A stretch of 61,564 nt of DNA from Candidatus Woesearchaeota archaeon (GCA_014729555.1 WJJT01000036.1:1-61564); one strand, 5' to 3'. Positions 1 through 61,564 are shown, numbered from the stretch's first letter. A program made the numbers and translations. The notes: generated by a model not told the origin, from the letters alone.

Positions 1-395
1 CTTGCTACATCGATGTCGGCTCTTCCTATCCTGGCAGTGCATAAGCTGCCAAGGGTGAGGGGGTTCACCTATCAAAAGGGATCGTTAGCTGGGTTCACAA
101 CGCTGTGAGGCAGTTGGTATAATATCTACTGGAGATGTTAGACGTCTGAGGGGAAGGACGCCATAGTACGAGAGGAACTGGCGTTCGAGGCCACTAGTCT
201 ACCGGTTATCTGACAAGGTATCAAGCCGGGCAGCCACGCCTTGGGGGATAAGTCCTGAAAGCATCTAAGGATGAAGCCCTCCTCGAAAAGAGACATCTTA
301 GAACATAGCTAAAAGAGCTGTTTGATGGGATCGGCGTGTAAGCGCAAAGGTAACGATGCGTTCAGCGTGCGATTTCCAACGTTCATCCCCAGTAT
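1..395 (+). rRNA. rrl: 3'-terminal ~0.4 kb of large-subunit (23S) rRNA (domains V-VI), truncated by the window start; 3' boundary approximate
   Basis: Universally conserved LSU strings read directly: CGATGTCGGCTCTTCC at 11-26 (peptidyl-transferase central loop), sarcin-ricin loop AGTACGAGAGGAAC at 165-178, GAAAGCATCTAAG at 257-269. No long ORF. Confidence 0.9.
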
Positions 396-500
396 TTTTG
401 GTCTAGCACGGTTTCATTTAATTTTTTAAGAAAATGAACGCAAACACATTTAATCCGTTTTTGAAAGCAAAAATCATCGAGTAATTTTCATAGCGTTAGC

Positions 501-559
501 GCTCGATGATGAAAAAGATTCTTCTGATTTTATGATGATAACCGACATCGGCTGAGAGC
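501..559 (+). ncRNA. C/D box sRNA (2'-O-methylation guide), 59 nt
   Basis: C box ATGATGA 506-512, D' CTGA 524-527, C' ATGATGA 532-538, D CTGA 552-555. Guide spacers are 11 and 13 nt. Terminal stem GCTC(501-504)/GAGC(556-559). D guide 540-551 is complementary to 23S positions 10-21 of this window. Confidence 0.8.
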
Positions 560-563
560 TTAA

Positions 564-588
564 TCTTTTTTGTTTTCTTTTTTTCTTT
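564..588 (+). terminator. Oligo-T tract downstream of the sRNA / rRNA operon
   Basis: CTTTTTTGTTTTCTTTTTTTCTTT directly follows the sRNA terminal stem. Archaeal termination typically uses T runs. Confidence 0.4.
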
Positions 589-596
589 CGAAATTC

Positions 597-629
597 TTCC
601 GGATTTTTTGAGCAAAAACATATAAAGAC
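597..629 (+). promoter_or_regulatory. Promoter, member of the extended CCGGA...GCAAA..CATATAAAG family
   Basis: TTCCGGATTTTTTGAGCAAAAACATATAAAGAC. The TATA ends 23 nt before the ATG at 650. Confidence 0.55.
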
Positions 630-649
630 TTAAACATGCATTATACCAC

Positions 650-1114
650 ATGGTTACTGCACGAAACTTTAAGGATCTTGAAATTTATCATTTAGCTCAC
701 CAGTTTGTTCTCGACATTTACGAACTTGTAAAGGACTTTCCAAAATCCGAAGATAATAATTTAACTTCTCAATTACGAAGAGCTGCAACTTGCTTGCCTC
801 TCAATATTGCAGAAGGCTCTGGCGCGAATTCCAATAAAATTTTCTTGAACTTTCTTATCTTTTGCTACCGCTCCTGTCTTGAGTGCGAAGCCTGCCTGCG
901 ATTAAGCAAGGATCTTGGCTACATTAACGAGCAAAAGTTCGGCATTTATTTTGAGAAGCTCGACAGGTTCATAAGAAAGCTTTACCGCTACATGCAGTAT
1001 CTTGAGGACAGCACAGGAAACAGGAAGAAAGACAGGTCTGATTATTACAGGCAAAGCAAGCATTATTTTGATGACAATATGAAGAAAAGAAAAAGTATGC
1101 GGGCTTTATGTTAA
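650..1114 (+). CDS. Four-helix-bundle protein of the 23S rRNA intervening-sequence (S23-like) family
   Basis: N-terminal FKDLEIYHLAHQFVLDIYELVKDFPK...LTSQLRRAA.S...NIAEG pattern is typical of this family. Own promoter motif upstream. Confidence 0.7.
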   Translation: MVTARNFKDLEIYHLAHQFVLDIYELVKDFPKSEDNNLTSQLRRAATCLPLNIAEGSGANSNKIFLNFLIFCYRSCLECEACLRLSKDLGYINEQKFGIYFEKLDRFIRKLYRYMQYLEDSTGNRKKDRSDYYRQSKHYFDDNMKKRKSMRALC

Positions 1115-1154
1115 TAACAGTTCAGGTCCTTCAGACATCTAGAAGTTGCATATG

Positions 1155-1775
1155 TTACTTTCTCTTCACATCGTCTTTTATCTTCTTGACAATCTCTGGA
1201 AAAGAAGATATCTTGAAATGACCGTTCTTGCTTTTGTAGATGATGATCATTGCGTTCTTTAATTTCTTTTCATATTTTTTGGCCTGCGACACTGGAACAG
1301 TTTTGTCATCCTTTGAGAACATCAAGTAAAGATTTTTAGATTGTTTTTCGATTCTTGACAGGTCTGACTTAAGCTTAAAGCCGCCGACCAAATCTTCACC
1401 AGGCAGGGAATTATCAAACGGCGGGCAGACAAGGTATGTTGATAGGATCTTTTTTGGGAACTTGTTTTCTGACAGGTATTTTGCGAGAAAAATTCCTCCA
1501 AGAGAGTTGCCGATCAGGATAATGTTATTCTTCAGGTAAGGAAAATACCTCTCAAAAGCAATCTTCCAGTCAGAATACTTTGCATTTTCCTGCAGAGGCA
1601 TGCGCGGCTTAATGACTTCAAAGTTTTTGCCTAGTTTTTTAACCAGGTAATCACCAGACCAGCGTATTTTTTTCTTCAAAGATAGCTTTCTGGTTTTCAG
1701 GTAGTGCAGATAGTCTTTCTTGCTCCTGAAAGTCATTCCGCCGTGGATTATGAGTATTTGTGTTTTTTTTGGCAT
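1155..1775 (-). CDS. Alpha/beta serine hydrolase (YdeN/RBBP9-like)
   Basis: ILIIHGG N-terminus, nucleophile elbow GNSLGG, C-terminal NGHF. TATA-like AATTAATATAG lies about 23 nt upstream. Confidence 0.6.
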   Translation of the reverse strand: MPKKTQILIIHGGMTFRSKKDYLHYLKTRKLSLKKKIRWSGDYLVKKLGKNFEVIKPRMPLQENAKYSDWKIAFERYFPYLKNNIILIGNSLGGIFLAKYLSENKFPKKILSTYLVCPPFDNSLPGEDLVGGFKLKSDLSRIEKQSKNLYLMFSKDDKTVPVSQAKKYEKKLKNAMIIIYKSKNGHFKISSFPEIVKKIKDDVKRK

Positions 1776-1853
1776 ATGACTCGTAAAAAAACAGCACTAT
1801 ATTAATTTTTTCAAAAAACAAAAACAAAAAAACACAAAAAAACAGGAATTTGG

Positions 1854-1870
1854 GTCCTTGCGGACAGATA
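1854..1870. repeat. 17-nt repeat GTCCTTGCGGACAGATA, copy 1 (contains GTCC/GGAC mini-hairpin)
   Basis: Perfect match to 2822-2838. Similarity extends about 11 nt further, (A/G)AA(T/G)TTG(T/C)ATA. Confidence 0.8.
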
Positions 1871-1900
1871 AAATTGTATATAACATCATTAACACCATTT

Positions 1901-2740
1901 TCAGTTTTCAGAGGCAGGCTCGCGCCTTGGCCCGAAAAAAGTCTCCTCGCGCATCACCTGCACTGCGTGCTTGTCAGGAATCCTTATTGTGAATTTTGCT
2001 CCTTTGCCGTATTCGCTGTCAACAAGTATCTTTCCCCAGTGGCTTTTCACAATCCTGCGGGCAACAGCAAGCCCTATACCATGCCCTTTGCTGCCTTTTG
2101 TGGTATACCATGCATCAAATATGCGCGGCAGATCTGTTTCCTTTATGCCGCATCCGTCATCCTCAAACTCAATAAAGACATACTTTTCCTTGTGATAAGA
2201 GCGAACATAAACATTTTTAGAGCGTTCCTTAGGAAGACCCCCATAAGCATGCATTGCGTTCTGCATCATGTTTGTAAAAACAGTCTCCAGGCCCCCTGGA
2301 TATCCGTCAACCTCAGGCACATCATTCAGATCTGCAACTAACTTAATCCCTTTACTATTGTATTGAAATTCATAGAGGCTGATGACACTGTTTAACAACT
2401 GATTAAAATAGACTGTTCCTCTTGTAAACTCTCCGCGTTTTGAAAAATTAAGCAGATTCCTCATCAACTCATTTAATTTTTCTGCAGAACTAAGTATAGT
2501 GCCATACAAGAAAGCATTCTCTGTATCTCCTATTTCTTCAGCACTTCTCTTGCCTGCTTCTGCCAGGCCGATTATTGGAGTTATCAAGTTGTTGGAATCA
2601 TGCGCAACACTTGAAACAAGAAAACCCAGTACGCTGTGTTTTTCAGCACGGACGAACCTGCTTAACCTGTCTTCATCAACAGAATCATCAGGCCCAAAAA
2701 TGGCCTTCAATTCTTTTTCAATATCTGATTCTTCTGACAT
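1901..2740 (-). CDS. Sensor-less histidine kinase (DHp + HATPase_c); ORF could extend to 2848
   Basis: H-box VSSVAHDSNNLITP, N-box TNMMQNAMHA, G-boxes DDGCGI and GHGIGLAVARRIV. I prefer the start at MSEESD because the ATG at 2848 sits only about 12 nt from a TATA box. Confidence 0.8.
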   Translation of the reverse strand: MSEESDIEKELKAIFGPDDSVDEDRLSRFVRAEKHSVLGFLVSSVAHDSNNLITPIIGLAEAGKRSAEEIGDTENAFLYGTILSSAEKLNELMRNLLNFSKRGEFTRGTVYFNQLLNSVISLYEFQYNSKGIKLVADLNDVPEVDGYPGGLETVFTNMMQNAMHAYGGLPKERSKNVYVRSYHKEKYVFIEFEDDGCGIKETDLPRIFDAWYTTKGSKGHGIGLAVARRIVKSHWGKILVDSEYGKGAKFTIRIPDKHAVQVMREETFFGPRREPASEN

Positions 2741-2821
2741 CCCTATTGCACCAGGATTACTATATCCTTGTTTAGAGATTAAGATTATATAAAGGTTTGC
2801 CACAAAATAAAGTGAAAGTTT

Positions 2822-2838
2822 GTCCTTGCGGACAGATA
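2822..2838. repeat. 17-nt repeat GTCCTTGCGGACAGATA, copy 2
   Basis: Perfect match to 1854-1870. The adjacent TAGAAGTTGCATA (2837-2849) also recurs at 1140-1152. Confidence 0.8.
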
Positions 2839-2886
2839 GAAGTTGCATAGAGAAACTTTATAAATCGCAGCAGGATTTCTTTAATC

Positions 2887-3855
2887 ATGATATGCCTTGG
2901 AATAGAATCAACAGCACACACGTTCGGAGTAGGTATTGTTACGTCTGAAGGGAAAATATTAGCTAATGCTAAAAAAGTATTTACAACAGAGACAGGCGGA
3001 ATGATTCTTCGTGAAGTTGCAAAGCATCATGAGAAAATTTGTGATTCTGTTGTTTCAGAAGCTATGGAAAAGGCCAATGTTAATTGGGATAAAATAGATT
3101 TGATTGCTTATTCACGCGGGCCTGGATTAGCACCTGCACTTAAAGTTGGAAAAGATTTAGCAAAAAAGTTGAGTTCTGAACATAATAAACCTATTATTGG
3201 AGTGAATCACTGTGTTGCACACTTAACAATTGGTCAATTATGCACTGGTGCAAAAGATCCTGTATTTCTTTATGTTTCTGGAGTTAACACGCAGGTAATT
3301 GCAATTGCCGGCGGAAAGTTCAGGATATTCGGTGAGACACTAGACATTGGAATAGGAAATGCGCTGGATAAATTCGGCCGTGAAGCAGGATTAGGATTTC
3401 CAGCAGGACCAAAGATAGAGGAACTGGCTGAAAAAGGAAAATACATAGAAATGCCGTATGTTGTAAAAGGAATGGACACTTCATTTGCCGGCCTTGTTAC
3501 AAAAGCAACACAATTATTGAAAAAAGGAGAGAAGATTGAAGATGTTTGCTGCGCATTTCAGGAAACTGCATTTGCAATGGTTACAGAGGTCTCTGAAAGA
3601 GCTTTAGCTCACTGTGAGAAAAAAGAATTGTTATTGATTGGCGGTGTTGCAGCAAATAAAAAATTATGTTCTATGCTAGATAAAATGTGCAAACAGAGAA
3701 ATGCTAAGTTTTTTGCAGTTCCTCTTGAATATGCAGGTGACCAGGGTGCAATGATTGCGTGGCAAGGAATTCTTGAACAAGGAAAAAGCAAGGAGATAGA
3801 AATAGATATCTATCCTTATGAAAGAACAGACACAATAGAAGTTGTCTGGGATTAA
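2887..3855 (+). CDS. kae1: tRNA N6-adenosine threonylcarbamoyltransferase Kae1 (not fused to Bud32)
   Basis: MICLGIESTAHTFGVGIV..., GVNHCVAHL, YVSGVNTQVI and GGVAANKKL are Kae1/TsaD ASKHA motifs. Confidence 0.9.
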   Translation: MICLGIESTAHTFGVGIVTSEGKILANAKKVFTTETGGMILREVAKHHEKICDSVVSEAMEKANVNWDKIDLIAYSRGPGLAPALKVGKDLAKKLSSEHNKPIIGVNHCVAHLTIGQLCTGAKDPVFLYVSGVNTQVIAIAGGKFRIFGETLDIGIGNALDKFGREAGLGFPAGPKIEELAEKGKYIEMPYVVKGMDTSFAGLVTKATQLLKKGEKIEDVCCAFQETAFAMVTEVSERALAHCEKKELLLIGGVAANKKLCSMLDKMCKQRNAKFFAVPLEYAGDQGAMIAWQGILEQGKSKEIEIDIYPYERTDTIEVVWD

Positions 3856-3873
3856 ATAGAAAAAAATTATTTT

Positions 3874-4152
3874 TTACGTTTTTCTTCTGTCGTTTGGGTG
3901 CGGTATTCCATACAGCTGCTTGCTTTTGCAAGCAAGATCGTCATTTGCTCCAATAACTCTTATTGAAACAATGTTCCCGCTTTCATTGATTACCATCCCC
4001 CACCTTTCACTATAGACACCACCCAGATCTATCCGCGCGATTTCGCCGTCTCGAGCTTGTTCTTCTGGTGATTTCCAATCTGTTACTGGTTCTCCTAGAC
4101 CTTTCATTAATTTCTTCAAAACATCACTTATATCTGAATCTTCTTCACTCAT
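3874..4152 (-). CDS. Hypothetical small acidic protein
   Basis: 92-aa ORF with normal composition, in a gap between supported genes. No recognised motif. Confidence 0.4.
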   Translation of the reverse strand: MSEEDSDISDVLKKLMKGLGEPVTDWKSPEEQARDGEIARIDLGGVYSERWGMVINESGNIVSIRVIGANDDLACKSKQLYGIPHPNDRRKT

Positions 4153-4294
4153 TTTTGTACCTCCTATTTTTTTAAAATATTATTATTTGGTGATAACTAT
4201 AAATTCAAGAAAAAGTATAAGTATTTTGCATATATGCATATGTATACATATTCTTTTAGAAAACTTTAAATAATAGCTAAACTAACTGCACAGT

Positions 4295-5176
4295 ATGGCT
4301 AAAAGAAAGCTGATAAAGTTTGGAAAAGCAAGCTATATGACCATTCTGCCAAAGAAATGGATAGATTCTCAACAATTGAAAGAAGGGCAGATGCTGAATA
4401 TAGAATTCAAAGACAACATACTAACTATAAGTCCTGCTGAAATCAAAATTCCTGAGAAAATCAAGAGAATTGAATTTTCCAAAGATGAATATCTCAAATT
4501 ATTGAGGGATAAGATCATTACTGCATACCTTAATGGATTCACAACTATTAAAATCTCGTTTGAAGAAGTTCTTACTAAAAAACAACTGGGAATGATAAAT
4601 GAAGCATTAAGAAGATGTACTGGATTGTCTATCAGCTCTCAAACAGAAAAATCTGTGACTATCAAAGATTTGTTGGATGAAACAAAAATAAGTGATATAA
4701 ACCAGCAATTAACGACAGCAAAGATGAGCCTTAGAAACTGCTTTTTCTCCTTGGAAGAACACCTACAAAAAAAAGCAAACTTTGAATCAGCACAACCAGT
4801 AGAACTGGCAACAAATTCATTATATCTTGCGATAAGATCATCTGCAATAACCAGAGAGGAAAAATACTCTTATTTTCTAATTTTCAATAATATGCTAACA
4901 ATATTACAGACAATGTACAATATAGCTGACTTGAAACCAGATAAAGTAGTGATAAACAAAATGAATGAAATAAAAGAAGTATATGACAAAACTTTCTTTG
5001 TGCTATTAAATAAAGATACTAAAAAATTAAAGGAACTGAACAGAATAAGAAAAAACATAAAAACAGAGTACAAAAAGTTAATAGGAAGCAAAAATTCTAA
5101 CACTGCTCTTGTGGGAGCGTACTGCAGAAGAATTCTTTATCTGTTAGGCATCATATCTGAACTTAGTTTAGATTAA
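4295..5176 (+). CDS. AbrB/SpoVT-domain regulator with PhoU-like helical C-terminal region
   Basis: N-terminal KLIKFGKASYMTILPKKWIDSQQLKEGQML.I is a swapped-hairpin AbrB motif. The helical remainder resembles archaeal PhoU-type regulators. Confidence 0.6.
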   Translation: MAKRKLIKFGKASYMTILPKKWIDSQQLKEGQMLNIEFKDNILTISPAEIKIPEKIKRIEFSKDEYLKLLRDKIITAYLNGFTTIKISFEEVLTKKQLGMINEALRRCTGLSISSQTEKSVTIKDLLDETKISDINQQLTTAKMSLRNCFFSLEEHLQKKANFESAQPVELATNSLYLAIRSSAITREEKYSYFLIFNNMLTILQTMYNIADLKPDKVVINKMNEIKEVYDKTFFVLLNKDTKKLKELNRIRKNIKTEYKKLIGSKNSNTALVGAYCRRILYLLGIISELSLD

Positions 5177-5862
5177 GGAACATCAACAAAAGTAGCTCTT
5201 TTTTTCCAGTTCTGCAAAGGGATTTCACCAAAATCACAATCCTTGCAAGTCCAGTCAAGATAAATCCAGTCATCATTCTTCAGGGTGCCTGGAGCATCTG
5301 CAATCTTGACGCGAACATAAGCATGCCTGGCAATAAAAACAAGCTGTGCATCAATGCCGATAGCCTCCTGAAGAGACGCAAGGGCAATAGAACCAGACTC
5401 ACAATCCCCGCCGCCTGCAACAAGAAACTCCTTAGGATCCTCAACATACTCAACACCCTGCGGGTCTGAAACATACTCATAATTATCCCGCAGGAAATAA
5501 AACAAAGCCTTAGAGTAACAGAGCAGGCCCTCTTTACAGGAAGCAGTCACAATCTTGTTGGCAGTGAGCTTAATCTTCTGGTCAGAAGGATTAACCAACT
5601 CCTTTAAATCCTCCTGACTGACAGAATTCTTTGGCTCTGAAACATCCTTCTCCATGCCATGAGCCAGGGCCTTTCCGACAGAGGTAATCCTCTTAGGCTC
5701 TTCATACGCCCTGATCCATTGGTAAGGAAACATATACAGAATCACAATCATCACAAGAAAAAGCCCTACAAGTAGCCAGACCCATTTTCTTGACTTGTGC
5801 TCTCTGTGCGGCTCTTTATCAATTTTTCTCGCTTCCTTCAGGACGTCCTCAGGCGTCATCAA
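5173..5862 (-). CDS. Membrane-anchored transglutaminase-like (papain-fold) protein
   Basis: One N-terminal TM helix. GGGDCESGSIALASL (Cys), ARHAYVRV (His) and YLDWT (Asp) lie in the order expected for the transglutaminase core. Confidence 0.5.
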   Translation of the reverse strand: MMTPEDVLKEARKIDKEPHREHKSRKWVWLLVGLFLVMIVILYMFPYQWIRAYEEPKRITSVGKALAHGMEKDVSEPKNSVSQEDLKELVNPSDQKIKLTANKIVTASCKEGLLCYSKALFYFLRDNYEYVSDPQGVEYVEDPKEFLVAGGGDCESGSIALASLQEAIGIDAQLVFIARHAYVRVKIADAPGTLKNDDWIYLDWTCKDCDFGEIPLQNWKKRATFVDVP

Positions 5863-6062
5863 ATAAACAGAGTGAAGAAGGATATATAAATTTATGCAAA
5901 AAGCATGTGCACTGCGCGCTTGGTTTTGCTTCTTTAACTGAGTGTTTCTCAGATTTATTTTTATTATAATCTTTTCTGGAGAGCTTTGCAGGCGCTATCA
6001 CACGCCTTTTTAAAAAAAAACAAAGCGTACTGTCTTGTAGAAAGAAAGGCAAATTTATTTTT

Positions 6063-6446
6063 TTACTTCTTTTTTTTCAGCCCTGTAAGGAACTTCTTAA
6101 AGCCAGATGATTTTTTCTTGGATTTCTTTTTAGCCTTTTTTTTTGTTTTCTTCGCCTTTTTCTTTGGCTTCTTTTTTGCTTTTTTTGGCTTCTTTTTTGC
6201 TTTTTTTGGCTTCTTTTTTGCTTTTTTTGGCTTCTTTTTTGCTTTTTTCCCGGCTTTTTTCTTAGGCTTTGACTTTGTTTTCCTGCTCACTGCAGGCTTT
6301 GTAAGAGGCATTTTTTCCTCTACAACAGGAGCGAGTGGCTCGAAAATCAAGCCGCAGTCCCTGCAGATAATCTGCTCTCTTACAGTGCCGTGTATTATGT
6401 TCGTGCTTCCACAGTCAGGGCATGAAGTTATTTCCTTTAAGTCCAT
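6063..6446 (-). CDS. TFIIB/TFB-type zinc-ribbon protein fused to a ~75-aa poly-lysine tail
   Basis: CPDCGSTNII....ICRDCGLIF is a Cys4 ribbon like the TFB N-terminus, but no cyclin folds follow. The tail is KKPKKAK repeats. Confidence 0.75.
   Translation of the reverse strand: MDLKEITSCPDCGSTNIIHGTVREQIICRDCGLIFEPLAPVVEEKMPLTKPAVSRKTKSKPKKKAGKKAKKKPKKAKKKPKKAKKKPKKAKKKPKKKAKKTKKKAKKKSKKKSSGFKKFLTGLKKKK
6166..6249. repeat. Four tandem copies of a 21-nt unit GGCTTCTTTTTTGCTTTTTTT (coding KKPKKAK on the minus strand)
   Basis: Unit starts at 6166, 6187, 6208 and 6229. The first three units are identical. Confidence 0.9.
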
Positions 6447-6528
6447 AGTGTGATTTCCTGATAAAACTGGTATATAAATGTTGTGGCAGTTAGTATTTAT
6501 TTTTTATATAAAAATTAAATTTGTTAAT

Positions 6529-6753
6529 TTACTCGAATTCAGAAATATAGTGCTGCGCAACAATGTGGCCGCTGAAATTCCTGCACAGAGTTAACAACTC
6601 CAGAAGCTTGCACACTGCGAGGCCGTGCGTATTCAACAGCTTTCTGCCCTGTGCATCAAGCGGCGGCCAGCTGCTTATCAGCTTTGAAGCCAGCTCCTGG
6701 TCTTTTCTGTAATAAGCAGTATAGCAAATGTTGAAATACTCACTGCATTTCAC
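6529..6753 (-). CDS. Doubtful GTG-initiated 74-aa ORF with an RNxxxH (HEPN-like) string; possibly a gene remnant
   Basis: CRNFSGH near the C-terminus. The upstream frame stays open except for one TAG. The region looks GC-richer than its flanks. Confidence 0.25.
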   Translation of the reverse strand: MKCSEYFNICYTAYYRKDQELASKLISSWPPLDAQGRKLLNTHGLAVCKLLELLTLCRNFSGHIVAQHYISEFE

Positions 6754-6899
6754 GACAAAATCAAGCAGGCCCTAACTGCCCAGGCCCAGCAGAGCTGCAC
6801 AGGTATGTAAAAGGTGAAGAAGAAATAACCGCTAAATATACAGACCATGTTTCAGAATGCAAAAAATACTGCCAGCCAGCAACAAAGATATTAAGTGAA

Positions 6900-8780
6900 T
6901 CAGCTTAAGCTGATCTGCTTAAGCAAATCCTCCTTGCCTTTCCAGTCAAGAGCCTCCTTAAGAACCTCTATAATATTACCAACAGCAATAATTTTTACTT
7001 TCTTTAATTTTTCCTTGTCAACAATAATGTCCTTCATGTTAGACTTAGGAACCAATACTTTCTTCATGCCAGCCTCAATAGCAGCCTCAACCTTGGCAGA
7101 GACACCCCCAATTGGAAGAACCTCTCCACGCACTGACAAAGAACCAGTCATTGCAGTATCCTGCTTAACAGGAATCTCCTTTAAAGCAGACAAAATAGAG
7201 GTAGCAACAGCAATAGAGGCAGAATCACCCTCAACCCCCTCATAAGTCTGCAGGAACTGAACATAAATATCATAATCCTTAAGTTCCTGGCCAAAAAACT
7301 TCCTGACAATAGCAGAGACATTCTTGACAGCCTCTTTGGCAATAGTGCCAAGCTTTCCAGTGGCAATAACCTCCTTCTCTTTACCGCCAGGAGTGACCTC
7401 TGCCTCAATAGGCAAAACAATTCCAGAGAAAGTGCTAGCACCGCCCATAACAGCAAGACCATTAACACGGCCAACCTGCTCGCCCTCTGAAACAATGATA
7501 TCATACTCCTTTTTCCGTTCAATAAACTTGTCAGCAATCTGCTTTTCAAGAGGCCTTGCAATCTTCTTGGCAGCCTCAACATGAGCCTTTGTAACAAGCT
7601 TGGATTTTTTCTCAAGAGACAAATCACCAGCAGCCCTGATTAAACCACCCAACTCCCTGAATCTAAGGGTCAAGTGATTCTTCCTGTTAGCCATCTTCCT
7701 GGCTTCCTCAATAACAGCAAGAACAGCATCCTTATTGAAATGAGGAATCTTGCCGTCTTTCTTGATTTCCTGAGCAACAAACCTCGCAACTTTTGCTCTG
7801 TTTTCTTCAGTATCAATCATTGTATCCTTCATATAAACCTCATAACCATAACCCCTTATTCTTGACCTCAAAGCAGGATGCATGTGCTGAACAGTCTCAA
7901 CATTACCCGCAGCAACAAGAACAAAATTACAAGGAACCGGCTCTGTCCTCACCATTGCTCCAGAAGAGCGCTCTGACTGTCCTGTAATAGAGTATTTTCC
8001 CTCCTGCAATGCAGTCAGCAATTCCTGCTGAGTAGCAGGAGCCAAAGTAGCAATCTCATCCACAAACAAAACACCCATGTTAGCCTTGTGAATCATTCCA
8101 GCAACAACACGCTCATGCGCAGGAGTGCCGAGCCCTCCAGACTGCAGAGGATCGTGCAAAATATCTCCAAGCAAAGCACCTGCATGAGCACCGGTTGCAT
8201 CCCAGAATGCTGCTTTCTTTTTTCCAAAATTATCAACAATAACCTTAGGAAAACTAACCTTTGTGCCAAGGCCTCTTTTTCCTAAATTCAGGAAAATAAC
8301 AAAAGCTGCCAAGAAAAGCATTCCGCCTAAAAACATGGCAGTAAACATAATAGCACCGCCAGTAGGGCCAATCTCTTTAGTGTAGTGTGAACGAGCCCAC
8401 CACGGCATAATCATAGCCAAAATAAGCAAAGCAAACATCAGGATATTCTGAAACCTGAAAAAAGAATTATTCTTTAATCTTGACTGCTGAACAATCTCCC
8501 TGCCATGGCCAGCAGGAACAACACGAATCATGGGCTGATTTTCATCATTAGGATTAGGGTAAGAAATTATATCTTTCAAGCTCTCTTTTGGGAGAAGCTC
8601 TGCTAATGCAAGCCCAAGCATGGACTTTCCAGTGCCAGGCTCTCCAATCAATAAAACGTGCCTTCTCTGCTGAGCAGCCTTTCTGACAATCTCAACAGCC
8701 TCTTCCTGGCCAATCACCTGCTCTGCAACATTAGCAGGAACATTGATTTCTTTAGTAGATTTAAAATTAAGCTTTTTCAT
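6900..8780 (-). CDS. lonB: Archaeal membrane-bound Lon protease (LonB)
   Basis: Walker A GEPGTGKS, two TM helices inserted in the AAA+ module, C-terminal Lon protease domain with [16 protein letters not shown] (Ser) and ...KVEAA (Lys). Confidence 0.9.
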
Positions 8781-8947
8781 CGTGAATAAAAAGAAGGCGG
8801 TCATTTATAAAGGTTTGCTATACTGAAATCAGCCATATTTGACCACTCTTAAGTGGTTAAATACCGAAAGATTTAAATACTACTGCTGCTTTGACTCTCT
8901 ATAGAACTATGCGTTTATAATAATGATTTAAAAAAACAGAGGCTACA

Positions 8948-10816
8948 ATGATAAAAGTAACAGCAAACACAGAGTGGATGGTGGATGACAGAAAATCACT
9001 TTCTGAGAAAGGATACACACCACAACCAAACAGGCTTCTGCCTAACAGCTATCATGACCAGGCTCCTTTTCGCGACGGAGAGCTGGATGACCAAACAGAA
9101 ATCGCTGTTTTTGCAGGAGGAGATGATGATTCTAAAAGACTTGCTGTCAGGATGGCAAAAGAGGCAGTCAGCCTGGGCAAGACAGTAGACCTGTATTACA
9201 GGCCGCATTGGATGCCTACCCAGGAAAGGCTGCCATCAGAACAAGGCAACACATTCCATGCAACAGCCACTGACACTGCAGCATTATCAGACATTGTTAA
9301 AGGACTGAACAGCCCCACAGCCAGAACAAAAAAATTAAGACAGGTGGACGACCTTGCAGCAGACCTGCAAGGAAAACAGTATGGCAGCACATTTGTTGTC
9401 GGAACATACTGGAACAGATCAATTCCTGAGATAAGAGAGCTGGGAAAGCTTACAGGATATTTTGCAAGCGCAGTAGACTGCGAAAAAGGAAACAGCTTCT
9501 TTGCACACTTCATGGAGAGATACCTGCTTGAAATGACAGACGAAATCAGGACTGTTGATTCAAAAAACAGGCAGGTGCTTGAGGACAGGCACAATAGCTT
9601 AAACAAAGACATTATTTTTGTGCATGAACAAGACAGTCCGCTGAAAGGGCTTAAAGTATTGTTCTTACCAGAATTCGACCTTAAGTTAGACATGGTTCCA
9701 AGATGGAGGGCAGAATGGCCTGCAACAAACCTGGGAGACTATGGAATAAGATACAGAGTAAGAGGTGCAGTAGAGGGCCAGACATACAGGCCCACTAAAG
9801 AAGAAAGAAGACAAGACCCAAACAGGGCAAATGTTGAGATAGACCACACAAAATCCGAAGATTCACTAAGAAGAGTAATGCCAGACATAGACTGGGCAGA
9901 TGTAATAGTGTTCCAGAGAACAAGCAACATGTTCTCAAAAAAAGTATTTGACTATGCAAAGGCAACAGGCAAGCCAATAGGATATGACATAGACGACCTG
10001 ACATTCGGGGACAGAGCAATCCCTGTATTCAAGACTATGGGCATTGACAAGAGAGTTGAGGAACAGATGAGGGACGCAGACTTTGTGACAGTAAGCACAG
10101 AGGCGCTAAGAAATGAAGCTGCAAAAGTCCGCGGAAGCACAGACAGCATATTTCAGATAAGAAACAGGCTCCAGCTAAAAGAGCTTGCAAAAATAAAATC
10201 AAGAAAACACGAAGAGAGACACAATGATATTAGAATAGGCTGGGCAGGCGGAAGCGTACACAAGCCAAAACTGCTAGAATCAAAAAGCATGGTGCATGAC
10301 TTATATGACAAGTACGGCCATGAGGTTACATTTGTACTTAAAGGATTTGATCCACAATCAACTCATTTCCAGGAAATCTGCGATGCATTCAGAGAAGGCG
10401 GAAGAGATGTGAGAATAGAGGGATACGGATACACCCCCACAAAGAGCTGGACAGACTATTACAGGGACCTTAAGGCACTTGACCTGGACATATTCTTTGC
10501 ACCAGCAAGAGATGACTCTGAACACTATGGAAAGAGCGAGCTAAAATACCTTGAAGCAACACACACGGGTGTGCCAATAGTAACACCTGCAGTGGGTGAA
10601 CACGCATGCGTGATAAAGCACGGAATCAATGGCATGCTTGCAGACGTGAAAGACATGAACAACACAATGTTTGCTTGCATAGACCAGCTGATCCAGAATC
10701 CTGCACTAAGAGACAAAATCACAAGAAATGCAAGAAGAAGAATTGCAAAAGATTATGACGTCAGCAAAAGCGGAGAGGAACTGCACAACCTGCTAAGACA
10801 GGTATTACAAAAATAA
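8948..10816 (+). CDS. Large protein with a C-terminal GT-B (family 1-like) glycosyltransferase domain; N-terminal half unassigned
   Basis: IGWAGGSVHKPKL... and ELKYLEATHTGVPIVTP.VGEHACVI.HG.NG.L resemble the GT1 C-terminal nucleotide-sugar binding half. Confidence 0.5.
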   Translation: MIKVTANTEWMVDDRKSLSEKGYTPQPNRLLPNSYHDQAPFRDGELDDQTEIAVFAGGDDDSKRLAVRMAKEAVSLGKTVDLYYRPHWMPTQERLPSEQGNTFHATATDTAALSDIVKGLNSPTARTKKLRQVDDLAADLQGKQYGSTFVVGTYWNRSIPEIRELGKLTGYFASAVDCEKGNSFFAHFMERYLLEMTDEIRTVDSKNRQVLEDRHNSLNKDIIFVHEQDSPLKGLKVLFLPEFDLKLDMVPRWRAEWPATNLGDYGIRYRVRGAVEGQTYRPTKEERRQDPNRANVEIDHTKSEDSLRRVMPDIDWADVIVFQRTSNMFSKKVFDYAKATGKPIGYDIDDLTFGDRAIPVFKTMGIDKRVEEQMRDADFVTVSTEALRNEAAKVRGSTDSIFQIRNRLQLKELAKIKSRKHEERHNDIRIGWAGGSVHKPKLLESKSMVHDLYDKYGHEVTFVLKGFDPQSTHFQEICDAFREGGRDVRIEGYGYTPTKSWTDYYRDLKALDLDIFFAPARDDSEHYGKSELKYLEATHTGVPIVTPAVGEHACVIKHGINGMLADVKDMNNTMFACIDQLIQNPALRDKITRNARRRIAKDYDVSKSGEELHNLLRQVLQK

Positions 10817-10820
10817 TTCT

Positions 10821-11354
10821 TTAGTCAGCCTGACCGCCAGACGGAGGAGGCGGAGCAGGTCCTGGCTCTTTCTTTTTTTCAGGCCTAAGCAAATACCAGC
10901 CAATCAAGAGAAATAATAACAGGATAATCAATATTTCATCAATGTATTTGCTCCAGTAATACAAATCAAGCAGGCCAGAAAAGCTCAATAAATAAAGCAG
11001 CAGGATTACAACAAGAACTATTGCAACAGGCAACAGGTATTTTTTGCTTTTTTCCTCTGTAACACCAAAAAAACTGATAAAAACCATCAGGAGCAATGCG
11101 CCAATAACCACAAGAACCAGGTAATTCAAGGCAACATTCATGACACCTGTAACAGCAGAAGAGACAGCACCAATCAATGCAATGACCAATGCAACAACAG
11201 CATTAAAACGGCTCTTGGGCTTTCCTTTTTCACTGCCTAAAATCATGGTCTTCTCAAGAAGAGCATAAACAACAGCAAAAATAAGCATAAATGGAATAAT
11301 AAACTCCCAGATTCCGTAGTAATCTAAAAATTTTATTGCATCAACAAGCACCAT
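10821..11354 (-). CDS. Polytopic membrane protein, paralog of 11390-12169; C-terminus PGPAPPPPSGGQAD
   Basis: Shares GIWEFIIPFMLIFAVVYALLEKT...PKSRFNAVVALVIALIG with the neighbouring gene. Confidence 0.7.
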   Translation of the reverse strand: MVLVDAIKFLDYYGIWEFIIPFMLIFAVVYALLEKTMILGSEKGKPKSRFNAVVALVIALIGAVSSAVTGVMNVALNYLVLVVIGALLLMVFISFFGVTEEKSKKYLLPVAIVLVVILLLYLLSFSGLLDLYYWSKYIDEILIILLLFLLIGWYLLRPEKKKEPGPAPPPPSGGQAD

Positions 11355-11389
11355 ATACAGAAAGTTAATGCTCTTGTTTATAAATATTT

Positions 11390-12169
11390 TTATCTGACCT
11401 GCCCTTTAGCCATAAGCTCCTGAATAGTCTCTTTTGAAAGATTCTTAATAACTTCGTTCATATCCTTCACAGTAAATTTACCAGAAGCCGCAGCAGGATG
11501 CTGCATTACACCAGAAAGAATCTCGCGCTTGGCATTTTCTGACAGGCCTGACAGGAATTTATCCAAATCAACAGGAGAAGAACCGCCCTCAGGCTCTTGC
11601 TCTTTTTCCTCTTCTGCCCCTCTCTTCTTTTTTTCTTCAGCTTTCTTCTTTTTAGATTTCTTTTTTTCCTCTTCTGTCAACTCTTTCTTTCCTTTGCGAA
11701 GGATAATCCAGAGAATAAGAAAGAAAATAATCAGCCCTACAATAACACCCTCATACCTTCTCAAGGCATTCCAGTCAAGATAATCAAACACTCCAAGCAC
11801 GTATAAAGAGGCAGTGCCAAAAACAAGCACAGCAATTGCCATGAAATACCATTTTTTGTGGAATTCCTGAAAACCAAAAAAACCAAAAATAACAGCAATG
11901 CACACTGCAACAAGAATCAAGATAACAATCATCTCAGAGAAAACGTTGATTACATTAAGTGTATCAACAGCAATCAAAACAATGAATCCTGTGACAACAG
12001 CAAGCATTGCGTTAAAGCGGTGCTTTGGAGTGCCGTCTGGATCTGCACCCAAAACCTTTGTGCGCTCAAGAATAGCATAAGTGACAGTGAAAACAAGAAT
12101 AAACGGCAGAACAACATCCCAGAGGCCAAGCCTCCCTAAAAATGCAATAACATCCTGAACAAGAGCCAT
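11390..12169 (-). CDS. Polytopic membrane protein paralog with a K/E-rich cytoplasmic tail
   Basis: GLWDVVLPFILVFTVTYAILERT...PKHRFNAMLAVVTGFIV aligns to the previous gene. Starting at MALVQDV removes the overlap with the upstream gene. Confidence 0.7.
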   Translation of the reverse strand: MALVQDVIAFLGRLGLWDVVLPFILVFTVTYAILERTKVLGADPDGTPKHRFNAMLAVVTGFIVLIAVDTLNVINVFSEMIVILILVAVCIAVIFGFFGFQEFHKKWYFMAIAVLVFGTASLYVLGVFDYLDWNALRRYEGVIVGLIIFFLILWIILRKGKKELTEEEKKKSKKKKAEEKKKRGAEEEKEQEPEGGSSPVDLDKFLSGLSENAKREILSGVMQHPAAASGKFTVKDMNEVIKNLSKETIQELMAKGQVR

Positions 12170-12171
12170 TA

Positions 12172-12969
12172 TTAATCCTCTTTTTGGCAGACACCAAAAA
12201 ACTCGCACTGGCCAGTTGAATACTTGCAGAGACCAGAAGGCCTCTTAGGGTAATCAGTCATATTATCTGACTCTGTTTTTTGATGAATCAACTCAATCTC
12301 CTTCCTAGCAAACTCAAGTAATTGCTTGTCTACTTTAATAAATTTTGGTTTATCTTTCAAGAAGTAAATACCTGCAAAATCAGGCAGTTCACCATGAAGC
12401 TCTTGATATAATAAAGCATAAATAGCTAACTGCAGCCTGTGATCCCCAAGATTAAAAGAACTGCTTGTCTTGTAATCCATGATGCGAATCTGGTCATTGA
12501 ATTTCTCAACAGCATCAATATAACCACGCACATTGAAAACCTTGCTCAAATAGAACTTTTCTCTGGCTGGAGTTAAAAGCCTGAAACGCTCCTCAAAAGA
12601 GCCTTTTTGAGAGAGCAATTCATTAGAAAAATGCTCAAGCCAGTTAAAAAGCATCAAAAGAGTTTCCTCAAAATAAAACTGGTTCTGGTCAGATGAGATG
12701 TCTAAATTTTTAAGTTTAGGCTTTGCAGCAGCCCACTCCTGAAACAACAACTCCTGCAGCACTGTAGTTAACCTCTGCTTGAAATTATCCAGAGTTAGGT
12801 CTTGCAAAGGAATATCAAAGAATTTCTCCAAAACAGAGTGGGCAATATTACCCCGTATCTGATGAATGTTTGGAAGAGTCTCTAACTGCCGGATATATTG
12901 ATAAAAATACTTTCTAGGACACTGATGATACAGCTTAATAGAACTTGGAGATTGCACCCTTTTTGCCAT
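12172..12969 (-). CDS. Stand-alone Cas4-like PD-(D/E)XK nuclease with a 4-Cys (Fe-S) signature
   Basis: N-terminal Cys in YHQCPRKYFY, GYIDAV, MDYKTS, QLAIYALLY (QxxxY), C-terminal CKYSTGQCEFFGVC. No CRISPR or cas neighbours. Confidence 0.7.
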   Translation of the reverse strand: MAKRVQSPSSIKLYHQCPRKYFYQYIRQLETLPNIHQIRGNIAHSVLEKFFDIPLQDLTLDNFKQRLTTVLQELLFQEWAAAKPKLKNLDISSDQNQFYFEETLLMLFNWLEHFSNELLSQKGSFEERFRLLTPAREKFYLSKVFNVRGYIDAVEKFNDQIRIMDYKTSSSFNLGDHRLQLAIYALLYQELHGELPDFAGIYFLKDKPKFIKVDKQLLEFARKEIELIHQKTESDNMTDYPKRPSGLCKYSTGQCEFFGVCQKED

Positions 12970-13036
12970 TACAAAAGGTTTTTAGGGGTTGTTTATATGT
13001 TTTATGATTATTGAAAACATATGTTTGTAAAGCTTT

Positions 13037-13083
13037 CGGAAAATTCTCAAAAGAGCATATAAAGAACAAAAACAATAAAAAGT
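13037..13083 (+). promoter_or_regulatory. Promoter-bearing direct repeat A (left flank of PIN/RHH cassette 1)
   Basis: CGGAAAATTCTCAAAAGAGCATATAAAGAAC... matches 13752-13797 with 3 substitutions and a 1-nt indel. The TATA ends 22 nt before the ATG at 13086. Confidence 0.7.
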
Positions 13084-13085
13084 CA

Positions 13086-13451
13086 ATGAAAATCTACATT
13101 GATACAAATATTTATCTTGATTATCTTTTAGAAAGAAGGAACAAATATGGAAAAGACCTGAGCAGGCCTGCATTTGAGGTTTTCAAGAGAGCTGCTGCAT
13201 GCGAGTTTCATATTATATTGTCATATCACCTTTTAAACGAATTGCATGCAAATATCAAAGAAAGCGATACATACATGCTCTTGAAATTTCTCAAGAAGAA
13301 ACTCATACTTATAGAGGATGAACAAGGATATAAAGGTGATGAAAAGCATGCAGTTCTTGCAAAAAAAGCCGGAGCAGACTTGATAGTGACAAGAGACAAA
13401 AAACACTTTTGTGATTTTTCAACCAAGGCCGTATTGCCGGAAGAGCTCTGA
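13086..13451 (+). CDS. PIN-domain (VapC-like) nuclease 1
   Basis: MKIYIDTNIYLDY (Asp1), central acidic residues, C-terminal DLIVTRDKKHF. Start chosen at the ATG 22 nt after the TATA. Confidence 0.7.
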   Translation: MKIYIDTNIYLDYLLERRNKYGKDLSRPAFEVFKRAAACEFHIILSYHLLNELHANIKESDTYMLLKFLKKKLILIEDEQGYKGDEKHAVLAKKAGADLIVTRDKKHFCDFSTKAVLPEEL

Positions 13452-13700
13452 AGGAGTCATTTTCTTAAGCTCTGCTTTTGCTTTCTTCTGTTCTGCCTTT
13501 GTGAGCAAACGGCCTTTGCCCCTGAGCATCTCAAGGCCGCGGATTGCTTTCTTTTTCTCGTATTCATCAATGCTTTTCCTTATTGCATCACGGATGAACT
13601 CTGTCATGTTCGCAAACATGCCTGTCTTGACTATCTCATTCATGCGCTTCTTAAGCTCTTTTTCCAACCTTAAATGAACTAATTCTCCCATATGTATCAA
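13419..13700 (-). CDS. Ribbon-helix-helix (CopG-like) protein 1, convergent with PIN 1
   Basis: VHLRLEKELKKRMNEIV....NMTEFIRDAIRKSI is an RHH pattern. Its 3' end overlaps the PIN gene by 33 nt. Confidence 0.7.
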   Translation of the reverse strand: MIHMGELVHLRLEKELKKRMNEIVKTGMFANMTEFIRDAIRKSIDEYEKKKAIRGLEMLRGKGRLLTKAEQKKAKAELKKMTPSELFRQYGLG

Positions 13701-13751
13701 GGGTATACATAAATGATATATAAAGATTTTGGTTTATAGTCGGAAAAAATC

Positions 13752-13797
13752 CGGAAAATTCTCAGAAGAGCATATAAAGAATAAAAACAAAAAAAGT
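13752..13797 (+). promoter_or_regulatory. Promoter-bearing direct repeat B (right flank of cassette 1)
   Basis: Near-identical to repeat A. TATA lies 23 nt before the ATG at 13802. Confidence 0.7.
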
Positions 13798-13801
13798 TTC
13801 T

Positions 13802-14104
13802 ATGAATGAAAAAATGCTCTTGATAACTGCACTGGCTTGCATTATTCTGGGGCTTCCTGTACTGTATATTGCTTCAAAGTTTGTCTCTTCAGATGATCCA
13901 AGAGTTCTAACTGAATTAGTTGGAGTGGTTGAGAGAGTGAGTGCTAAAGAAAAAGTGACAATAATCTCTGTAAAACCAATCACAAACATTCCTGTGGTTG
14001 CATTTGATGATTTGAATGTCAAGAAAGGAGAGAAGATAAAAGTGAAAGGGCAGCTGAAAAGCTATAATGGAAAATTGGAGTTTGTGGCGGATGAACTAAG
14101 ATAG
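13802..14104 (+). CDS. Membrane-anchored OB-fold protein
   Basis: N-terminal TM helix, then VGVVERVS....VKGQLKSYNGKLEF, which is OB-fold-like (tRNA_anti-like). Confidence 0.5.
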   Translation: MNEKMLLITALACIILGLPVLYIASKFVSSDDPRVLTELVGVVERVSAKEKVTIISVKPITNIPVVAFDDLNVKKGEKIKVKGQLKSYNGKLEFVADELR

Positions 14105-14126
14105 TTTTATATATAATGCAAAACCA

Positions 14127-14729
14127 ATGCAATCTATGAAAATATACCTGATAAGGCATGGTGAAACCACAGGAGACATTGAAGACAGATACGGCGGGGA
14201 CTACGAGGACCACCTGACTGAAAAAGGCAAACAGCAGTCAAAAGAATTAAGCCAGAAACTCAAGGGCAAGGGTATTGAAATAGTCTACCACAGCCCGAGA
14301 ATAAGAGCAACTGAAACAGCAAACATTATTGCACAGGCTCTTGGCCTTGATAAAGAGATTGTCCAGGACTTAAGAGAAAGAAATGCTTATGGTATTCTGA
14401 CAGGCCTGACGAAAAAAGAAGCCCTTGAAAAATATCCTGCAGAGATTGCTGAATTAAAAAGAGACAAAAAGCGCCACAAAGTAAAAAATTCTGAGGATTA
14501 TGACCATTTCAAAGAGAGAGTAACTAAAGCACTAGATGAAGTCACAAAAAATGAAAAATACTCAACAATTGCAATCATAACTCACGGAGGGCCAATCAGC
14601 TGCATTGTGCGAGAGATTCTAAAAGCAGGGGAATTGAAAAAGCTGGGCGACTGTGCAATACTTGAACTCAAACGAAAAGATAATAATTACCAGCTTATAA
14701 GCATGGATGGTGCTGAATTAGAGGATTAA
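14127..14729 (+). CDS. Histidine phosphatase (phosphoglycerate mutase family)
   Basis: IYLIRHGETTGD catalytic RHG motif, plus ITHGGPI. Confidence 0.8.
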   Translation: MQSMKIYLIRHGETTGDIEDRYGGDYEDHLTEKGKQQSKELSQKLKGKGIEIVYHSPRIRATETANIIAQALGLDKEIVQDLRERNAYGILTGLTKKEALEKYPAEIAELKRDKKRHKVKNSEDYDHFKERVTKALDEVTKNEKYSTIAIITHGGPISCIVREILKAGELKKLGDCAILELKRKDNNYQLISMDGAELED

Positions 14730-14731
14730 AA

Positions 14732-16108
14732 ATGCAACTTCAATCAACAAATCCAGCCACGGCAGAGATAATTAAAGAATTTGATTCTGCCACAAAAGAA
14801 GAGGTGCAGAATTCCATAAAAAGAGCAAAAGCTGTACAAAAAAACTGGGCTAAACTAGATAAAAAAGAGAGAATCGCGATTATACTGAAATTAAAAGAAG
14901 TATTAGAAAGCAACAAGAATGAACTTTTTTCCATAGTTCAACAAGAAGCAGGCTATCCTCCAGAAGAAACAGAAGCAGTTTTCCTTGACATTCTCGCAGG
15001 AATTGATTATTATTGCGAGAGATACCAAAAAATAAAGAATATTAATTTTCCATTAAGCGATGAAACTCAACCAGAAACAACAGCAGAGGTTCAGCTAATC
15101 CCACAGGGAGTAGTAGGACATATAGGTATCTGGAACTATCCTTTTTGGCAGACAATGATTACTGCAATTCCTGCTTTATTAACAGGAAATACTGTAGTCT
15201 ATAAACCTTCTGAGTATGTATCGCTAACAGGATTAAAAATTGCAGAGTTTATTCACCAAGCAGGTATCCCCGAAGATGTGTATATACCTGTGTTAGGCGG
15301 GTCAGATGTGGGCCGACAAATCGTCTCTTCTGATATTGATGCGGTTGTCTTTACAGGCGGCATTGATGTGGGGAGAGAGATTATAAAAAATGCAGGAATA
15401 AAGCCACTTATTTTAGAGCTAAGCGGAAATGATGCTGCAATTATTTGCAGTGATTGCGACTTAAAGCAAACTGTGAGAGGAATCGCATATGGGGCGTTTC
15501 TTCACTCAGGGCAGTGCTGCATAAGAATCAAGAGAGTCTATGTAGTAAAAAATATTGCTGACAACTTTATTAAAGAATTTGTAGCGTATTCAAAAAAGCT
15601 CAAGATGGGGGAGCAGATAACACCAATAATCAGAGAGGACGCGCGAAAAAACGTGCATAGGGTTGTAGAGGATGCAGTATCACAAGGTGCAGAATTATTA
15701 TTAGGGGGAAATATCCCTAAAGGAAATGGTTTCTATTACCCTGCAACAATACTGCAGATAAAAGATGATAACTTAGAAGTTGTTAAGAAAGAAACCTTTG
15801 GGCCGGTATGTTCAATAAGAGTTGTGGAGAACGAAGATGAAGCAATCCAGCTTGCGAATAGCACAGAGCATGGTCTTGGTGGCACTGTATGGACCCAGAA
15901 TTATAAAAAAGGAAAAGATATTGCTGAGAAACTGGAGACAGGGACTGTGTGGATAAATGATTCTAATATCCCTTTGGTATGCGGTGAATATACCCAAGGA
16001 ATGAAAAGTTCAAGCATTGCCTCTTCACAAGAAAGAATAAGGATGTTTCTCAAGAAAAGAAATATTATTTCGTTTAATTCAAACAAGTGTAGAGATTGGT
16101 GGTTTTAG
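14732..16108 (+). CDS. NAD(P)-dependent aldehyde dehydrogenase family protein
   Basis: WNYPFWQ, KPSE, FTGG...G, ELSGND, catalytic Cys in GQCCIRIKRVYV, KETFGPV. Confidence 0.85.
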   Translation: MQLQSTNPATAEIIKEFDSATKEEVQNSIKRAKAVQKNWAKLDKKERIAIILKLKEVLESNKNELFSIVQQEAGYPPEETEAVFLDILAGIDYYCERYQKIKNINFPLSDETQPETTAEVQLIPQGVVGHIGIWNYPFWQTMITAIPALLTGNTVVYKPSEYVSLTGLKIAEFIHQAGIPEDVYIPVLGGSDVGRQIVSSDIDAVVFTGGIDVGREIIKNAGIKPLILELSGNDAAIICSDCDLKQTVRGIAYGAFLHSGQCCIRIKRVYVVKNIADNFIKEFVAYSKKLKMGEQITPIIREDARKNVHRVVEDAVSQGAELLLGGNIPKGNGFYYPATILQIKDDNLEVVKKETFGPVCSIRVVENEDEAIQLANSTEHGLGGTVWTQNYKKGKDIAEKLETGTVWINDSNIPLVCGEYTQGMKSSSIASSQERIRMFLKKRNIISFNSNKCRDWWF

Positions 16109-16642
16109 ATGCAAGAGATGGAAGTAAAAGTAATTGACATCAACAAAGAAGAGATAATCAAAAAATTATTGGAATTAGGCGCTGAAAAAGTATTTGAGGG
16201 AGACATACAAGCAAGCTCTTATGATTTTGAGGATAACCGATTGGCAAAAGACCACGCATTCATCAGATTAAGGAAAAAAGGAGACAAGACATTCCTGACA
16301 TACAAGAAAAAGATAAATCAAGATTATGCAAAAGTTATGCAAGAGCTAGAGACAGAAGTAAAAGACTTTGATGAGATGCAAAAAATACTTCTTGCAGCTG
16401 GATTAAAGGCTGCAAAGGATCTTGACAGAAAGAAAAGGACATCTTTCCAGATTGATAACATATTGTTTGAGATAGACGAACATGAAAACGTTCCTGCTTA
16501 CATGGAGATAGAAGCTCCTACTTTAGACCTGATAAATGAATATGTTGAGAAGCTGGGGCTTGACAAGGAAAAAGTAAAAACCTGGACAGGAAAAGAACTA
16601 CTGGAGCACTATGGAATCAAAGTTGATTTCATGAGAGTCTGA
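16109..16642 (+). CDS. CYTH-domain protein (CyaB-like class IV cyclase / triphosphatase fold)
   Basis: N-terminal EVKV (ExExK-type), IRLRKKGDK.FLTYKKK, FEIDEH....YMEIE. Confidence 0.7.
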   Translation: MQEMEVKVIDINKEEIIKKLLELGAEKVFEGDIQASSYDFEDNRLAKDHAFIRLRKKGDKTFLTYKKKINQDYAKVMQELETEVKDFDEMQKILLAAGLKAAKDLDRKKRTSFQIDNILFEIDEHENVPAYMEIEAPTLDLINEYVEKLGLDKEKVKTWTGKELLEHYGIKVDFMRV

Positions 16643-16677
16643 AAATCCTCCGGAAAAATCTGGCAAAGGCATATAAA
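16639..16677 (+). promoter_or_regulatory. Promoter-bearing direct repeat C (left flank of PIN/RHH cassette 2)
   Basis: CTGAAAATCCTCCGGAAAAATCTGGCAAAGGCATATAAA is 39/39 identical to 17417-17455. TATA ends 22 nt before the ATG at 16700. Confidence 0.8.
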
Positions 16678-16699
16678 AACAAATTTCTAAAATTAATTC

Positions 16700-17119
16700 A
16701 TGCAAAAATACTATCTTGATGCCTGCATCTGGATTGATTATTTTGAGAACAGGAAAGACAGGTTCAGGCCGCTTGGAGAATGGGCATTAGACCTAATCAA
16801 AAAAATCATTGAAGACGATGCTTTAATTCTTTACTCAGAATTAGTTGAAGAAGAGTTAAGCACAAGATATTCACCAAGAGAGATCAGTGCGATATTAAAT
16901 ATTGTTCCTTCTGAAAAACTTGTTAAGGCAGAAATATCTGACGGCCAAATCAGAGAATCAATGCACATATCTAAACAGTCAAATATTCCCAAAAAAGATG
17001 CATTGCATGCAATACTTGCAAGAGACAATAATGCAGTGCTTGTAACAAGAGACAAACATTTTCAGGAGCTGCAAAAAAGCAACATTATCAAAAAACCAGA
17101 AGAAATTAATCTAGATTAA
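16700..17119 (+). CDS. PIN-domain (VapC-like) nuclease 2
   Basis: YYLDACIWIDY, EEEL, DALHAILA, VLVTRDKHF. Same architecture as PIN 1. Confidence 0.7.
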   Translation: MQKYYLDACIWIDYFENRKDRFRPLGEWALDLIKKIIEDDALILYSELVEEELSTRYSPREISAILNIVPSEKLVKAEISDGQIRESMHISKQSNIPKKDALHAILARDNNAVLVTRDKHFQELQKSNIIKKPEEINLD

Positions 17120-17369
17120 TTCTGTGTTTTTTTGCAATTTTCCGGAATGCAAGCTCTCCTGCCATTTCATCACTCATCCTTGCCTTTCCTTTAAGGCTTC
17201 CTTTCAGGGCAGCAAGTTTTCTCAAGGCTTCTTGTTTTTCCTGCTCTGTCAATTTATGCCTGATAGCGTCCCTGATAAATTCAGTTCTTGTGCTATACAT
17301 GTTCTTCTTTAGACTTTTGTCAAGTGCTTTAAGAAGTTCAGTATCCAGTTTCAAGGTTATTGCTTCCAT
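17106..17369 (-). CDS. Ribbon-helix-helix (CopG-like) protein 2, convergent with PIN 2
   Basis: MEAITLKLDTELLKALDKSL....TRTEFIRDAIRHKL. Overlaps PIN 2 by 14 nt at the 3' ends. The longer TTG-started ORF to 17489 would run through promoter repeat D, so it is unlikely. Confidence 0.7.
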   Translation of the reverse strand: MEAITLKLDTELLKALDKSLKKNMYSTRTEFIRDAIRHKLTEQEKQEALRKLAALKGSLKGKARMSDEMAGELAFRKIAKKHRINLD

Positions 17370-17416
17370 GGTAATACTTAATATATACAAAGTATTTAAG
17401 CCTTTCGTTGGAATTG

Positions 17417-17455
17417 CTGAAAATCCTCCGGAAAAATCTGGCAAAGGCATATAAA
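17417..17455 (+). promoter_or_regulatory. Promoter-bearing direct repeat D (right flank of cassette 2)
   Basis: 39/39 identical to repeat C. TATA ends 22 nt before the ATG at 17478. Confidence 0.8.
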
Positions 17456-17477
17456 GACTATTTTCTGTAAATATTAA

Positions 17478-18674
17478 ATGATATGGCAATTAATACTCGC
17501 AATAACAATAGGAATCATCTGTGGAATAATCACTGGATTGACACCAGGAATACACATAAACTTAGTTTCAGTATTGATTGTTAGCCTTAGCTCAATATTC
17601 CTGGAATACACATCTGCATTATTTTTAGCCACAATCATCATTTCAATGGGGGTAACACACACATTTCTTGACTCAATCCCATCAATATTCCTGGGAGCTC
17701 CTGATTCTGACACAGTAATGGCAGTCCTGCCAGGACACAAGCTGTTGTTTCAGGGCTTGGGCTGGGATGCAGTAAGGCTTACTGTAATTGGTTCTTTGCT
17801 TTGCCTGCTTCTTTGTGTTGCAGTAATACCAGCACTTGTGCTTGTTTTTCCGATTTTATATTCACTGATTAAGAACTATATAGGGTATCTCCTGATTTTA
17901 ATGGTTGGATTCATCATTCTAAAAGACAGCAAAAAGATTTGGGCAATTATCATATTTGTTCTTTCTGGAACACTTGGATTGATTGTTTTAAACTCAGAAA
18001 TATCACAGCCATTGTTTCCAATGCTTTCAGGGATGTTTGGAATATCTGCATTGATTATTTCATTATTCAACAAAGTAGAGGTTCCAACACAAGTAGACGA
18101 AGAATATGTGCAGGTAAGCATCGGAGAATACATCAAAAGCTTGATTGGCGGGGTCTTCTCAGGCAGTTTTGTAGCACTGTTTCCAGGAATAGGGGCTGCA
18201 CAGGCAGCAGCAATGTCAACAGTATTGTTCAAAGTAAAAGAATATGGCTACCTGATTTTAGTGGGAGGCATCAACACTGTGAACTTTATTATCGCACTGG
18301 TCACTGTTTATACTTTAGACAAAGCAAGAAACGGAGCAATAGTTGCAGTAATGGAAATATTAGCAAATATGGATATGGCCAGATTAGTCACATTTGCAGC
18401 AGTTGCATTGATTGCAGGAGGAATTGCCACGATTTTAACATTAAAGATTGCAAAACTTTTTGCATTCATGATAGAGGAAATTGATTACAAGATAATATCC
18501 TTTTTGATTATGTTATTTATCATTGGACTTGCGTTCTACTTATCCGGCTCAACAGGATTACTGGTGTTACTGATAAGCACTGCAATAGGAATAGTGCCAC
18601 AGATAACAGGAGCGTGCAGAAGCAATGCAATGGGGTGCCTTTTACTGCCAGTAATAGTATTTTACCTGCTTTAA
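17478..18674 (+). CDS. Polytopic membrane protein, TctA/DUF112-like
   Basis: About 10 predicted TM helices. GLTPGIHINL and GAPDSDTVMAVLPGH resemble TctA-family motifs. Confidence 0.5.
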   Translation: MIWQLILAITIGIICGIITGLTPGIHINLVSVLIVSLSSIFLEYTSALFLATIIISMGVTHTFLDSIPSIFLGAPDSDTVMAVLPGHKLLFQGLGWDAVRLTVIGSLLCLLLCVAVIPALVLVFPILYSLIKNYIGYLLILMVGFIILKDSKKIWAIIIFVLSGTLGLIVLNSEISQPLFPMLSGMFGISALIISLFNKVEVPTQVDEEYVQVSIGEYIKSLIGGVFSGSFVALFPGIGAAQAAAMSTVLFKVKEYGYLILVGGINTVNFIIALVTVYTLDKARNGAIVAVMEILANMDMARLVTFAAVALIAGGIATILTLKIAKLFAFMIEEIDYKIISFLIMLFIIGLAFYLSGSTGLLVLLISTAIGIVPQITGACRSNAMGCLLLPVIVFYLL

Positions 18675-18719
18675 AATCACAATAATTAAATACACAAACA
18701 ACAAATACATAAAAAAGCA

Positions 18720-18908
18720 ATGGCAAAAAAACCAAAAAGACCTAGCCTTTTAAGGCATGCTGTTATTGCGTTCATTGTATTTCTAATAACAGCCATGCTT
18801 GCAGCAGAAATAGTAAGAACAGTAGTCTGGCCAAGCCTGATGATAGGAGTGATTGCAGGAATAATAGCAGGCATAATCACGCTTGTGGTGCTAAGGAAAA
18901 ATAAGTGA
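18720..18908 (+). CDS. Small two-TM membrane protein
   Basis: 62-aa ORF with a basic N-terminus and two hydrophobic helices, in an otherwise empty gap. Confidence 0.45.
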   Translation: MAKKPKRPSLLRHAVIAFIVFLITAMLAAEIVRTVVWPSLMIGVIAGIIAGIITLVVLRKNK

Positions 18909-18950
18909 ACCATAGAAAAGCTTAAATAAAACACAAGCACAAAAACAGCC

Positions 18951-19745
18951 ATGGCAACATCACAGGACTACATCAAAAGATTCTTTGCAGGAATGCAGCA
19001 GAGAAACAGAGTTCTACTTGACAAACTGAGTAATAAACAAAAGATTGATGAAAGAATAAAGCAAAGAGGCAAAATACGTGATATAGACATTGCCAGACTA
19101 ACTGCACTAATCGGAGAAGACAGCAAAGCAAGAAAAGGCAAGCTGGAAGACCAGTCAATAAGATACCTCTTATGGAAATCAGCAAAAAGCGCAGATTTTC
19201 TTGCGAAATGGAAAAACCGATTAACTCAAGAAATTTACACAGGCTTTAATCCAGCAAAAGAAACAGATAAAGAAATTGCAGAAGAATTAGAAAGCTACCT
19301 GGACTGGATATCAGAACAGCTCTTAAACATCAAACTATACGCAACAGAATTTGAGGAAATATACGAACAAGAGATAAAATACCTGGCAAGCACGCAGACA
19401 GTAACAGGATACCTGCAAAACGTGAAGCAAGAAGAAATTCTTTTGACTGCTTCCACTGAATTCAGAGACAAACTTATTGAAAAAGCAAAACCGCGCATGA
19501 ACAAAATACTCTACTTAACCAAGAAAAACCCAGCAACAGCAGTATTCGCGGCATTCATGGCATTCACATTTGTTTGTTTACCACTGCTGCCAGGCTCATT
19601 TGCCCCAAAATCAGAAGAAATCCCCTTATTCCCCATATTTGCAGCAATAGCAACAGTATTATACGCAACCACCAAGGGAAAGAACATATTATCAGACATC
19701 CAGGCAACACTGGAAAGATTACAGAAAGAAGTCTGGACAGACTAA
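18951..19745 (+). CDS. Hypothetical helical protein with a C-terminal membrane hairpin
   Basis: 264-aa ORF with normal composition and two hydrophobic segments near the C-terminus. Confidence 0.6.
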   Translation: MATSQDYIKRFFAGMQQRNRVLLDKLSNKQKIDERIKQRGKIRDIDIARLTALIGEDSKARKGKLEDQSIRYLLWKSAKSADFLAKWKNRLTQEIYTGFNPAKETDKEIAEELESYLDWISEQLLNIKLYATEFEEIYEQEIKYLASTQTVTGYLQNVKQEEILLTASTEFRDKLIEKAKPRMNKILYLTKKNPATAVFAAFMAFTFVCLPLLPGSFAPKSEEIPLFPIFAAIATVLYATTKGKNILSDIQATLERLQKEVWTD

Positions 19746-19822
19746 AAAAACCAGAAGCCAATTCTATAAGTTTTAAATACACGTGATTTTCAGCCAGAAA
19801 TACAGTGACTGAAGAGAAAGAA

Positions 19823-20074
19823 ATGCAAACAATCTATGCCTTTGTTAAAAAATACAGGGCAGAAAAGGATATACAGCCAATACCAGGCCATAAATTCGAG
19901 CCGTCCTGCATAATAATGGGGGAAGGGCGTAACCTGCTGTACTGCCAATTGGTTGCCACATCAGAAGGCACAGGCAGCTGGAGAGAACTCCAGCACTCAG
20001 ACATAAGACAGCTGGTACTGAAAGAGATAGAAAAAAAACAAACAAAAACTTTAAAAACAGCGAATTCTTGCTAG
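19823..20074 (+). CDS. Hypothetical small protein
   Basis: ORF fills an intergenic gap. No motif recognised. Start uncertain (GTG 19805 or ATG 19823). Confidence 0.3.
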   Translation: MQTIYAFVKKYRAEKDIQPIPGHKFEPSCIIMGEGRNLLYCQLVATSEGTGSWRELQHSDIRQLVLKEIEKKQTKTLKTANSC

Positions 20075-20224
20075 TTAGTATGACAGCTAAACATAAAGCA
20101 CTGGATTTAAAAAATGTCCTGATTAGCTGGCGCTCTATCTTCTCAGCATAAACGCAGAAATTCTACAGCGACAGCTCTATACCCATAGAGCTGATTCTAT
20201 AATACACTACAAAAGGTGATTCAA

Positions 20225-21139
20225 ATGGCATTACCACACGTCATACAAATGCAGCTTATCAAAAAGCGAATAAAAGGAAAAGAAGGAAAACAAAAAATCA
20301 ATGAACTCAAGCAAATAATGCAGGAACTTCCAGGATACAAGTCAGGGCATTATGCTGACATAAGAAAATGGATCCAGGAAGAGATTGCAAAGACCAAGAC
20401 CAGGACAAAAGTAAAGCACCAGGACTGGATAGGAGTCAAGAAAGAGGGTGCAGCCCAGATTGTGCTAGTCGGAGCTCCGAACATAGGAAAGAGCTCCCTG
20501 CTAAAAGCACTCTCAGACATACAGATAAAAGTAGCAAACTATGCATTCACAACACTTAAACCAATACCTGCAATAATAAAATATGAAGGAACTGAGGTCC
20601 AGTTGGTTGAGATTCCCGGACTGATTAAAGGAGCCCATGAAGACAAAGGAGGAGGAAAAAGGCTCCTGGGAATAATCCGCGGAGCAGACGGAATAATCCT
20701 GATGCATGACCTGAGCAGGAATACAGATGAAGTCAAGATAATCCTGAATGAGCTGGATGAAGCCGGAATAGAGAAGCCGATGATAATCGCAGCAAACAAG
20801 ATAGATCTAGGAACAGAAAACCTGGAGAGCCTGAGAAAGGAATTTCCAGACAAAATAATCATTCCAGTATCTGTAAAGCAGGGAATCGGACTGGAAAAGC
20901 TGAAAAAGCAGGCCTGGAATCTAACAGGACTCATAAAAGTCTACACAAAAGACAAGAAACAGCCAATTGCCCTGCCAAAAGGAGCAACTGTCAAGCAATT
21001 GGCTGAAAAGATCCACAAGGACTTTGTGAAGAGATTCAAGTTCGCGATAATAACAGGAACAAGCGCAAAATTCCCAAAACAGAGAGCAGGATTAGGGCAT
21101 GTATTAGAGGACGGAGATGTAACAGAGATAATAACATAG
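20225..21139 (+). CDS. DRG/Obg-family GTPase with a C-terminal TGS domain
   Basis: G1 GAPNIGKSS, G2 FTTL, G3 EIPGL, G4 NKID, TGS-like C-terminus. GGTGA Shine-Dalgarno 6 nt upstream of the ATG at 20225. Confidence 0.8.
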   Translation: MALPHVIQMQLIKKRIKGKEGKQKINELKQIMQELPGYKSGHYADIRKWIQEEIAKTKTRTKVKHQDWIGVKKEGAAQIVLVGAPNIGKSSLLKALSDIQIKVANYAFTTLKPIPAIIKYEGTEVQLVEIPGLIKGAHEDKGGGKRLLGIIRGADGIILMHDLSRNTDEVKIILNELDEAGIEKPMIIAANKIDLGTENLESLRKEFPDKIIIPVSVKQGIGLEKLKKQAWNLTGLIKVYTKDKKQPIALPKGATVKQLAEKIHKDFVKRFKFAIITGTSAKFPKQRAGLGHVLEDGDVTEIIT

Positions 21140-21181
21140 AAAACACAACCTTTTTAAACACCCTGTTACTCCACTAAAGCC

Positions 21182-21445
21182 ATGAAGGCAAGAATAACCA
21201 ATTTCAGGGGAAGCAGAAGGATAAAGACAGGAAACCAGATGATACTAGAGATAGAAGGAATAGACAGCAAGGAAAAAGCAGAAAAAATAATTGGAAAAAC
21301 AGTGAGCTGGACTGCTCCTGGAAAGAAAAAGACAACAATAAAAGGGAAAGTCTCTGCAGTGCATGGAAACAGCGGAGCTGTAAGAGCTGTCTTTGAGAAA
21401 GGACTGCCAGGACAGGCAATCGGGCAGGAAGTCAAGATAGAATAA
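21182..21445 (+). CDS. rpl35ae: Ribosomal protein eL33 (L35Ae)
   Basis: 87 aa. ...FRGSRR....NQ.ILEIEG..S.E.A...IGK.V.W....G....GK..A.HGNSGAVRA.F. .LPGQAIG..V matches the L35Ae pattern. Confidence 0.85.
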   Translation: MKARITNFRGSRRIKTGNQMILEIEGIDSKEKAEKIIGKTVSWTAPGKKKTTIKGKVSAVHGNSGAVRAVFEKGLPGQAIGQEVKIE

Positions 21446-21462
21446 TTCTTAAGGTGAAAAAG

Positions 21463-21708
21463 ATGGGGGAACTAACTGATATAGTACTTACGGCATCAGC
21501 GATTGTGGCAGGCTCTCATACAGCTGCAACACTCGGCAAGGCATATGCAAGATACAGGATAACACAAGAGTATTATCCAACAAAAAGCTTTTTGGAGAGA
21601 CTTCCAAGATGCGTTTACAAGCGAGCTGCAAAGCCAGAGACACTAACATACACAGCAACAATAAGCATACTTGCAATGCTGGCATACTACACTCTTAGAA
21701 ATATTTAA
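21463..21708 (+). CDS. Hypothetical small membrane protein
   Basis: GGTGA Shine-Dalgarno before the ATG at 21463. Two hydrophobic segments. Confidence 0.4.
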   Translation: MGELTDIVLTASAIVAGSHTAATLGKAYARYRITQEYYPTKSFLERLPRCVYKRAAKPETLTYTATISILAMLAYYTLRNI

Positions 21709-21735
21709 ATATTACAAGATTAATTAAGGATTAAT

Positions 21736-22320
21736 ATGGCCAAAAAAAAGGTGACTTTAGAAGAAATAAACAAAAAACTAGACAATCTTTCTAAAACACT
21801 CAAAAAATGCCTTTTATTAGAAGAAAAAATAGCAGCAGAAGAGCACGAAGAGCTGCAGAAAGAACTGGAAGAGCTAAAAATGCTGGAGCGCCTGGAAGAA
21901 AACCTGGAAAAAAGAGGCCCTCACCCGCTCAAAAAAATAACATACAAAGACTTTGCAAAAGGCGCACTTGGAGCATTCATAGGGATAGTGGCGCACTATA
22001 CCGTCATCTATGGAATACACATAGCAGAAAAGCTCACAATAACCAGGGCAACAATACTGTTCATACTAGCCTATGTTCTGGGAGGAGTATTTCTGTATGC
22101 AACAGGATTCCGGAAAGTAAGCACAAGACTGATCTGGTTCCTTCCAGTGAGACTGACAGTCTTATACGGAATATCGCTTGTGATGAGTGTTGCAGTATTA
22201 TACCTGTTCTTCCCAGACTTCATACACCACTTCTTCTGGGAAGGCTACAAGCAGGTGGCAGCAGTCACGCTCACAGCATTAATAGGAGCATGCACAGCAG
22301 ACCTCATAGGAAAAGAATAA
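21736..22320 (+). CDS. Membrane protein with an N-terminal coiled-coil segment
   Basis: E/K-rich helix followed by about 4 TM helices. Confidence 0.6.
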   Translation: MAKKKVTLEEINKKLDNLSKTLKKCLLLEEKIAAEEHEELQKELEELKMLERLEENLEKRGPHPLKKITYKDFAKGALGAFIGIVAHYTVIYGIHIAEKLTITRATILFILAYVLGGVFLYATGFRKVSTRLIWFLPVRLTVLYGISLVMSVAVLYLFFPDFIHHFFWEGYKQVAAVTLTALIGACTADLIGKE

Positions 22321-22323
22321 AAA

Positions 22324-22641
22324 ATGCCAAAATCAAAAGAAAGCCCGGCAGAAATTAAAAAAGCAGTTATAGACCTCCTCCTGAAAAGAGATGTAAGAGA
22401 CCAGCCACTGCTTGACCTGGCAGTGCTTGAGCCAGGAATAATGCAGGAAAACGTGCTCAAGAGAATTACCCATCTTAACAGGGTAGTGGACACGCAAATC
22501 AAAACAAAAGGAGCCACACCAAGCCTGAAGGCACAAAAAAAGATAATCACAGAAATAATAAAAGAGATAGAAAAAGAAGACACAACAAGCCAAAAACTAA
22601 AAGAACTGCTTAGAGAGCTAAAGGCAGTATGCATTGAATGA
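22324..22641 (+). CDS. Hypothetical protein
   Basis: 105-aa ORF 3 nt after the preceding stop, so operon-like packing. Confidence 0.5.
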   Translation: MPKSKESPAEIKKAVIDLLLKRDVRDQPLLDLAVLEPGIMQENVLKRITHLNRVVDTQIKTKGATPSLKAQKKIITEIIKEIEKEDTTSQKLKELLRELKAVCIE

Positions 22642-22666
22642 CCCTCAAAAACAAGACAATCTGATT

Positions 22667-23092
22667 CTACTTAAGCCAAGCAGGCATCATATGAGCAACA
22701 AAAGGCCAGACATAAGGGGCGGCAACAACAAGGGCGCCAATCAATGCACTGTGAAACCATGTTTCTTTCATGCCAACACTGACCCCTCCTACAGAACCCT
22801 TTATTGCAGCACTAGCACCATGAATCTTAACCATAGTAATAAAACCCACTCCAATCTGAAACACAATAGGGTATTGTATCAAAGGAATACTCTGCAAAAA
22901 AGAAAACGTGCTGTAAATAAAGGCAGCATTCATAGTGAAAAACACTGCAATGACTGCATAAACCAAGGCGTGCATCATGTGGCCAAACCTGTGCGTAGGA
23001 ACAGTGACATCCCTGTGCAAAAGAATTGTCTCATAAATACCGATAATCAAGCCAATCAACAATGCAGGAAATATAACAATTTCGGCCATCAA
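22667..23092 (-). CDS. Polytopic membrane protein with several His residues
   Basis: Four or five TM helices. AAAGGTGA Shine-Dalgarno before the ATG and a TATA/CCCG motif upstream. The overlapping plus-strand ORF 22634-23233 has junk composition. Confidence 0.65.
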   Translation of the reverse strand: MMAEIVIFPALLIGLIIGIYETILLHRDVTVPTHRFGHMMHALVYAVIAVFFTMNAAFIYSTFSFLQSIPLIQYPIVFQIGVGFITMVKIHGASAAIKGSVGGVSVGMKETWFHSALIGALVVAAPYVWPFVAHMMPAWLK

Positions 23093-23171
23093 GTATCACC
23101 TTTTTCGATAATACTTAAGAACTCTGGCTTAACTGTATATAAATTTTTCGGGAAAAACAGGGTTTTTCAGC

Positions 23172-23537
23172 TTACTCGCTTTTTTCAGAAGGAAAGCCTT
23201 CTGGCCAGTCAAAAACTTCATTGTTTCGCCTAATTTCAAGCTCATCAAGCCAGGCAAGATCCTCTATCGACAGCTTATCTGACCGGTTTCCATCACCAGT
23301 GTCACACCTCAACAGAACTGCAGGCCATTTTCCAGGGTGCTTAAGCCTTCCATTAAGCTCCATCTCTTTCTGGCGAGCAACATATCTTTGCAATGTATCT
23401 TTATCTTCAAACGGATAATTCCATTCTCTAAATTCGTCATTGCTTCCGCCAAAGCCAAAAGGACAGCAAGCATTAAGAGTCAACATTCCTGCATAAAGCG
23501 CGTGCATTGGTCTCATTTCATATCCTAGTATTTTCAT
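23172..23537 (-). CDS. Hypothetical protein, first gene of the candidate system block
   Basis: 121-aa ORF with normal composition, divergent from the FHA-caspase gene. No motif recognised. Confidence 0.55.
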   Translation of the reverse strand: MKILGYEMRPMHALYAGMLTLNACCPFGFGGSNDEFREWNYPFEDKDTLQRYVARQKEMELNGRLKHPGKWPAVLLRCDTGDGNRSDKLSIEDLAWLDELEIRRNNEVFDWPEGFPSEKSE

Positions 23538-23594
23538 TTTGAATTACGCCCCACAATTATATTTACTATCAAACGGTGATTATTTAAAAAGATT

Positions 23595-23636
23595 GCGGAA
23601 GATTTGCGGGTTTTTAGAGGATAAACATATAAAAAC
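23595..23636 (+). promoter_or_regulatory. Promoter of the FHA-caspase gene (TTGCGGGTTTTT...CATATAAAA)
   Basis: TATA ends 23 nt before the ATG at 23657. The upstream CGGGTTTTT element also occurs in the kinase promoter. Confidence 0.55.
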
Positions 23637-23656
23637 GAAAAAACAACATTAAAAGC

Positions 23657-24712
23657 ATGCAAGAGATAGCAAGATGGAAAATACGGCCTTCAGCAGTCGG
23701 AGACATATACGGAAAAAACCTTGAGCTGGAGAGAAGAATAATACCAGTATACAAGCCAATACTAATAGGCACATTAGCAGGGCATTTTCAAGACAATAAA
23801 GGAGAGTGGAGCTATGAGCTTCTTGAGATAGATGAAGAGACAAACAACACACTAATTAAGAGAATGCTTCAAAAAAAGCCTCAGCTGGAGAGTGTTGTGA
23901 ACAATGCAGGGTTTCAGCAGGTTCTCAGGATAAATCCCGCCAGATACAGGCACATATCCAGGTTTCATGCAATACTGGGCACAAAACAGGGTAATTTGTA
24001 CATTGCAGACCTAGAGAGCAAGAATGGCATATACACAGGCCTGCCTGCAGAACAAACACGCTCTGCAATACTGCGAGATGGACAGATAATATACTTAGGC
24101 GGCAAAGCAAAAGACAGTGCGCAGATAAAAGTACATGAAGCAATTAGTAAGGCATATGCACTGCTTGTAGGAGTTGATTACAAAAACCAGAACAGCAAAG
24201 TAATTGAAAAAGAGATTTGGCAAATAGATCAAATGCTCAGAAAACTGGGCGTGCCGTATGAATGCAGAACATTAAAACACAGCCATGCAACAAAAGAAAA
24301 CATCACAAGTTATCTGCAAAGAGCAGAAAGCCTGCCAGAAAACAACCTTTTCTTTTTCTTTTGTGGCGCACATGGAAGCAAAGCAGCAATATCGTCAGCA
24401 GATGGAAAGCTTGCAAAACAAGAGCTGGCCGGGCTGCTGAACAGGATACAAGCAAAAAAAATCATGATAATAGACATATGCCATGCCTGGGGCGGCTGGC
24501 AGGAGCTTGACCTTGACAGCGGGCTGTATTTTTTCTCTTCACAAGAAGAGGAAACAGCAAAATGGGGGGGATTCACACCAGGATTAGCAGAAAGAATTGC
24601 AGAATTACTAAACAAAAAAGAGCCAATTGACATGAAACAAATAAGAATCAATGACCTGGCAAGAGCGCACACACCAGCAAAAAAAGGAAACAAGTCAATA
24701 ATACTGTATTAA
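23657..24712 (+). CDS. FHA domain fused to a caspase-like (peptidase C14 fold) domain
   Basis: FHA: ISRFHAIL and ESKNGIYTG. Caspase-like: ALLVGVDYKN (strand 1), FFFCGAHG (catalytic His) and MIIDICHAWGG (catalytic Cys), in the canonical order and spacing. Confidence 0.7.
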   Translation: MQEIARWKIRPSAVGDIYGKNLELERRIIPVYKPILIGTLAGHFQDNKGEWSYELLEIDEETNNTLIKRMLQKKPQLESVVNNAGFQQVLRINPARYRHISRFHAILGTKQGNLYIADLESKNGIYTGLPAEQTRSAILRDGQIIYLGGKAKDSAQIKVHEAISKAYALLVGVDYKNQNSKVIEKEIWQIDQMLRKLGVPYECRTLKHSHATKENITSYLQRAESLPENNLFFFFCGAHGSKAAISSADGKLAKQELAGLLNRIQAKKIMIIDICHAWGGWQELDLDSGLYFFSSQEEETAKWGGFTPGLAERIAELLNKKEPIDMKQIRINDLARAHTPAKKGNKSIILY

Positions 24713-25986
24713 TCAAAAATCTCGCTTATTTTCAGAAAAACATAATGCAAGGCAAGAGTTGCAAACCCTGCAAAAGAACCGCTTCCGATAACACGCGTAT
24801 ACTCATTAAAATAATCAAGAAAAGAATCAGGCAGAATGCCATACACTGCCCCTCCAAGAAGAGTGCCTGTAACAGCACCAGCCACACCAAATGCATTGGC
24901 CTGATCTATAGTCAGATTAATATCCAGCCTCTTGGATTCCAGGCTTACAGCAGCAACATTAAACAAAGTACCTGAAAAAGAGCTAATGCCTGCAGAGCAA
25001 AGAGTCTCAGTAACACTATAACTAAAACCAGTTGCAGTGAAATACAACATAGCAGCAGCAACAGGAGCATACATCATGCATGCAACAATACATCCAATAC
25101 CCCTGCCTGAAACATCATGCTTATCAACCGCAGGCTCTTGTTTTACAGGAGATGCATAAGGCATGTCCCACTCACCAGGTGTCTGGGCTGCCCTGAGTGC
25201 ATTACGCATCTCTGAAGCGCTCTGAAACCTCTCACCAGGATTCCTGCTCCTGCTCTTCAGAATAATATCATCCAGTCTTTTGTCACCAACAGACTCATAA
25301 GTATATAACGGCTCGTCACCAGTAAGCATCTTATAGAGCACAGTACCAACAGAAAAAACATCAGATCTTGCATCTGCACTTCCCTGCATCTGCTCAGGAG
25401 CCATATAAGCAATAGTGCCGACAACCCTGCTCCTCAAGTCTTCATCAATATCCCCAAGACTGTGCTCTAACTCCTTGCCAGCAAGATTAGGATTAGTGAT
25501 TGTTGCCCAGGAACTCCTTATTTTTCTCTTGTAATCCTTGAACAAGCCAAAATCAGCAAGCTTTGCAAAACCTTTTTTATCAAACAAGATATTCTCAGGC
25601 TTGATATCCCTATGAATAATACCCCTGCTATGCGCGTAATCCAGGCCCTTCAGGACATTAACCGCAATATCAACAGCAGCGCCCTTTTCAAGTGCAGTGA
25701 CATTAACCCTGTCAGCAAGGCTTTTGCTGCACAACTCCATTTCAATATAATTTCTGCCCTCATCTTCACCACAGCTATACACTTCAACAATATTAGGGTG
25801 GCCTTTAAGCCTCATCAAGACCTCTGCCTCTTTATCTGCAGAAGGGTTTGGCTTTGTAAATACCTTGCAGGCAACCTTTTTGCAGGCAGTCATGCTTAAG
25901 GCTTCATAAACATCACTAAAAGCACCCCTTCCAATACGCTCATCAAGCGCGCAGTTTCCTATCATCTTTCCAGACAAGTTTTCCAT
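24709..25986 (-). CDS. Hanks-type Ser/Thr protein kinase with a C-terminal multi-TM domain
   Basis: GRGAFSDV glycine loop, VACKV, HRDIKPENILF, DFG, AYMAPE, then about 130 aa of hydrophobic helices. 4-nt 3' overlap with the FHA-caspase gene. Confidence 0.9.
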   Translation of the reverse strand: MENLSGKMIGNCALDERIGRGAFSDVYEALSMTACKKVACKVFTKPNPSADKEAEVLMRLKGHPNIVEVYSCGEDEGRNYIEMELCSKSLADRVNVTALEKGAAVDIAVNVLKGLDYAHSRGIIHRDIKPENILFDKKGFAKLADFGLFKDYKRKIRSSWATITNPNLAGKELEHSLGDIDEDLRSRVVGTIAYMAPEQMQGSADARSDVFSVGTVLYKMLTGDEPLYTYESVGDKRLDDIILKSRSRNPGERFQSASEMRNALRAAQTPGEWDMPYASPVKQEPAVDKHDVSGRGIGCIVACMMYAPVAAAMLYFTATGFSYSVTETLCSAGISSFSGTLFNVAAVSLESKRLDINLTIDQANAFGVAGAVTGTLLGGAVYGILPDSFLDYFNEYTRVIGSGSFAGFATLALHYVFLKISEIFD

Positions 25987-26004
25987 GAAAAAACGTCTGG
26001 TTTT

Positions 26005-26034
26005 ATTCTTTATATGCCTTTGCCAGAAAAACCC
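26005..26034 (-). promoter_or_regulatory. Promoter of the kinase gene (CGGGTTTTTCTGGCAAAGGCATATAAAGA on the minus strand)
   Basis: Shares 21 identical nt (TCTGGCAAAGGCATATAAAGA) with repeat D at 17437-17457. TATA lies 23 nt before the ATG. Confidence 0.6.
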
Positions 26035-26139
26035 GAAATATTTGCGAAAAAACTGAAAATCTGAAAACTTGCCATCAGAGCGAAATATTTATATAGAAAA
26101 TAAATAGAGTTGAGTATAATATAGAAAAGAGATGAATAA

Positions 26140-28467
26140 ATGGCAATACTTGATAATTTAATGAGTATTTATCAGTCTTATCCCTGGGTATTTGACGGAA
26201 TAATCATATGTGTCCTGCTGGGCGTGTTGTTCAGAATTCTTTTTGAAAAAGGAAAGATAGGAGATGAAAAACAAGCCAAAAAACTAGGCGGAATATTCGG
26301 ATTCTTCCTCGGCATAGCAATGATCGGCTACATGCAGTACAGAGGCTGGACACTGTTCATTGACGGCGGGCCATGGGTTTTTTCAATCGTGATAATATCA
26401 TTAGTTCTTGTTTTATGGGCAGTCATGGATGGCCTGCTAAAGCACGAACACAGGTCAGTAACACTGCCATTAGCATTTGTGGTTGCAACAATGCTAATCT
26501 ATGCATTCCTGAACTTTGTCCCATCATACATGGCAGGAGTCGGTAACTTGTTTGGTGATTCTGTCTGGATATGGCATCTCATCATGTGGTGTTTAATGAT
26601 ATTCATACTTTTCTGGGCGTTACTTGGCATGATGGCAGGAGGAATGCCAAAAGCAGGAGAGGGATTTTGGGGTGCAGTAGGAGGAGCAATAAAAGCACCA
26701 TTCAAGGCAGCAGGCTGGGGGCTTGAAGGGGCAGGCGACATCTATGACTGGTGGAAAGACAAGAGAGCAGACAGAAAAAGAAGAGCCGCAGCAAGAGAAA
26801 AGCCAGCAGACACACCAGAAGAAACTGAAAAAATAGATACAGACACAGACACAGACCTTGCAGATGCAAGCGAAGAAGCAGAAAAAACAGACAAGGCGCT
26901 TGATGCTGCAAAAGCAATAAGCTCAGCACTTGCAAAAGTGCTCAATGAAATAAGAGCATCTGCAAACGGAGCAAGGCAGTTTCCTGCAGAATTCAAGCCA
27001 GAAAACTACAGTAACATAAGCAAATGGCTGAAGGCAAAACAAGGTGAATTAAATTCAGAAAAAAAGAGCTTTGATGGAATAAAACTTGTTGAAAAGCTAA
27101 TCAATGCACAAGAAGCACTGCAGAAAGCAAAAGCAGATGTTAATGCAGAACTGCAGAAAATAGGCACATATACAAAAATAAATGAAGCAATCACAAAAAT
27201 AGGCCAGATAAGTGATGACAATCCAGAAAAGGCGCGGCTGCTTGCAGACGCACAGGCAGAACAAAAGCATCTTGCACAAATAGTCTCAGGACTGCAGGCA
27301 GTAATAAAACCATTTGAAGACGCAATAAATGAAATCCTAAAAAAAGAAGAACTTGCCCAGACAAAATCAAAAATAGAGGAATTAGACAACCACATAACAG
27401 CACTGCAGGCACTATTGCCAGCAGTAATCAAAGACCTTGCAGAACTGGGAAAAGAGATTCCAGAAGAGGCAAAAAAACCACTTCAAGACAAGATCAAGCC
27501 AAACTGCGACAAAATAATCACTTCAGCAACAAACGCAATAGAAACACTCGGAACACTAAACAAAGTCATTATAGACGGGCGGCTAAAACAAGGAGTGATT
27601 GCAGCAGAAGCTGCAATAACAAGATTTATTGAAAGCAAAAAAATATACATAAAAGACTTTGTGCAATTACAGGCAGACGTTGACGCACTGCTTGCAAGAA
27701 TCAATCAAATCCTGTCAAAACAAATGTCACCAAAAGAAAAGACAACAATGGTCACAGCACTTGATAACATAAAAAACACAATAGCAACACAAAAAAACGA
27801 ACTTCTCACACTGATAACAGAAGCAGAAAAATTCATCAAAGCCATCAAAAAAGCATGGGAGATACAGACAGAGACAAAAAGAAAGATGGAGACAGATATA
27901 GCAATAACAGAAAAAAAGACAACAGAAGAACTCATAAAACAACAAGAAGAAGAGGCCAGAGCACAGATAACAGCAGCAATAGAAGCAGCAAAAAAAGAGC
28001 AGACAGACACAGTAAAAATCCTTACTGCAGGAGCAGCAACAGTCAAAAAAGCAAAATCAGAGCTTGTGACAGCAAGAAACATGCTCTCACAGCTGGTGCA
28101 GAAAACAGCAGGAAAAAGAAGGAAAAATGCAGAAATACTCCTAAAAAACCTGAATTACATGCTTGAAGAAGAAGAGGAAATACAAAAAGGCCTGAACTTT
28201 CTTCGAGACTATGAAAAATATATAATAGACACAGTGCTGGCAAGAACAGAACTGCCAAAAACAAAAAGAAAAATAGGCTCAGTAATATACGAATTAAGAA
28301 ACAAAATAATCAAGCCGCTTAAAGAAATCGTGCAGATGCTTGACGAAGAACTCATATTCCTGACAAAAGAAGAAAAAGAATTAACTGCAGAGCCTATCTC
28401 GCCGCCACCACCATCAGGAGCAGCCACAAGACCAATAGAAATGCCTGTGCCTCCACCGCCAGCCTAA
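26140..28467 (+). CDS. 775-aa protein: N-terminal ~190-aa multi-TM domain, ~500-aa coiled coil, proline-rich C-terminus (PPPPSG...PPPPA)
   Basis: Hydrophobic helices in residues 1-190, then a long heptad-like A/E/K/L/Q-rich sequence. No catalytic motif. Confidence 0.8.
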   Translation: MAILDNLMSIYQSYPWVFDGIIICVLLGVLFRILFEKGKIGDEKQAKKLGGIFGFFLGIAMIGYMQYRGWTLFIDGGPWVFSIVIISLVLVLWAVMDGLLKHEHRSVTLPLAFVVATMLIYAFLNFVPSYMAGVGNLFGDSVWIWHLIMWCLMIFILFWALLGMMAGGMPKAGEGFWGAVGGAIKAPFKAAGWGLEGAGDIYDWWKDKRADRKRRAAAREKPADTPEETEKIDTDTDTDLADASEEAEKTDKALDAAKAISSALAKVLNEIRASANGARQFPAEFKPENYSNISKWLKAKQGELNSEKKSFDGIKLVEKLINAQEALQKAKADVNAELQKIGTYTKINEAITKIGQISDDNPEKARLLADAQAEQKHLAQIVSGLQAVIKPFEDAINEILKKEELAQTKSKIEELDNHITALQALLPAVIKDLAELGKEIPEEAKKPLQDKIKPNCDKIITSATNAIETLGTLNKVIIDGRLKQGVIAAEAAITRFIESKKIYIKDFVQLQADVDALLARINQILSKQMSPKEKTTMVTALDNIKNTIATQKNELLTLITEAEKFIKAIKKAWEIQTETKRKMETDIAITEKKTTEELIKQQEEEARAQITAAIEAAKKEQTDTVKILTAGAATVKKAKSELVTARNMLSQLVQKTAGKRRKNAEILLKNLNYMLEEEEEIQKGLNFLRDYEKYIIDTVLARTELPKTKRKIGSVIYELRNKIIKPLKEIVQMLDEELIFLTKEEKELTAEPISPPPPSGAATRPIEMPVPPPPA

Positions 28468-28469
28468 TT

Positions 28470-30239
28470 CTAAGCAGCAGAAAGCTTTTTATTGCAGTCA
28501 TCCAGGTTTTGTTTTGCTTGTGCAAGCCTTGTCACAGCAACCTTGTTCTCAGGATTCTGAACAAGCTCCTGCTCAACAGCAGCAACTGCCTTTTGATAAT
28601 GCACTCTGGCAGACTTGTAATCCTGACTGTGCTCATAGAAAATATTACCAAGATTATTATGCGCAACACACCTGATTAAATTATCCTTAGGTTCTGTAGC
28701 AAGGAATTTAGCATAAACCTTCTGCTTAAGCTCATACGGGGCATTATTCTCCTTAAGAGCATGCATCCAGCCCCAGATCTCTTTCTGGTGCTCTGCCTTG
28801 ACCTCATCAAGCATCTGGCTGTATCTGTCATCCTCATCCTCAAGAGTAGGCAATGAAGCCTCCTCTGGCTCATGCCAAGGAGCATTAACTTTCTTTCTGT
28901 CCTGACCTACACGACTGCCGGACTTTGCCTCTTCAATCAAGTCTGAAACAAGAACAGCAAGTTTTTTGCCTCTTGAACGCAATTCCTGCAGCTGCTCATT
29001 ATCATTAAATTCGGCATTCTGCGCAAAAGCACTCTCTATAAAAGCATACCACTCTGCAACACTATCGCCAAGCTCAGCAAACCTGGCACTGTATTGCGCG
29101 AATAAAGCATCATATTCCTCTCTCATCTGAGCACTGTCTTTTTTTGCTTTGTCTCTTTCCTGCTCAAGACCTGCGCTCTTCTCAGAAAGCGTCACAATAT
29201 TTTCATCTGCTTCAAGAAGCTGTCCCTGCAATTTATCAATCTCCTGCATGTACTCATGCTCTGCATACATAAGCTTTTCCTGCAAGTCCTTGATTTCAGC
29301 AGCACTTAGCTTTTGATCATGCTCATTAGCAAGAATCCTTTCCTGTAATTCCTGCATTTCAGCCTGCTTGTACTCTAATGTTTGAGCAAGATCTAACTGC
29401 AAGTTTTTTTTGTCCTCTTCAAAAACAGCTTTACCTGCTTCAAGACCAGAAACTCTTTGTTTTAAAGTATCATTTGCAAGTGTAACACTTCTACAGGCAT
29501 GGCCAGCCTCTGTCAGTTCTGTCTCAAGTTCTGCTTCTCTTGCCTCAATTACTGATTTTTCAGCTGCCTGGGCTGTTTTATCAGCCTCAAGCTTAGCAAC
29601 GTCTCTTGCAAGAGCTTCTTTTTGACCTGCAACTTTCTCTTTATCTGCCTGGACTTCTGCTTTTGCAGCCTTTGCATCAAGCACTTCATCCTCAAGCATG
29701 TTTATCTTCTTTTTACAGGCATGCCTGACCTGAGTCTCAACGTGTTCACCTATTGTAAAAATATTATTAAGCGCGTCAATAAAAGCAGTTTCATCATATT
29801 TTCTAAGCCTGGGCTCATTATTCAAAAGATACATTGCAATATTTTCTGCAGCATTCTTCAAGAAAGGCTGAACATTGTGCGGATTTATGTTGCTTGGATC
29901 AATTCCGGCAAGATCCTCTGCTTCTACCAAAATTCTCGGAATACAGGCCCTGGCAGCCTTTAAAATGCTTTCAGAGGCACTTGCCTCGCCTGTTCCATCT
30001 TCTTTGTCTTTTTTCTCAACAAGACGGAAAACAACCCTTTCAACAAGGCCTCTCTCATCTGGCGTGACACTGTAAGAAGGCTTTTTCTGCACACCTTTCA
30101 ACTCTTCAGGTGTAAAATACTCTTTGATTTCACTTCTAGGAATATAATGCGCTGCAAGATCAGCAACAGCACTATGCAAATCTTGAAATGTTCTTAATGG
30201 ATTTTCTGATTTTTGTGATTTTTTATTTTTTTTTGCCAT
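28470..30239 (-). CDS. 589-aa acidic coiled-coil protein with a C-terminal TPR-like hairpin (paralog set member 4)
   Basis: Basic N-terminal peptide MAKKNKKSQK, central coiled coil, C-terminal AHNNLGNIFYEHSQDYKSARVHYQKAV. Its stop is 2 nt from the stop of the convergent 775-aa gene. Confidence 0.8.
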   Translation of the reverse strand: MAKKNKKSQKSENPLRTFQDLHSAVADLAAHYIPRSEIKEYFTPEELKGVQKKPSYSVTPDERGLVERVVFRLVEKKDKEDGTGEASASESILKAARACIPRILVEAEDLAGIDPSNINPHNVQPFLKNAAENIAMYLLNNEPRLRKYDETAFIDALNNIFTIGEHVETQVRHACKKKINMLEDEVLDAKAAKAEVQADKEKVAGQKEALARDVAKLEADKTAQAAEKSVIEAREAELETELTEAGHACRSVTLANDTLKQRVSGLEAGKAVFEEDKKNLQLDLAQTLEYKQAEMQELQERILANEHDQKLSAAEIKDLQEKLMYAEHEYMQEIDKLQGQLLEADENIVTLSEKSAGLEQERDKAKKDSAQMREEYDALFAQYSARFAELGDSVAEWYAFIESAFAQNAEFNDNEQLQELRSRGKKLAVLVSDLIEEAKSGSRVGQDRKKVNAPWHEPEEASLPTLEDEDDRYSQMLDEVKAEHQKEIWGWMHALKENNAPYELKQKVYAKFLATEPKDNLIRCVAHNNLGNIFYEHSQDYKSARVHYQKAVAAVEQELVQNPENKVAVTRLAQAKQNLDDCNKKLSAA

Positions 30240-30240
30240 A

Positions 30241-31284
30241 TTACTCTGCCTCTGCTGTGACTGTGTTTTCTTTTAATTGATTTTCATAAAACTCAACATT
30301 ATGCTCAAGCATGCCCCACTTATGCAGTGATTCTGCACAGGGGTTTTTAATTAGTTCAGTCTTGCTCACTTGTCTGGCTCTTCTTGCATAATTGAATGCT
30401 TTCTCACACTCGCCCCTGCCTGCGCTTGTCTCTGCCAGTTCACTCAAAACATAAACCAAAACCTCCTTGTCTTTTGACTTACAGCCCTTAGCACCTGCAT
30501 AGGCTTCAAAAACATAATTCCTGAACTCTTCTGCCTCCTGCTTTTCAGCATCAGGGGCAGTTGCATAAGCAGTATCAACCTCTTCAAGAGCCTTTTCCCA
30601 AAAACACCTGTTCTTTTCATCAATAACAATTTTTTCACCAGATGCAAGCTGCAGGATTACAGAATATTTCTCAGTAACACTAACTCCTTCATATGGCTGT
30701 ACATTGCAATCAGAAGCTTCTGACGTACTGTCAAGCACAGACTCAAGCTGCTCTTCAGAATCAGGAGCCTCTACATCTTTAAGCTGTTCTGTTTTTGTGC
30801 CAACAATAACCGTATCATCAGTATCATCAAGGTCCTCTATAACCCGCGTTTCCAGCGCAGCAACATACTCTCTTTCTTGTTTTGAAGGCCCTGCTGGAAT
30901 CGCAGTCTTTGTATCATGAATATCTGTTTCAGCAGGAGGAAAATCCTGTTCAGGCGCAGATTCCTCTTGATGAGTTTTCTGCAATCTACCAGGCTGATCA
31001 CTAGTGCCTGCAAATTCCTGCACTTTATCAAACCCCACCAGATTAGGATCTGTGCCACTACTGACTTTTTCTGCCATACAATCAGCCGTATCTCTTTCCA
31101 GTTCGTCATCCTCAAATGCAGCAGGAGCTGGTGCACATAATTCAGGAACATGGGTTATATTTCTAGGATCAACTTCAGGAGCTGGCTCTGCCTTTTCCCT
31201 GGCTTTATCAGCTGCTCTTTTCTTTAATGTTCCTGTCCAAGCAGATGGCCTGCTCACCTTTTTTGGCCTTTTTCTCTGAGTCAT
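30241..31284 (-). CDS. Acidic protein with a C-terminal TPR-like hairpin (paralog set member 3)
   Basis: MTQRKRPKK basic N-terminus, D/E/T-rich middle, C-terminal VLVYVLSELAETSAGRGECEKAFNYARRAR. Confidence 0.75.
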   Translation of the reverse strand: MTQRKRPKKVSRPSAWTGTLKKRAADKAREKAEPAPEVDPRNITHVPELCAPAPAAFEDDELERDTADCMAEKVSSGTDPNLVGFDKVQEFAGTSDQPGRLQKTHQEESAPEQDFPPAETDIHDTKTAIPAGPSKQEREYVAALETRVIEDLDDTDDTVIVGTKTEQLKDVEAPDSEEQLESVLDSTSEASDCNVQPYEGVSVTEKYSVILQLASGEKIVIDEKNRCFWEKALEEVDTAYATAPDAEKQEAEEFRNYVFEAYAGAKGCKSKDKEVLVYVLSELAETSAGRGECEKAFNYARRARQVSKTELIKNPCAESLHKWGMLEHNVEFYENQLKENTVTAEAE

Positions 31285-31376
31285 TTTAGTCTTTACCCAC
31301 AAACTATGGTTTTTTACCACTATTTGGTAGTATTACTCATATATAAAGCTTTTGGTTTTGAGGGGTTTGTTGGGGT

Positions 31377-32648
31377 TTATTCCTTTATTTCAGCCCTGTA
31401 AAACGCAAGATTCTCTTCAGCCTCTTTCAAGTTATCAGATAATTTCTCCTTGCACAAGTTCCTTGCCCTTGCTGCATAAGACTCTGCCTCTGCTTTTTTG
31501 CCGTCATCATAAGCTGAACCAGCCAGTTCACTCAAAACAAAATACATAACTTCAGGATCTCTTGAGGCTGCAATGCTATACAATTCAAAAGCACACCTTC
31601 TTACTTCTGAAACATACTGCGCCATAAAAGCAGAATCATTAATCTCATCAGCAGCAGGAACATCAGCAACTGCATCAGACAACTCATTCAATAAATTCTC
31701 TGCTTTTTCATCAAGGCCTGCAGGAGCTTCTTTTGCCTGCCTTGCCTCTGCAACAGCATTTTCTGCAGACTGCTTGTAACCAGCAACTTGTGCCTTGTAA
31801 GCCTTAACAACAGACATAATTTTATCCAGAGTTTTAATGTAACTTAACACTTCAAGAGCATGCTCAACACTTGGAGTTTCTGGCTCCTGCTCTTCTTGCT
31901 TTTTCCTGAAAATAGCAGTAACTGCAGAATCTTTAGCACTCTTTACCTTTCCAACAATCCAGTCAATTGTGCTGTCTTTTGCATCAGGCTCAGCAGCTTC
32001 AGGCTCTTGCTCTAAAACCTCTGCTGCAACTGCATCAAGCTTTTTACAGAGTGTATCAAATGCATTCTTAAGACCATCATATGGCTTTGCAGCATCTTTC
32101 AGGCTGGAAATCTTATTCCTTAGCCCGGTGATATTAGCCTGGTAAGTTTTAAACAGCCCTAAAAGCTCTGCAAACTCTCGGCCCTCTGCTGCACCTGAAG
32201 GAAAAACTTCAGCCAGCAGAGCTCTAATATAATCATCACGTGCATTGACCTGATCTTCAAGTTCCTGATATTCCTCTGTATCTTGTATATCTAAAACAGA
32301 CATTTCTTCGGGCTGCTCAGGCACTTTGACAGCAAGCTGATCCTGCATACCAGTAATCTTTGTTTGCATTTGCTTAAATTCTTCAGCAAGCTGTGTTTTC
32401 TCAGCTTTATTTAAGCCATATTTATGAACAATTGTTATTGTCTTTTTATCAGGATCTGTTAGGAGTGTAACCATCTCAACCCTAAGCTCATTATCCTCTG
32501 TCCAGAAATCAGGTGTATTCACAACATCAGATTTATTTAACATCTCATAGCCTTTATCTGAAAATTGCTTGGCAAAATCATCAAAATTGGTTTTCCTGCC
32601 TATGTGAGCTCCTAGTTCCCCGTCTTCCCAGGACTTATGTTCATCCAT
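31377..32648 (-). CDS. Acidic coiled-coil protein with a C-terminal TPR-like hairpin (paralog set member 2)
   Basis: C-terminal VMYFVLSELAGSAYDDGKKAEAESYAARAR aligns with member 3. Start ATGGATGA overlaps the upstream stop. Confidence 0.75.
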   Translation of the reverse strand: MDEHKSWEDGELGAHIGRKTNFDDFAKQFSDKGYEMLNKSDVVNTPDFWTEDNELRVEMVTLLTDPDKKTITIVHKYGLNKAEKTQLAEEFKQMQTKITGMQDQLAVKVPEQPEEMSVLDIQDTEEYQELEDQVNARDDYIRALLAEVFPSGAAEGREFAELLGLFKTYQANITGLRNKISSLKDAAKPYDGLKNAFDTLCKKLDAVAAEVLEQEPEAAEPDAKDSTIDWIVGKVKSAKDSAVTAIFRKKQEEQEPETPSVEHALEVLSYIKTLDKIMSVVKAYKAQVAGYKQSAENAVAEARQAKEAPAGLDEKAENLLNELSDAVADVPAADEINDSAFMAQYVSEVRRCAFELYSIAASRDPEVMYFVLSELAGSAYDDGKKAEAESYAARARNLCKEKLSDNLKEAEENLAFYRAEIKE

Positions 32649-33837
32649 CTTTAGCCTCTGCAAAATAATCCTTGAATTTCTGGATCTCTGCCTTTATTGA
32701 TTCTTTGCTTTCTTCTGGTGCAAGATCAAGAGCTGTCTGGCATAATGATTCTGCCTTCTTCAACTGCTCTTTTGCTAATTTTTCTTCGCCTTCTTGTGAA
32801 TAGGAATCACTAAGAATCCCATGCAGATAAGCCTGCTGAACAAGCTCAACTGGGTCTGCGGGAGAAAGTGCAAGACTATATCCTGCTTGATCTGCCTCTT
32901 CTTTCAGGCTGGTTATTACCTCAACAAGGTATGGAACTGGCTCTTTTCTTAACCTGGTTTTATCAAGTTCCTTTCCTATTAAATACTGGGGCATATTGCT
33001 AAGCGCAGGTGCATGCTTTTGATTTTCATGGCCATAATCTGCAATCCTGTTTTTTTGCTGTAGTAATTTATCAAGCGCATATGCAGCAACTTTGCCTTCT
33101 GAATCAGATGCATTTGTTACCAAACTAGACAAAAATTCTTTTTCATCTGGAAAATGCTCAAGAAGCCCTTGGTACAGCCTCTGTATTAGTTTCCGCTGCG
33201 TAATTGCTGCCAGTATCGTGTCTGAAAATATATCTTTGTAAGATTCTTTTTCTTCTTCTGGCTTTTCCCCTTTATTATCTGCATCCTTCAGGCTATCTGC
33301 ATAATCAATCCTGCATCTTGCATCTGCAACTGTATCAGGAACTATCTTTGCAAGGCAGTCCATCAGTTTGTTATACTTATCATTTGCAGTATCTTCTTTA
33401 CTATGTGCTTTCATAAGAGCTCCTTGAACACGGGCCTCAAAGTGTTTTGCATTCTCTATGGTCACCCGCAGAACTTCCTTAAACATAAAATCCTCTCTTG
33501 ATTCTGAAGGACTGCCATCTGCACGCGCTAAGATTTCAGCAGCCTCAGTCTCACCTGCATAGTCTTCTAAAATTCTTTTATTGCTTTTGCATAAATCTAC
33601 GACAGAAAGAATAAATGTCTGCAATTCTTCAAAAGCCTCAAACTGCCGCACCCTGCTCTGCGCTGCCTCTGCATCTTGTTTGTACCGTTGCTTTTTAAGA
33701 TTAGAGTCTCTTATTTTCTTTTCTAGATCAGCAATGATCTCAGCATCAGGTCTACGAAACATACTGATTGCTCTTGCAAGAATACTAAGTCTAGGTTTTT
33801 TCTGTCTATTTTCATCAGGCATTTTTTTTTCAGCCAT
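32641..33837 (-). CDS. Acidic helical protein with a C-terminal TPR-like hairpin (paralog set member 1)
   Basis: Basic N-terminus ...RQKKPRLS, C-terminal AYLHGILSDSYSQEGEEKLAKEQLKKAESL. Confidence 0.75.
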   Translation of the reverse strand: MAEKKMPDENRQKKPRLSILARAISMFRRPDAEIIADLEKKIRDSNLKKQRYKQDAEAAQSRVRQFEAFEELQTFILSVVDLCKSNKRILEDYAGETEAAEILARADGSPSESREDFMFKEVLRVTIENAKHFEARVQGALMKAHSKEDTANDKYNKLMDCLAKIVPDTVADARCRIDYADSLKDADNKGEKPEEEKESYKDIFSDTILAAITQRKLIQRLYQGLLEHFPDEKEFLSSLVTNASDSEGKVAAYALDKLLQQKNRIADYGHENQKHAPALSNMPQYLIGKELDKTRLRKEPVPYLVEVITSLKEEADQAGYSLALSPADPVELVQQAYLHGILSDSYSQEGEEKLAKEQLKKAESLCQTALDLAPEESKESIKAEIQKFKDYFAEAKDG

Positions 33838-33960
33838 ATCACACCAACCAAGTACTACTTAATAATTACGAATAAGTAAAATAGCTAAAATAGCGACTGT
33901 ATAAAAAGATTATGGTTTAAGAACAATATAAATACCGAAAAATAAAAGAAATAAAATGGC

Positions 33961-34152
33961 TTACTTAACAAGCCACATATGCAAACCAATCAAAGCAATG
34001 ACAATAGGCCATATTGTCAAGCCGCCTGTGCTCAGGTATCCAAGGTCAGCAGCCATGAACCAAAGGCCAACCAATAGAACAAGAATTCCAAACCAGCCAG
34101 GGCACTTTCCTGGTGAGCAGATCATTCCCATGCTTTTTTTCTTAGCCATCAA
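33961..34152 (-). CDS. Small two-TM membrane protein
   Basis: 63-aa ORF with a basic N-terminus and two hydrophobic helices. Confidence 0.4.
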   Translation of the reverse strand: MMAKKKSMGMICSPGKCPGWFGILVLLVGLWFMAADLGYLSTGGLTIWPIVIALIGLHMWLVK

Positions 34153-34316
34153 ATCACCTCAAATTAATTTAATTAAACATTAAATCCACAAACGCAATAT
34201 ATAAATTTTTCGCCAAAAACCTTGTTTTCTTGAATTTAGAACTTGGACAAGCTCTAATTTTCGCTTGACTTAAGAAGAAAAGTTTAAATACTATGCTTTT
34301 CCTTGTCCTGAGTACA

Positions 34317-35060
34317 ATGGCAAAAAAAGAAAAAGAAAAAAAGAAACTGACACTCACAAAAAAACCAAAAAACCCCACAGTCATAGAGGGCTTCCCAGGC
34401 ATAGGGCTTGTTGGCACAATAGCCACAGGATTCCTGATAGACCACCTTAAGTGCGAAAAGATAGGAAGTTATTTTTTTGAGACAGTGCACACACCCTCAA
34501 TGGTGGCAATACATGAATGCAAGATGGTAGACCCAGTAGGCATCTACTATAACAAGAAAAGCAACATTGTAATAATACATGCAATAACAAGCGCAGCAGG
34601 GCTTGAATGGCAGGTAGCAGAGCTGATAATAGACGTGTGCAAGCAGTTAGAGGCAAAAGAGCTTGTGACACTAGAAGGGGTAGGGTCAACAGGAGAACCC
34701 TCTGGAAAAGACACAAAAGCATTCTATTTCACAAAAGACCCTGCATTATCAAAGAAGCTGGACAAGCTGGGGCACAAGTGCCTGAATGAAGGAATAATCG
34801 TTGGCTCAACAGCTGCAATACTCCTGAAGTCACCCTTCAAGACAACATGCCTGTTTGCAGAGACACACACAAAAATGCCTGACAGCAAGGCAGCAGCACA
34901 AATAATAGAATTAGTGGACGATTACCTTGGGCTGAAAGTAGACCCAAAACCGCTGCTAAAACAGGCAGAAGAGTTTGAGAAAAAACTAAAGCAGATAGTC
35001 CAGCATGGTGAGAAAGCCCAAAAACTGAAGAAACAGAAAAAGTTCACTTACATAGGCTAA
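34317..35060 (+). CDS. PAC2-family proteasome assembly chaperone-like protein
   Basis: VIEGFPGIGLVGTIATGFLIDHL is the PAC2 N-terminal signature. Length is about 247 aa. Confidence 0.7.
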   Translation: MAKKEKEKKKLTLTKKPKNPTVIEGFPGIGLVGTIATGFLIDHLKCEKIGSYFFETVHTPSMVAIHECKMVDPVGIYYNKKSNIVIIHAITSAAGLEWQVAELIIDVCKQLEAKELVTLEGVGSTGEPSGKDTKAFYFTKDPALSKKLDKLGHKCLNEGIIVGSTAAILLKSPFKTTCLFAETHTKMPDSKAAAQIIELVDDYLGLKVDPKPLLKQAEEFEKKLKQIVQHGEKAQKLKKQKKFTYIG

Positions 35061-35070
35061 GGCGGGAAAG

Positions 35071-35598
35071 ATGAACAAAACAATAGCTTCTTTATTCGGG
35101 AAATTATCAGATATTATGCCAAGATATTTCCAAGCAGAAGAGGTGGCGCACTTTAAAAATGTGGAAGAATTGAATAATTTTAGCCGTCTATTCCAACAGT
35201 ATCTAGAACTAGGAGGCTGGATGAATGATTCAACACAGCGAGAACTGGACAAAATATTAACTAAAGACGAAAAATTGCTTAAAAAAGTAAAGAAAAACGC
35301 AGCATTAATACGCTCAGAATTTGAAAAACTAAAAAAACAAGGAAAAATAAGCCAAGAATTCTTAAAAACAAGTCCGCCAGCCTACCACAACCCGCAGCTT
35401 TTTGAGGGTGATAAAATTGAAAAAATAGTAGACACAGCATTAGAGGCAATGAGCAACCTGTCTATGCTTTATAATCAATACGGGCGCAAAAACATGGCTA
35501 AAGTTGTAAAAGATTCTAAATCATATCTCAGACAAATACAAAACCAGCTTGTTATATTGCGCGGAATATTACTAGAAGTTCTAGAGAAAAAGAAATAA
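35071..35598 (+). CDS. Hypothetical helical protein
   Basis: 175-aa ORF 10 nt after the preceding gene. Confidence 0.5.
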   Translation: MNKTIASLFGKLSDIMPRYFQAEEVAHFKNVEELNNFSRLFQQYLELGGWMNDSTQRELDKILTKDEKLLKKVKKNAALIRSEFEKLKKQGKISQEFLKTSPPAYHNPQLFEGDKIEKIVDTALEAMSNLSMLYNQYGRKNMAKVVKDSKSYLRQIQNQLVILRGILLEVLEKKK

Positions 35599-35859
35599 AC
35601 TCACTTTTTCTTTAATTTGTTATTCTAAGCCAGTATTCCTGGGTTTAAGCCTAATCCAGAACCACTGTTAAAACTACCCAAAATTACCTCAAAGCCAGTG
35701 ATTGAGAATACCTATTTTTCACGCCTTGTTAGCCAAAAATCTAATGGTGCCTAAACCTCGCCGCTCTTAAATTCAGGGATTTTCCCTGCATTAATATTCA
35801 AATTTTTCCTGGAAACAATTGTTCGCTCTTGTTATCCTCACTTTTCAAAGGTGGAAAAA

Positions 35860-35975
35860 TTTGGTTAGTATTTCAGAATATATTTTATAATATTACTTTT
35901 GTATTATGTTTTTTATTATGTGTTTAAGTTAGTCTATTGTGTTTTAATCAATGTTTTGTTTAATTTATCTCGTAA
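35860..35975. other. AT-rich block of roughly 115 bp (candidate DNA unwinding element)
   Basis: TATATTTTATAATATTACTTTTGTATTATGTTTTTTATTATGTGTTTAAG... Flanked by CCTCACTTTT (35836-35845) and its inverse AAAAGTGAGAGTT (36088-36100). Confidence 0.4.
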
Positions 35976-45248: not shown

Positions 45249-46127
45249 ATGCATCCATCGAACAGCGGAACTTCAAAACAGATAAATGAGCTCAGAAAAG
45301 AAATACAAGAGCTAAGAAAGAGTCTTAACCAGATTAACGACCAAAAAGAAGCACTCTTTGACAAGCGTGAAAAGCTTGGAAAAGAAATCATTTCTCTCAT
45401 CAATACCACAAAAAATCTAAGAAAAAAAAGAGATGAACTAACCACGTCTGTAAAAGAATTCAAGAAAGAAAGAAAAAATCTTAATGAACACATAACCAAA
45501 AAAATAGAGAACATCAAAAAACTGAACAAAGAGAAAAAAGACCTTGAACGCAAAAAAGGAATAAAAGAAAGCCCGTCCCAGCTCAAGAGAGAGATAGAGG
45601 GAATAGAATTCAAGATAGAAACCAGCGCGCTAAGCTTTGACAAAGAACAAAAACTGATGAAGCGGCTCAAGGAATTAAAGAAAAAATTCAAGGAATTAAC
45701 AGAAATGAGCGGGGTGTGGGAATCAACACACGGCCTGTCCAAAGAAATAGATGAAGAAAAGAAAAAAGCAGACGAATACCACAAAAAAATACAAGACCTT
45801 GCAAAAGAGAGCCAGGAAAAACACGAAACAAGCATAGAAAACTCCAAAAAAATACAAGAACTCAAAGAAAAAGAAGAAAAAGTCAAGAAAGAAATAACAG
45901 AGAAAAAAGAAGAAATAAACAAAGTCAATGAGAAGCTGAAAGAGAAACTACAGCAAATAGGCGAGCTTGATGCAACCTATAAAGAAGAGAAAAAAGTCAA
46001 ACAAGAGAAACAAGAGAAAAAACGCAAAAAAACAATATCAGAAAGACAAAAAGAAGTTGAAGACAAACTAATAAGAGGTGAAAAGTTAACAACAGAAGAT
46101 TTGCTTGTTATGCAGAATATTGATTAG
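45249..46127 (+). CDS. K/E-rich coiled-coil protein (archaeal conserved coiled-coil type)
   Basis: 292 aa of continuous heptad-like K/E/L sequence. The antisense ORF 45227-45928 is a low-complexity shadow. Confidence 0.7.
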   Translation: MHPSNSGTSKQINELRKEIQELRKSLNQINDQKEALFDKREKLGKEIISLINTTKNLRKKRDELTTSVKEFKKERKNLNEHITKKIENIKKLNKEKKDLERKKGIKESPSQLKREIEGIEFKIETSALSFDKEQKLMKRLKELKKKFKELTEMSGVWESTHGLSKEIDEEKKKADEYHKKIQDLAKESQEKHETSIENSKKIQELKEKEEKVKKEITEKKEEINKVNEKLKEKLQQIGELDATYKEEKKVKQEKQEKKRKKTISERQKEVEDKLIRGEKLTTEDLLVMQNID

Positions 46128-46138
46128 AAATAAAAAAA

Positions 46139-46357
46139 TTACTTCTTCTTTTCCTTTTCCTCATTCTTACTAGCAGACTCAAACTCTGTGTATTTGCATT
46201 TTCCGCAGTAAGAACGGCCTTTGTGCTTTGCCATGAAGAATCCCTGGCCGCATTTTGGGCAGGATTTTCTCTTTCTCTCCAAGGAATCTCCTTTTTTCTC
46301 GAAAAAATCAGCAGTCTTGACAGGCTTTCTCTTTCTTCTCGGCTTTTTTTCTCCCAT
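46139..46357 (-). CDS. rps27ae: Ribosomal protein eS31 (S27ae)
   Basis: CPKCGQGFFMAKHKGRSYCGKCKYT zinc ribbon. Follows S24e, as in the conserved archaeal order. Confidence 0.85.
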   Translation of the reverse strand: MGEKKPRRKRKPVKTADFFEKKGDSLERKRKSCPKCGQGFFMAKHKGRSYCGKCKYTEFESASKNEEKEKKK

Positions 46358-46839
46358 TATTCAGCACCTTCCTTTTTCTCTTCAGGCTTAGCCTCTTCCT
46401 TAGGAGCTTCTTCTTTTTTTGACTCTTCTTTAGGTTCTTCTTTCTTCTCTTCAGGCTTTGCTTCTTCCTTTTTCTCAGGAGCAGCCTCTTCTTTCTTCTC
46501 TTCCTTAGGAGCCTCAGCAGGCTTAGCCTCTTCTTCAGCCTTTTTCTTAGCCTCAGCAGCCTTTTTCTCTTTCTCTAACTGCTTCTTGGGCTTTGGCTCA
46601 ATCCTGTCAAGCTCTTCCTTTGAATTGTAAACAAAAGCAGTGAAATCTGCCTGGTGAGAGCCAAGAGTATTCCTAATCTTCCGCATCTTAACAACAGAAG
46701 GCTCAATCTTCATCTGAGAAGCAATGCCCTGCGCAACCTGCTCATTAGAGGGCGTAGTACCATCAAAAGAAACAGTGCCAGATACCTCAATCCTTGACAA
46801 CAAGGGATTTTCCTTTTTTTCCTTTATTTCTATCTTCAT
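46357..46839 (-). CDS. rps24e: Ribosomal protein eS24 with a ~60-aa K/E/P-rich C-terminal extension
   Basis: KENPLLSRIEV...V.F.G.TPS.......IA........VV...I....G.......A.VY.S is the S24e core, followed by KEEAKPEEKK-type repeats. Confidence 0.85.
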   Translation of the reverse strand: MKIEIKEKKENPLLSRIEVSGTVSFDGTTPSNEQVAQGIASQMKIEPSVVKMRKIRNTLGSHQADFTAFVYNSKEELDRIEPKPKKQLEKEKKAAEAKKKAEEEAKPAEAPKEEKKEEAAPEKKEEAKPEEKKEEPKEESKKEEAPKEEAKPEEKKEGAE

Positions 46840-46840
46840 T

Positions 46841-47026
46841 TTAAGTCACTTTTATAGCATATTCTCCCTTAACTTTTGCACCAAGCTTTTCTGCAATCAC
46901 AGACTTGTTGGCATCAATAATATACAATCTTCCCTTCCAGTTAGTAATGAACTGAGAGCCCTTGCAGACAGGACACTCATCACCCTCAACAAAAATCTTG
47001 CAATTCTTGCATGCTTTTTTCTTCAT
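46841..47026 (-). CDS. spt4: Transcription elongation factor Spt4 (RpoE'')
   Basis: KACKNCK......CPVCKG Cys4 ribbon, then W.G...I.D...S.IA. 61 aa. Confidence 0.85.
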   Translation of the reverse strand: MKKKACKNCKIFVEGDECPVCKGSQFITNWKGRLYIIDANKSVIAEKLGAKVKGEYAIKVT

Positions 47027-47619
47027 TTTTTCTTACCTTCTGATTTTTTTGCAGCAGGCTTTTTTGTTTCCTTGGCCTGTTTTTCCTTGCCTTCTTCCTC
47101 AATCCACTCCAGCTTGCCAAGACCCTGCTGCCGCATTGTCAAACCAATCTTTGGATTAGTGATGTCCTTGAATGAAACTGCAATCACCCTTGCCCTGCAA
47201 AGGTCACCAACTTTCAGGACCTTCTTGCTGTCCCTTCCAGTCAGGACCTTTTCCTTTGCAAAACTCACAAAATCATCCATTGTCTGGCTGATGTGAATCA
47301 TGCCGTCAACAGGACCCATTGTGAGGAAAGCACCAAAATCAGCAATATCCTTAATCCTTCCAACAACAACCTCCTGCAATTCAGGCTTAAAAGCAATAAT
47401 CTCAAATGTTGTCTCATAATACGAAGCGCCGTCACCAGGAATGATTACACCCTCGCCAATATCCGTAACATTCACAATATCAATAACAAAGCCAAGCTCT
47501 GCATTAGTCAAGCCGTTATATTTCAGCTTGACAGACTTCAGAACTGCCTCCTTGACATCCAAATTAAAATACATCGGAGGCACCCTGATATGGTCTTTTA
47601 ACTCAATTCTGTAAAACAT
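47023..47619 (-). CDS. rpoE: RNA polymerase subunit Rpo7 (E') with S1 domain and short K-rich tail
   Basis: MFYRIELKDHIRVPP..F N-terminus, and S1 domain GRIKDIADFGAFL..GPVDGMIHISQ. ATGA overlap with spt4. Confidence 0.9.
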   Translation of the reverse strand: MFYRIELKDHIRVPPMYFNLDVKEAVLKSVKLKYNGLTNAELGFVIDIVNVTDIGEGVIIPGDGASYYETTFEIIAFKPELQEVVVGRIKDIADFGAFLTMGPVDGMIHISQTMDDFVSFAKEKVLTGRDSKKVLKVGDLCRARVIAVSFKDITNPKIGLTMRQQGLGKLEWIEEEGKEKQAKETKKPAAKKSEGKKK

Positions 47620-47705
47620 TTTTTAATCCTCGCCTGCATCAACACAGGAAGGCATTGTTTCAGAAACCCCCTGCATCTCACTATACCTTAAGAATAAAGA
47701 GGTGT

Positions 47706-49346
47706 TTAAAAAGGTTGTGTTTTTAACCTTGAAACCAGCTCGTGCAAAATATCCTTTGTCAAAAGATTAAAAGTGTATTTTCCTCTTTTCTCACGCTCAA
47801 GACGCCCAGCAGACTCCAACTTTCGGACCGTGTTGCTGACACGCGCCTTATTCCAGCCAAGAGCATCTGCAATCTGGGTATTTGAAGCCCAAATGCAATC
47901 TTCATTAGCTTCAGCTCCATCTTCTCTAAGGGCCTTGACAAAAGAAGCCTCATCTGTAACAGGACTTGCAGTATCAACCGGAGCAGAACTTCTTTTTTGC
48001 ATTTGCTCGTATTCTATTAATTTCTTTTGCGTACTCCTGAATGCTTTTTCCAACTCAGTTATCTCAGCAACAACAGGATTCTCAGGTAAAGCCCTAAGAT
48101 ACTCTGGGCTCTGCCTTAACTCAATAATCTGATTATTAATATCCCTTGCTTCTGCCTCTGCTGTTTCAATCAGATGAGGCAGGGTCTTTTCAGTGAGCTG
48201 CATGATTTGCTCATCAAGACTGTCAACAGAAAGACCGCATGTTTCATAAACTGCCCTGAAATCACTGCAAATATCAAGAGCCTCTGCAATCTTATCCTGG
48301 TCATCAACAGACAACTGCTCTGGATCAACACCAACACAGGCATAAATGCGCTCAAGAGCCTTAAGAACAGAGGGTTCTTGCTTAACAGGCTGTTCTGGCT
48401 CAGGCTTTGTTTTAGATTTTGATGTCTTTGCAGGCGCACCCTTTTCTTCCTGCTCAAGCAATGCAGCAAGAGCCGCGCCATTGCCCAAGGCAGTCTCTGC
48501 CCCAACAAGATTTCTCTGAACAAACTTTCTGAATTCTGCCTTATCATGTGAAGTATAACCATTCCTTGGCTCCCATTTTGCAGAAGCCTTATTTTTCCCA
48601 TTGTATGCCGACTTGAACAGATTAAAAGCAGGATCAAACCACATAACCTCAACATTATTAAGTTTCAGGCGCTGGCCAGTGATAGTCTCAGTACCAACAA
48701 CATTCTCAGCAGTCAAAACAGAATACAATTCTGCTGCAATATTCATCACATCCTTATCACTTGAAAGAATATACACTTTCTTGTCCTGCAAAACAGACTG
48801 TGCAAAAGCATAAGCAACAAGACGTTCATCAGGCTCGTCACCAGAACTTGGCTCTTTCTTAAGTTCTGGAAAATCAACAACAAGCTTGCGAATAATATGT
48901 TTCATTGCAGAAAAAACCTTGTCTTCTTCTGCAGACTTTTCAAAATCAACTCTCTTTGGACTATTAACCTGTTCTTCAAGCTTCTGGTATGAATCAATAA
49001 GACAGGAGTATAAAGACGTGCTGCCAGAAGAATGCTGAATCTCGCTTATTACTCCTGCTATACCATCATTCATTTCCTCCCTGATATCTTTTGGCACAAG
49101 CACCCTGTCAGCAGGAAAATCCCTTAGATTTGACTCAAGAGCAGCATTGTACTTAAGAATATGCCCAATATTAGCTCCAGGCACGCCCTTCAGGTGCCTG
49201 CTGTCAGTCCAAGGAATAACATTATTATCAAGAACAACAAGACCCTGCCGGGGAATTGCCTTAAGATACCGTGTGCATGCCTCCAGCTTTTCAGGAGGGG
49301 CATCATACAAATGAAAATATTGCTTTTTTGCTGGCTTCATTTTCAC
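47706..49346 (-). CDS. 546-aa PIN-like domain + helical linker + C-terminal winged-helix protein
   Basis: LVVLDNNVI (Asp), DIREEM, DERLVAYA and ILSSDKDVMNIA lie in PIN order. C-terminal NTQIADALGWNKARVSNTVRKLESAGRLEREKRGKYTF is a MarR-like wHTH. Confidence 0.6.
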   Translation of the reverse strand: MKMKPAKKQYFHLYDAPPEKLEACTRYLKAIPRQGLVVLDNNVIPWTDSRHLKGVPGANIGHILKYNAALESNLRDFPADRVLVPKDIREEMNDGIAGVISEIQHSSGSTSLYSCLIDSYQKLEEQVNSPKRVDFEKSAEEDKVFSAMKHIIRKLVVDFPELKKEPSSGDEPDERLVAYAFAQSVLQDKKVYILSSDKDVMNIAAELYSVLTAENVVGTETITGQRLKLNNVEVMWFDPAFNLFKSAYNGKNKASAKWEPRNGYTSHDKAEFRKFVQRNLVGAETALGNGAALAALLEQEEKGAPAKTSKSKTKPEPEQPVKQEPSVLKALERIYACVGVDPEQLSVDDQDKIAEALDICSDFRAVYETCGLSVDSLDEQIMQLTEKTLPHLIETAEAEARDINNQIIELRQSPEYLRALPENPVVAEITELEKAFRSTQKKLIEYEQMQKRSSAPVDTASPVTDEASFVKALREDGAEANEDCIWASNTQIADALGWNKARVSNTVRKLESAGRLEREKRGKYTFNLLTKDILHELVSRLKTQPF

Positions 49347-49395
49347 GACAAAAAAAAGCAGGCCATTTAAAAAGCTTGTGGTTATTCACCCCTTA

Positions 49396-49803
49396 TTAGT
49401 GAGAAACAAGTTTTAAGTGGCTTTTCTGGCGCAGCACAACAACAGAAATGCCTTTTTGTTTCAGTTTCCTCTTTAACTCAGCATCTGTTGTTGCAACAAT
49501 CGTGTCCCTGCCTGCAATATCAAGAATCAATTCATCAACAATCCTGTCTTTTTTTGTCTTGATTGACGGAATCTTCTTAGCCTTCAGGATGGCCTTTGCC
49601 AGTTTAGCATCTGCCTTGGACTTGCCTTTCTGGCTTTCAATTATGTTATCCAGCTCATCAAGAGTCTTGTCAATAACATAAATTTTATAAGGAAAATCAA
49701 GGATTCTTTTCAGCTCCTCCACATAATCAACCTTATGACTAGCACAGTGAATCAAAAAATCAGTGTCCAGTATTACTGCCTTTACCATATGCCTTAATGT
49801 CAT
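49396..49803 (-). CDS. Fcf1/Utp24-like PIN-domain endonuclease
   Basis: AVILDTDFLIH....K, and IVATTDAELKRKLKQKGISVVVLRQK is typical of archaeal Fcf1 homologs. Confidence 0.75.
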   Translation of the reverse strand: MTLRHMVKAVILDTDFLIHCASHKVDYVEELKRILDFPYKIYVIDKTLDELDNIIESQKGKSKADAKLAKAILKAKKIPSIKTKKDRIVDELILDIAGRDTIVATTDAELKRKLKQKGISVVVLRQKSHLKLVSH

Positions 49804-50365
49804 GACGTATCCTGTCGTAACATTCAGGAGCTAAAAAGTAATCAAATATAAGATTTGCCCTTCCAAACTGAATCTTGTCACCTGGCTTAATAACAGTTCC
49901 CGGAGGATTTGGCTTTATCATTTTATTATTCACTTTAGTCCCGCAGGTTGAATCCACATCAACCAATACAAAACCGCCTGAAATCCTCTTAAGATAAGCA
50001 TGAAGCTTTGATACAGACTGGTCTGGCACAGTAATCTGGACATTTGAATCATACATATTCCTTCCAATACCAATCCTGTCCTTAAATACCCCTTGTATTA
50101 TCTCCTGGAGCTCCAGGTTAGAAGGGATACCAAATACAAGAACACCTCTTGGATCGCCATCACTCATGACAAGAAACTGCTGCAGTGTCTTAAAACCATC
50201 TCCCTGTGCAGTGCTGCTTACACCATGGCCATATAAAAAATCATGACTGCAGAACCTGTGCGTAAATACATCTCTAGTGACATAACCAGGAGCCTCTGGA
50301 TCTGCAATCAATCTCTCTAAGACAGCAAGACCCCAGGGCATTATTATGCCTTTTTCATCATCCAT
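49760..50365 (-). CDS. Protein with a canonical C-terminal FHA domain
   Basis: IGIGRN....VSKLHAYL....DSTCGTKVNNK....GDKIQFG. Start at MDDEKG. Confidence 0.75.
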   Translation of the reverse strand: MDDEKGIIMPWGLAVLERLIADPEAPGYVTRDVFTHRFCSHDFLYGHGVSSTAQGDGFKTLQQFLVMSDGDPRGVLVFGIPSNLELQEIIQGVFKDRIGIGRNMYDSNVQITVPDQSVSKLHAYLKRISGGFVLVDVDSTCGTKVNNKMIKPNPPGTVIKPGDKIQFGRANLIFDYFLAPECYDRIRHDIKAYGKGSNTGH

Positions 50366-50411
50366 TAATACCCACCAAAAACAAGAAAGTATCTGCACTA
50401 TATAAAACATT

Positions 50412-51194
50412 CTAAAGTTTATTATACATTTTCAGGGTCTTTACAGCATCACCAAACGTGTCAGGGCTCTCGTTTATGATTCTTATGCCAAACCTATATT
50501 TCTTAACCCACTGCAGAACCTCCTGGATGTCTTTTTCAGGCGTTAACACGTGCCTTTTCTCACCCTTAGGCCCCCATTCAATACCAGACATGTGCGCTGT
50601 CAAGGGCTTAAACTTAAACTTCTTCATCATGTCAAAAACATACTTCCAGTTAACCTTTCCGCGATAAGCTGCCTTGAGATGCGCAAAATCAAAACAAGCA
50701 GCACACTTTGTATCCTTGTGCAGCTGATACAATTCATCAATTGTTCCAAAAGAGGAATCCCTGCCCATGAGCTCTGGAGCAAGCATGACCTTCCACTTGC
50801 TATCCTTGATTACATCCTGCATATCCTTTATAGCCTTTTTGATGCCCTCATACGCCTGAAGTCTAGTTAATTTGCCATAATAACCAGCATGAAAAACAAT
50901 ATACTTTGCACCAAGATAATGCCCTCTTTCTGCACTTGTAAGAATCCTCTTTTTAGAGGCAGCAATCTTTGACTTGTCTGCAGAAACAAGATTAATATAA
51001 TACGGGCAGTGAACACTCAAGTCAATCTTAAACTTCTTTGCAGCCGCACCAACTGTCTTAGCAATCTTATTGCTATTCATATAAATTGCATGAGTGAAAG
51101 TTACTTCTGCACAACCAAGCCCTGCATCCTTAAACCTCCTGAAATTAGATTCATAATCAGAACCAATGCCTCCAGGACCAAGACAAACCCTCAT
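50412..51194 (-). CDS. nfo: Endonuclease IV-like TIM-barrel (AP endonuclease family 2)
   Basis: SVHCPYYINLVS, IVFHAGYY and FDFAHL metal-ligand-like motifs. Confidence 0.65.
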   Translation of the reverse strand: MRVCLGPGGIGSDYESNFRRFKDAGLGCAEVTFTHAIYMNSNKIAKTVGAAAKKFKIDLSVHCPYYINLVSADKSKIAASKKRILTSAERGHYLGAKYIVFHAGYYGKLTRLQAYEGIKKAIKDMQDVIKDSKWKVMLAPELMGRDSSFGTIDELYQLHKDTKCAACFDFAHLKAAYRGKVNWKYVFDMMKKFKFKPLTAHMSGIEWGPKGEKRHVLTPEKDIQEVLQWVKKYRFGIRIINESPDTFGDAVKTLKMYNKL

Positions 51195-52384
51195 TTTTTA
51201 GCAATAAAAAACTTATCCTTGAAAGAGGACACAACAGTGGAGAGAATAATCGAGTACAGGATAAAAGCAAGAGTGACATCAAGAACAATACTGATGCCAG
51301 GAATATAATAAATAGTCCCAGGAGTGTTGTATATAGCCAATAGAAACACAACAGCAGCAGTAGAGATGCCCTTAGGAGCATTAAGAGTGATAAACCAAAT
51401 CTCCCTTGGCTTTAGCTTCTCTTTCCTGAAGCTGGCGATAACAGCAATATACCTCACCAGCAAATAAGCAGCAAACAGCAAAAGAGACCTTATGAAAAAC
51501 TCTGCAGTCAAGGGAATCTTTATAGTCAAGCCAAGCAGTATAAAAACAAAAATAAAAAAAGCCTTTGTCAAGACAGACTCAACAGACAAGACCTCCGCCT
51601 TTTCCCTGACAGAGACATTGCCAAAGAAAATACCCAGAGTAATCACAGCAAGAACGCCGTTGCCGTGCAGGTTCTCCGCCAAAACATAAGCAAGCAAAGA
51701 AGCAATAATAACCGCCAATGGAGAGTAAAGCGGAGAATACCTCTTCTGCATAACCTTAAACAAAATAATGCCAACAAAAATACCAGCACCAATGCCAACA
51801 ACAAACTTTGTCAAAAAAGGAACAATCAACTCAACAACACCAGAAATCTGGGACTGGCCCTGTGTAAAATCAATGATGACAAAAGGAAGCAAAACATTCA
51901 AAGGAGTGTTAAAAACAGACTCAAGCTTAAGAATAGCAATAACCTTGTTCTTGGCCTCCTGCAGAATCGAGAGAACAATATCAGGGCTGGTGCCAAGAGT
52001 GATGGTGACAAACAGCAAAGCAAGAACAATAGGAATGCCAAGCAAAAGCTTTGTGGCAAGAGTAAAAACAACAAGACTCAAAACAGTAAGGATGCCAACA
52101 AATTTCAGGGCCTTGATAGAAAAAGTATCCAGCTCCTTTAAGCGCAGTTTTGAAGAACTGTCAAAAACAATCAAAGCCAGTGCAAGCAGGCTCACAGCAG
52201 TAAGAAAAGTAGTAGGAAACTGAATCAAGGGCTTTCCCTGATAAGTCAAAAAACCAAAAACAATACCAACAAGAATCAAAACAAGAATCTCAGGCAGGTT
52301 CAAACGCTTGGCCAAAAGAGAAAACAGCACCCCTATCAATAAGACAACTGAAATCGCTGTGAGTATGGACAGTGCTTCTACCAT
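51191..52384 (-). CDS. Cation:proton antiporter (CPA-type Na+/H+ exchanger)
   Basis: About 11 TM helices. N-terminal ...LLAKRLNLPEILVLILVGIVFG is typical of the family. Confidence 0.6.
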   Translation of the reverse strand: MVEALSILTAISVVLLIGVLFSLLAKRLNLPEILVLILVGIVFGFLTYQGKPLIQFPTTFLTAVSLLALALIVFDSSSKLRLKELDTFSIKALKFVGILTVLSLVVFTLATKLLLGIPIVLALLFVTITLGTSPDIVLSILQEAKNKVIAILKLESVFNTPLNVLLPFVIIDFTQGQSQISGVVELIVPFLTKFVVGIGAGIFVGIILFKVMQKRYSPLYSPLAVIIASLLAYVLAENLHGNGVLAVITLGIFFGNVSVREKAEVLSVESVLTKAFFIFVFILLGLTIKIPLTAEFFIRSLLLFAAYLLVRYIAVIASFRKEKLKPREIWFITLNAPKGISTAAVVFLLAIYNTPGTIYYIPGISIVLDVTLAFILYSIILSTVVSSFKDKFFIAKK

Positions 52385-52466
52385 TATTACCCCTTTTTTA
52401 AAGAATTAATTCGGTACTAGTATATTTAAATTTTGCTTTTTAATGACAAATCAGGCAAAATTTAAA

Positions 52467-52513
52467 ATATGTGAACTTTTCCTTTTTAAATACCAAAACA
52501 AAAGTTCACATAT
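52467..52513. promoter_or_regulatory. 14-bp perfect inverted repeat ATATGTGAACTTTT / AAAAGTTCACATAT, 19-nt spacer, overlapping the cca TATA box
   Basis: Arms at 52467-52480 and 52500-52513. The right arm runs into CATATAAAAAG. Confidence 0.6.
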
Positions 52514-52551
52514 AAAAAGATTTTTATACCTCATTCTTACTATGTCTTATA

Positions 52552-53778
52552 ATGAAGAAAATACTCAAACAAGTGCTTGAAGAGATAAAGCCAGAGAAAG
52601 AGAAAGTAAAAGAAGTAGAGGAATTTCTAAAGAAACTAAATTCTGAGATTAAAAAACACAAAATAAAGGCAAAAGCAGTTGCAGGAGGGAGCTATGCAAA
52701 AAAAACATGGTTAAAAGGGGATTATGACGTTGATATCTTTGTGAAATTTGGCATGAAATACAGGGATAAAGACCTAAGCAGGATGCTTGCAAAAGTGCTC
52801 AAGAAATTCAAGCCAGAGACAATACACGGAAGCAGGGATTACTTCTGGGTCAAGAACCTCATAAAATTCGAGATAGTGCCTGTCCTGGATATCAAGAAAG
52901 CAGAACAAGCGCAAAATGTAACAGACTTCTCACCACGACATGTTAAATGGGTAAACACAAAAGGCAAAAAATACAAGGATGACATAAGGCTGGCCAAGAG
53001 ATTCATGAAAGTCAACGGAGTATACGGCGCAGAAAGCTACATACACGGGTTCTCAGGGCATGTGGTTGACATTCTTGTCATATATTACAAAGGATTCATG
53101 CCAATGCTCAGGGCAGCAGCAAAATGGAAGCCAAAAGTAATAATAGACCCCACAGGAAAAATAGGGAGAAAAGCACCACTTGTGCTGAACAAAAGCAAGA
53201 TACAGGGGCCCTTAATTGTTATTGACCCGGTGCAGCCAGACAGGAATGCAGCAGCAGCAGTGAACAAGAAAAACTTTGATTATTTCATCCAGTGCGCAAA
53301 AAAATTCCTGAAAAAACCAGCAAAAGAATTCTTTGAATACAAGAAATTCGATAAAGACTATTTCAAGAAAAAAGGAAAACTTTTGATGGTAGAAGTAGAT
53401 GTACCAGAAGGAAAAGAAGACCCAACAGGAGCAAAACTGATGAAAGCATACCATTTCATAAGAAAAAAACTCAAAGACTTTGAGCCGATAGAGGGCGGAT
53501 GGAGCTGGGACAAGCAGAAAAAAGCCACATTCGGGTATGTGCTGAAAAAAGACAGGCTGCCAGCAACATACGAAAGACAAGGGCCTCCAGCAGAGATGAA
53601 AGAGGCAGTCAAGGAATTCAAAAAAGCACACAAAAAAACAAAAACAAAAAAAGGACACATAACCGCAGAGATAAAACACAAACACAGAAACCTGAAAAAA
53701 TACCTTGAAAAAGAGGTATTTCCGTCAGAATACATGAAAGACAAGGTGAAAAAGTGCAGAATCAAATCCTTATCCTAA
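52552..53778 (+). CDS. cca: Archaeal class I CCA-adding enzyme
   Basis: GGSYAKKTWLKGDYDVDIFV nucleotidyltransferase motif, and RDYFWV... Confidence 0.85.
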   Translation: MKKILKQVLEEIKPEKEKVKEVEEFLKKLNSEIKKHKIKAKAVAGGSYAKKTWLKGDYDVDIFVKFGMKYRDKDLSRMLAKVLKKFKPETIHGSRDYFWVKNLIKFEIVPVLDIKKAEQAQNVTDFSPRHVKWVNTKGKKYKDDIRLAKRFMKVNGVYGAESYIHGFSGHVVDILVIYYKGFMPMLRAAAKWKPKVIIDPTGKIGRKAPLVLNKSKIQGPLIVIDPVQPDRNAAAAVNKKNFDYFIQCAKKFLKKPAKEFFEYKKFDKDYFKKKGKLLMVEVDVPEGKEDPTGAKLMKAYHFIRKKLKDFEPIEGGWSWDKQKKATFGYVLKKDRLPATYERQGPPAEMKEAVKEFKKAHKKTKTKKGHITAEIKHKHRNLKKYLEKEVFPSEYMKDKVKKCRIKSLS

Positions 53779-54224
53779 TCGGGCTTACATTATTACCGTT
53801 CCTAGAACTAAGGGCAAGCATACCCTACGGAATACTGAATACCGACTTAAACTGGATGGCAGTGTTTATTACCTGTGTGATTACAAACATAATATTAGCA
53901 CCAATAATTTATTTTTTGCTTGACAAGGTGATTCATTTTTTCTTTTTTATCAAGCCATTCAAGAAAGTGTATGATTACTACATTATCAAAACACAGAAAA
54001 AAATCCACAAATACGTGGAAAAATACGGAGAAATAGGAGTCACGCTCTTTATAGCAGTGCCCTTGCCAGGCTCTGGAGTTTATTCAGGGGCGCTTGCAGC
54101 ATACATATTAGGGCTAAGCTACAAGGACTTCCTCAAGGCAGCAGCAACAGGGGTATTAATAGCAGGAGTCATTGTGACAGCAATAAGCCTGACAGGAAAC
54201 GAAGCATTTAAATTCCTGATATGA
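53754..54224 (+). CDS. Small membrane protein (Sm_multidrug_ex/COG2426-like)
   Basis: LLPFLELRASIPYGI and VPLPGSGVYSGA motifs, 4 TM helices. Confidence 0.5.
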   Translation: MQNQILILIGLTLLPFLELRASIPYGILNTDLNWMAVFITCVITNIILAPIIYFLLDKVIHFFFFIKPFKKVYDYYIIKTQKKIHKYVEKYGEIGVTLFIAVPLPGSGVYSGALAAYILGLSYKDFLKAAATGVLIAGVIVTAISLTGNEAFKFLI

Positions 54225-54238
54225 ACTAAGGTGTGATA

Positions 54239-55210
54239 ATGTTCAAAACAATAATAGAGAAGCTAAATGCAAAACTAAATGACCACGGCAAAAGCATCAT
54301 ACTAAATAACAACACAGCTGTGCGAATAGACAAAAACCAGTTCTACAGCATAGCAGACAAAACAGCCAAAAGAACAGCTTTTGTAGACGGAGGAAATGCA
54401 GAAATACTTGGGGGTGGAAATTTTTCCTTACAATTACTAAGAATATACGCAGGAATATTTGAAAACAACAAAAGAATCAAGCAGAAAAAAACAGAATTTT
54501 ATTTGCTTGTAACTGCAAAACACAAGAATGGCAGGATATTCTATGACACAGAGGCATTTAACACACATCTACGCATTGACAAAGAATTCAATGCATTTGA
54601 ACAAGGACTCTCAGAACACGGACACAAAGCAGAACCAAACAAGATAGCAGAATCAGCCAGAAAAATAACAGAACTACACATCGCAGAAGAGCTTGCAACT
54701 GAACTAGAATCAGGAGATATCATTGTTCGGGACGGAGACCTGACAGAAGGAACAGAGCAGGAGAAAAAACAAATAGAAAAACTACAAGAAAAATCACAAG
54801 GAAAAGGGATTATTGTAGCAGGATTGTCAAAAACAACAAGTTTATTGACTGACTCTGGAAACAGTGCATCAGCTGTGCTTAACAAAATCGGGCCTTCCTG
54901 CGCCTGGTATTATCCTGCAACAAACAACATTGGATTTACAAAGCTAAACAAAAACTCCAACTATGTCTTTAGATTAGATTTCCTTATGCCAGACAAGCTC
55001 GCAGACATATTAGGAGGTCTTAAGGCAAACTCAAAAGATGCCTGCTTTATAGGGTATCCTTACGGCCTAATAGATGCAGACAGGTTTGCGCGCGTTACAA
55101 CAAAAGAAAAAGAGAAGCTGAAACTGATGCTGATGAGCAAAGGAGGAGAGAATTTCAGGGCTCATCTGGCAAGCATAGATGCTCATGAGATACTTAACAA
55201 GATAGTTTAA
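54239..55210 (+). CDS. NurA-like nuclease domain protein
   Basis: AFVDGGNAEI, IIVRDGDL and IVAGLSKTTSLL lie in the order of NurA motifs. No HerA neighbour. Confidence 0.45.
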   Translation: MFKTIIEKLNAKLNDHGKSIILNNNTAVRIDKNQFYSIADKTAKRTAFVDGGNAEILGGGNFSLQLLRIYAGIFENNKRIKQKKTEFYLLVTAKHKNGRIFYDTEAFNTHLRIDKEFNAFEQGLSEHGHKAEPNKIAESARKITELHIAEELATELESGDIIVRDGDLTEGTEQEKKQIEKLQEKSQGKGIIVAGLSKTTSLLTDSGNSASAVLNKIGPSCAWYYPATNNIGFTKLNKNSNYVFRLDFLMPDKLADILGGLKANSKDACFIGYPYGLIDADRFARVTTKEKEKLKLMLMSKGGENFRAHLASIDAHEILNKIV

Positions 55211-55302
55211 TTACTTTTGAATAATAACAAAATTTTATATACGTTGTTTCAGAAAACACTCTTTATAAAAAGATTAAATACAACAAAACGGAGGTTATAA
55301 AA

Positions 55303-55632
55303 ATGGACTCAAAACTAGGACACTGGGCATTCATCGCAGGCATCCTGATAGCAGTAATAGCCGGACTAGTGCCTGCATGGAACACCCCAACAGTTATGTG
55401 GATACTGGTAATCTTAGGATTAGTAGTAGGACTAATGAACATAACTGCAAAAGAAACAGTTGAATTCCTTGTAGCAACAATAGCACTAGTGCTAATCGGA
55501 ACAGCAGGAATACAGACACTGCCTGCACTAGGAGAAATAGTCACAGCAATACTGGAAAACATTGTAGCATTTGTAGCACCAGCTGCATTAATAGTAGCAT
55601 TAAAAGCAATCTATGAACTGGCAAGGAAATAG
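55303..55632 (+). CDS. Small three-TM membrane protein
   Basis: 109 aa, hydrophobic. TATA-like TTTATATAC upstream. Confidence 0.6.
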   Translation: MDSKLGHWAFIAGILIAVIAGLVPAWNTPTVMWILVILGLVVGLMNITAKETVEFLVATIALVLIGTAGIQTLPALGEIVTAILENIVAFVAPAALIVALKAIYELARK

Positions 55633-55634
55633 AC

Positions 55635-56021
55635 TTATTTTTTTATTTTTTTTTCTAATTCTAACAAATATTCAGAAAGAGGTCTTGCAGGCTTTAATAC
55701 ATCTAGAATATAAGCAAAATTCTCTCTACACCACAAATTCGGCATTTGCTCATGTAACTGCCTAAGCACTTCAACAGCACGCGGATGGTCATCAGGAAAT
55801 CTATCAGTCAAGTCATCAAACTCAACCTGGGTAAGGATATCTTCCATATCAAAAAAATGCCCTGCGCGGGTATGAATCTGCAGCCTTAAACCTGCAATAT
55901 TTGCATGCCGGTATATTGTGCCATAAACAAAAGTATAATCCTGCTTGAAATCACACTCGCCTGCAGCAGCACAAACTATCTTATGCTCTTCTTCTGAACC
56001 CAACAATATACTGTGAGTCAT
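55635..56021 (-). CDS. Hypothetical protein
   Basis: 128-aa ORF with normal composition. Confidence 0.5.
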   Translation of the reverse strand: MTHSILLGSEEEHKIVCAAAGECDFKQDYTFVYGTIYRHANIAGLRLQIHTRAGHFFDMEDILTQVEFDDLTDRFPDDHPRAVEVLRQLHEQMPNLWCRENFAYILDVLKPARPLSEYLLELEKKIKK

Positions 56022-56059
56022 AAAAGATCATAGAAACACTTGATTTTTAAAACTGATGG

Positions 56060-56698
56060 TCACTGCCCAAATTTCCCCTTCAGAGGAACAAACATAAAAT
56101 CACCTAACTTCTCAGGATGAAGCTCTCCCTTGACCATTCTTGCGCGAACAAGGACCTGGCCAGACAAAGGACCGACAGGAATCACGATAACACCACGCTC
56201 CTTAAGCTGAGAAGCAAGAACCTCAGGTATCTCTGGAGCAGCAGCAGTGCAGATAATCCTATCATACGGCGCCTCTTTAAGATAACCCTTAGAGCCATCA
56301 CCCTGAATAACCTCAACATTCTTTATATTACACTGCTTAAGATTCTCTTTTGCAAAATGAACAAGCTCAGAAATACGCTCAACAGTTATGATCTTGCCCT
56401 TTAAACCGACAATCTCAGCCATCAAGGCAGCATTATAACCAGAACCAGCACCAATCTCCAAAACCTTCATGCCAGGACCAAGCTCAAGAGCCTCAAGCAT
56501 CATCACAACAGCAGTGGGCTGGGAAATAGTCTGCTCTTTCTGAATAGGCAAAGGAACATCCTTGTAAGCATCAGACCTGAATTCCTTTAAAACAAAAAAT
56601 TCCCGCTTTACTTTCTTGAAAGCACTAAAAATACCAGGGTTCCTGACAATACCCTCTTTTCTCCAGTAATCAATCAAGAGCTGTTTCTGGTTCTGCAT
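56060..56698 (-). CDS. pcm: Protein-L-isoaspartate O-methyltransferase
   Basis: QTISQP, VLEIGAGSGYNAA SAM motif, GDG..G. .APYDRI. Confidence 0.9.
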   Translation of the reverse strand: MQNQKQLLIDYWRKEGIVRNPGIFSAFKKVKREFFVLKEFRSDAYKDVPLPIQKEQTISQPTAVVMMLEALELGPGMKVLEIGAGSGYNAALMAEIVGLKGKIITVERISELVHFAKENLKQCNIKNVEVIQGDGSKGYLKEAPYDRIICTAAAPEIPEVLASQLKERGVIVIPVGPLSGQVLVRARMVKGELHPEKLGDFMFVPLKGKFGQ

Positions 56699-56842
56699 TT
56701 TATAAATAACAATAAAAGGATTATATAATCTTTTCGGAGAAATAACCCATGTACAGTTTTTGCAAGATGTTGCAAAAGCAACAACATAATTTTAAAGCAA
56801 ACTTTATATACCCTATCCAAAACATATTTTAAAAATAAAAAA

Positions 56843-57751
56843 ATGGAATTACTAATAACCAGCGCACCGGTCTTTATAATAATAGCAATAGGCGCACTGG
56901 CAAAATGGCTGAAAATAGCAGATGACAAATGGATAGACATACTAAATAAATTTGCGTTATACATAGGATTCCCTGCCTTAATCTTCACAAGTCTTGTAAG
57001 CCTTGAAAGCAGCGCAGCAATTGATTACCCCTTATTCTTATTTAACTCGCTGCTGCTTATAGCCGCCTTTGCCACGATATACATCATACTCAACCGGCTA
57101 AGGGTTAAAAAAGACATAAGAAACTGCTACCTTATGTGCGCGGTGTTTGGAAACGTAGCATACTTCGGGTTTCCATACATCACGCCAATCATACAAGACT
57201 CTGGCGGAATGGTGAGCATAATCGTGGCATCTGGACTTGTGCTAATGTTCACAATGGGATTATGGGTCTTGGAAAACTCACGAAGCAAAAAAGCAAGCCT
57301 AGCAGGAACCATAAAAAAAATAATCAAAAATCCCCTGCTAATAGCAGTAATCCTGGGCGTAGTATTTGTACACTTGAACATCACGCCGCCCCAAGTCTTA
57401 GAAAACTCATTAAGCATGCTTGCAAAAGGAGCATCCCCTGTGGTTTTATTTGCTTTAGGAATATTCCTGGTAAGAAAAATAGAATACAACAAGAAATTAC
57501 CCCATTCAGTGATAATCACAGCAATAAAACTAATAGCACTTCCTGCAGTATTCATGGCAGCAGGCGTATATTTATTTAAAGAAACATCCTACCCAATAGC
57601 AGTAATAGAAGCAGGAATGCCAACAGCACTAACCTGGTTTGCACTATCACAAATCTACCCCATGAACAAAACAATAGTTGTGTATACAATAATAATAAGC
57701 ACAATACTTTCTGTAATAACACTCCCAATCATAACAACCCTACTTCTATAA
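56843..57751 (+). CDS. AEC-family (auxin efflux carrier-like) transporter
   Basis: About 10 TM helices, 302 aa. N-terminal ...PVFIIIAIGALAKWLKI is typical of the family. Confidence 0.6.
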   Translation: MELLITSAPVFIIIAIGALAKWLKIADDKWIDILNKFALYIGFPALIFTSLVSLESSAAIDYPLFLFNSLLLIAAFATIYIILNRLRVKKDIRNCYLMCAVFGNVAYFGFPYITPIIQDSGGMVSIIVASGLVLMFTMGLWVLENSRSKKASLAGTIKKIIKNPLLIAVILGVVFVHLNITPPQVLENSLSMLAKGASPVVLFALGIFLVRKIEYNKKLPHSVIITAIKLIALPAVFMAAGVYLFKETSYPIAVIEAGMPTALTWFALSQIYPMNKTIVVYTIIISTILSVITLPIITTLLL

Positions 57752-57801
57752 TAATAACATTTAAATACCAATAGTGCAGAAGAACACATATAAAAAGAGG
57801 T

Positions 57802-60207
57802 ATGCGCTTGGTATCCAAAGACAAGAAGTTCATTCTATGGTTTGACGAAGTCAACATGAAAGACGTAGGCCTGGTAGGAGGAAAAAACGCCTCACTAGGA
57901 GAGATGTACCAGGAACTAACCAAGAAAAAAATCAATATTCCATACGGATTTGCAGTCACAGCATATGCCTACAGATATCTGCTTGAGAAAGCAGGCGTAG
58001 AAGACGAAATAGAACAGGCACTAAAAGGGCTGAACATAAAAGACATAAGAAACCTCTCAACAAGAGGCAAAAAAGTCAGGGACATAATCAGAAAATGCGA
58101 TTTCCCCCCAGAATTACACAAAGCAATAACAGAGGCATATCACAAACTAAGCAAGAAATACAAAACAAAAAACACAGATGTTGCAGTAAGAAGCAGTGCC
58201 ACTGCAGAGGATCTTCCAGAAGCCTCATTTGCAGGACAGCAGGAAACATACCTTAACATACACAATGAAAAAGCACTGATTTCTGCATGCAAAAAATGCT
58301 TTGCATCATTATTCACAAACAGGGCAATAGCATACAGAGAAGAAAAAGGATTTGACCACTTCAAAGTCTACCTATCAATAGGAGTGCAGAAAATGGTACG
58401 GTCTGACAAGGCAAGCTCTGGGGTCATGTTCACACTAGACACTGAAACAGGATTTGACGACGTAGTATTTGTAACAGCAAGCTGGGGACTGGGAGAGAAT
58501 GTAGTGCAGGGAGCAGTAAACCCAGATGAATTCCACATATTCGAGCCAACACTATTGAAAGGCTACAAGCCAATCATAACAAAATCACTCGGCAGCAAAA
58601 GCAAGACAATGATATATGCAAAAGGAAAAGAGCCGACAAAAAACACAAACACGCCGATAAAGAAACAAAAAGAATTCTGCCTAAAAGATGAAGAAGTGCT
58701 GCAATTAGCAAAATGGGCAGGCACAATAGAAAAACACTACACAAAGAAAAAAGGAACCTGGACACCAATGGACATAGAATGGGCAAAAGACGGAAAATCA
58801 AGCAAGCTATATGTAGTGCAGGCAAGGCCAGAAACAGTGCAGAGCCAGAAACAAAGACACACACTAAAGGAATACAAGATCAAAGAAAAAGGAGAAATCA
58901 TAACAACAGGAAAAAGCGTAGGAAGCAAGATAGCAAACGGCAAAGCAGCAGTAATAAAAAACGTAAAAGAAATCGAGAAATTCAAGCCAGGACAAATACT
59001 TGTAACAGAGATGACAGACCCAGACTGGGTGCCAATCATGCGACAGGCAGCAGCAATAGTGACAGACAAAGGGGGCCGCACTTGCCACGCCGCCATTGTA
59101 TCAAGAGAGCTGGGAATACCCTGCATAGTCGGAACAACAGAGGCAACAAGCAAAATAAAAAACAAACAGTCAATCACAACAGACTGCTCACAAGGAGAGG
59201 AAGGACTCATATACAAAGGAGAGCTCAAATTTGAAATCAAAAAAACAAATATCAAGAACTTTCCAAAAACAAAAACAAAAGTAATGATGAACATAGGAAG
59301 CCCAAACGAGGCATTTGAGCTGAGCTTTATACCTAATTCTGGAGTTGGATTGGCCAGAGAAGAGTTTATAATCAATTCTTACATCAAGATACACCCAATG
59401 GCATTAATAGACTACAAAAAAATGCCAAAACACACAAAGAAAAAAATAGACGCACTGACACAAGGGTATAAAGACAAAAAACAATTCTTCATAGACAAAC
59501 TCGCAAGAGGAGTAGGAACAATAGCAGCAGCATTCTACCCAAACGATGTAATTGTAAGAATGAGTGACTTTAAATCAAATGAATATGCTAATCTGATTGG
59601 GGGCAAATTATATGAACCAAAAGAAGACAACCCCATGATAGGATGGAGAGGGGCTTCTCGTTATTACAACCCAAAATACGCACCAGCATTTGCACTGGAA
59701 TGCAAGGCGCTCAGGAAAGTACGCGAAGAATTCGGGCTAATGAACGTGAAAATAATGATACCTTTCTGCAGAACAGTAAAAGAAGGCAAGAAAGTCATAA
59801 AAGAAATGAAGAAAAACGGGCTAGAGCAGGGCAAGAACGGGCTGCAGGTATATGTAATGTGCGAGATACCATCAAATGTGGTATTAGCAGATGAATTCTC
59901 AAAAGTGTTTGACGGATTCTCAATAGGAACAAATGACCTGACACAGCTGACACTTGGCTTGGACAGGGATTCTGAGTTAGTTGCTGATTTGTATGATGAA
60001 AGAAATGAAGCAGTAAAGGACTTGGTTCATTATGTTATAGATAAGGCTAAAAAGAACAAAAGAAAGATAGGATTATGCGGAGATGCGCCAAGCACATACC
60101 CTGAATTCGCCCAGTTCCTGGTTGAATGCGGAATAGATTCTATATCCTTATCTCCAGACGCAGTAGTCAAGACAACACTGGCTATTGCAGAGATGGAGAA
60201 AAATTAA
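57802..60207 (+). CDS. ppsA: Phosphoenolpyruvate synthase
   Basis: FILWFDEVNMKDVGLVGGKNASLGEM, phospho-His loop GGRTCHAAIVSRELGIP, C-terminal GICGD-type CGDAPS. Confidence 0.95.
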   Translation: MRLVSKDKKFILWFDEVNMKDVGLVGGKNASLGEMYQELTKKKINIPYGFAVTAYAYRYLLEKAGVEDEIEQALKGLNIKDIRNLSTRGKKVRDIIRKCDFPPELHKAITEAYHKLSKKYKTKNTDVAVRSSATAEDLPEASFAGQQETYLNIHNEKALISACKKCFASLFTNRAIAYREEKGFDHFKVYLSIGVQKMVRSDKASSGVMFTLDTETGFDDVVFVTASWGLGENVVQGAVNPDEFHIFEPTLLKGYKPIITKSLGSKSKTMIYAKGKEPTKNTNTPIKKQKEFCLKDEEVLQLAKWAGTIEKHYTKKKGTWTPMDIEWAKDGKSSKLYVVQARPETVQSQKQRHTLKEYKIKEKGEIITTGKSVGSKIANGKAAVIKNVKEIEKFKPGQILVTEMTDPDWVPIMRQAAAIVTDKGGRTCHAAIVSRELGIPCIVGTTEATSKIKNKQSITTDCSQGEEGLIYKGELKFEIKKTNIKNFPKTKTKVMMNIGSPNEAFELSFIPNSGVGLAREEFIINSYIKIHPMALIDYKKMPKHTKKKIDALTQGYKDKKQFFIDKLARGVGTIAAAFYPNDVIVRMSDFKSNEYANLIGGKLYEPKEDNPMIGWRGASRYYNPKYAPAFALECKALRKVREEFGLMNVKIMIPFCRTVKEGKKVIKEMKKNGLEQGKNGLQVYVMCEIPSNVVLADEFSKVFDGFSIGTNDLTQLTLGLDRDSELVADLYDERNEAVKDLVHYVIDKAKKNKRKIGLCGDAPSTYPEFAQFLVECGIDSISLSPDAVVKTTLAIAEMEKN

Positions 60208-60211
60208 GAAA

Positions 60212-60676
60212 ATGAAAACAATCGGAATACTGATGGCAGAGCACAGAGTGATAGAGAAAATGCTTTCTCAGATTGATGAAAAGCCGGTTGGCAGCATAAT
60301 TGAATTCTTCAGGATTTATGCAGACGCAATACACCACGGCAAAGAAGAAGACATACTGTTCAGCAAGCTGGCAGGAAAAGAAATAAAAAAAGAACACCAA
60401 GAAATAATGAACAAACTGCTTGAAGAACACCAAAAAGGAAGAGAGATAATAAGCAGAATAGAAAGCAACAAGGGCAATGACAAGATAGTAAAGGAATGCA
60501 AACAAGAACTGCTTGAATTATACCCGCAGCACATAGAGACAGAAGACAAGCACTTCTTTATGCCAGCAAAAGAATACTTCACAGAAGAAGAGCAGAAACA
60601 GATAGATGAAGAAAGCAGGGAATTTGACAAAAAACAAGACAAGAAAAAATACGAAGAGATGCTCAAGGCTCAATAA
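60212..60676 (+). CDS. Hemerythrin-like domain protein
   Basis: MAEHRVIEKM, HHGKEEDILF, HIETEDKHFF (His/Glu/Asp metal ligands). Confidence 0.7.
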   Translation: MKTIGILMAEHRVIEKMLSQIDEKPVGSIIEFFRIYADAIHHGKEEDILFSKLAGKEIKKEHQEIMNKLLEEHQKGREIISRIESNKGNDKIVKECKQELLELYPQHIETEDKHFFMPAKEYFTEEEQKQIDEESREFDKKQDKKKYEEMLKAQ

Positions 60677-61556
60677 CACAGACAGACTTGCTCAAAGACT
60701 TATGCAAATAATAACAGAATTCCTGCTTTGACTTTAATTTAGCAGACTTAATGAACTTCTTGTGGTTAATAAAGCTTGGAAAACAAATAACTGCACGCTT
60801 TTTTAATATTTTCCTGAGGTTTTTCAGGAACTCTGAGTATAATTTTTCCAAGTCAACCTTTCTAGAGCTTCTTGCATACGGCAGGTCTGTAACAAAATAG
60901 TTGTACTTGATTTTAATCTTAGTGGCATCCTTTTTCCTCAAATCATATTTAACCTTGGAATGCTTCAGGTTCTTGTCAGCACGCTCAAGCATCAATTCAT
61001 CAATATCATAACCTATCGCCCTGAAATCCATCAAGCCAGCCTCAATTAATATACCTCCTGTGCCGCAAAAAGGGTCTACAATAGTGTTTTGTGTTGATAT
61101 TGCACCAGTAAGGTTAACCAGGCACCTTGCAAGCCGTGGATGCAAAGAAGTGGGATGAAGCCTGGGGCGCAGGTGAGCCTTTCTCTCTTCAAAAGGCTCA
61201 TCCATCTTGTCAACCAACAAACCACAGTGCACATCATCTTTTGTAAAATAAAAATGAAACTCTGTCTTAGGCCTGACCAGGTCAACCAGCGGCTTATCAA
61301 GAAAATCCCATAAAAAATCAGCAATAACAACATCCTTAGGGTGATTCTTTCCAAAAGTGCGCACACAAAAAGAACGCGCATAGTGCTTGTTCCAATCAAA
61401 CTTCTTAATCTTGTCAAACAAGACAGCCTTTTTGCAGGAAAACAAGTGCTGATAAACAGCCTTTGTGTAAGCCAAACGCCTGAAATATGTTTTATTAGTA
61501 TCAATAAAAAGTAGGTTATCATCCATACAAGCCTTTCCAGGAAAGATAGAGAGCAC
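60663..61556 (-). CDS. Trm11/Trm-G10-like tRNA guanine-N2 methyltransferase; N-terminus may extend beyond the window
   Basis: DPFCGTGGILIEAGL SAM motif I, GYDID, and TDLPYA catalytic motif. Confidence 0.7.
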   Translation of the reverse strand: MLSIFPGKACMDDNLLFIDTNKTYFRRLAYTKAVYQHLFSCKKAVLFDKIKKFDWNKHYARSFCVRTFGKNHPKDVVIADFLWDFLDKPLVDLVRPKTEFHFYFTKDDVHCGLLVDKMDEPFEERKAHLRPRLHPTSLHPRLARCLVNLTGAISTQNTIVDPFCGTGGILIEAGLMDFRAIGYDIDELMLERADKNLKHSKVKYDLRKKDATKIKIKYNYFVTDLPYARSSRKVDLEKLYSEFLKNLRKILKKRAVICFPSFINHKKFIKSAKLKSKQEFCYYLHKSLSKSVCVIEP

Positions 61557-61564
61557 TTCTGCCC

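Follow-up and report, generated by a model that had tools for sequence, protein, structure and literature searches.

The window, i.e., the whole 61,564-nt stretch of DNA analyzed (WJJT01000036.1), contains four consecutive minus-strand genes, A to D, met by a convergent gene E. Related loci were compared on the L-numbered contigs L001, L002, L004, L007/L008, L009, L010 and L011. The features of the locus are as follows.

23657..24712, plus strand: FHA plus caspase-like (C14) protein; Pfam FHA 3.4e-7; facultative neighbor.
24709..25986, minus strand: Hanks-type Ser/Thr kinase; Pfam Pkinase 5e-46; hydrophobic C-terminal region; facultative neighbor.
26140..28467, plus strand: gene E, 775 aa, convergent with D.
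28470..30239, minus strand: gene D, 589 aa; conserved N-terminal domain of ~200 aa, length-variable coiled coil, conserved C-terminal ~200 aa ending in TPR.
30241..31284, minus strand: gene C, 347 aa; basic N-terminus, long acidic middle of low hydrophobicity, B-homologous C-terminal domain.
31340..31353, minus strand: BRE/TATA-like box AAAGCTTTATATA in the B-C spacer, identical in the window, L001, L002 and L004.
31377..32648, minus strand: gene B, 423 aa; N-terminal domain with an invariant FW-acidic motif (W49), coiled-coil middle, C-terminal TPR domain.
32641..33837, minus strand: gene A, an ORF of 398 aa; basic amphipathic N-terminus, variable helical middle, C-terminal TPR-like module.
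33900..33907, minus strand: TATA-like box TTTTTATA, ~65 nt upstream of the start codon of A.
33961..34149, minus strand: small ORF of 62 aa, two hydrophobic segments; lies upstream of A in the same orientation, 123 nt away.

The four ORFs proposed by an earlier, sequence-only reading are all present on the minus strand, with the terminal peptides and gene junctions it quoted, and their products are acidic as it had claimed (pI 4.6-5.3). None of A-D has a signal peptide or a transmembrane segment, which gives them a cytoplasmic appearance. The start of B lies within the end of A, giving an 8-nt overlap (ATGGATGA), and C and D meet as TAA-T-ATG; these two junctions are kept in four genomes. The conservation of ORFs and junctions in these genomes, together with a dN/dS of 0.39-0.47, shows that A, B, C and D are real genes under purifying selection. 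The box between B and C is a likely promoter of the C-D pair, and the one upstream of A, which reads TTTTTAAA in L001, L002 and L004, is a putative promoter as well. With a TATA box before each, the cluster thus consists of two translationally coupled pairs, A-B and C-D. The single operon proposed earlier agrees with the overlapping or abutting junctions, the tight linkage and the co-conservation, but is divided by the conserved BRE/TATA box. The small ORF is 87-92% identical across L001, L002 and L004 and has a weak LiaF-TM/LiaI-like Pfam match (E 5.7e-4) under the cut-off.

The order small ORF-A-B-C-D with convergent E is repeated in all related contigs of sufficient reach. Among contigs reaching the respective gene, E is followed by D in 8/8 lineages, C is found in 6/6, and B and A in 4/4. 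The cluster is restricted to a few related Woesearchaeota, and 5.8 billion proteins include only 8 members of the E family and 4 of the B family. The locus lies at a fixed position among housekeeping genes. Searches of A-E against PADLOC, NCBIfam and PHROG gave no match to a known system, PADLOC returning only marginal coiled-coil-type matches (JetC 2e-4, LmuB 6e-3).

Each of A-D ends in a small TPR module of ~1.5-2 kinesin-light-chain-type repeats, located at the extreme C-terminus.

32644..33003, minus strand: A tail, the 120 C-terminal residues; capping helix and TPR hairpin, the latter at residues ~336-365.
31380..31739, minus strand: B tail, five-helix TPR-like domain.
30244..30603, minus strand: C tail, TPR domain.
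28473..28832, minus strand: D tail, TPR; Pfam TPR_12 match and PDB consensus TPR match.

Family profiles of the tails were compared by hhalign with the canonical three-unit TPR_12 profile, with coiled-coil windows as controls. The tails scored 25-38, whereas the controls reached at most 12.5; P values were 5.7e-6 for B, 2.6e-5 for C and 3.6e-5 for D, and the A tail was the weakest of the four (score 25.2, P 1.2e-3). Among PDB profiles, the best match of D was the consensus TPR 7obi (E 3.8e-6) and that of B the designed TPR 5fzr (E 2.3e-3), while C matched the designed TPRs 5fzr and 7obi (E ~3e-3, best 2.9e-3) and A had no match. No window protein reached a Pfam gathering threshold for TPR models: the D tail fell just short with TPR_12 (E 7.8e-7, 29.6 bits vs a cut-off of 30.1), B and A scored 16.1 with TPR_10 (threshold 27.5) and 14.1 with TPR_8 (threshold 25.7), respectively, and the C tail matched none of these models. 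In all four A orthologues, sub-threshold matches to TPR_2, TPR_8 or TPR_1 occur at the same place. Matches of the individual tail profiles span one hairpin and the next A-helix. A mixed profile of the tails retrieved 2223 proteins from 1.84 billion, mostly multi-repeat proteins matched at hairpin positions; all six that were sampled are TPR_12/TPR_10 repeat proteins.

Structure prediction gave a similar picture. An AF2 model of the B tail based on the B/C alignment (pLDDT 82) has helices at 17-35, 46-66, 72-88, 92-109 and 111-129, i.e., about two repeats and a cap, and a superhelical array of at least three repeats was not found in it. The A tail, modeled from its single sequence with a pLDDT of only 54, has helices at 61-77, 84-104 and 107-125. 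Foldseek, given the B-tail model, returned only TPR proteins as its best matches (E 0.2-0.7, TM 0.4-0.5), mostly peptide-binding domains such as those of SycD/PcrH, KLC1/2, LGN and the prolyl 4-hydroxylase PSB domain. The hairpin noticed by the sequence-only reading is therefore a genuine TPR-type unit according to hhalign, PDB profiles and AF2/Foldseek, and its idea of a docking tail is borne out as to fold, TPR being a classic docking fold.

The remainder of the proteins offers candidate ligands for such tails. Gene B carries the invariant W49 in an acidic context (FWDDDN), D an invariant W455 in an acidic linker (PWxExE), and C a conserved N-terminal motif, KKRAAxKARxxAEPAPEVDPxNIT. Protein E, for which no match was found in Pfam, PDB, PADLOC or PHROG, begins with a conserved domain in which about five hydrophobic segments suggest a five-TM membrane anchor; a hypervariable coiled coil follows, and the C-terminal peptide, PIEMPVPPPPA, is rich in Pro. 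The middle of D matches coiled-coil proteins among PDB profiles (M protein, Rad50, BST2), and a crude heptad score, little above that of shuffled sequences, lends the coiled-coil assignment weak support.

The explanation that we tentatively prefer, while giving it somewhat less than an even chance, is that four variable arms are held by their tails on a shared complex anchored in the membrane. The TPR tails would serve as docking modules for the arms, which are coiled-coil or disordered, evolve fast and would be interchangeable, and they would bind short linear motifs within the cluster's own products. Possible ligands are the C-terminal PxPPPPA peptide of E, FWDDDN of B, PWxExE of D and EPAPEVDP of C; alternatively, the tails might pack against each other. 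The kinase and the FHA-caspase protein would be optional regulators outside the core. A peptide groove is usually formed by three or more TPR repeats. In favor of docking are the TPR identity of the tails, the strict co-occurrence with E, the rarity of the E and B families, the invariant tryptophans of B and D, and the co-segregation of E peptide types with D tail types described below. Points against docking are that this co-segregation is confounded by adjacency, that two repeats are fewer than in the usual groove, that the Foldseek E values are 0.2-0.7, that the evidence for the A tail is the weakest, that coiled-coil content is weakly supported, and that A and D may have gained their tails independently.

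The tails had also been taken as the mark of four paralogues that share only a hairpin. This relationship stands for B and C, which detect each other by BLASTP (9e-10), by hhalign (probability 97%, E 1e-11) and reciprocally with their family HMMs (1e-11 to 3e-9), and which have ~110 aa in common, well beyond one hairpin. These alignments show that B and C arose by duplication, and they are the sole demonstrable paralogue pair of the four. The other tail pairs (A-B, A-C, A-D, B-D and C-D) align in one register with hhalign P values of 0.002-0.04 and scores of 17-24, above most control windows, but A and D were not detected by the family HMMs of the others (E >0.3), and their tails resemble generic TPR_12 (25-38) more than they resemble B/C or each other (17-24). 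Similarity beyond that of generic repeats or of composition thus holds for B-C, pairs with A or D falling below their own generic TPR match, and the TPR tails of A and D could have arisen independently. The basic N-terminal peptides, said to be common to three of the proteins, are present but unrelated: those of A and C are each conserved with no evident similarity to each other by eye, and the poly-K N-terminus of D occurs only in the window and L004.

Alternatively, A-D might be four unrelated or loosely related structural proteins, coiled-coil or disordered, with generic TPR caps and no common partner, the divergence of which reflects low constraint. TPRs are among the commonest repeats, as the 2223 matches to the mixed profile illustrate, and the closer fit to TPR_12 and the HMMs that miss A and D speak for this null explanation. 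On the other hand, the four tails agree in extreme C-terminal placement, helix layout and register, and tail-to-tail scores lie above nearly all control windows. Gene order, coupled junctions and co-occurrence with E are strict, and blocks of 80-100% identity beside blocks of 15-40% are unlike simple drift. We consider the absence of a common partner rather unlikely, and retain docking to a shared complex as the working explanation.

The divergence of the middles, already apparent to the sequence-only reading, proved to be very rapid. Genes A-D have a dN of 0.38-0.74 with dN/dS about 0.4 and evolve 5-10 times faster than the flanking genes, which are 85-97% identical, with 80-85% nucleotide identity in the flanks of these species-level relatives; dS in the cluster is mostly above that of the flanks. 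Nucleotide similarity is wholly lost in A, the N-terminal half of B and the middles of C and D, whereas flanks and promoters are ~80-100% identical. Over its whole length, A has no nucleotide similarity to its counterpart in L001, and its orthologues in L001, L002 and L004 (544-610 aa) can be aligned over the last ~105-180 aa only. In D and E, the identity blocks mentioned above form sharp mosaics, and different segments group the relatives incongruently. A-D are recombination mosaics, with all but the end domains and the putative membrane anchor of E evolving fast. Recombination breakpoints sit just upstream of the last ~12 codons of E. The C-terminal peptide types of E co-segregate with the tail types of D (the window with L011 and L010, L001 with L002, L004 with L009, and L007 by itself), an association confounded by adjacency since the convergent stop codons are 2 nt apart.

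The kinase and FHA-caspase genes adjoin E in 7/9 distinct lineages and also evolve faster than the flanks (dN 0.19-0.31). The caspase dyad, His (AHG) and Cys (DIC), is conserved, Peptidase_C14 is annotated on orthologues, and PADLOC gave 'caspase' (1e-6) for this protein and generic kinase models for the kinase. In L011, which is 88.6% identical to the window at the nucleotide level across E, and in L007/L008, the pair is precisely absent between p121 and E, and E-D-C is kept. The strictly co-occurring partner of A-D is therefore gene E rather than the kinase/FHA-caspase pair.

Such rates, mosaics and presence/absence polymorphism might identify the region from p121 to A as a polymorphic intracellular immunity or symbiont-host interface module, in which diversifying selection would act on arms that serve as sensors, decoys or delivered effectors, and the kinase and FHA-caspase would provide signaling and execution. 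The raised dN and dS, the loss of similarity between well-preserved flanks and promoters, and the intact caspase dyad fit this proposal, and small helical domains common to adjacent products recall effector-associated domains (PMC7159879). However, overall dN/dS is well below 1, A-E match no known system in the databases searched, and neither an NTPase core, a nuclease, a toxin nor marks of mobile elements were found. The site is fixed among housekeeping genes, and since the comparisons are between species rather than strains, neutral drift of coiled-coil or disordered sequence under low constraint explains part of the divergence. We judge a conflict locus unlikely. The sequence-only reading had suggested that A-D are targets or scaffolds of the pair. 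That they are phospho-substrates or scaffolds of the kinase, recognized by the FHA domain when phosphorylated and cleaved by the fused caspase, is still less probable: the frequent adjacency and fast evolution of the pair and two conserved Thr residues of C, T44 of NITxxPE and T341 of ENTV, which lie in disordered or terminal motifs, are compatible with it, but E-D-C persists in relatives from which the pair is cleanly missing, none of the Thr residues of A is conserved, and T-x-x-[DILV] motifs, the FHA-preferred contexts, are not enriched over shuffled sequences in any of A-E (P 0.34-0.85).

Docking of variable arms through the tails can be extended into a more speculative picture, to which we give little credence as a whole. 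The cluster would be a polymorphic, recombination-shuffled DPANN adaptor system, in which mini-TPR tails of the kinesin-light-chain type read W-acidic or Pro-rich short linear motifs and hang four arms on a membrane anchor, the arms diversifying against a virus or host and the kinase/FHA-caspase pair acting as an optional switch. If true, this would place eukaryote-like motif-adaptor logic at an archaeal conflict or symbiosis interface. DPANN archaea have many orphan genes, and their dealings with hosts and viruses are poorly understood. The signature seen here, of high dN and mosaic recombination beside conserved promoters and an optional kinase/caspase pair, is one usual at conflict or interface loci; the fold is a common one and the family tiny, which limits how far the argument can be taken.

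Among known systems, effector-associated domains (EADs) offer a parallel in organization: the same small helical domain occurs on adjacent gene products and is proposed to couple them homotypically, in conflict systems that include caspase, FHA, kinase, TPR and coiled-coil parts (Kaur, Burroughs, Iyer and Aravind 2020, PMC7159879). The present locus differs by having no vWA-MoxR, STAND or GTPase core, its tail is a TPR and none of the described EADs, and an identical domain is demonstrated only for B and C. Mosaic coiled-coil surface proteins such as the M proteins of streptococci likewise have conserved ends, a hypervariable coiled-coil middle of polymorphic length and modular recombination, and M protein is one of the PDB profile matches of the middle of D; however, A-D lack both a signal peptide and a wall anchor, and the similarity (E 2e-3) reflects coiled-coil bias.

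For the tails themselves, Foldseek ranked two kinds of small, independent peptide-binding TPR domain highest with the B-tail model, the class II T3SS chaperones SycD/PcrH and the PSB domain of collagen prolyl 4-hydroxylase, both of similar size (100-145 aa, 5-7 helices). Two TPRs and a capping helix make up the five-helix PSB domain, which binds Pro-rich peptides; a like arrangement with a like ligand is what we propose for PxPPPPA of E. With 13-19% identity to the B tail, TM 0.36-0.45 and E 0.2-0.7, this is an analogy of fold and size alone. Kinesin light chain (KLC) has an N-terminal heptad region and binds W-acidic motifs through a cargo-binding domain of six TPRs. The tails match the 42-residue TPR subtype of TPR_12/TPR_10 and KLC, and Foldseek retrieved KLC1/2 and BtubC. 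There are only ~1.5-2 repeats here vs six in KLC, and no motor partner, and W-acidic binding is conjectural. As in KLC, a coiled coil precedes the C-terminal TPR, and W-acidic-like motifs occur within the cluster (W49 of B, W455 of D). The cluster is a compact clade-specific set with an interaction module and candidate ligands next door, a combination that yields a concrete binding hypothesis for otherwise 'hypothetical' proteins.

Four neighbouring minus-strand genes, A to D, encode products that each end in a C-terminal TPR-like module (the tail). The peptides quoted for them in the sequence-only reading were all found in the ORFs of the window, and the described acidity of the products was confirmed (pI 4.6-5.3, net charge -12 to -32). 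The genes and their surroundings are:

1-398, plus strand: 3' end of an archaeal 23S rRNA (Rfam RF02540, 372.7 bits)
23172-23537, minus strand: p121, an orphan ORF of 121 aa adjoining the FHA-caspase gene
23595-26078: site of the kinase and FHA-caspase gene pair, between p121 and E (in related loci, L007 9494-10001 and L011 986-1582)
26140-28467, plus strand: E, convergent with D (NCBI GF343_03425)
28470-30239, minus strand: D, ORF of 589 aa
30241-31284, minus strand: C, ORF of 347 aa
31377-32648, minus strand: B, ORF of 423 aa (NCBI GF343_03440)
32641-33837, minus strand: A, ORF of 398 aa
33961-34149, minus strand: small62, an unlisted ORF of 62 aa whose product has two hydrophobic segments (MAKKKSMGMICSPGKCPGWFGILVLLVGLWFMAADLGYLSTGGLTIWPIVIALIGLHMWLVK); a gap of 123 nt separates it from A downstream
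35071-35598, plus strand: ORF of 175 aa after PAC2

No tRNA gene was detected by ARAGORN anywhere in the 61.5 kb of the window.

Among 5.8 billion proteins, searches with B and E returned only 4 and 8 proteins, respectively. Context look-ups and contig scans identified eight further distinct lineages, all Woesearchaeota-like, with L006, L008 and L003 being duplicates of L004, L007 and L002. The order PAC2, two-TM ORF small62, A, B, C, D and convergent E is found wherever a contig extends far enough: E is followed by D in 8/8 lineages, and C is present in 6/6 and B and A in 4/4 of those reaching that far. The number of A-D genes is always exactly four. In L001, L002 and L004, small62 is 87-92% identical; its weak LiaF-TM/LiaI-like Pfam match (E 5.7e-4) lies below the cut-off. 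Contig L005 (CAZXEZ010000013.1) bears the label of an 'uncultured Methanosarcinales' MAG. The N-terminus of its E is 81% identical to that of the window, its kinase and FHA-caspase genes are present in a different arrangement, and the contig is probably mis-binned Woesearchaeota.

Searches of A-E, p121 and small62 against Pfam, NCBIfam, PADLOC and PHROGs assigned no family; all that appeared was weak noise from TPRs and coiled coils (HsbA, CHZ, JetC, LmuB and SMC). Pfam HmpF (PF28019), a precomputed listing on D of L002, was regarded as noise too. The cluster matched no known defence system, and no earlier description of it was found in the literature. A viral or mobile origin is rejected, given zero PHROG matches and the fixed place between housekeeping genes in all genomes.

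The close gene junctions reported earlier are real and are kept in four genomes: the stop of A and the start of B share 8 nt (ATGGATGA), and 1 nt separates the stop of C from the start of D. The 92-nt B-C spacer contains an archaeal BRE/TATA-like box (AAAGCTTTATATA), identical in four genomes, and a further box (TTTTTATA/TTTTTAAA) precedes A by about 65 nt. Because of these putative promoters, the region is read as two bicistronic units with coupled genes, A-B and C-D, rather than as the single operon proposed before.

The cluster diverges fast. Between the window and L001, flanking genes show 85-97% identity, dN of 0.02-0.09 and dN/dS of 0.05-0.20, and flanks are about 80-85% identical by blastn. 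Values for the cluster genes are listed below.

Divergence between the window and L001 (gene, dN, dN/dS; for A-D the common range of dN/dS is 0.39-0.47)
A, 0.74, within range
D, 0.46, within range
C, 0.44, within range
B, 0.38, within range
p121, 0.44, 0.47
Kinase, 0.31, 0.34
FHA-caspase, 0.19, 0.25
E, 0.11, 0.29

Blastn detects no similarity over gene A, over B in its N-terminal half, or over the middle parts of C and D. The spacers with the putative promoters are conserved, and L001 and L002 do not differ in the 150 nt preceding A. A pseudogene or artefact origin of A-D is rejected in view of the dN/dS of about 0.4 and the conserved reading frames. No relevant tandem repeats occur at 26000-34300 of the window, and indels in variable parts make A, B and C shorter in the window than in any other known allele.

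Segment-wise identity matrices are incongruent across D. The window groups with L004 in the N-terminal domain (81%), with L001 and L011 in the next C-terminal region (80-84%), and with L011 in the tail (85%), where L001-L002 (81%) and L004-L009 (66%) form the other groups. Sliding windows comparing L001 with L002 change in abrupt steps, from 80-100% in the anchor of E to 18-40% in its coil and 100% in its last window, and from 84-93% in the last 90 or so residues of D to 14-57% in the remainder. In the eight-lineage alignment of E, identity is 60-88% in the membrane anchor and 25-45% in the coiled coil, which exists as deeply diverged allelic types; the recombination breakpoints differ from those in D. 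The pattern in D and E is one of recombinational mosaicism between deeply diverged alleles. Since p121 evolves fast (33-48% identity) and its other neighbour, mem141, is conserved (86-89%), the variable island extends from about 23172 to 33837. The position of the 175-aa ORF is another variable spot: tblastn finds no counterpart in L001, L002 or L004, although its neighbours on both sides are conserved.

The tails were compared with known folds. In PDB profile searches, the top matches, at the hairpin, were designed/consensus TPRs for D (7obi, E 3.8e-6), B (5fzr, E 2.3e-3) and C (5fzr, E 2.9e-3); A had no match. A mixed tail profile, used in an exhaustive HMM search of 1.84 billion representatives, gave 2223 matches at E<=1e-3. 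Most were long proteins in which the profile matched 6-18 times, at its positions of about 60-97, and the six that were scanned are TPR_12/TPR_10 repeat proteins, several with fused NB-ARC or TIR domains. Single full-length C-terminal matches were further B-, C- and D-type family members. Against a canonical three-unit TPR_12 profile built from the mixed-profile matches, B scored 37.6, C 34.3, D 33.4 and A 25.2, compared with a mean of 8.6 (SD 1.5, maximum 12.5) for control windows. The AF2 model of the B tail, from a B/C alignment, has five helices (pLDDT 82), and Foldseek against the PDB retrieved mainly TPR domains (SycD/PcrH, idealised TPR 1na0, KLC1/2, LGN, BtubC and the prolyl-4-hydroxylase PSB) with weak statistics (E 0.2-0.7, probability 0.85-0.97, TM 0.4-0.5). 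The single-sequence model of the A tail (pLDDT 54) was left out of the fold search. None of the window's A-D proteins reached a Pfam gathering score, the closest being the D tail on TPR_12 (29.6 vs 30.1 bits). From these four independent tests (PDB profiles, exhaustive search, TPR_12 profile and B-tail model), we conclude that all A-D tails belong to the kinesin-light-chain subtype of TPR and are mini-TPRs, each consisting of a preceding helix, one full hairpin, an 'LGxxHPdT'-like linker and the next A-helix. The likeness of the final helices ([EK]-x-[NE]-[LVI]-x-x-[YFC]) is explained simply by the next repeat and its 'NLAxxY' helix.

Whether the tails form one family is a separate matter. Within the window, BLASTP supported B-C as the sole pair (35% identity over 118 aa, E 9e-10). 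With 4-8 orthologues per tail family, hhalign gave 97% probability (E 1e-11) for B-C, and P 0.0023 for A-D, 0.0035 for C-D, 0.007 for A-C, 0.019 for A-B and 0.042 for B-D. Of the five weak alignments, four share the register of the alignment made earlier by eye; B-D lies one helix further downstream. The controls comprised 38 windows, each 120 columns wide, taken outside the tails from the alignments of B, D and E and matching the tails in composition and helical bias; 0-2 of the 38 reached the observed tail-versus-tail score (4/38 for D vs B). Family HMMs cross-detect B and C only; run on every ORF in the window and in eight loci, they found no fifth tail-bearing one. The hhalign scores of A, D and B/C to each other (17-24) do not exceed those to generic TPR (25-38), whereas B-C scores 69. 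Of the proposed four-member paralogy, only the B-C part is proven by sequence comparison; four-fold paralogy stays plausible because the tails have the same position, layout and neighbourhood.

The proposal that A-D are targets or scaffolds of the kinase/FHA-caspase pair is neither supported nor refuted, since the two genes seem to form an accessory module that is separable. The pair adjoins E in seven lineages (the window, L001, L002, L004, L005, L009 and L010) and is cleanly absent between p121 and E in L007/L008 and L011, a two-gene presence/absence polymorphism; L011 is 88.6% identical to the window in nucleotides across E plus the 3' portion of D. The FHA-preferred context T-x-x-[DILV] is not enriched in A-E, which have few conserved Thr residues, none of them in A. 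In the caspase, both the His and the Cys are conserved.

The conserved N-terminal domain of E has about five hydrophobic segments, and the basic stretch after the last suggests that the remainder is cytoplasmic. Next come a long coiled coil, which is variable, and a C-terminal peptide rich in Pro; the last 12 or so residues (PIEMPVPPPPA, PIEQPIPPPPA or APRIPP...) change type independently of the sequence before them. A PDB profile search with E gave no match, and a crude heptad score was too insensitive to back or reject coiled coils. The stop codons of E and D are 2 nt apart (window 28465-28472) or, stop codons included, the ORFs overlap by 4 nt in L004 (12331-12334) and L007 (12304-12307), so there is no space for separate terminators.

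Further short motifs are conserved:

33748-33837, minus strand: A residues 1-30, basic amphipathic stretch, also in orthologues
about 32484-32513, minus strand: B residues ~46-55, W-acidic-like motif (FWDDDN-like, invariant W49)
about 28857-28886, minus strand: D residues ~452-461, W-acidic-like motif (PW[KH]ExE-like, invariant W455)

The A orthologues start with MVxKFTKKLxRxxxRR (also FTKKLxRxLRR; RLSILARAISMFRR in the window), and C orthologues share KKRAAxKARxxAEPAPEVDPxNIT. A basic N-terminal peptide common to three proteins did not emerge: the A and C motifs have no evident similarity by eye, and the poly-K of D occurs in the window and L004 only.

All that we say on the function of the cluster we infer. 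In the best-supported reading, the TPR tails would serve as docking modules that join four variable arms and E in a single membrane-associated assembly. The cluster itself encodes candidate ligands: the C-terminal PxPPPPA peptide of E, whose types co-segregate with D-tail types, a correlation confounded by linkage as the E and D ends are physically adjacent; the W-acidic-like motifs of B (FWDDDN) and D (PWxExE); and the EPAPEVDP motif of C. Fast, mosaic evolution, together with a kinase/caspase pair that is optional, makes a role in conflict or at an interface a serious possibility. The basic stretch of A resembles membrane-targeting helices, and the tryptophan-acidic motifs of B and D resemble the W-acidic cargo motifs that kinesin-light-chain TPRs bind.
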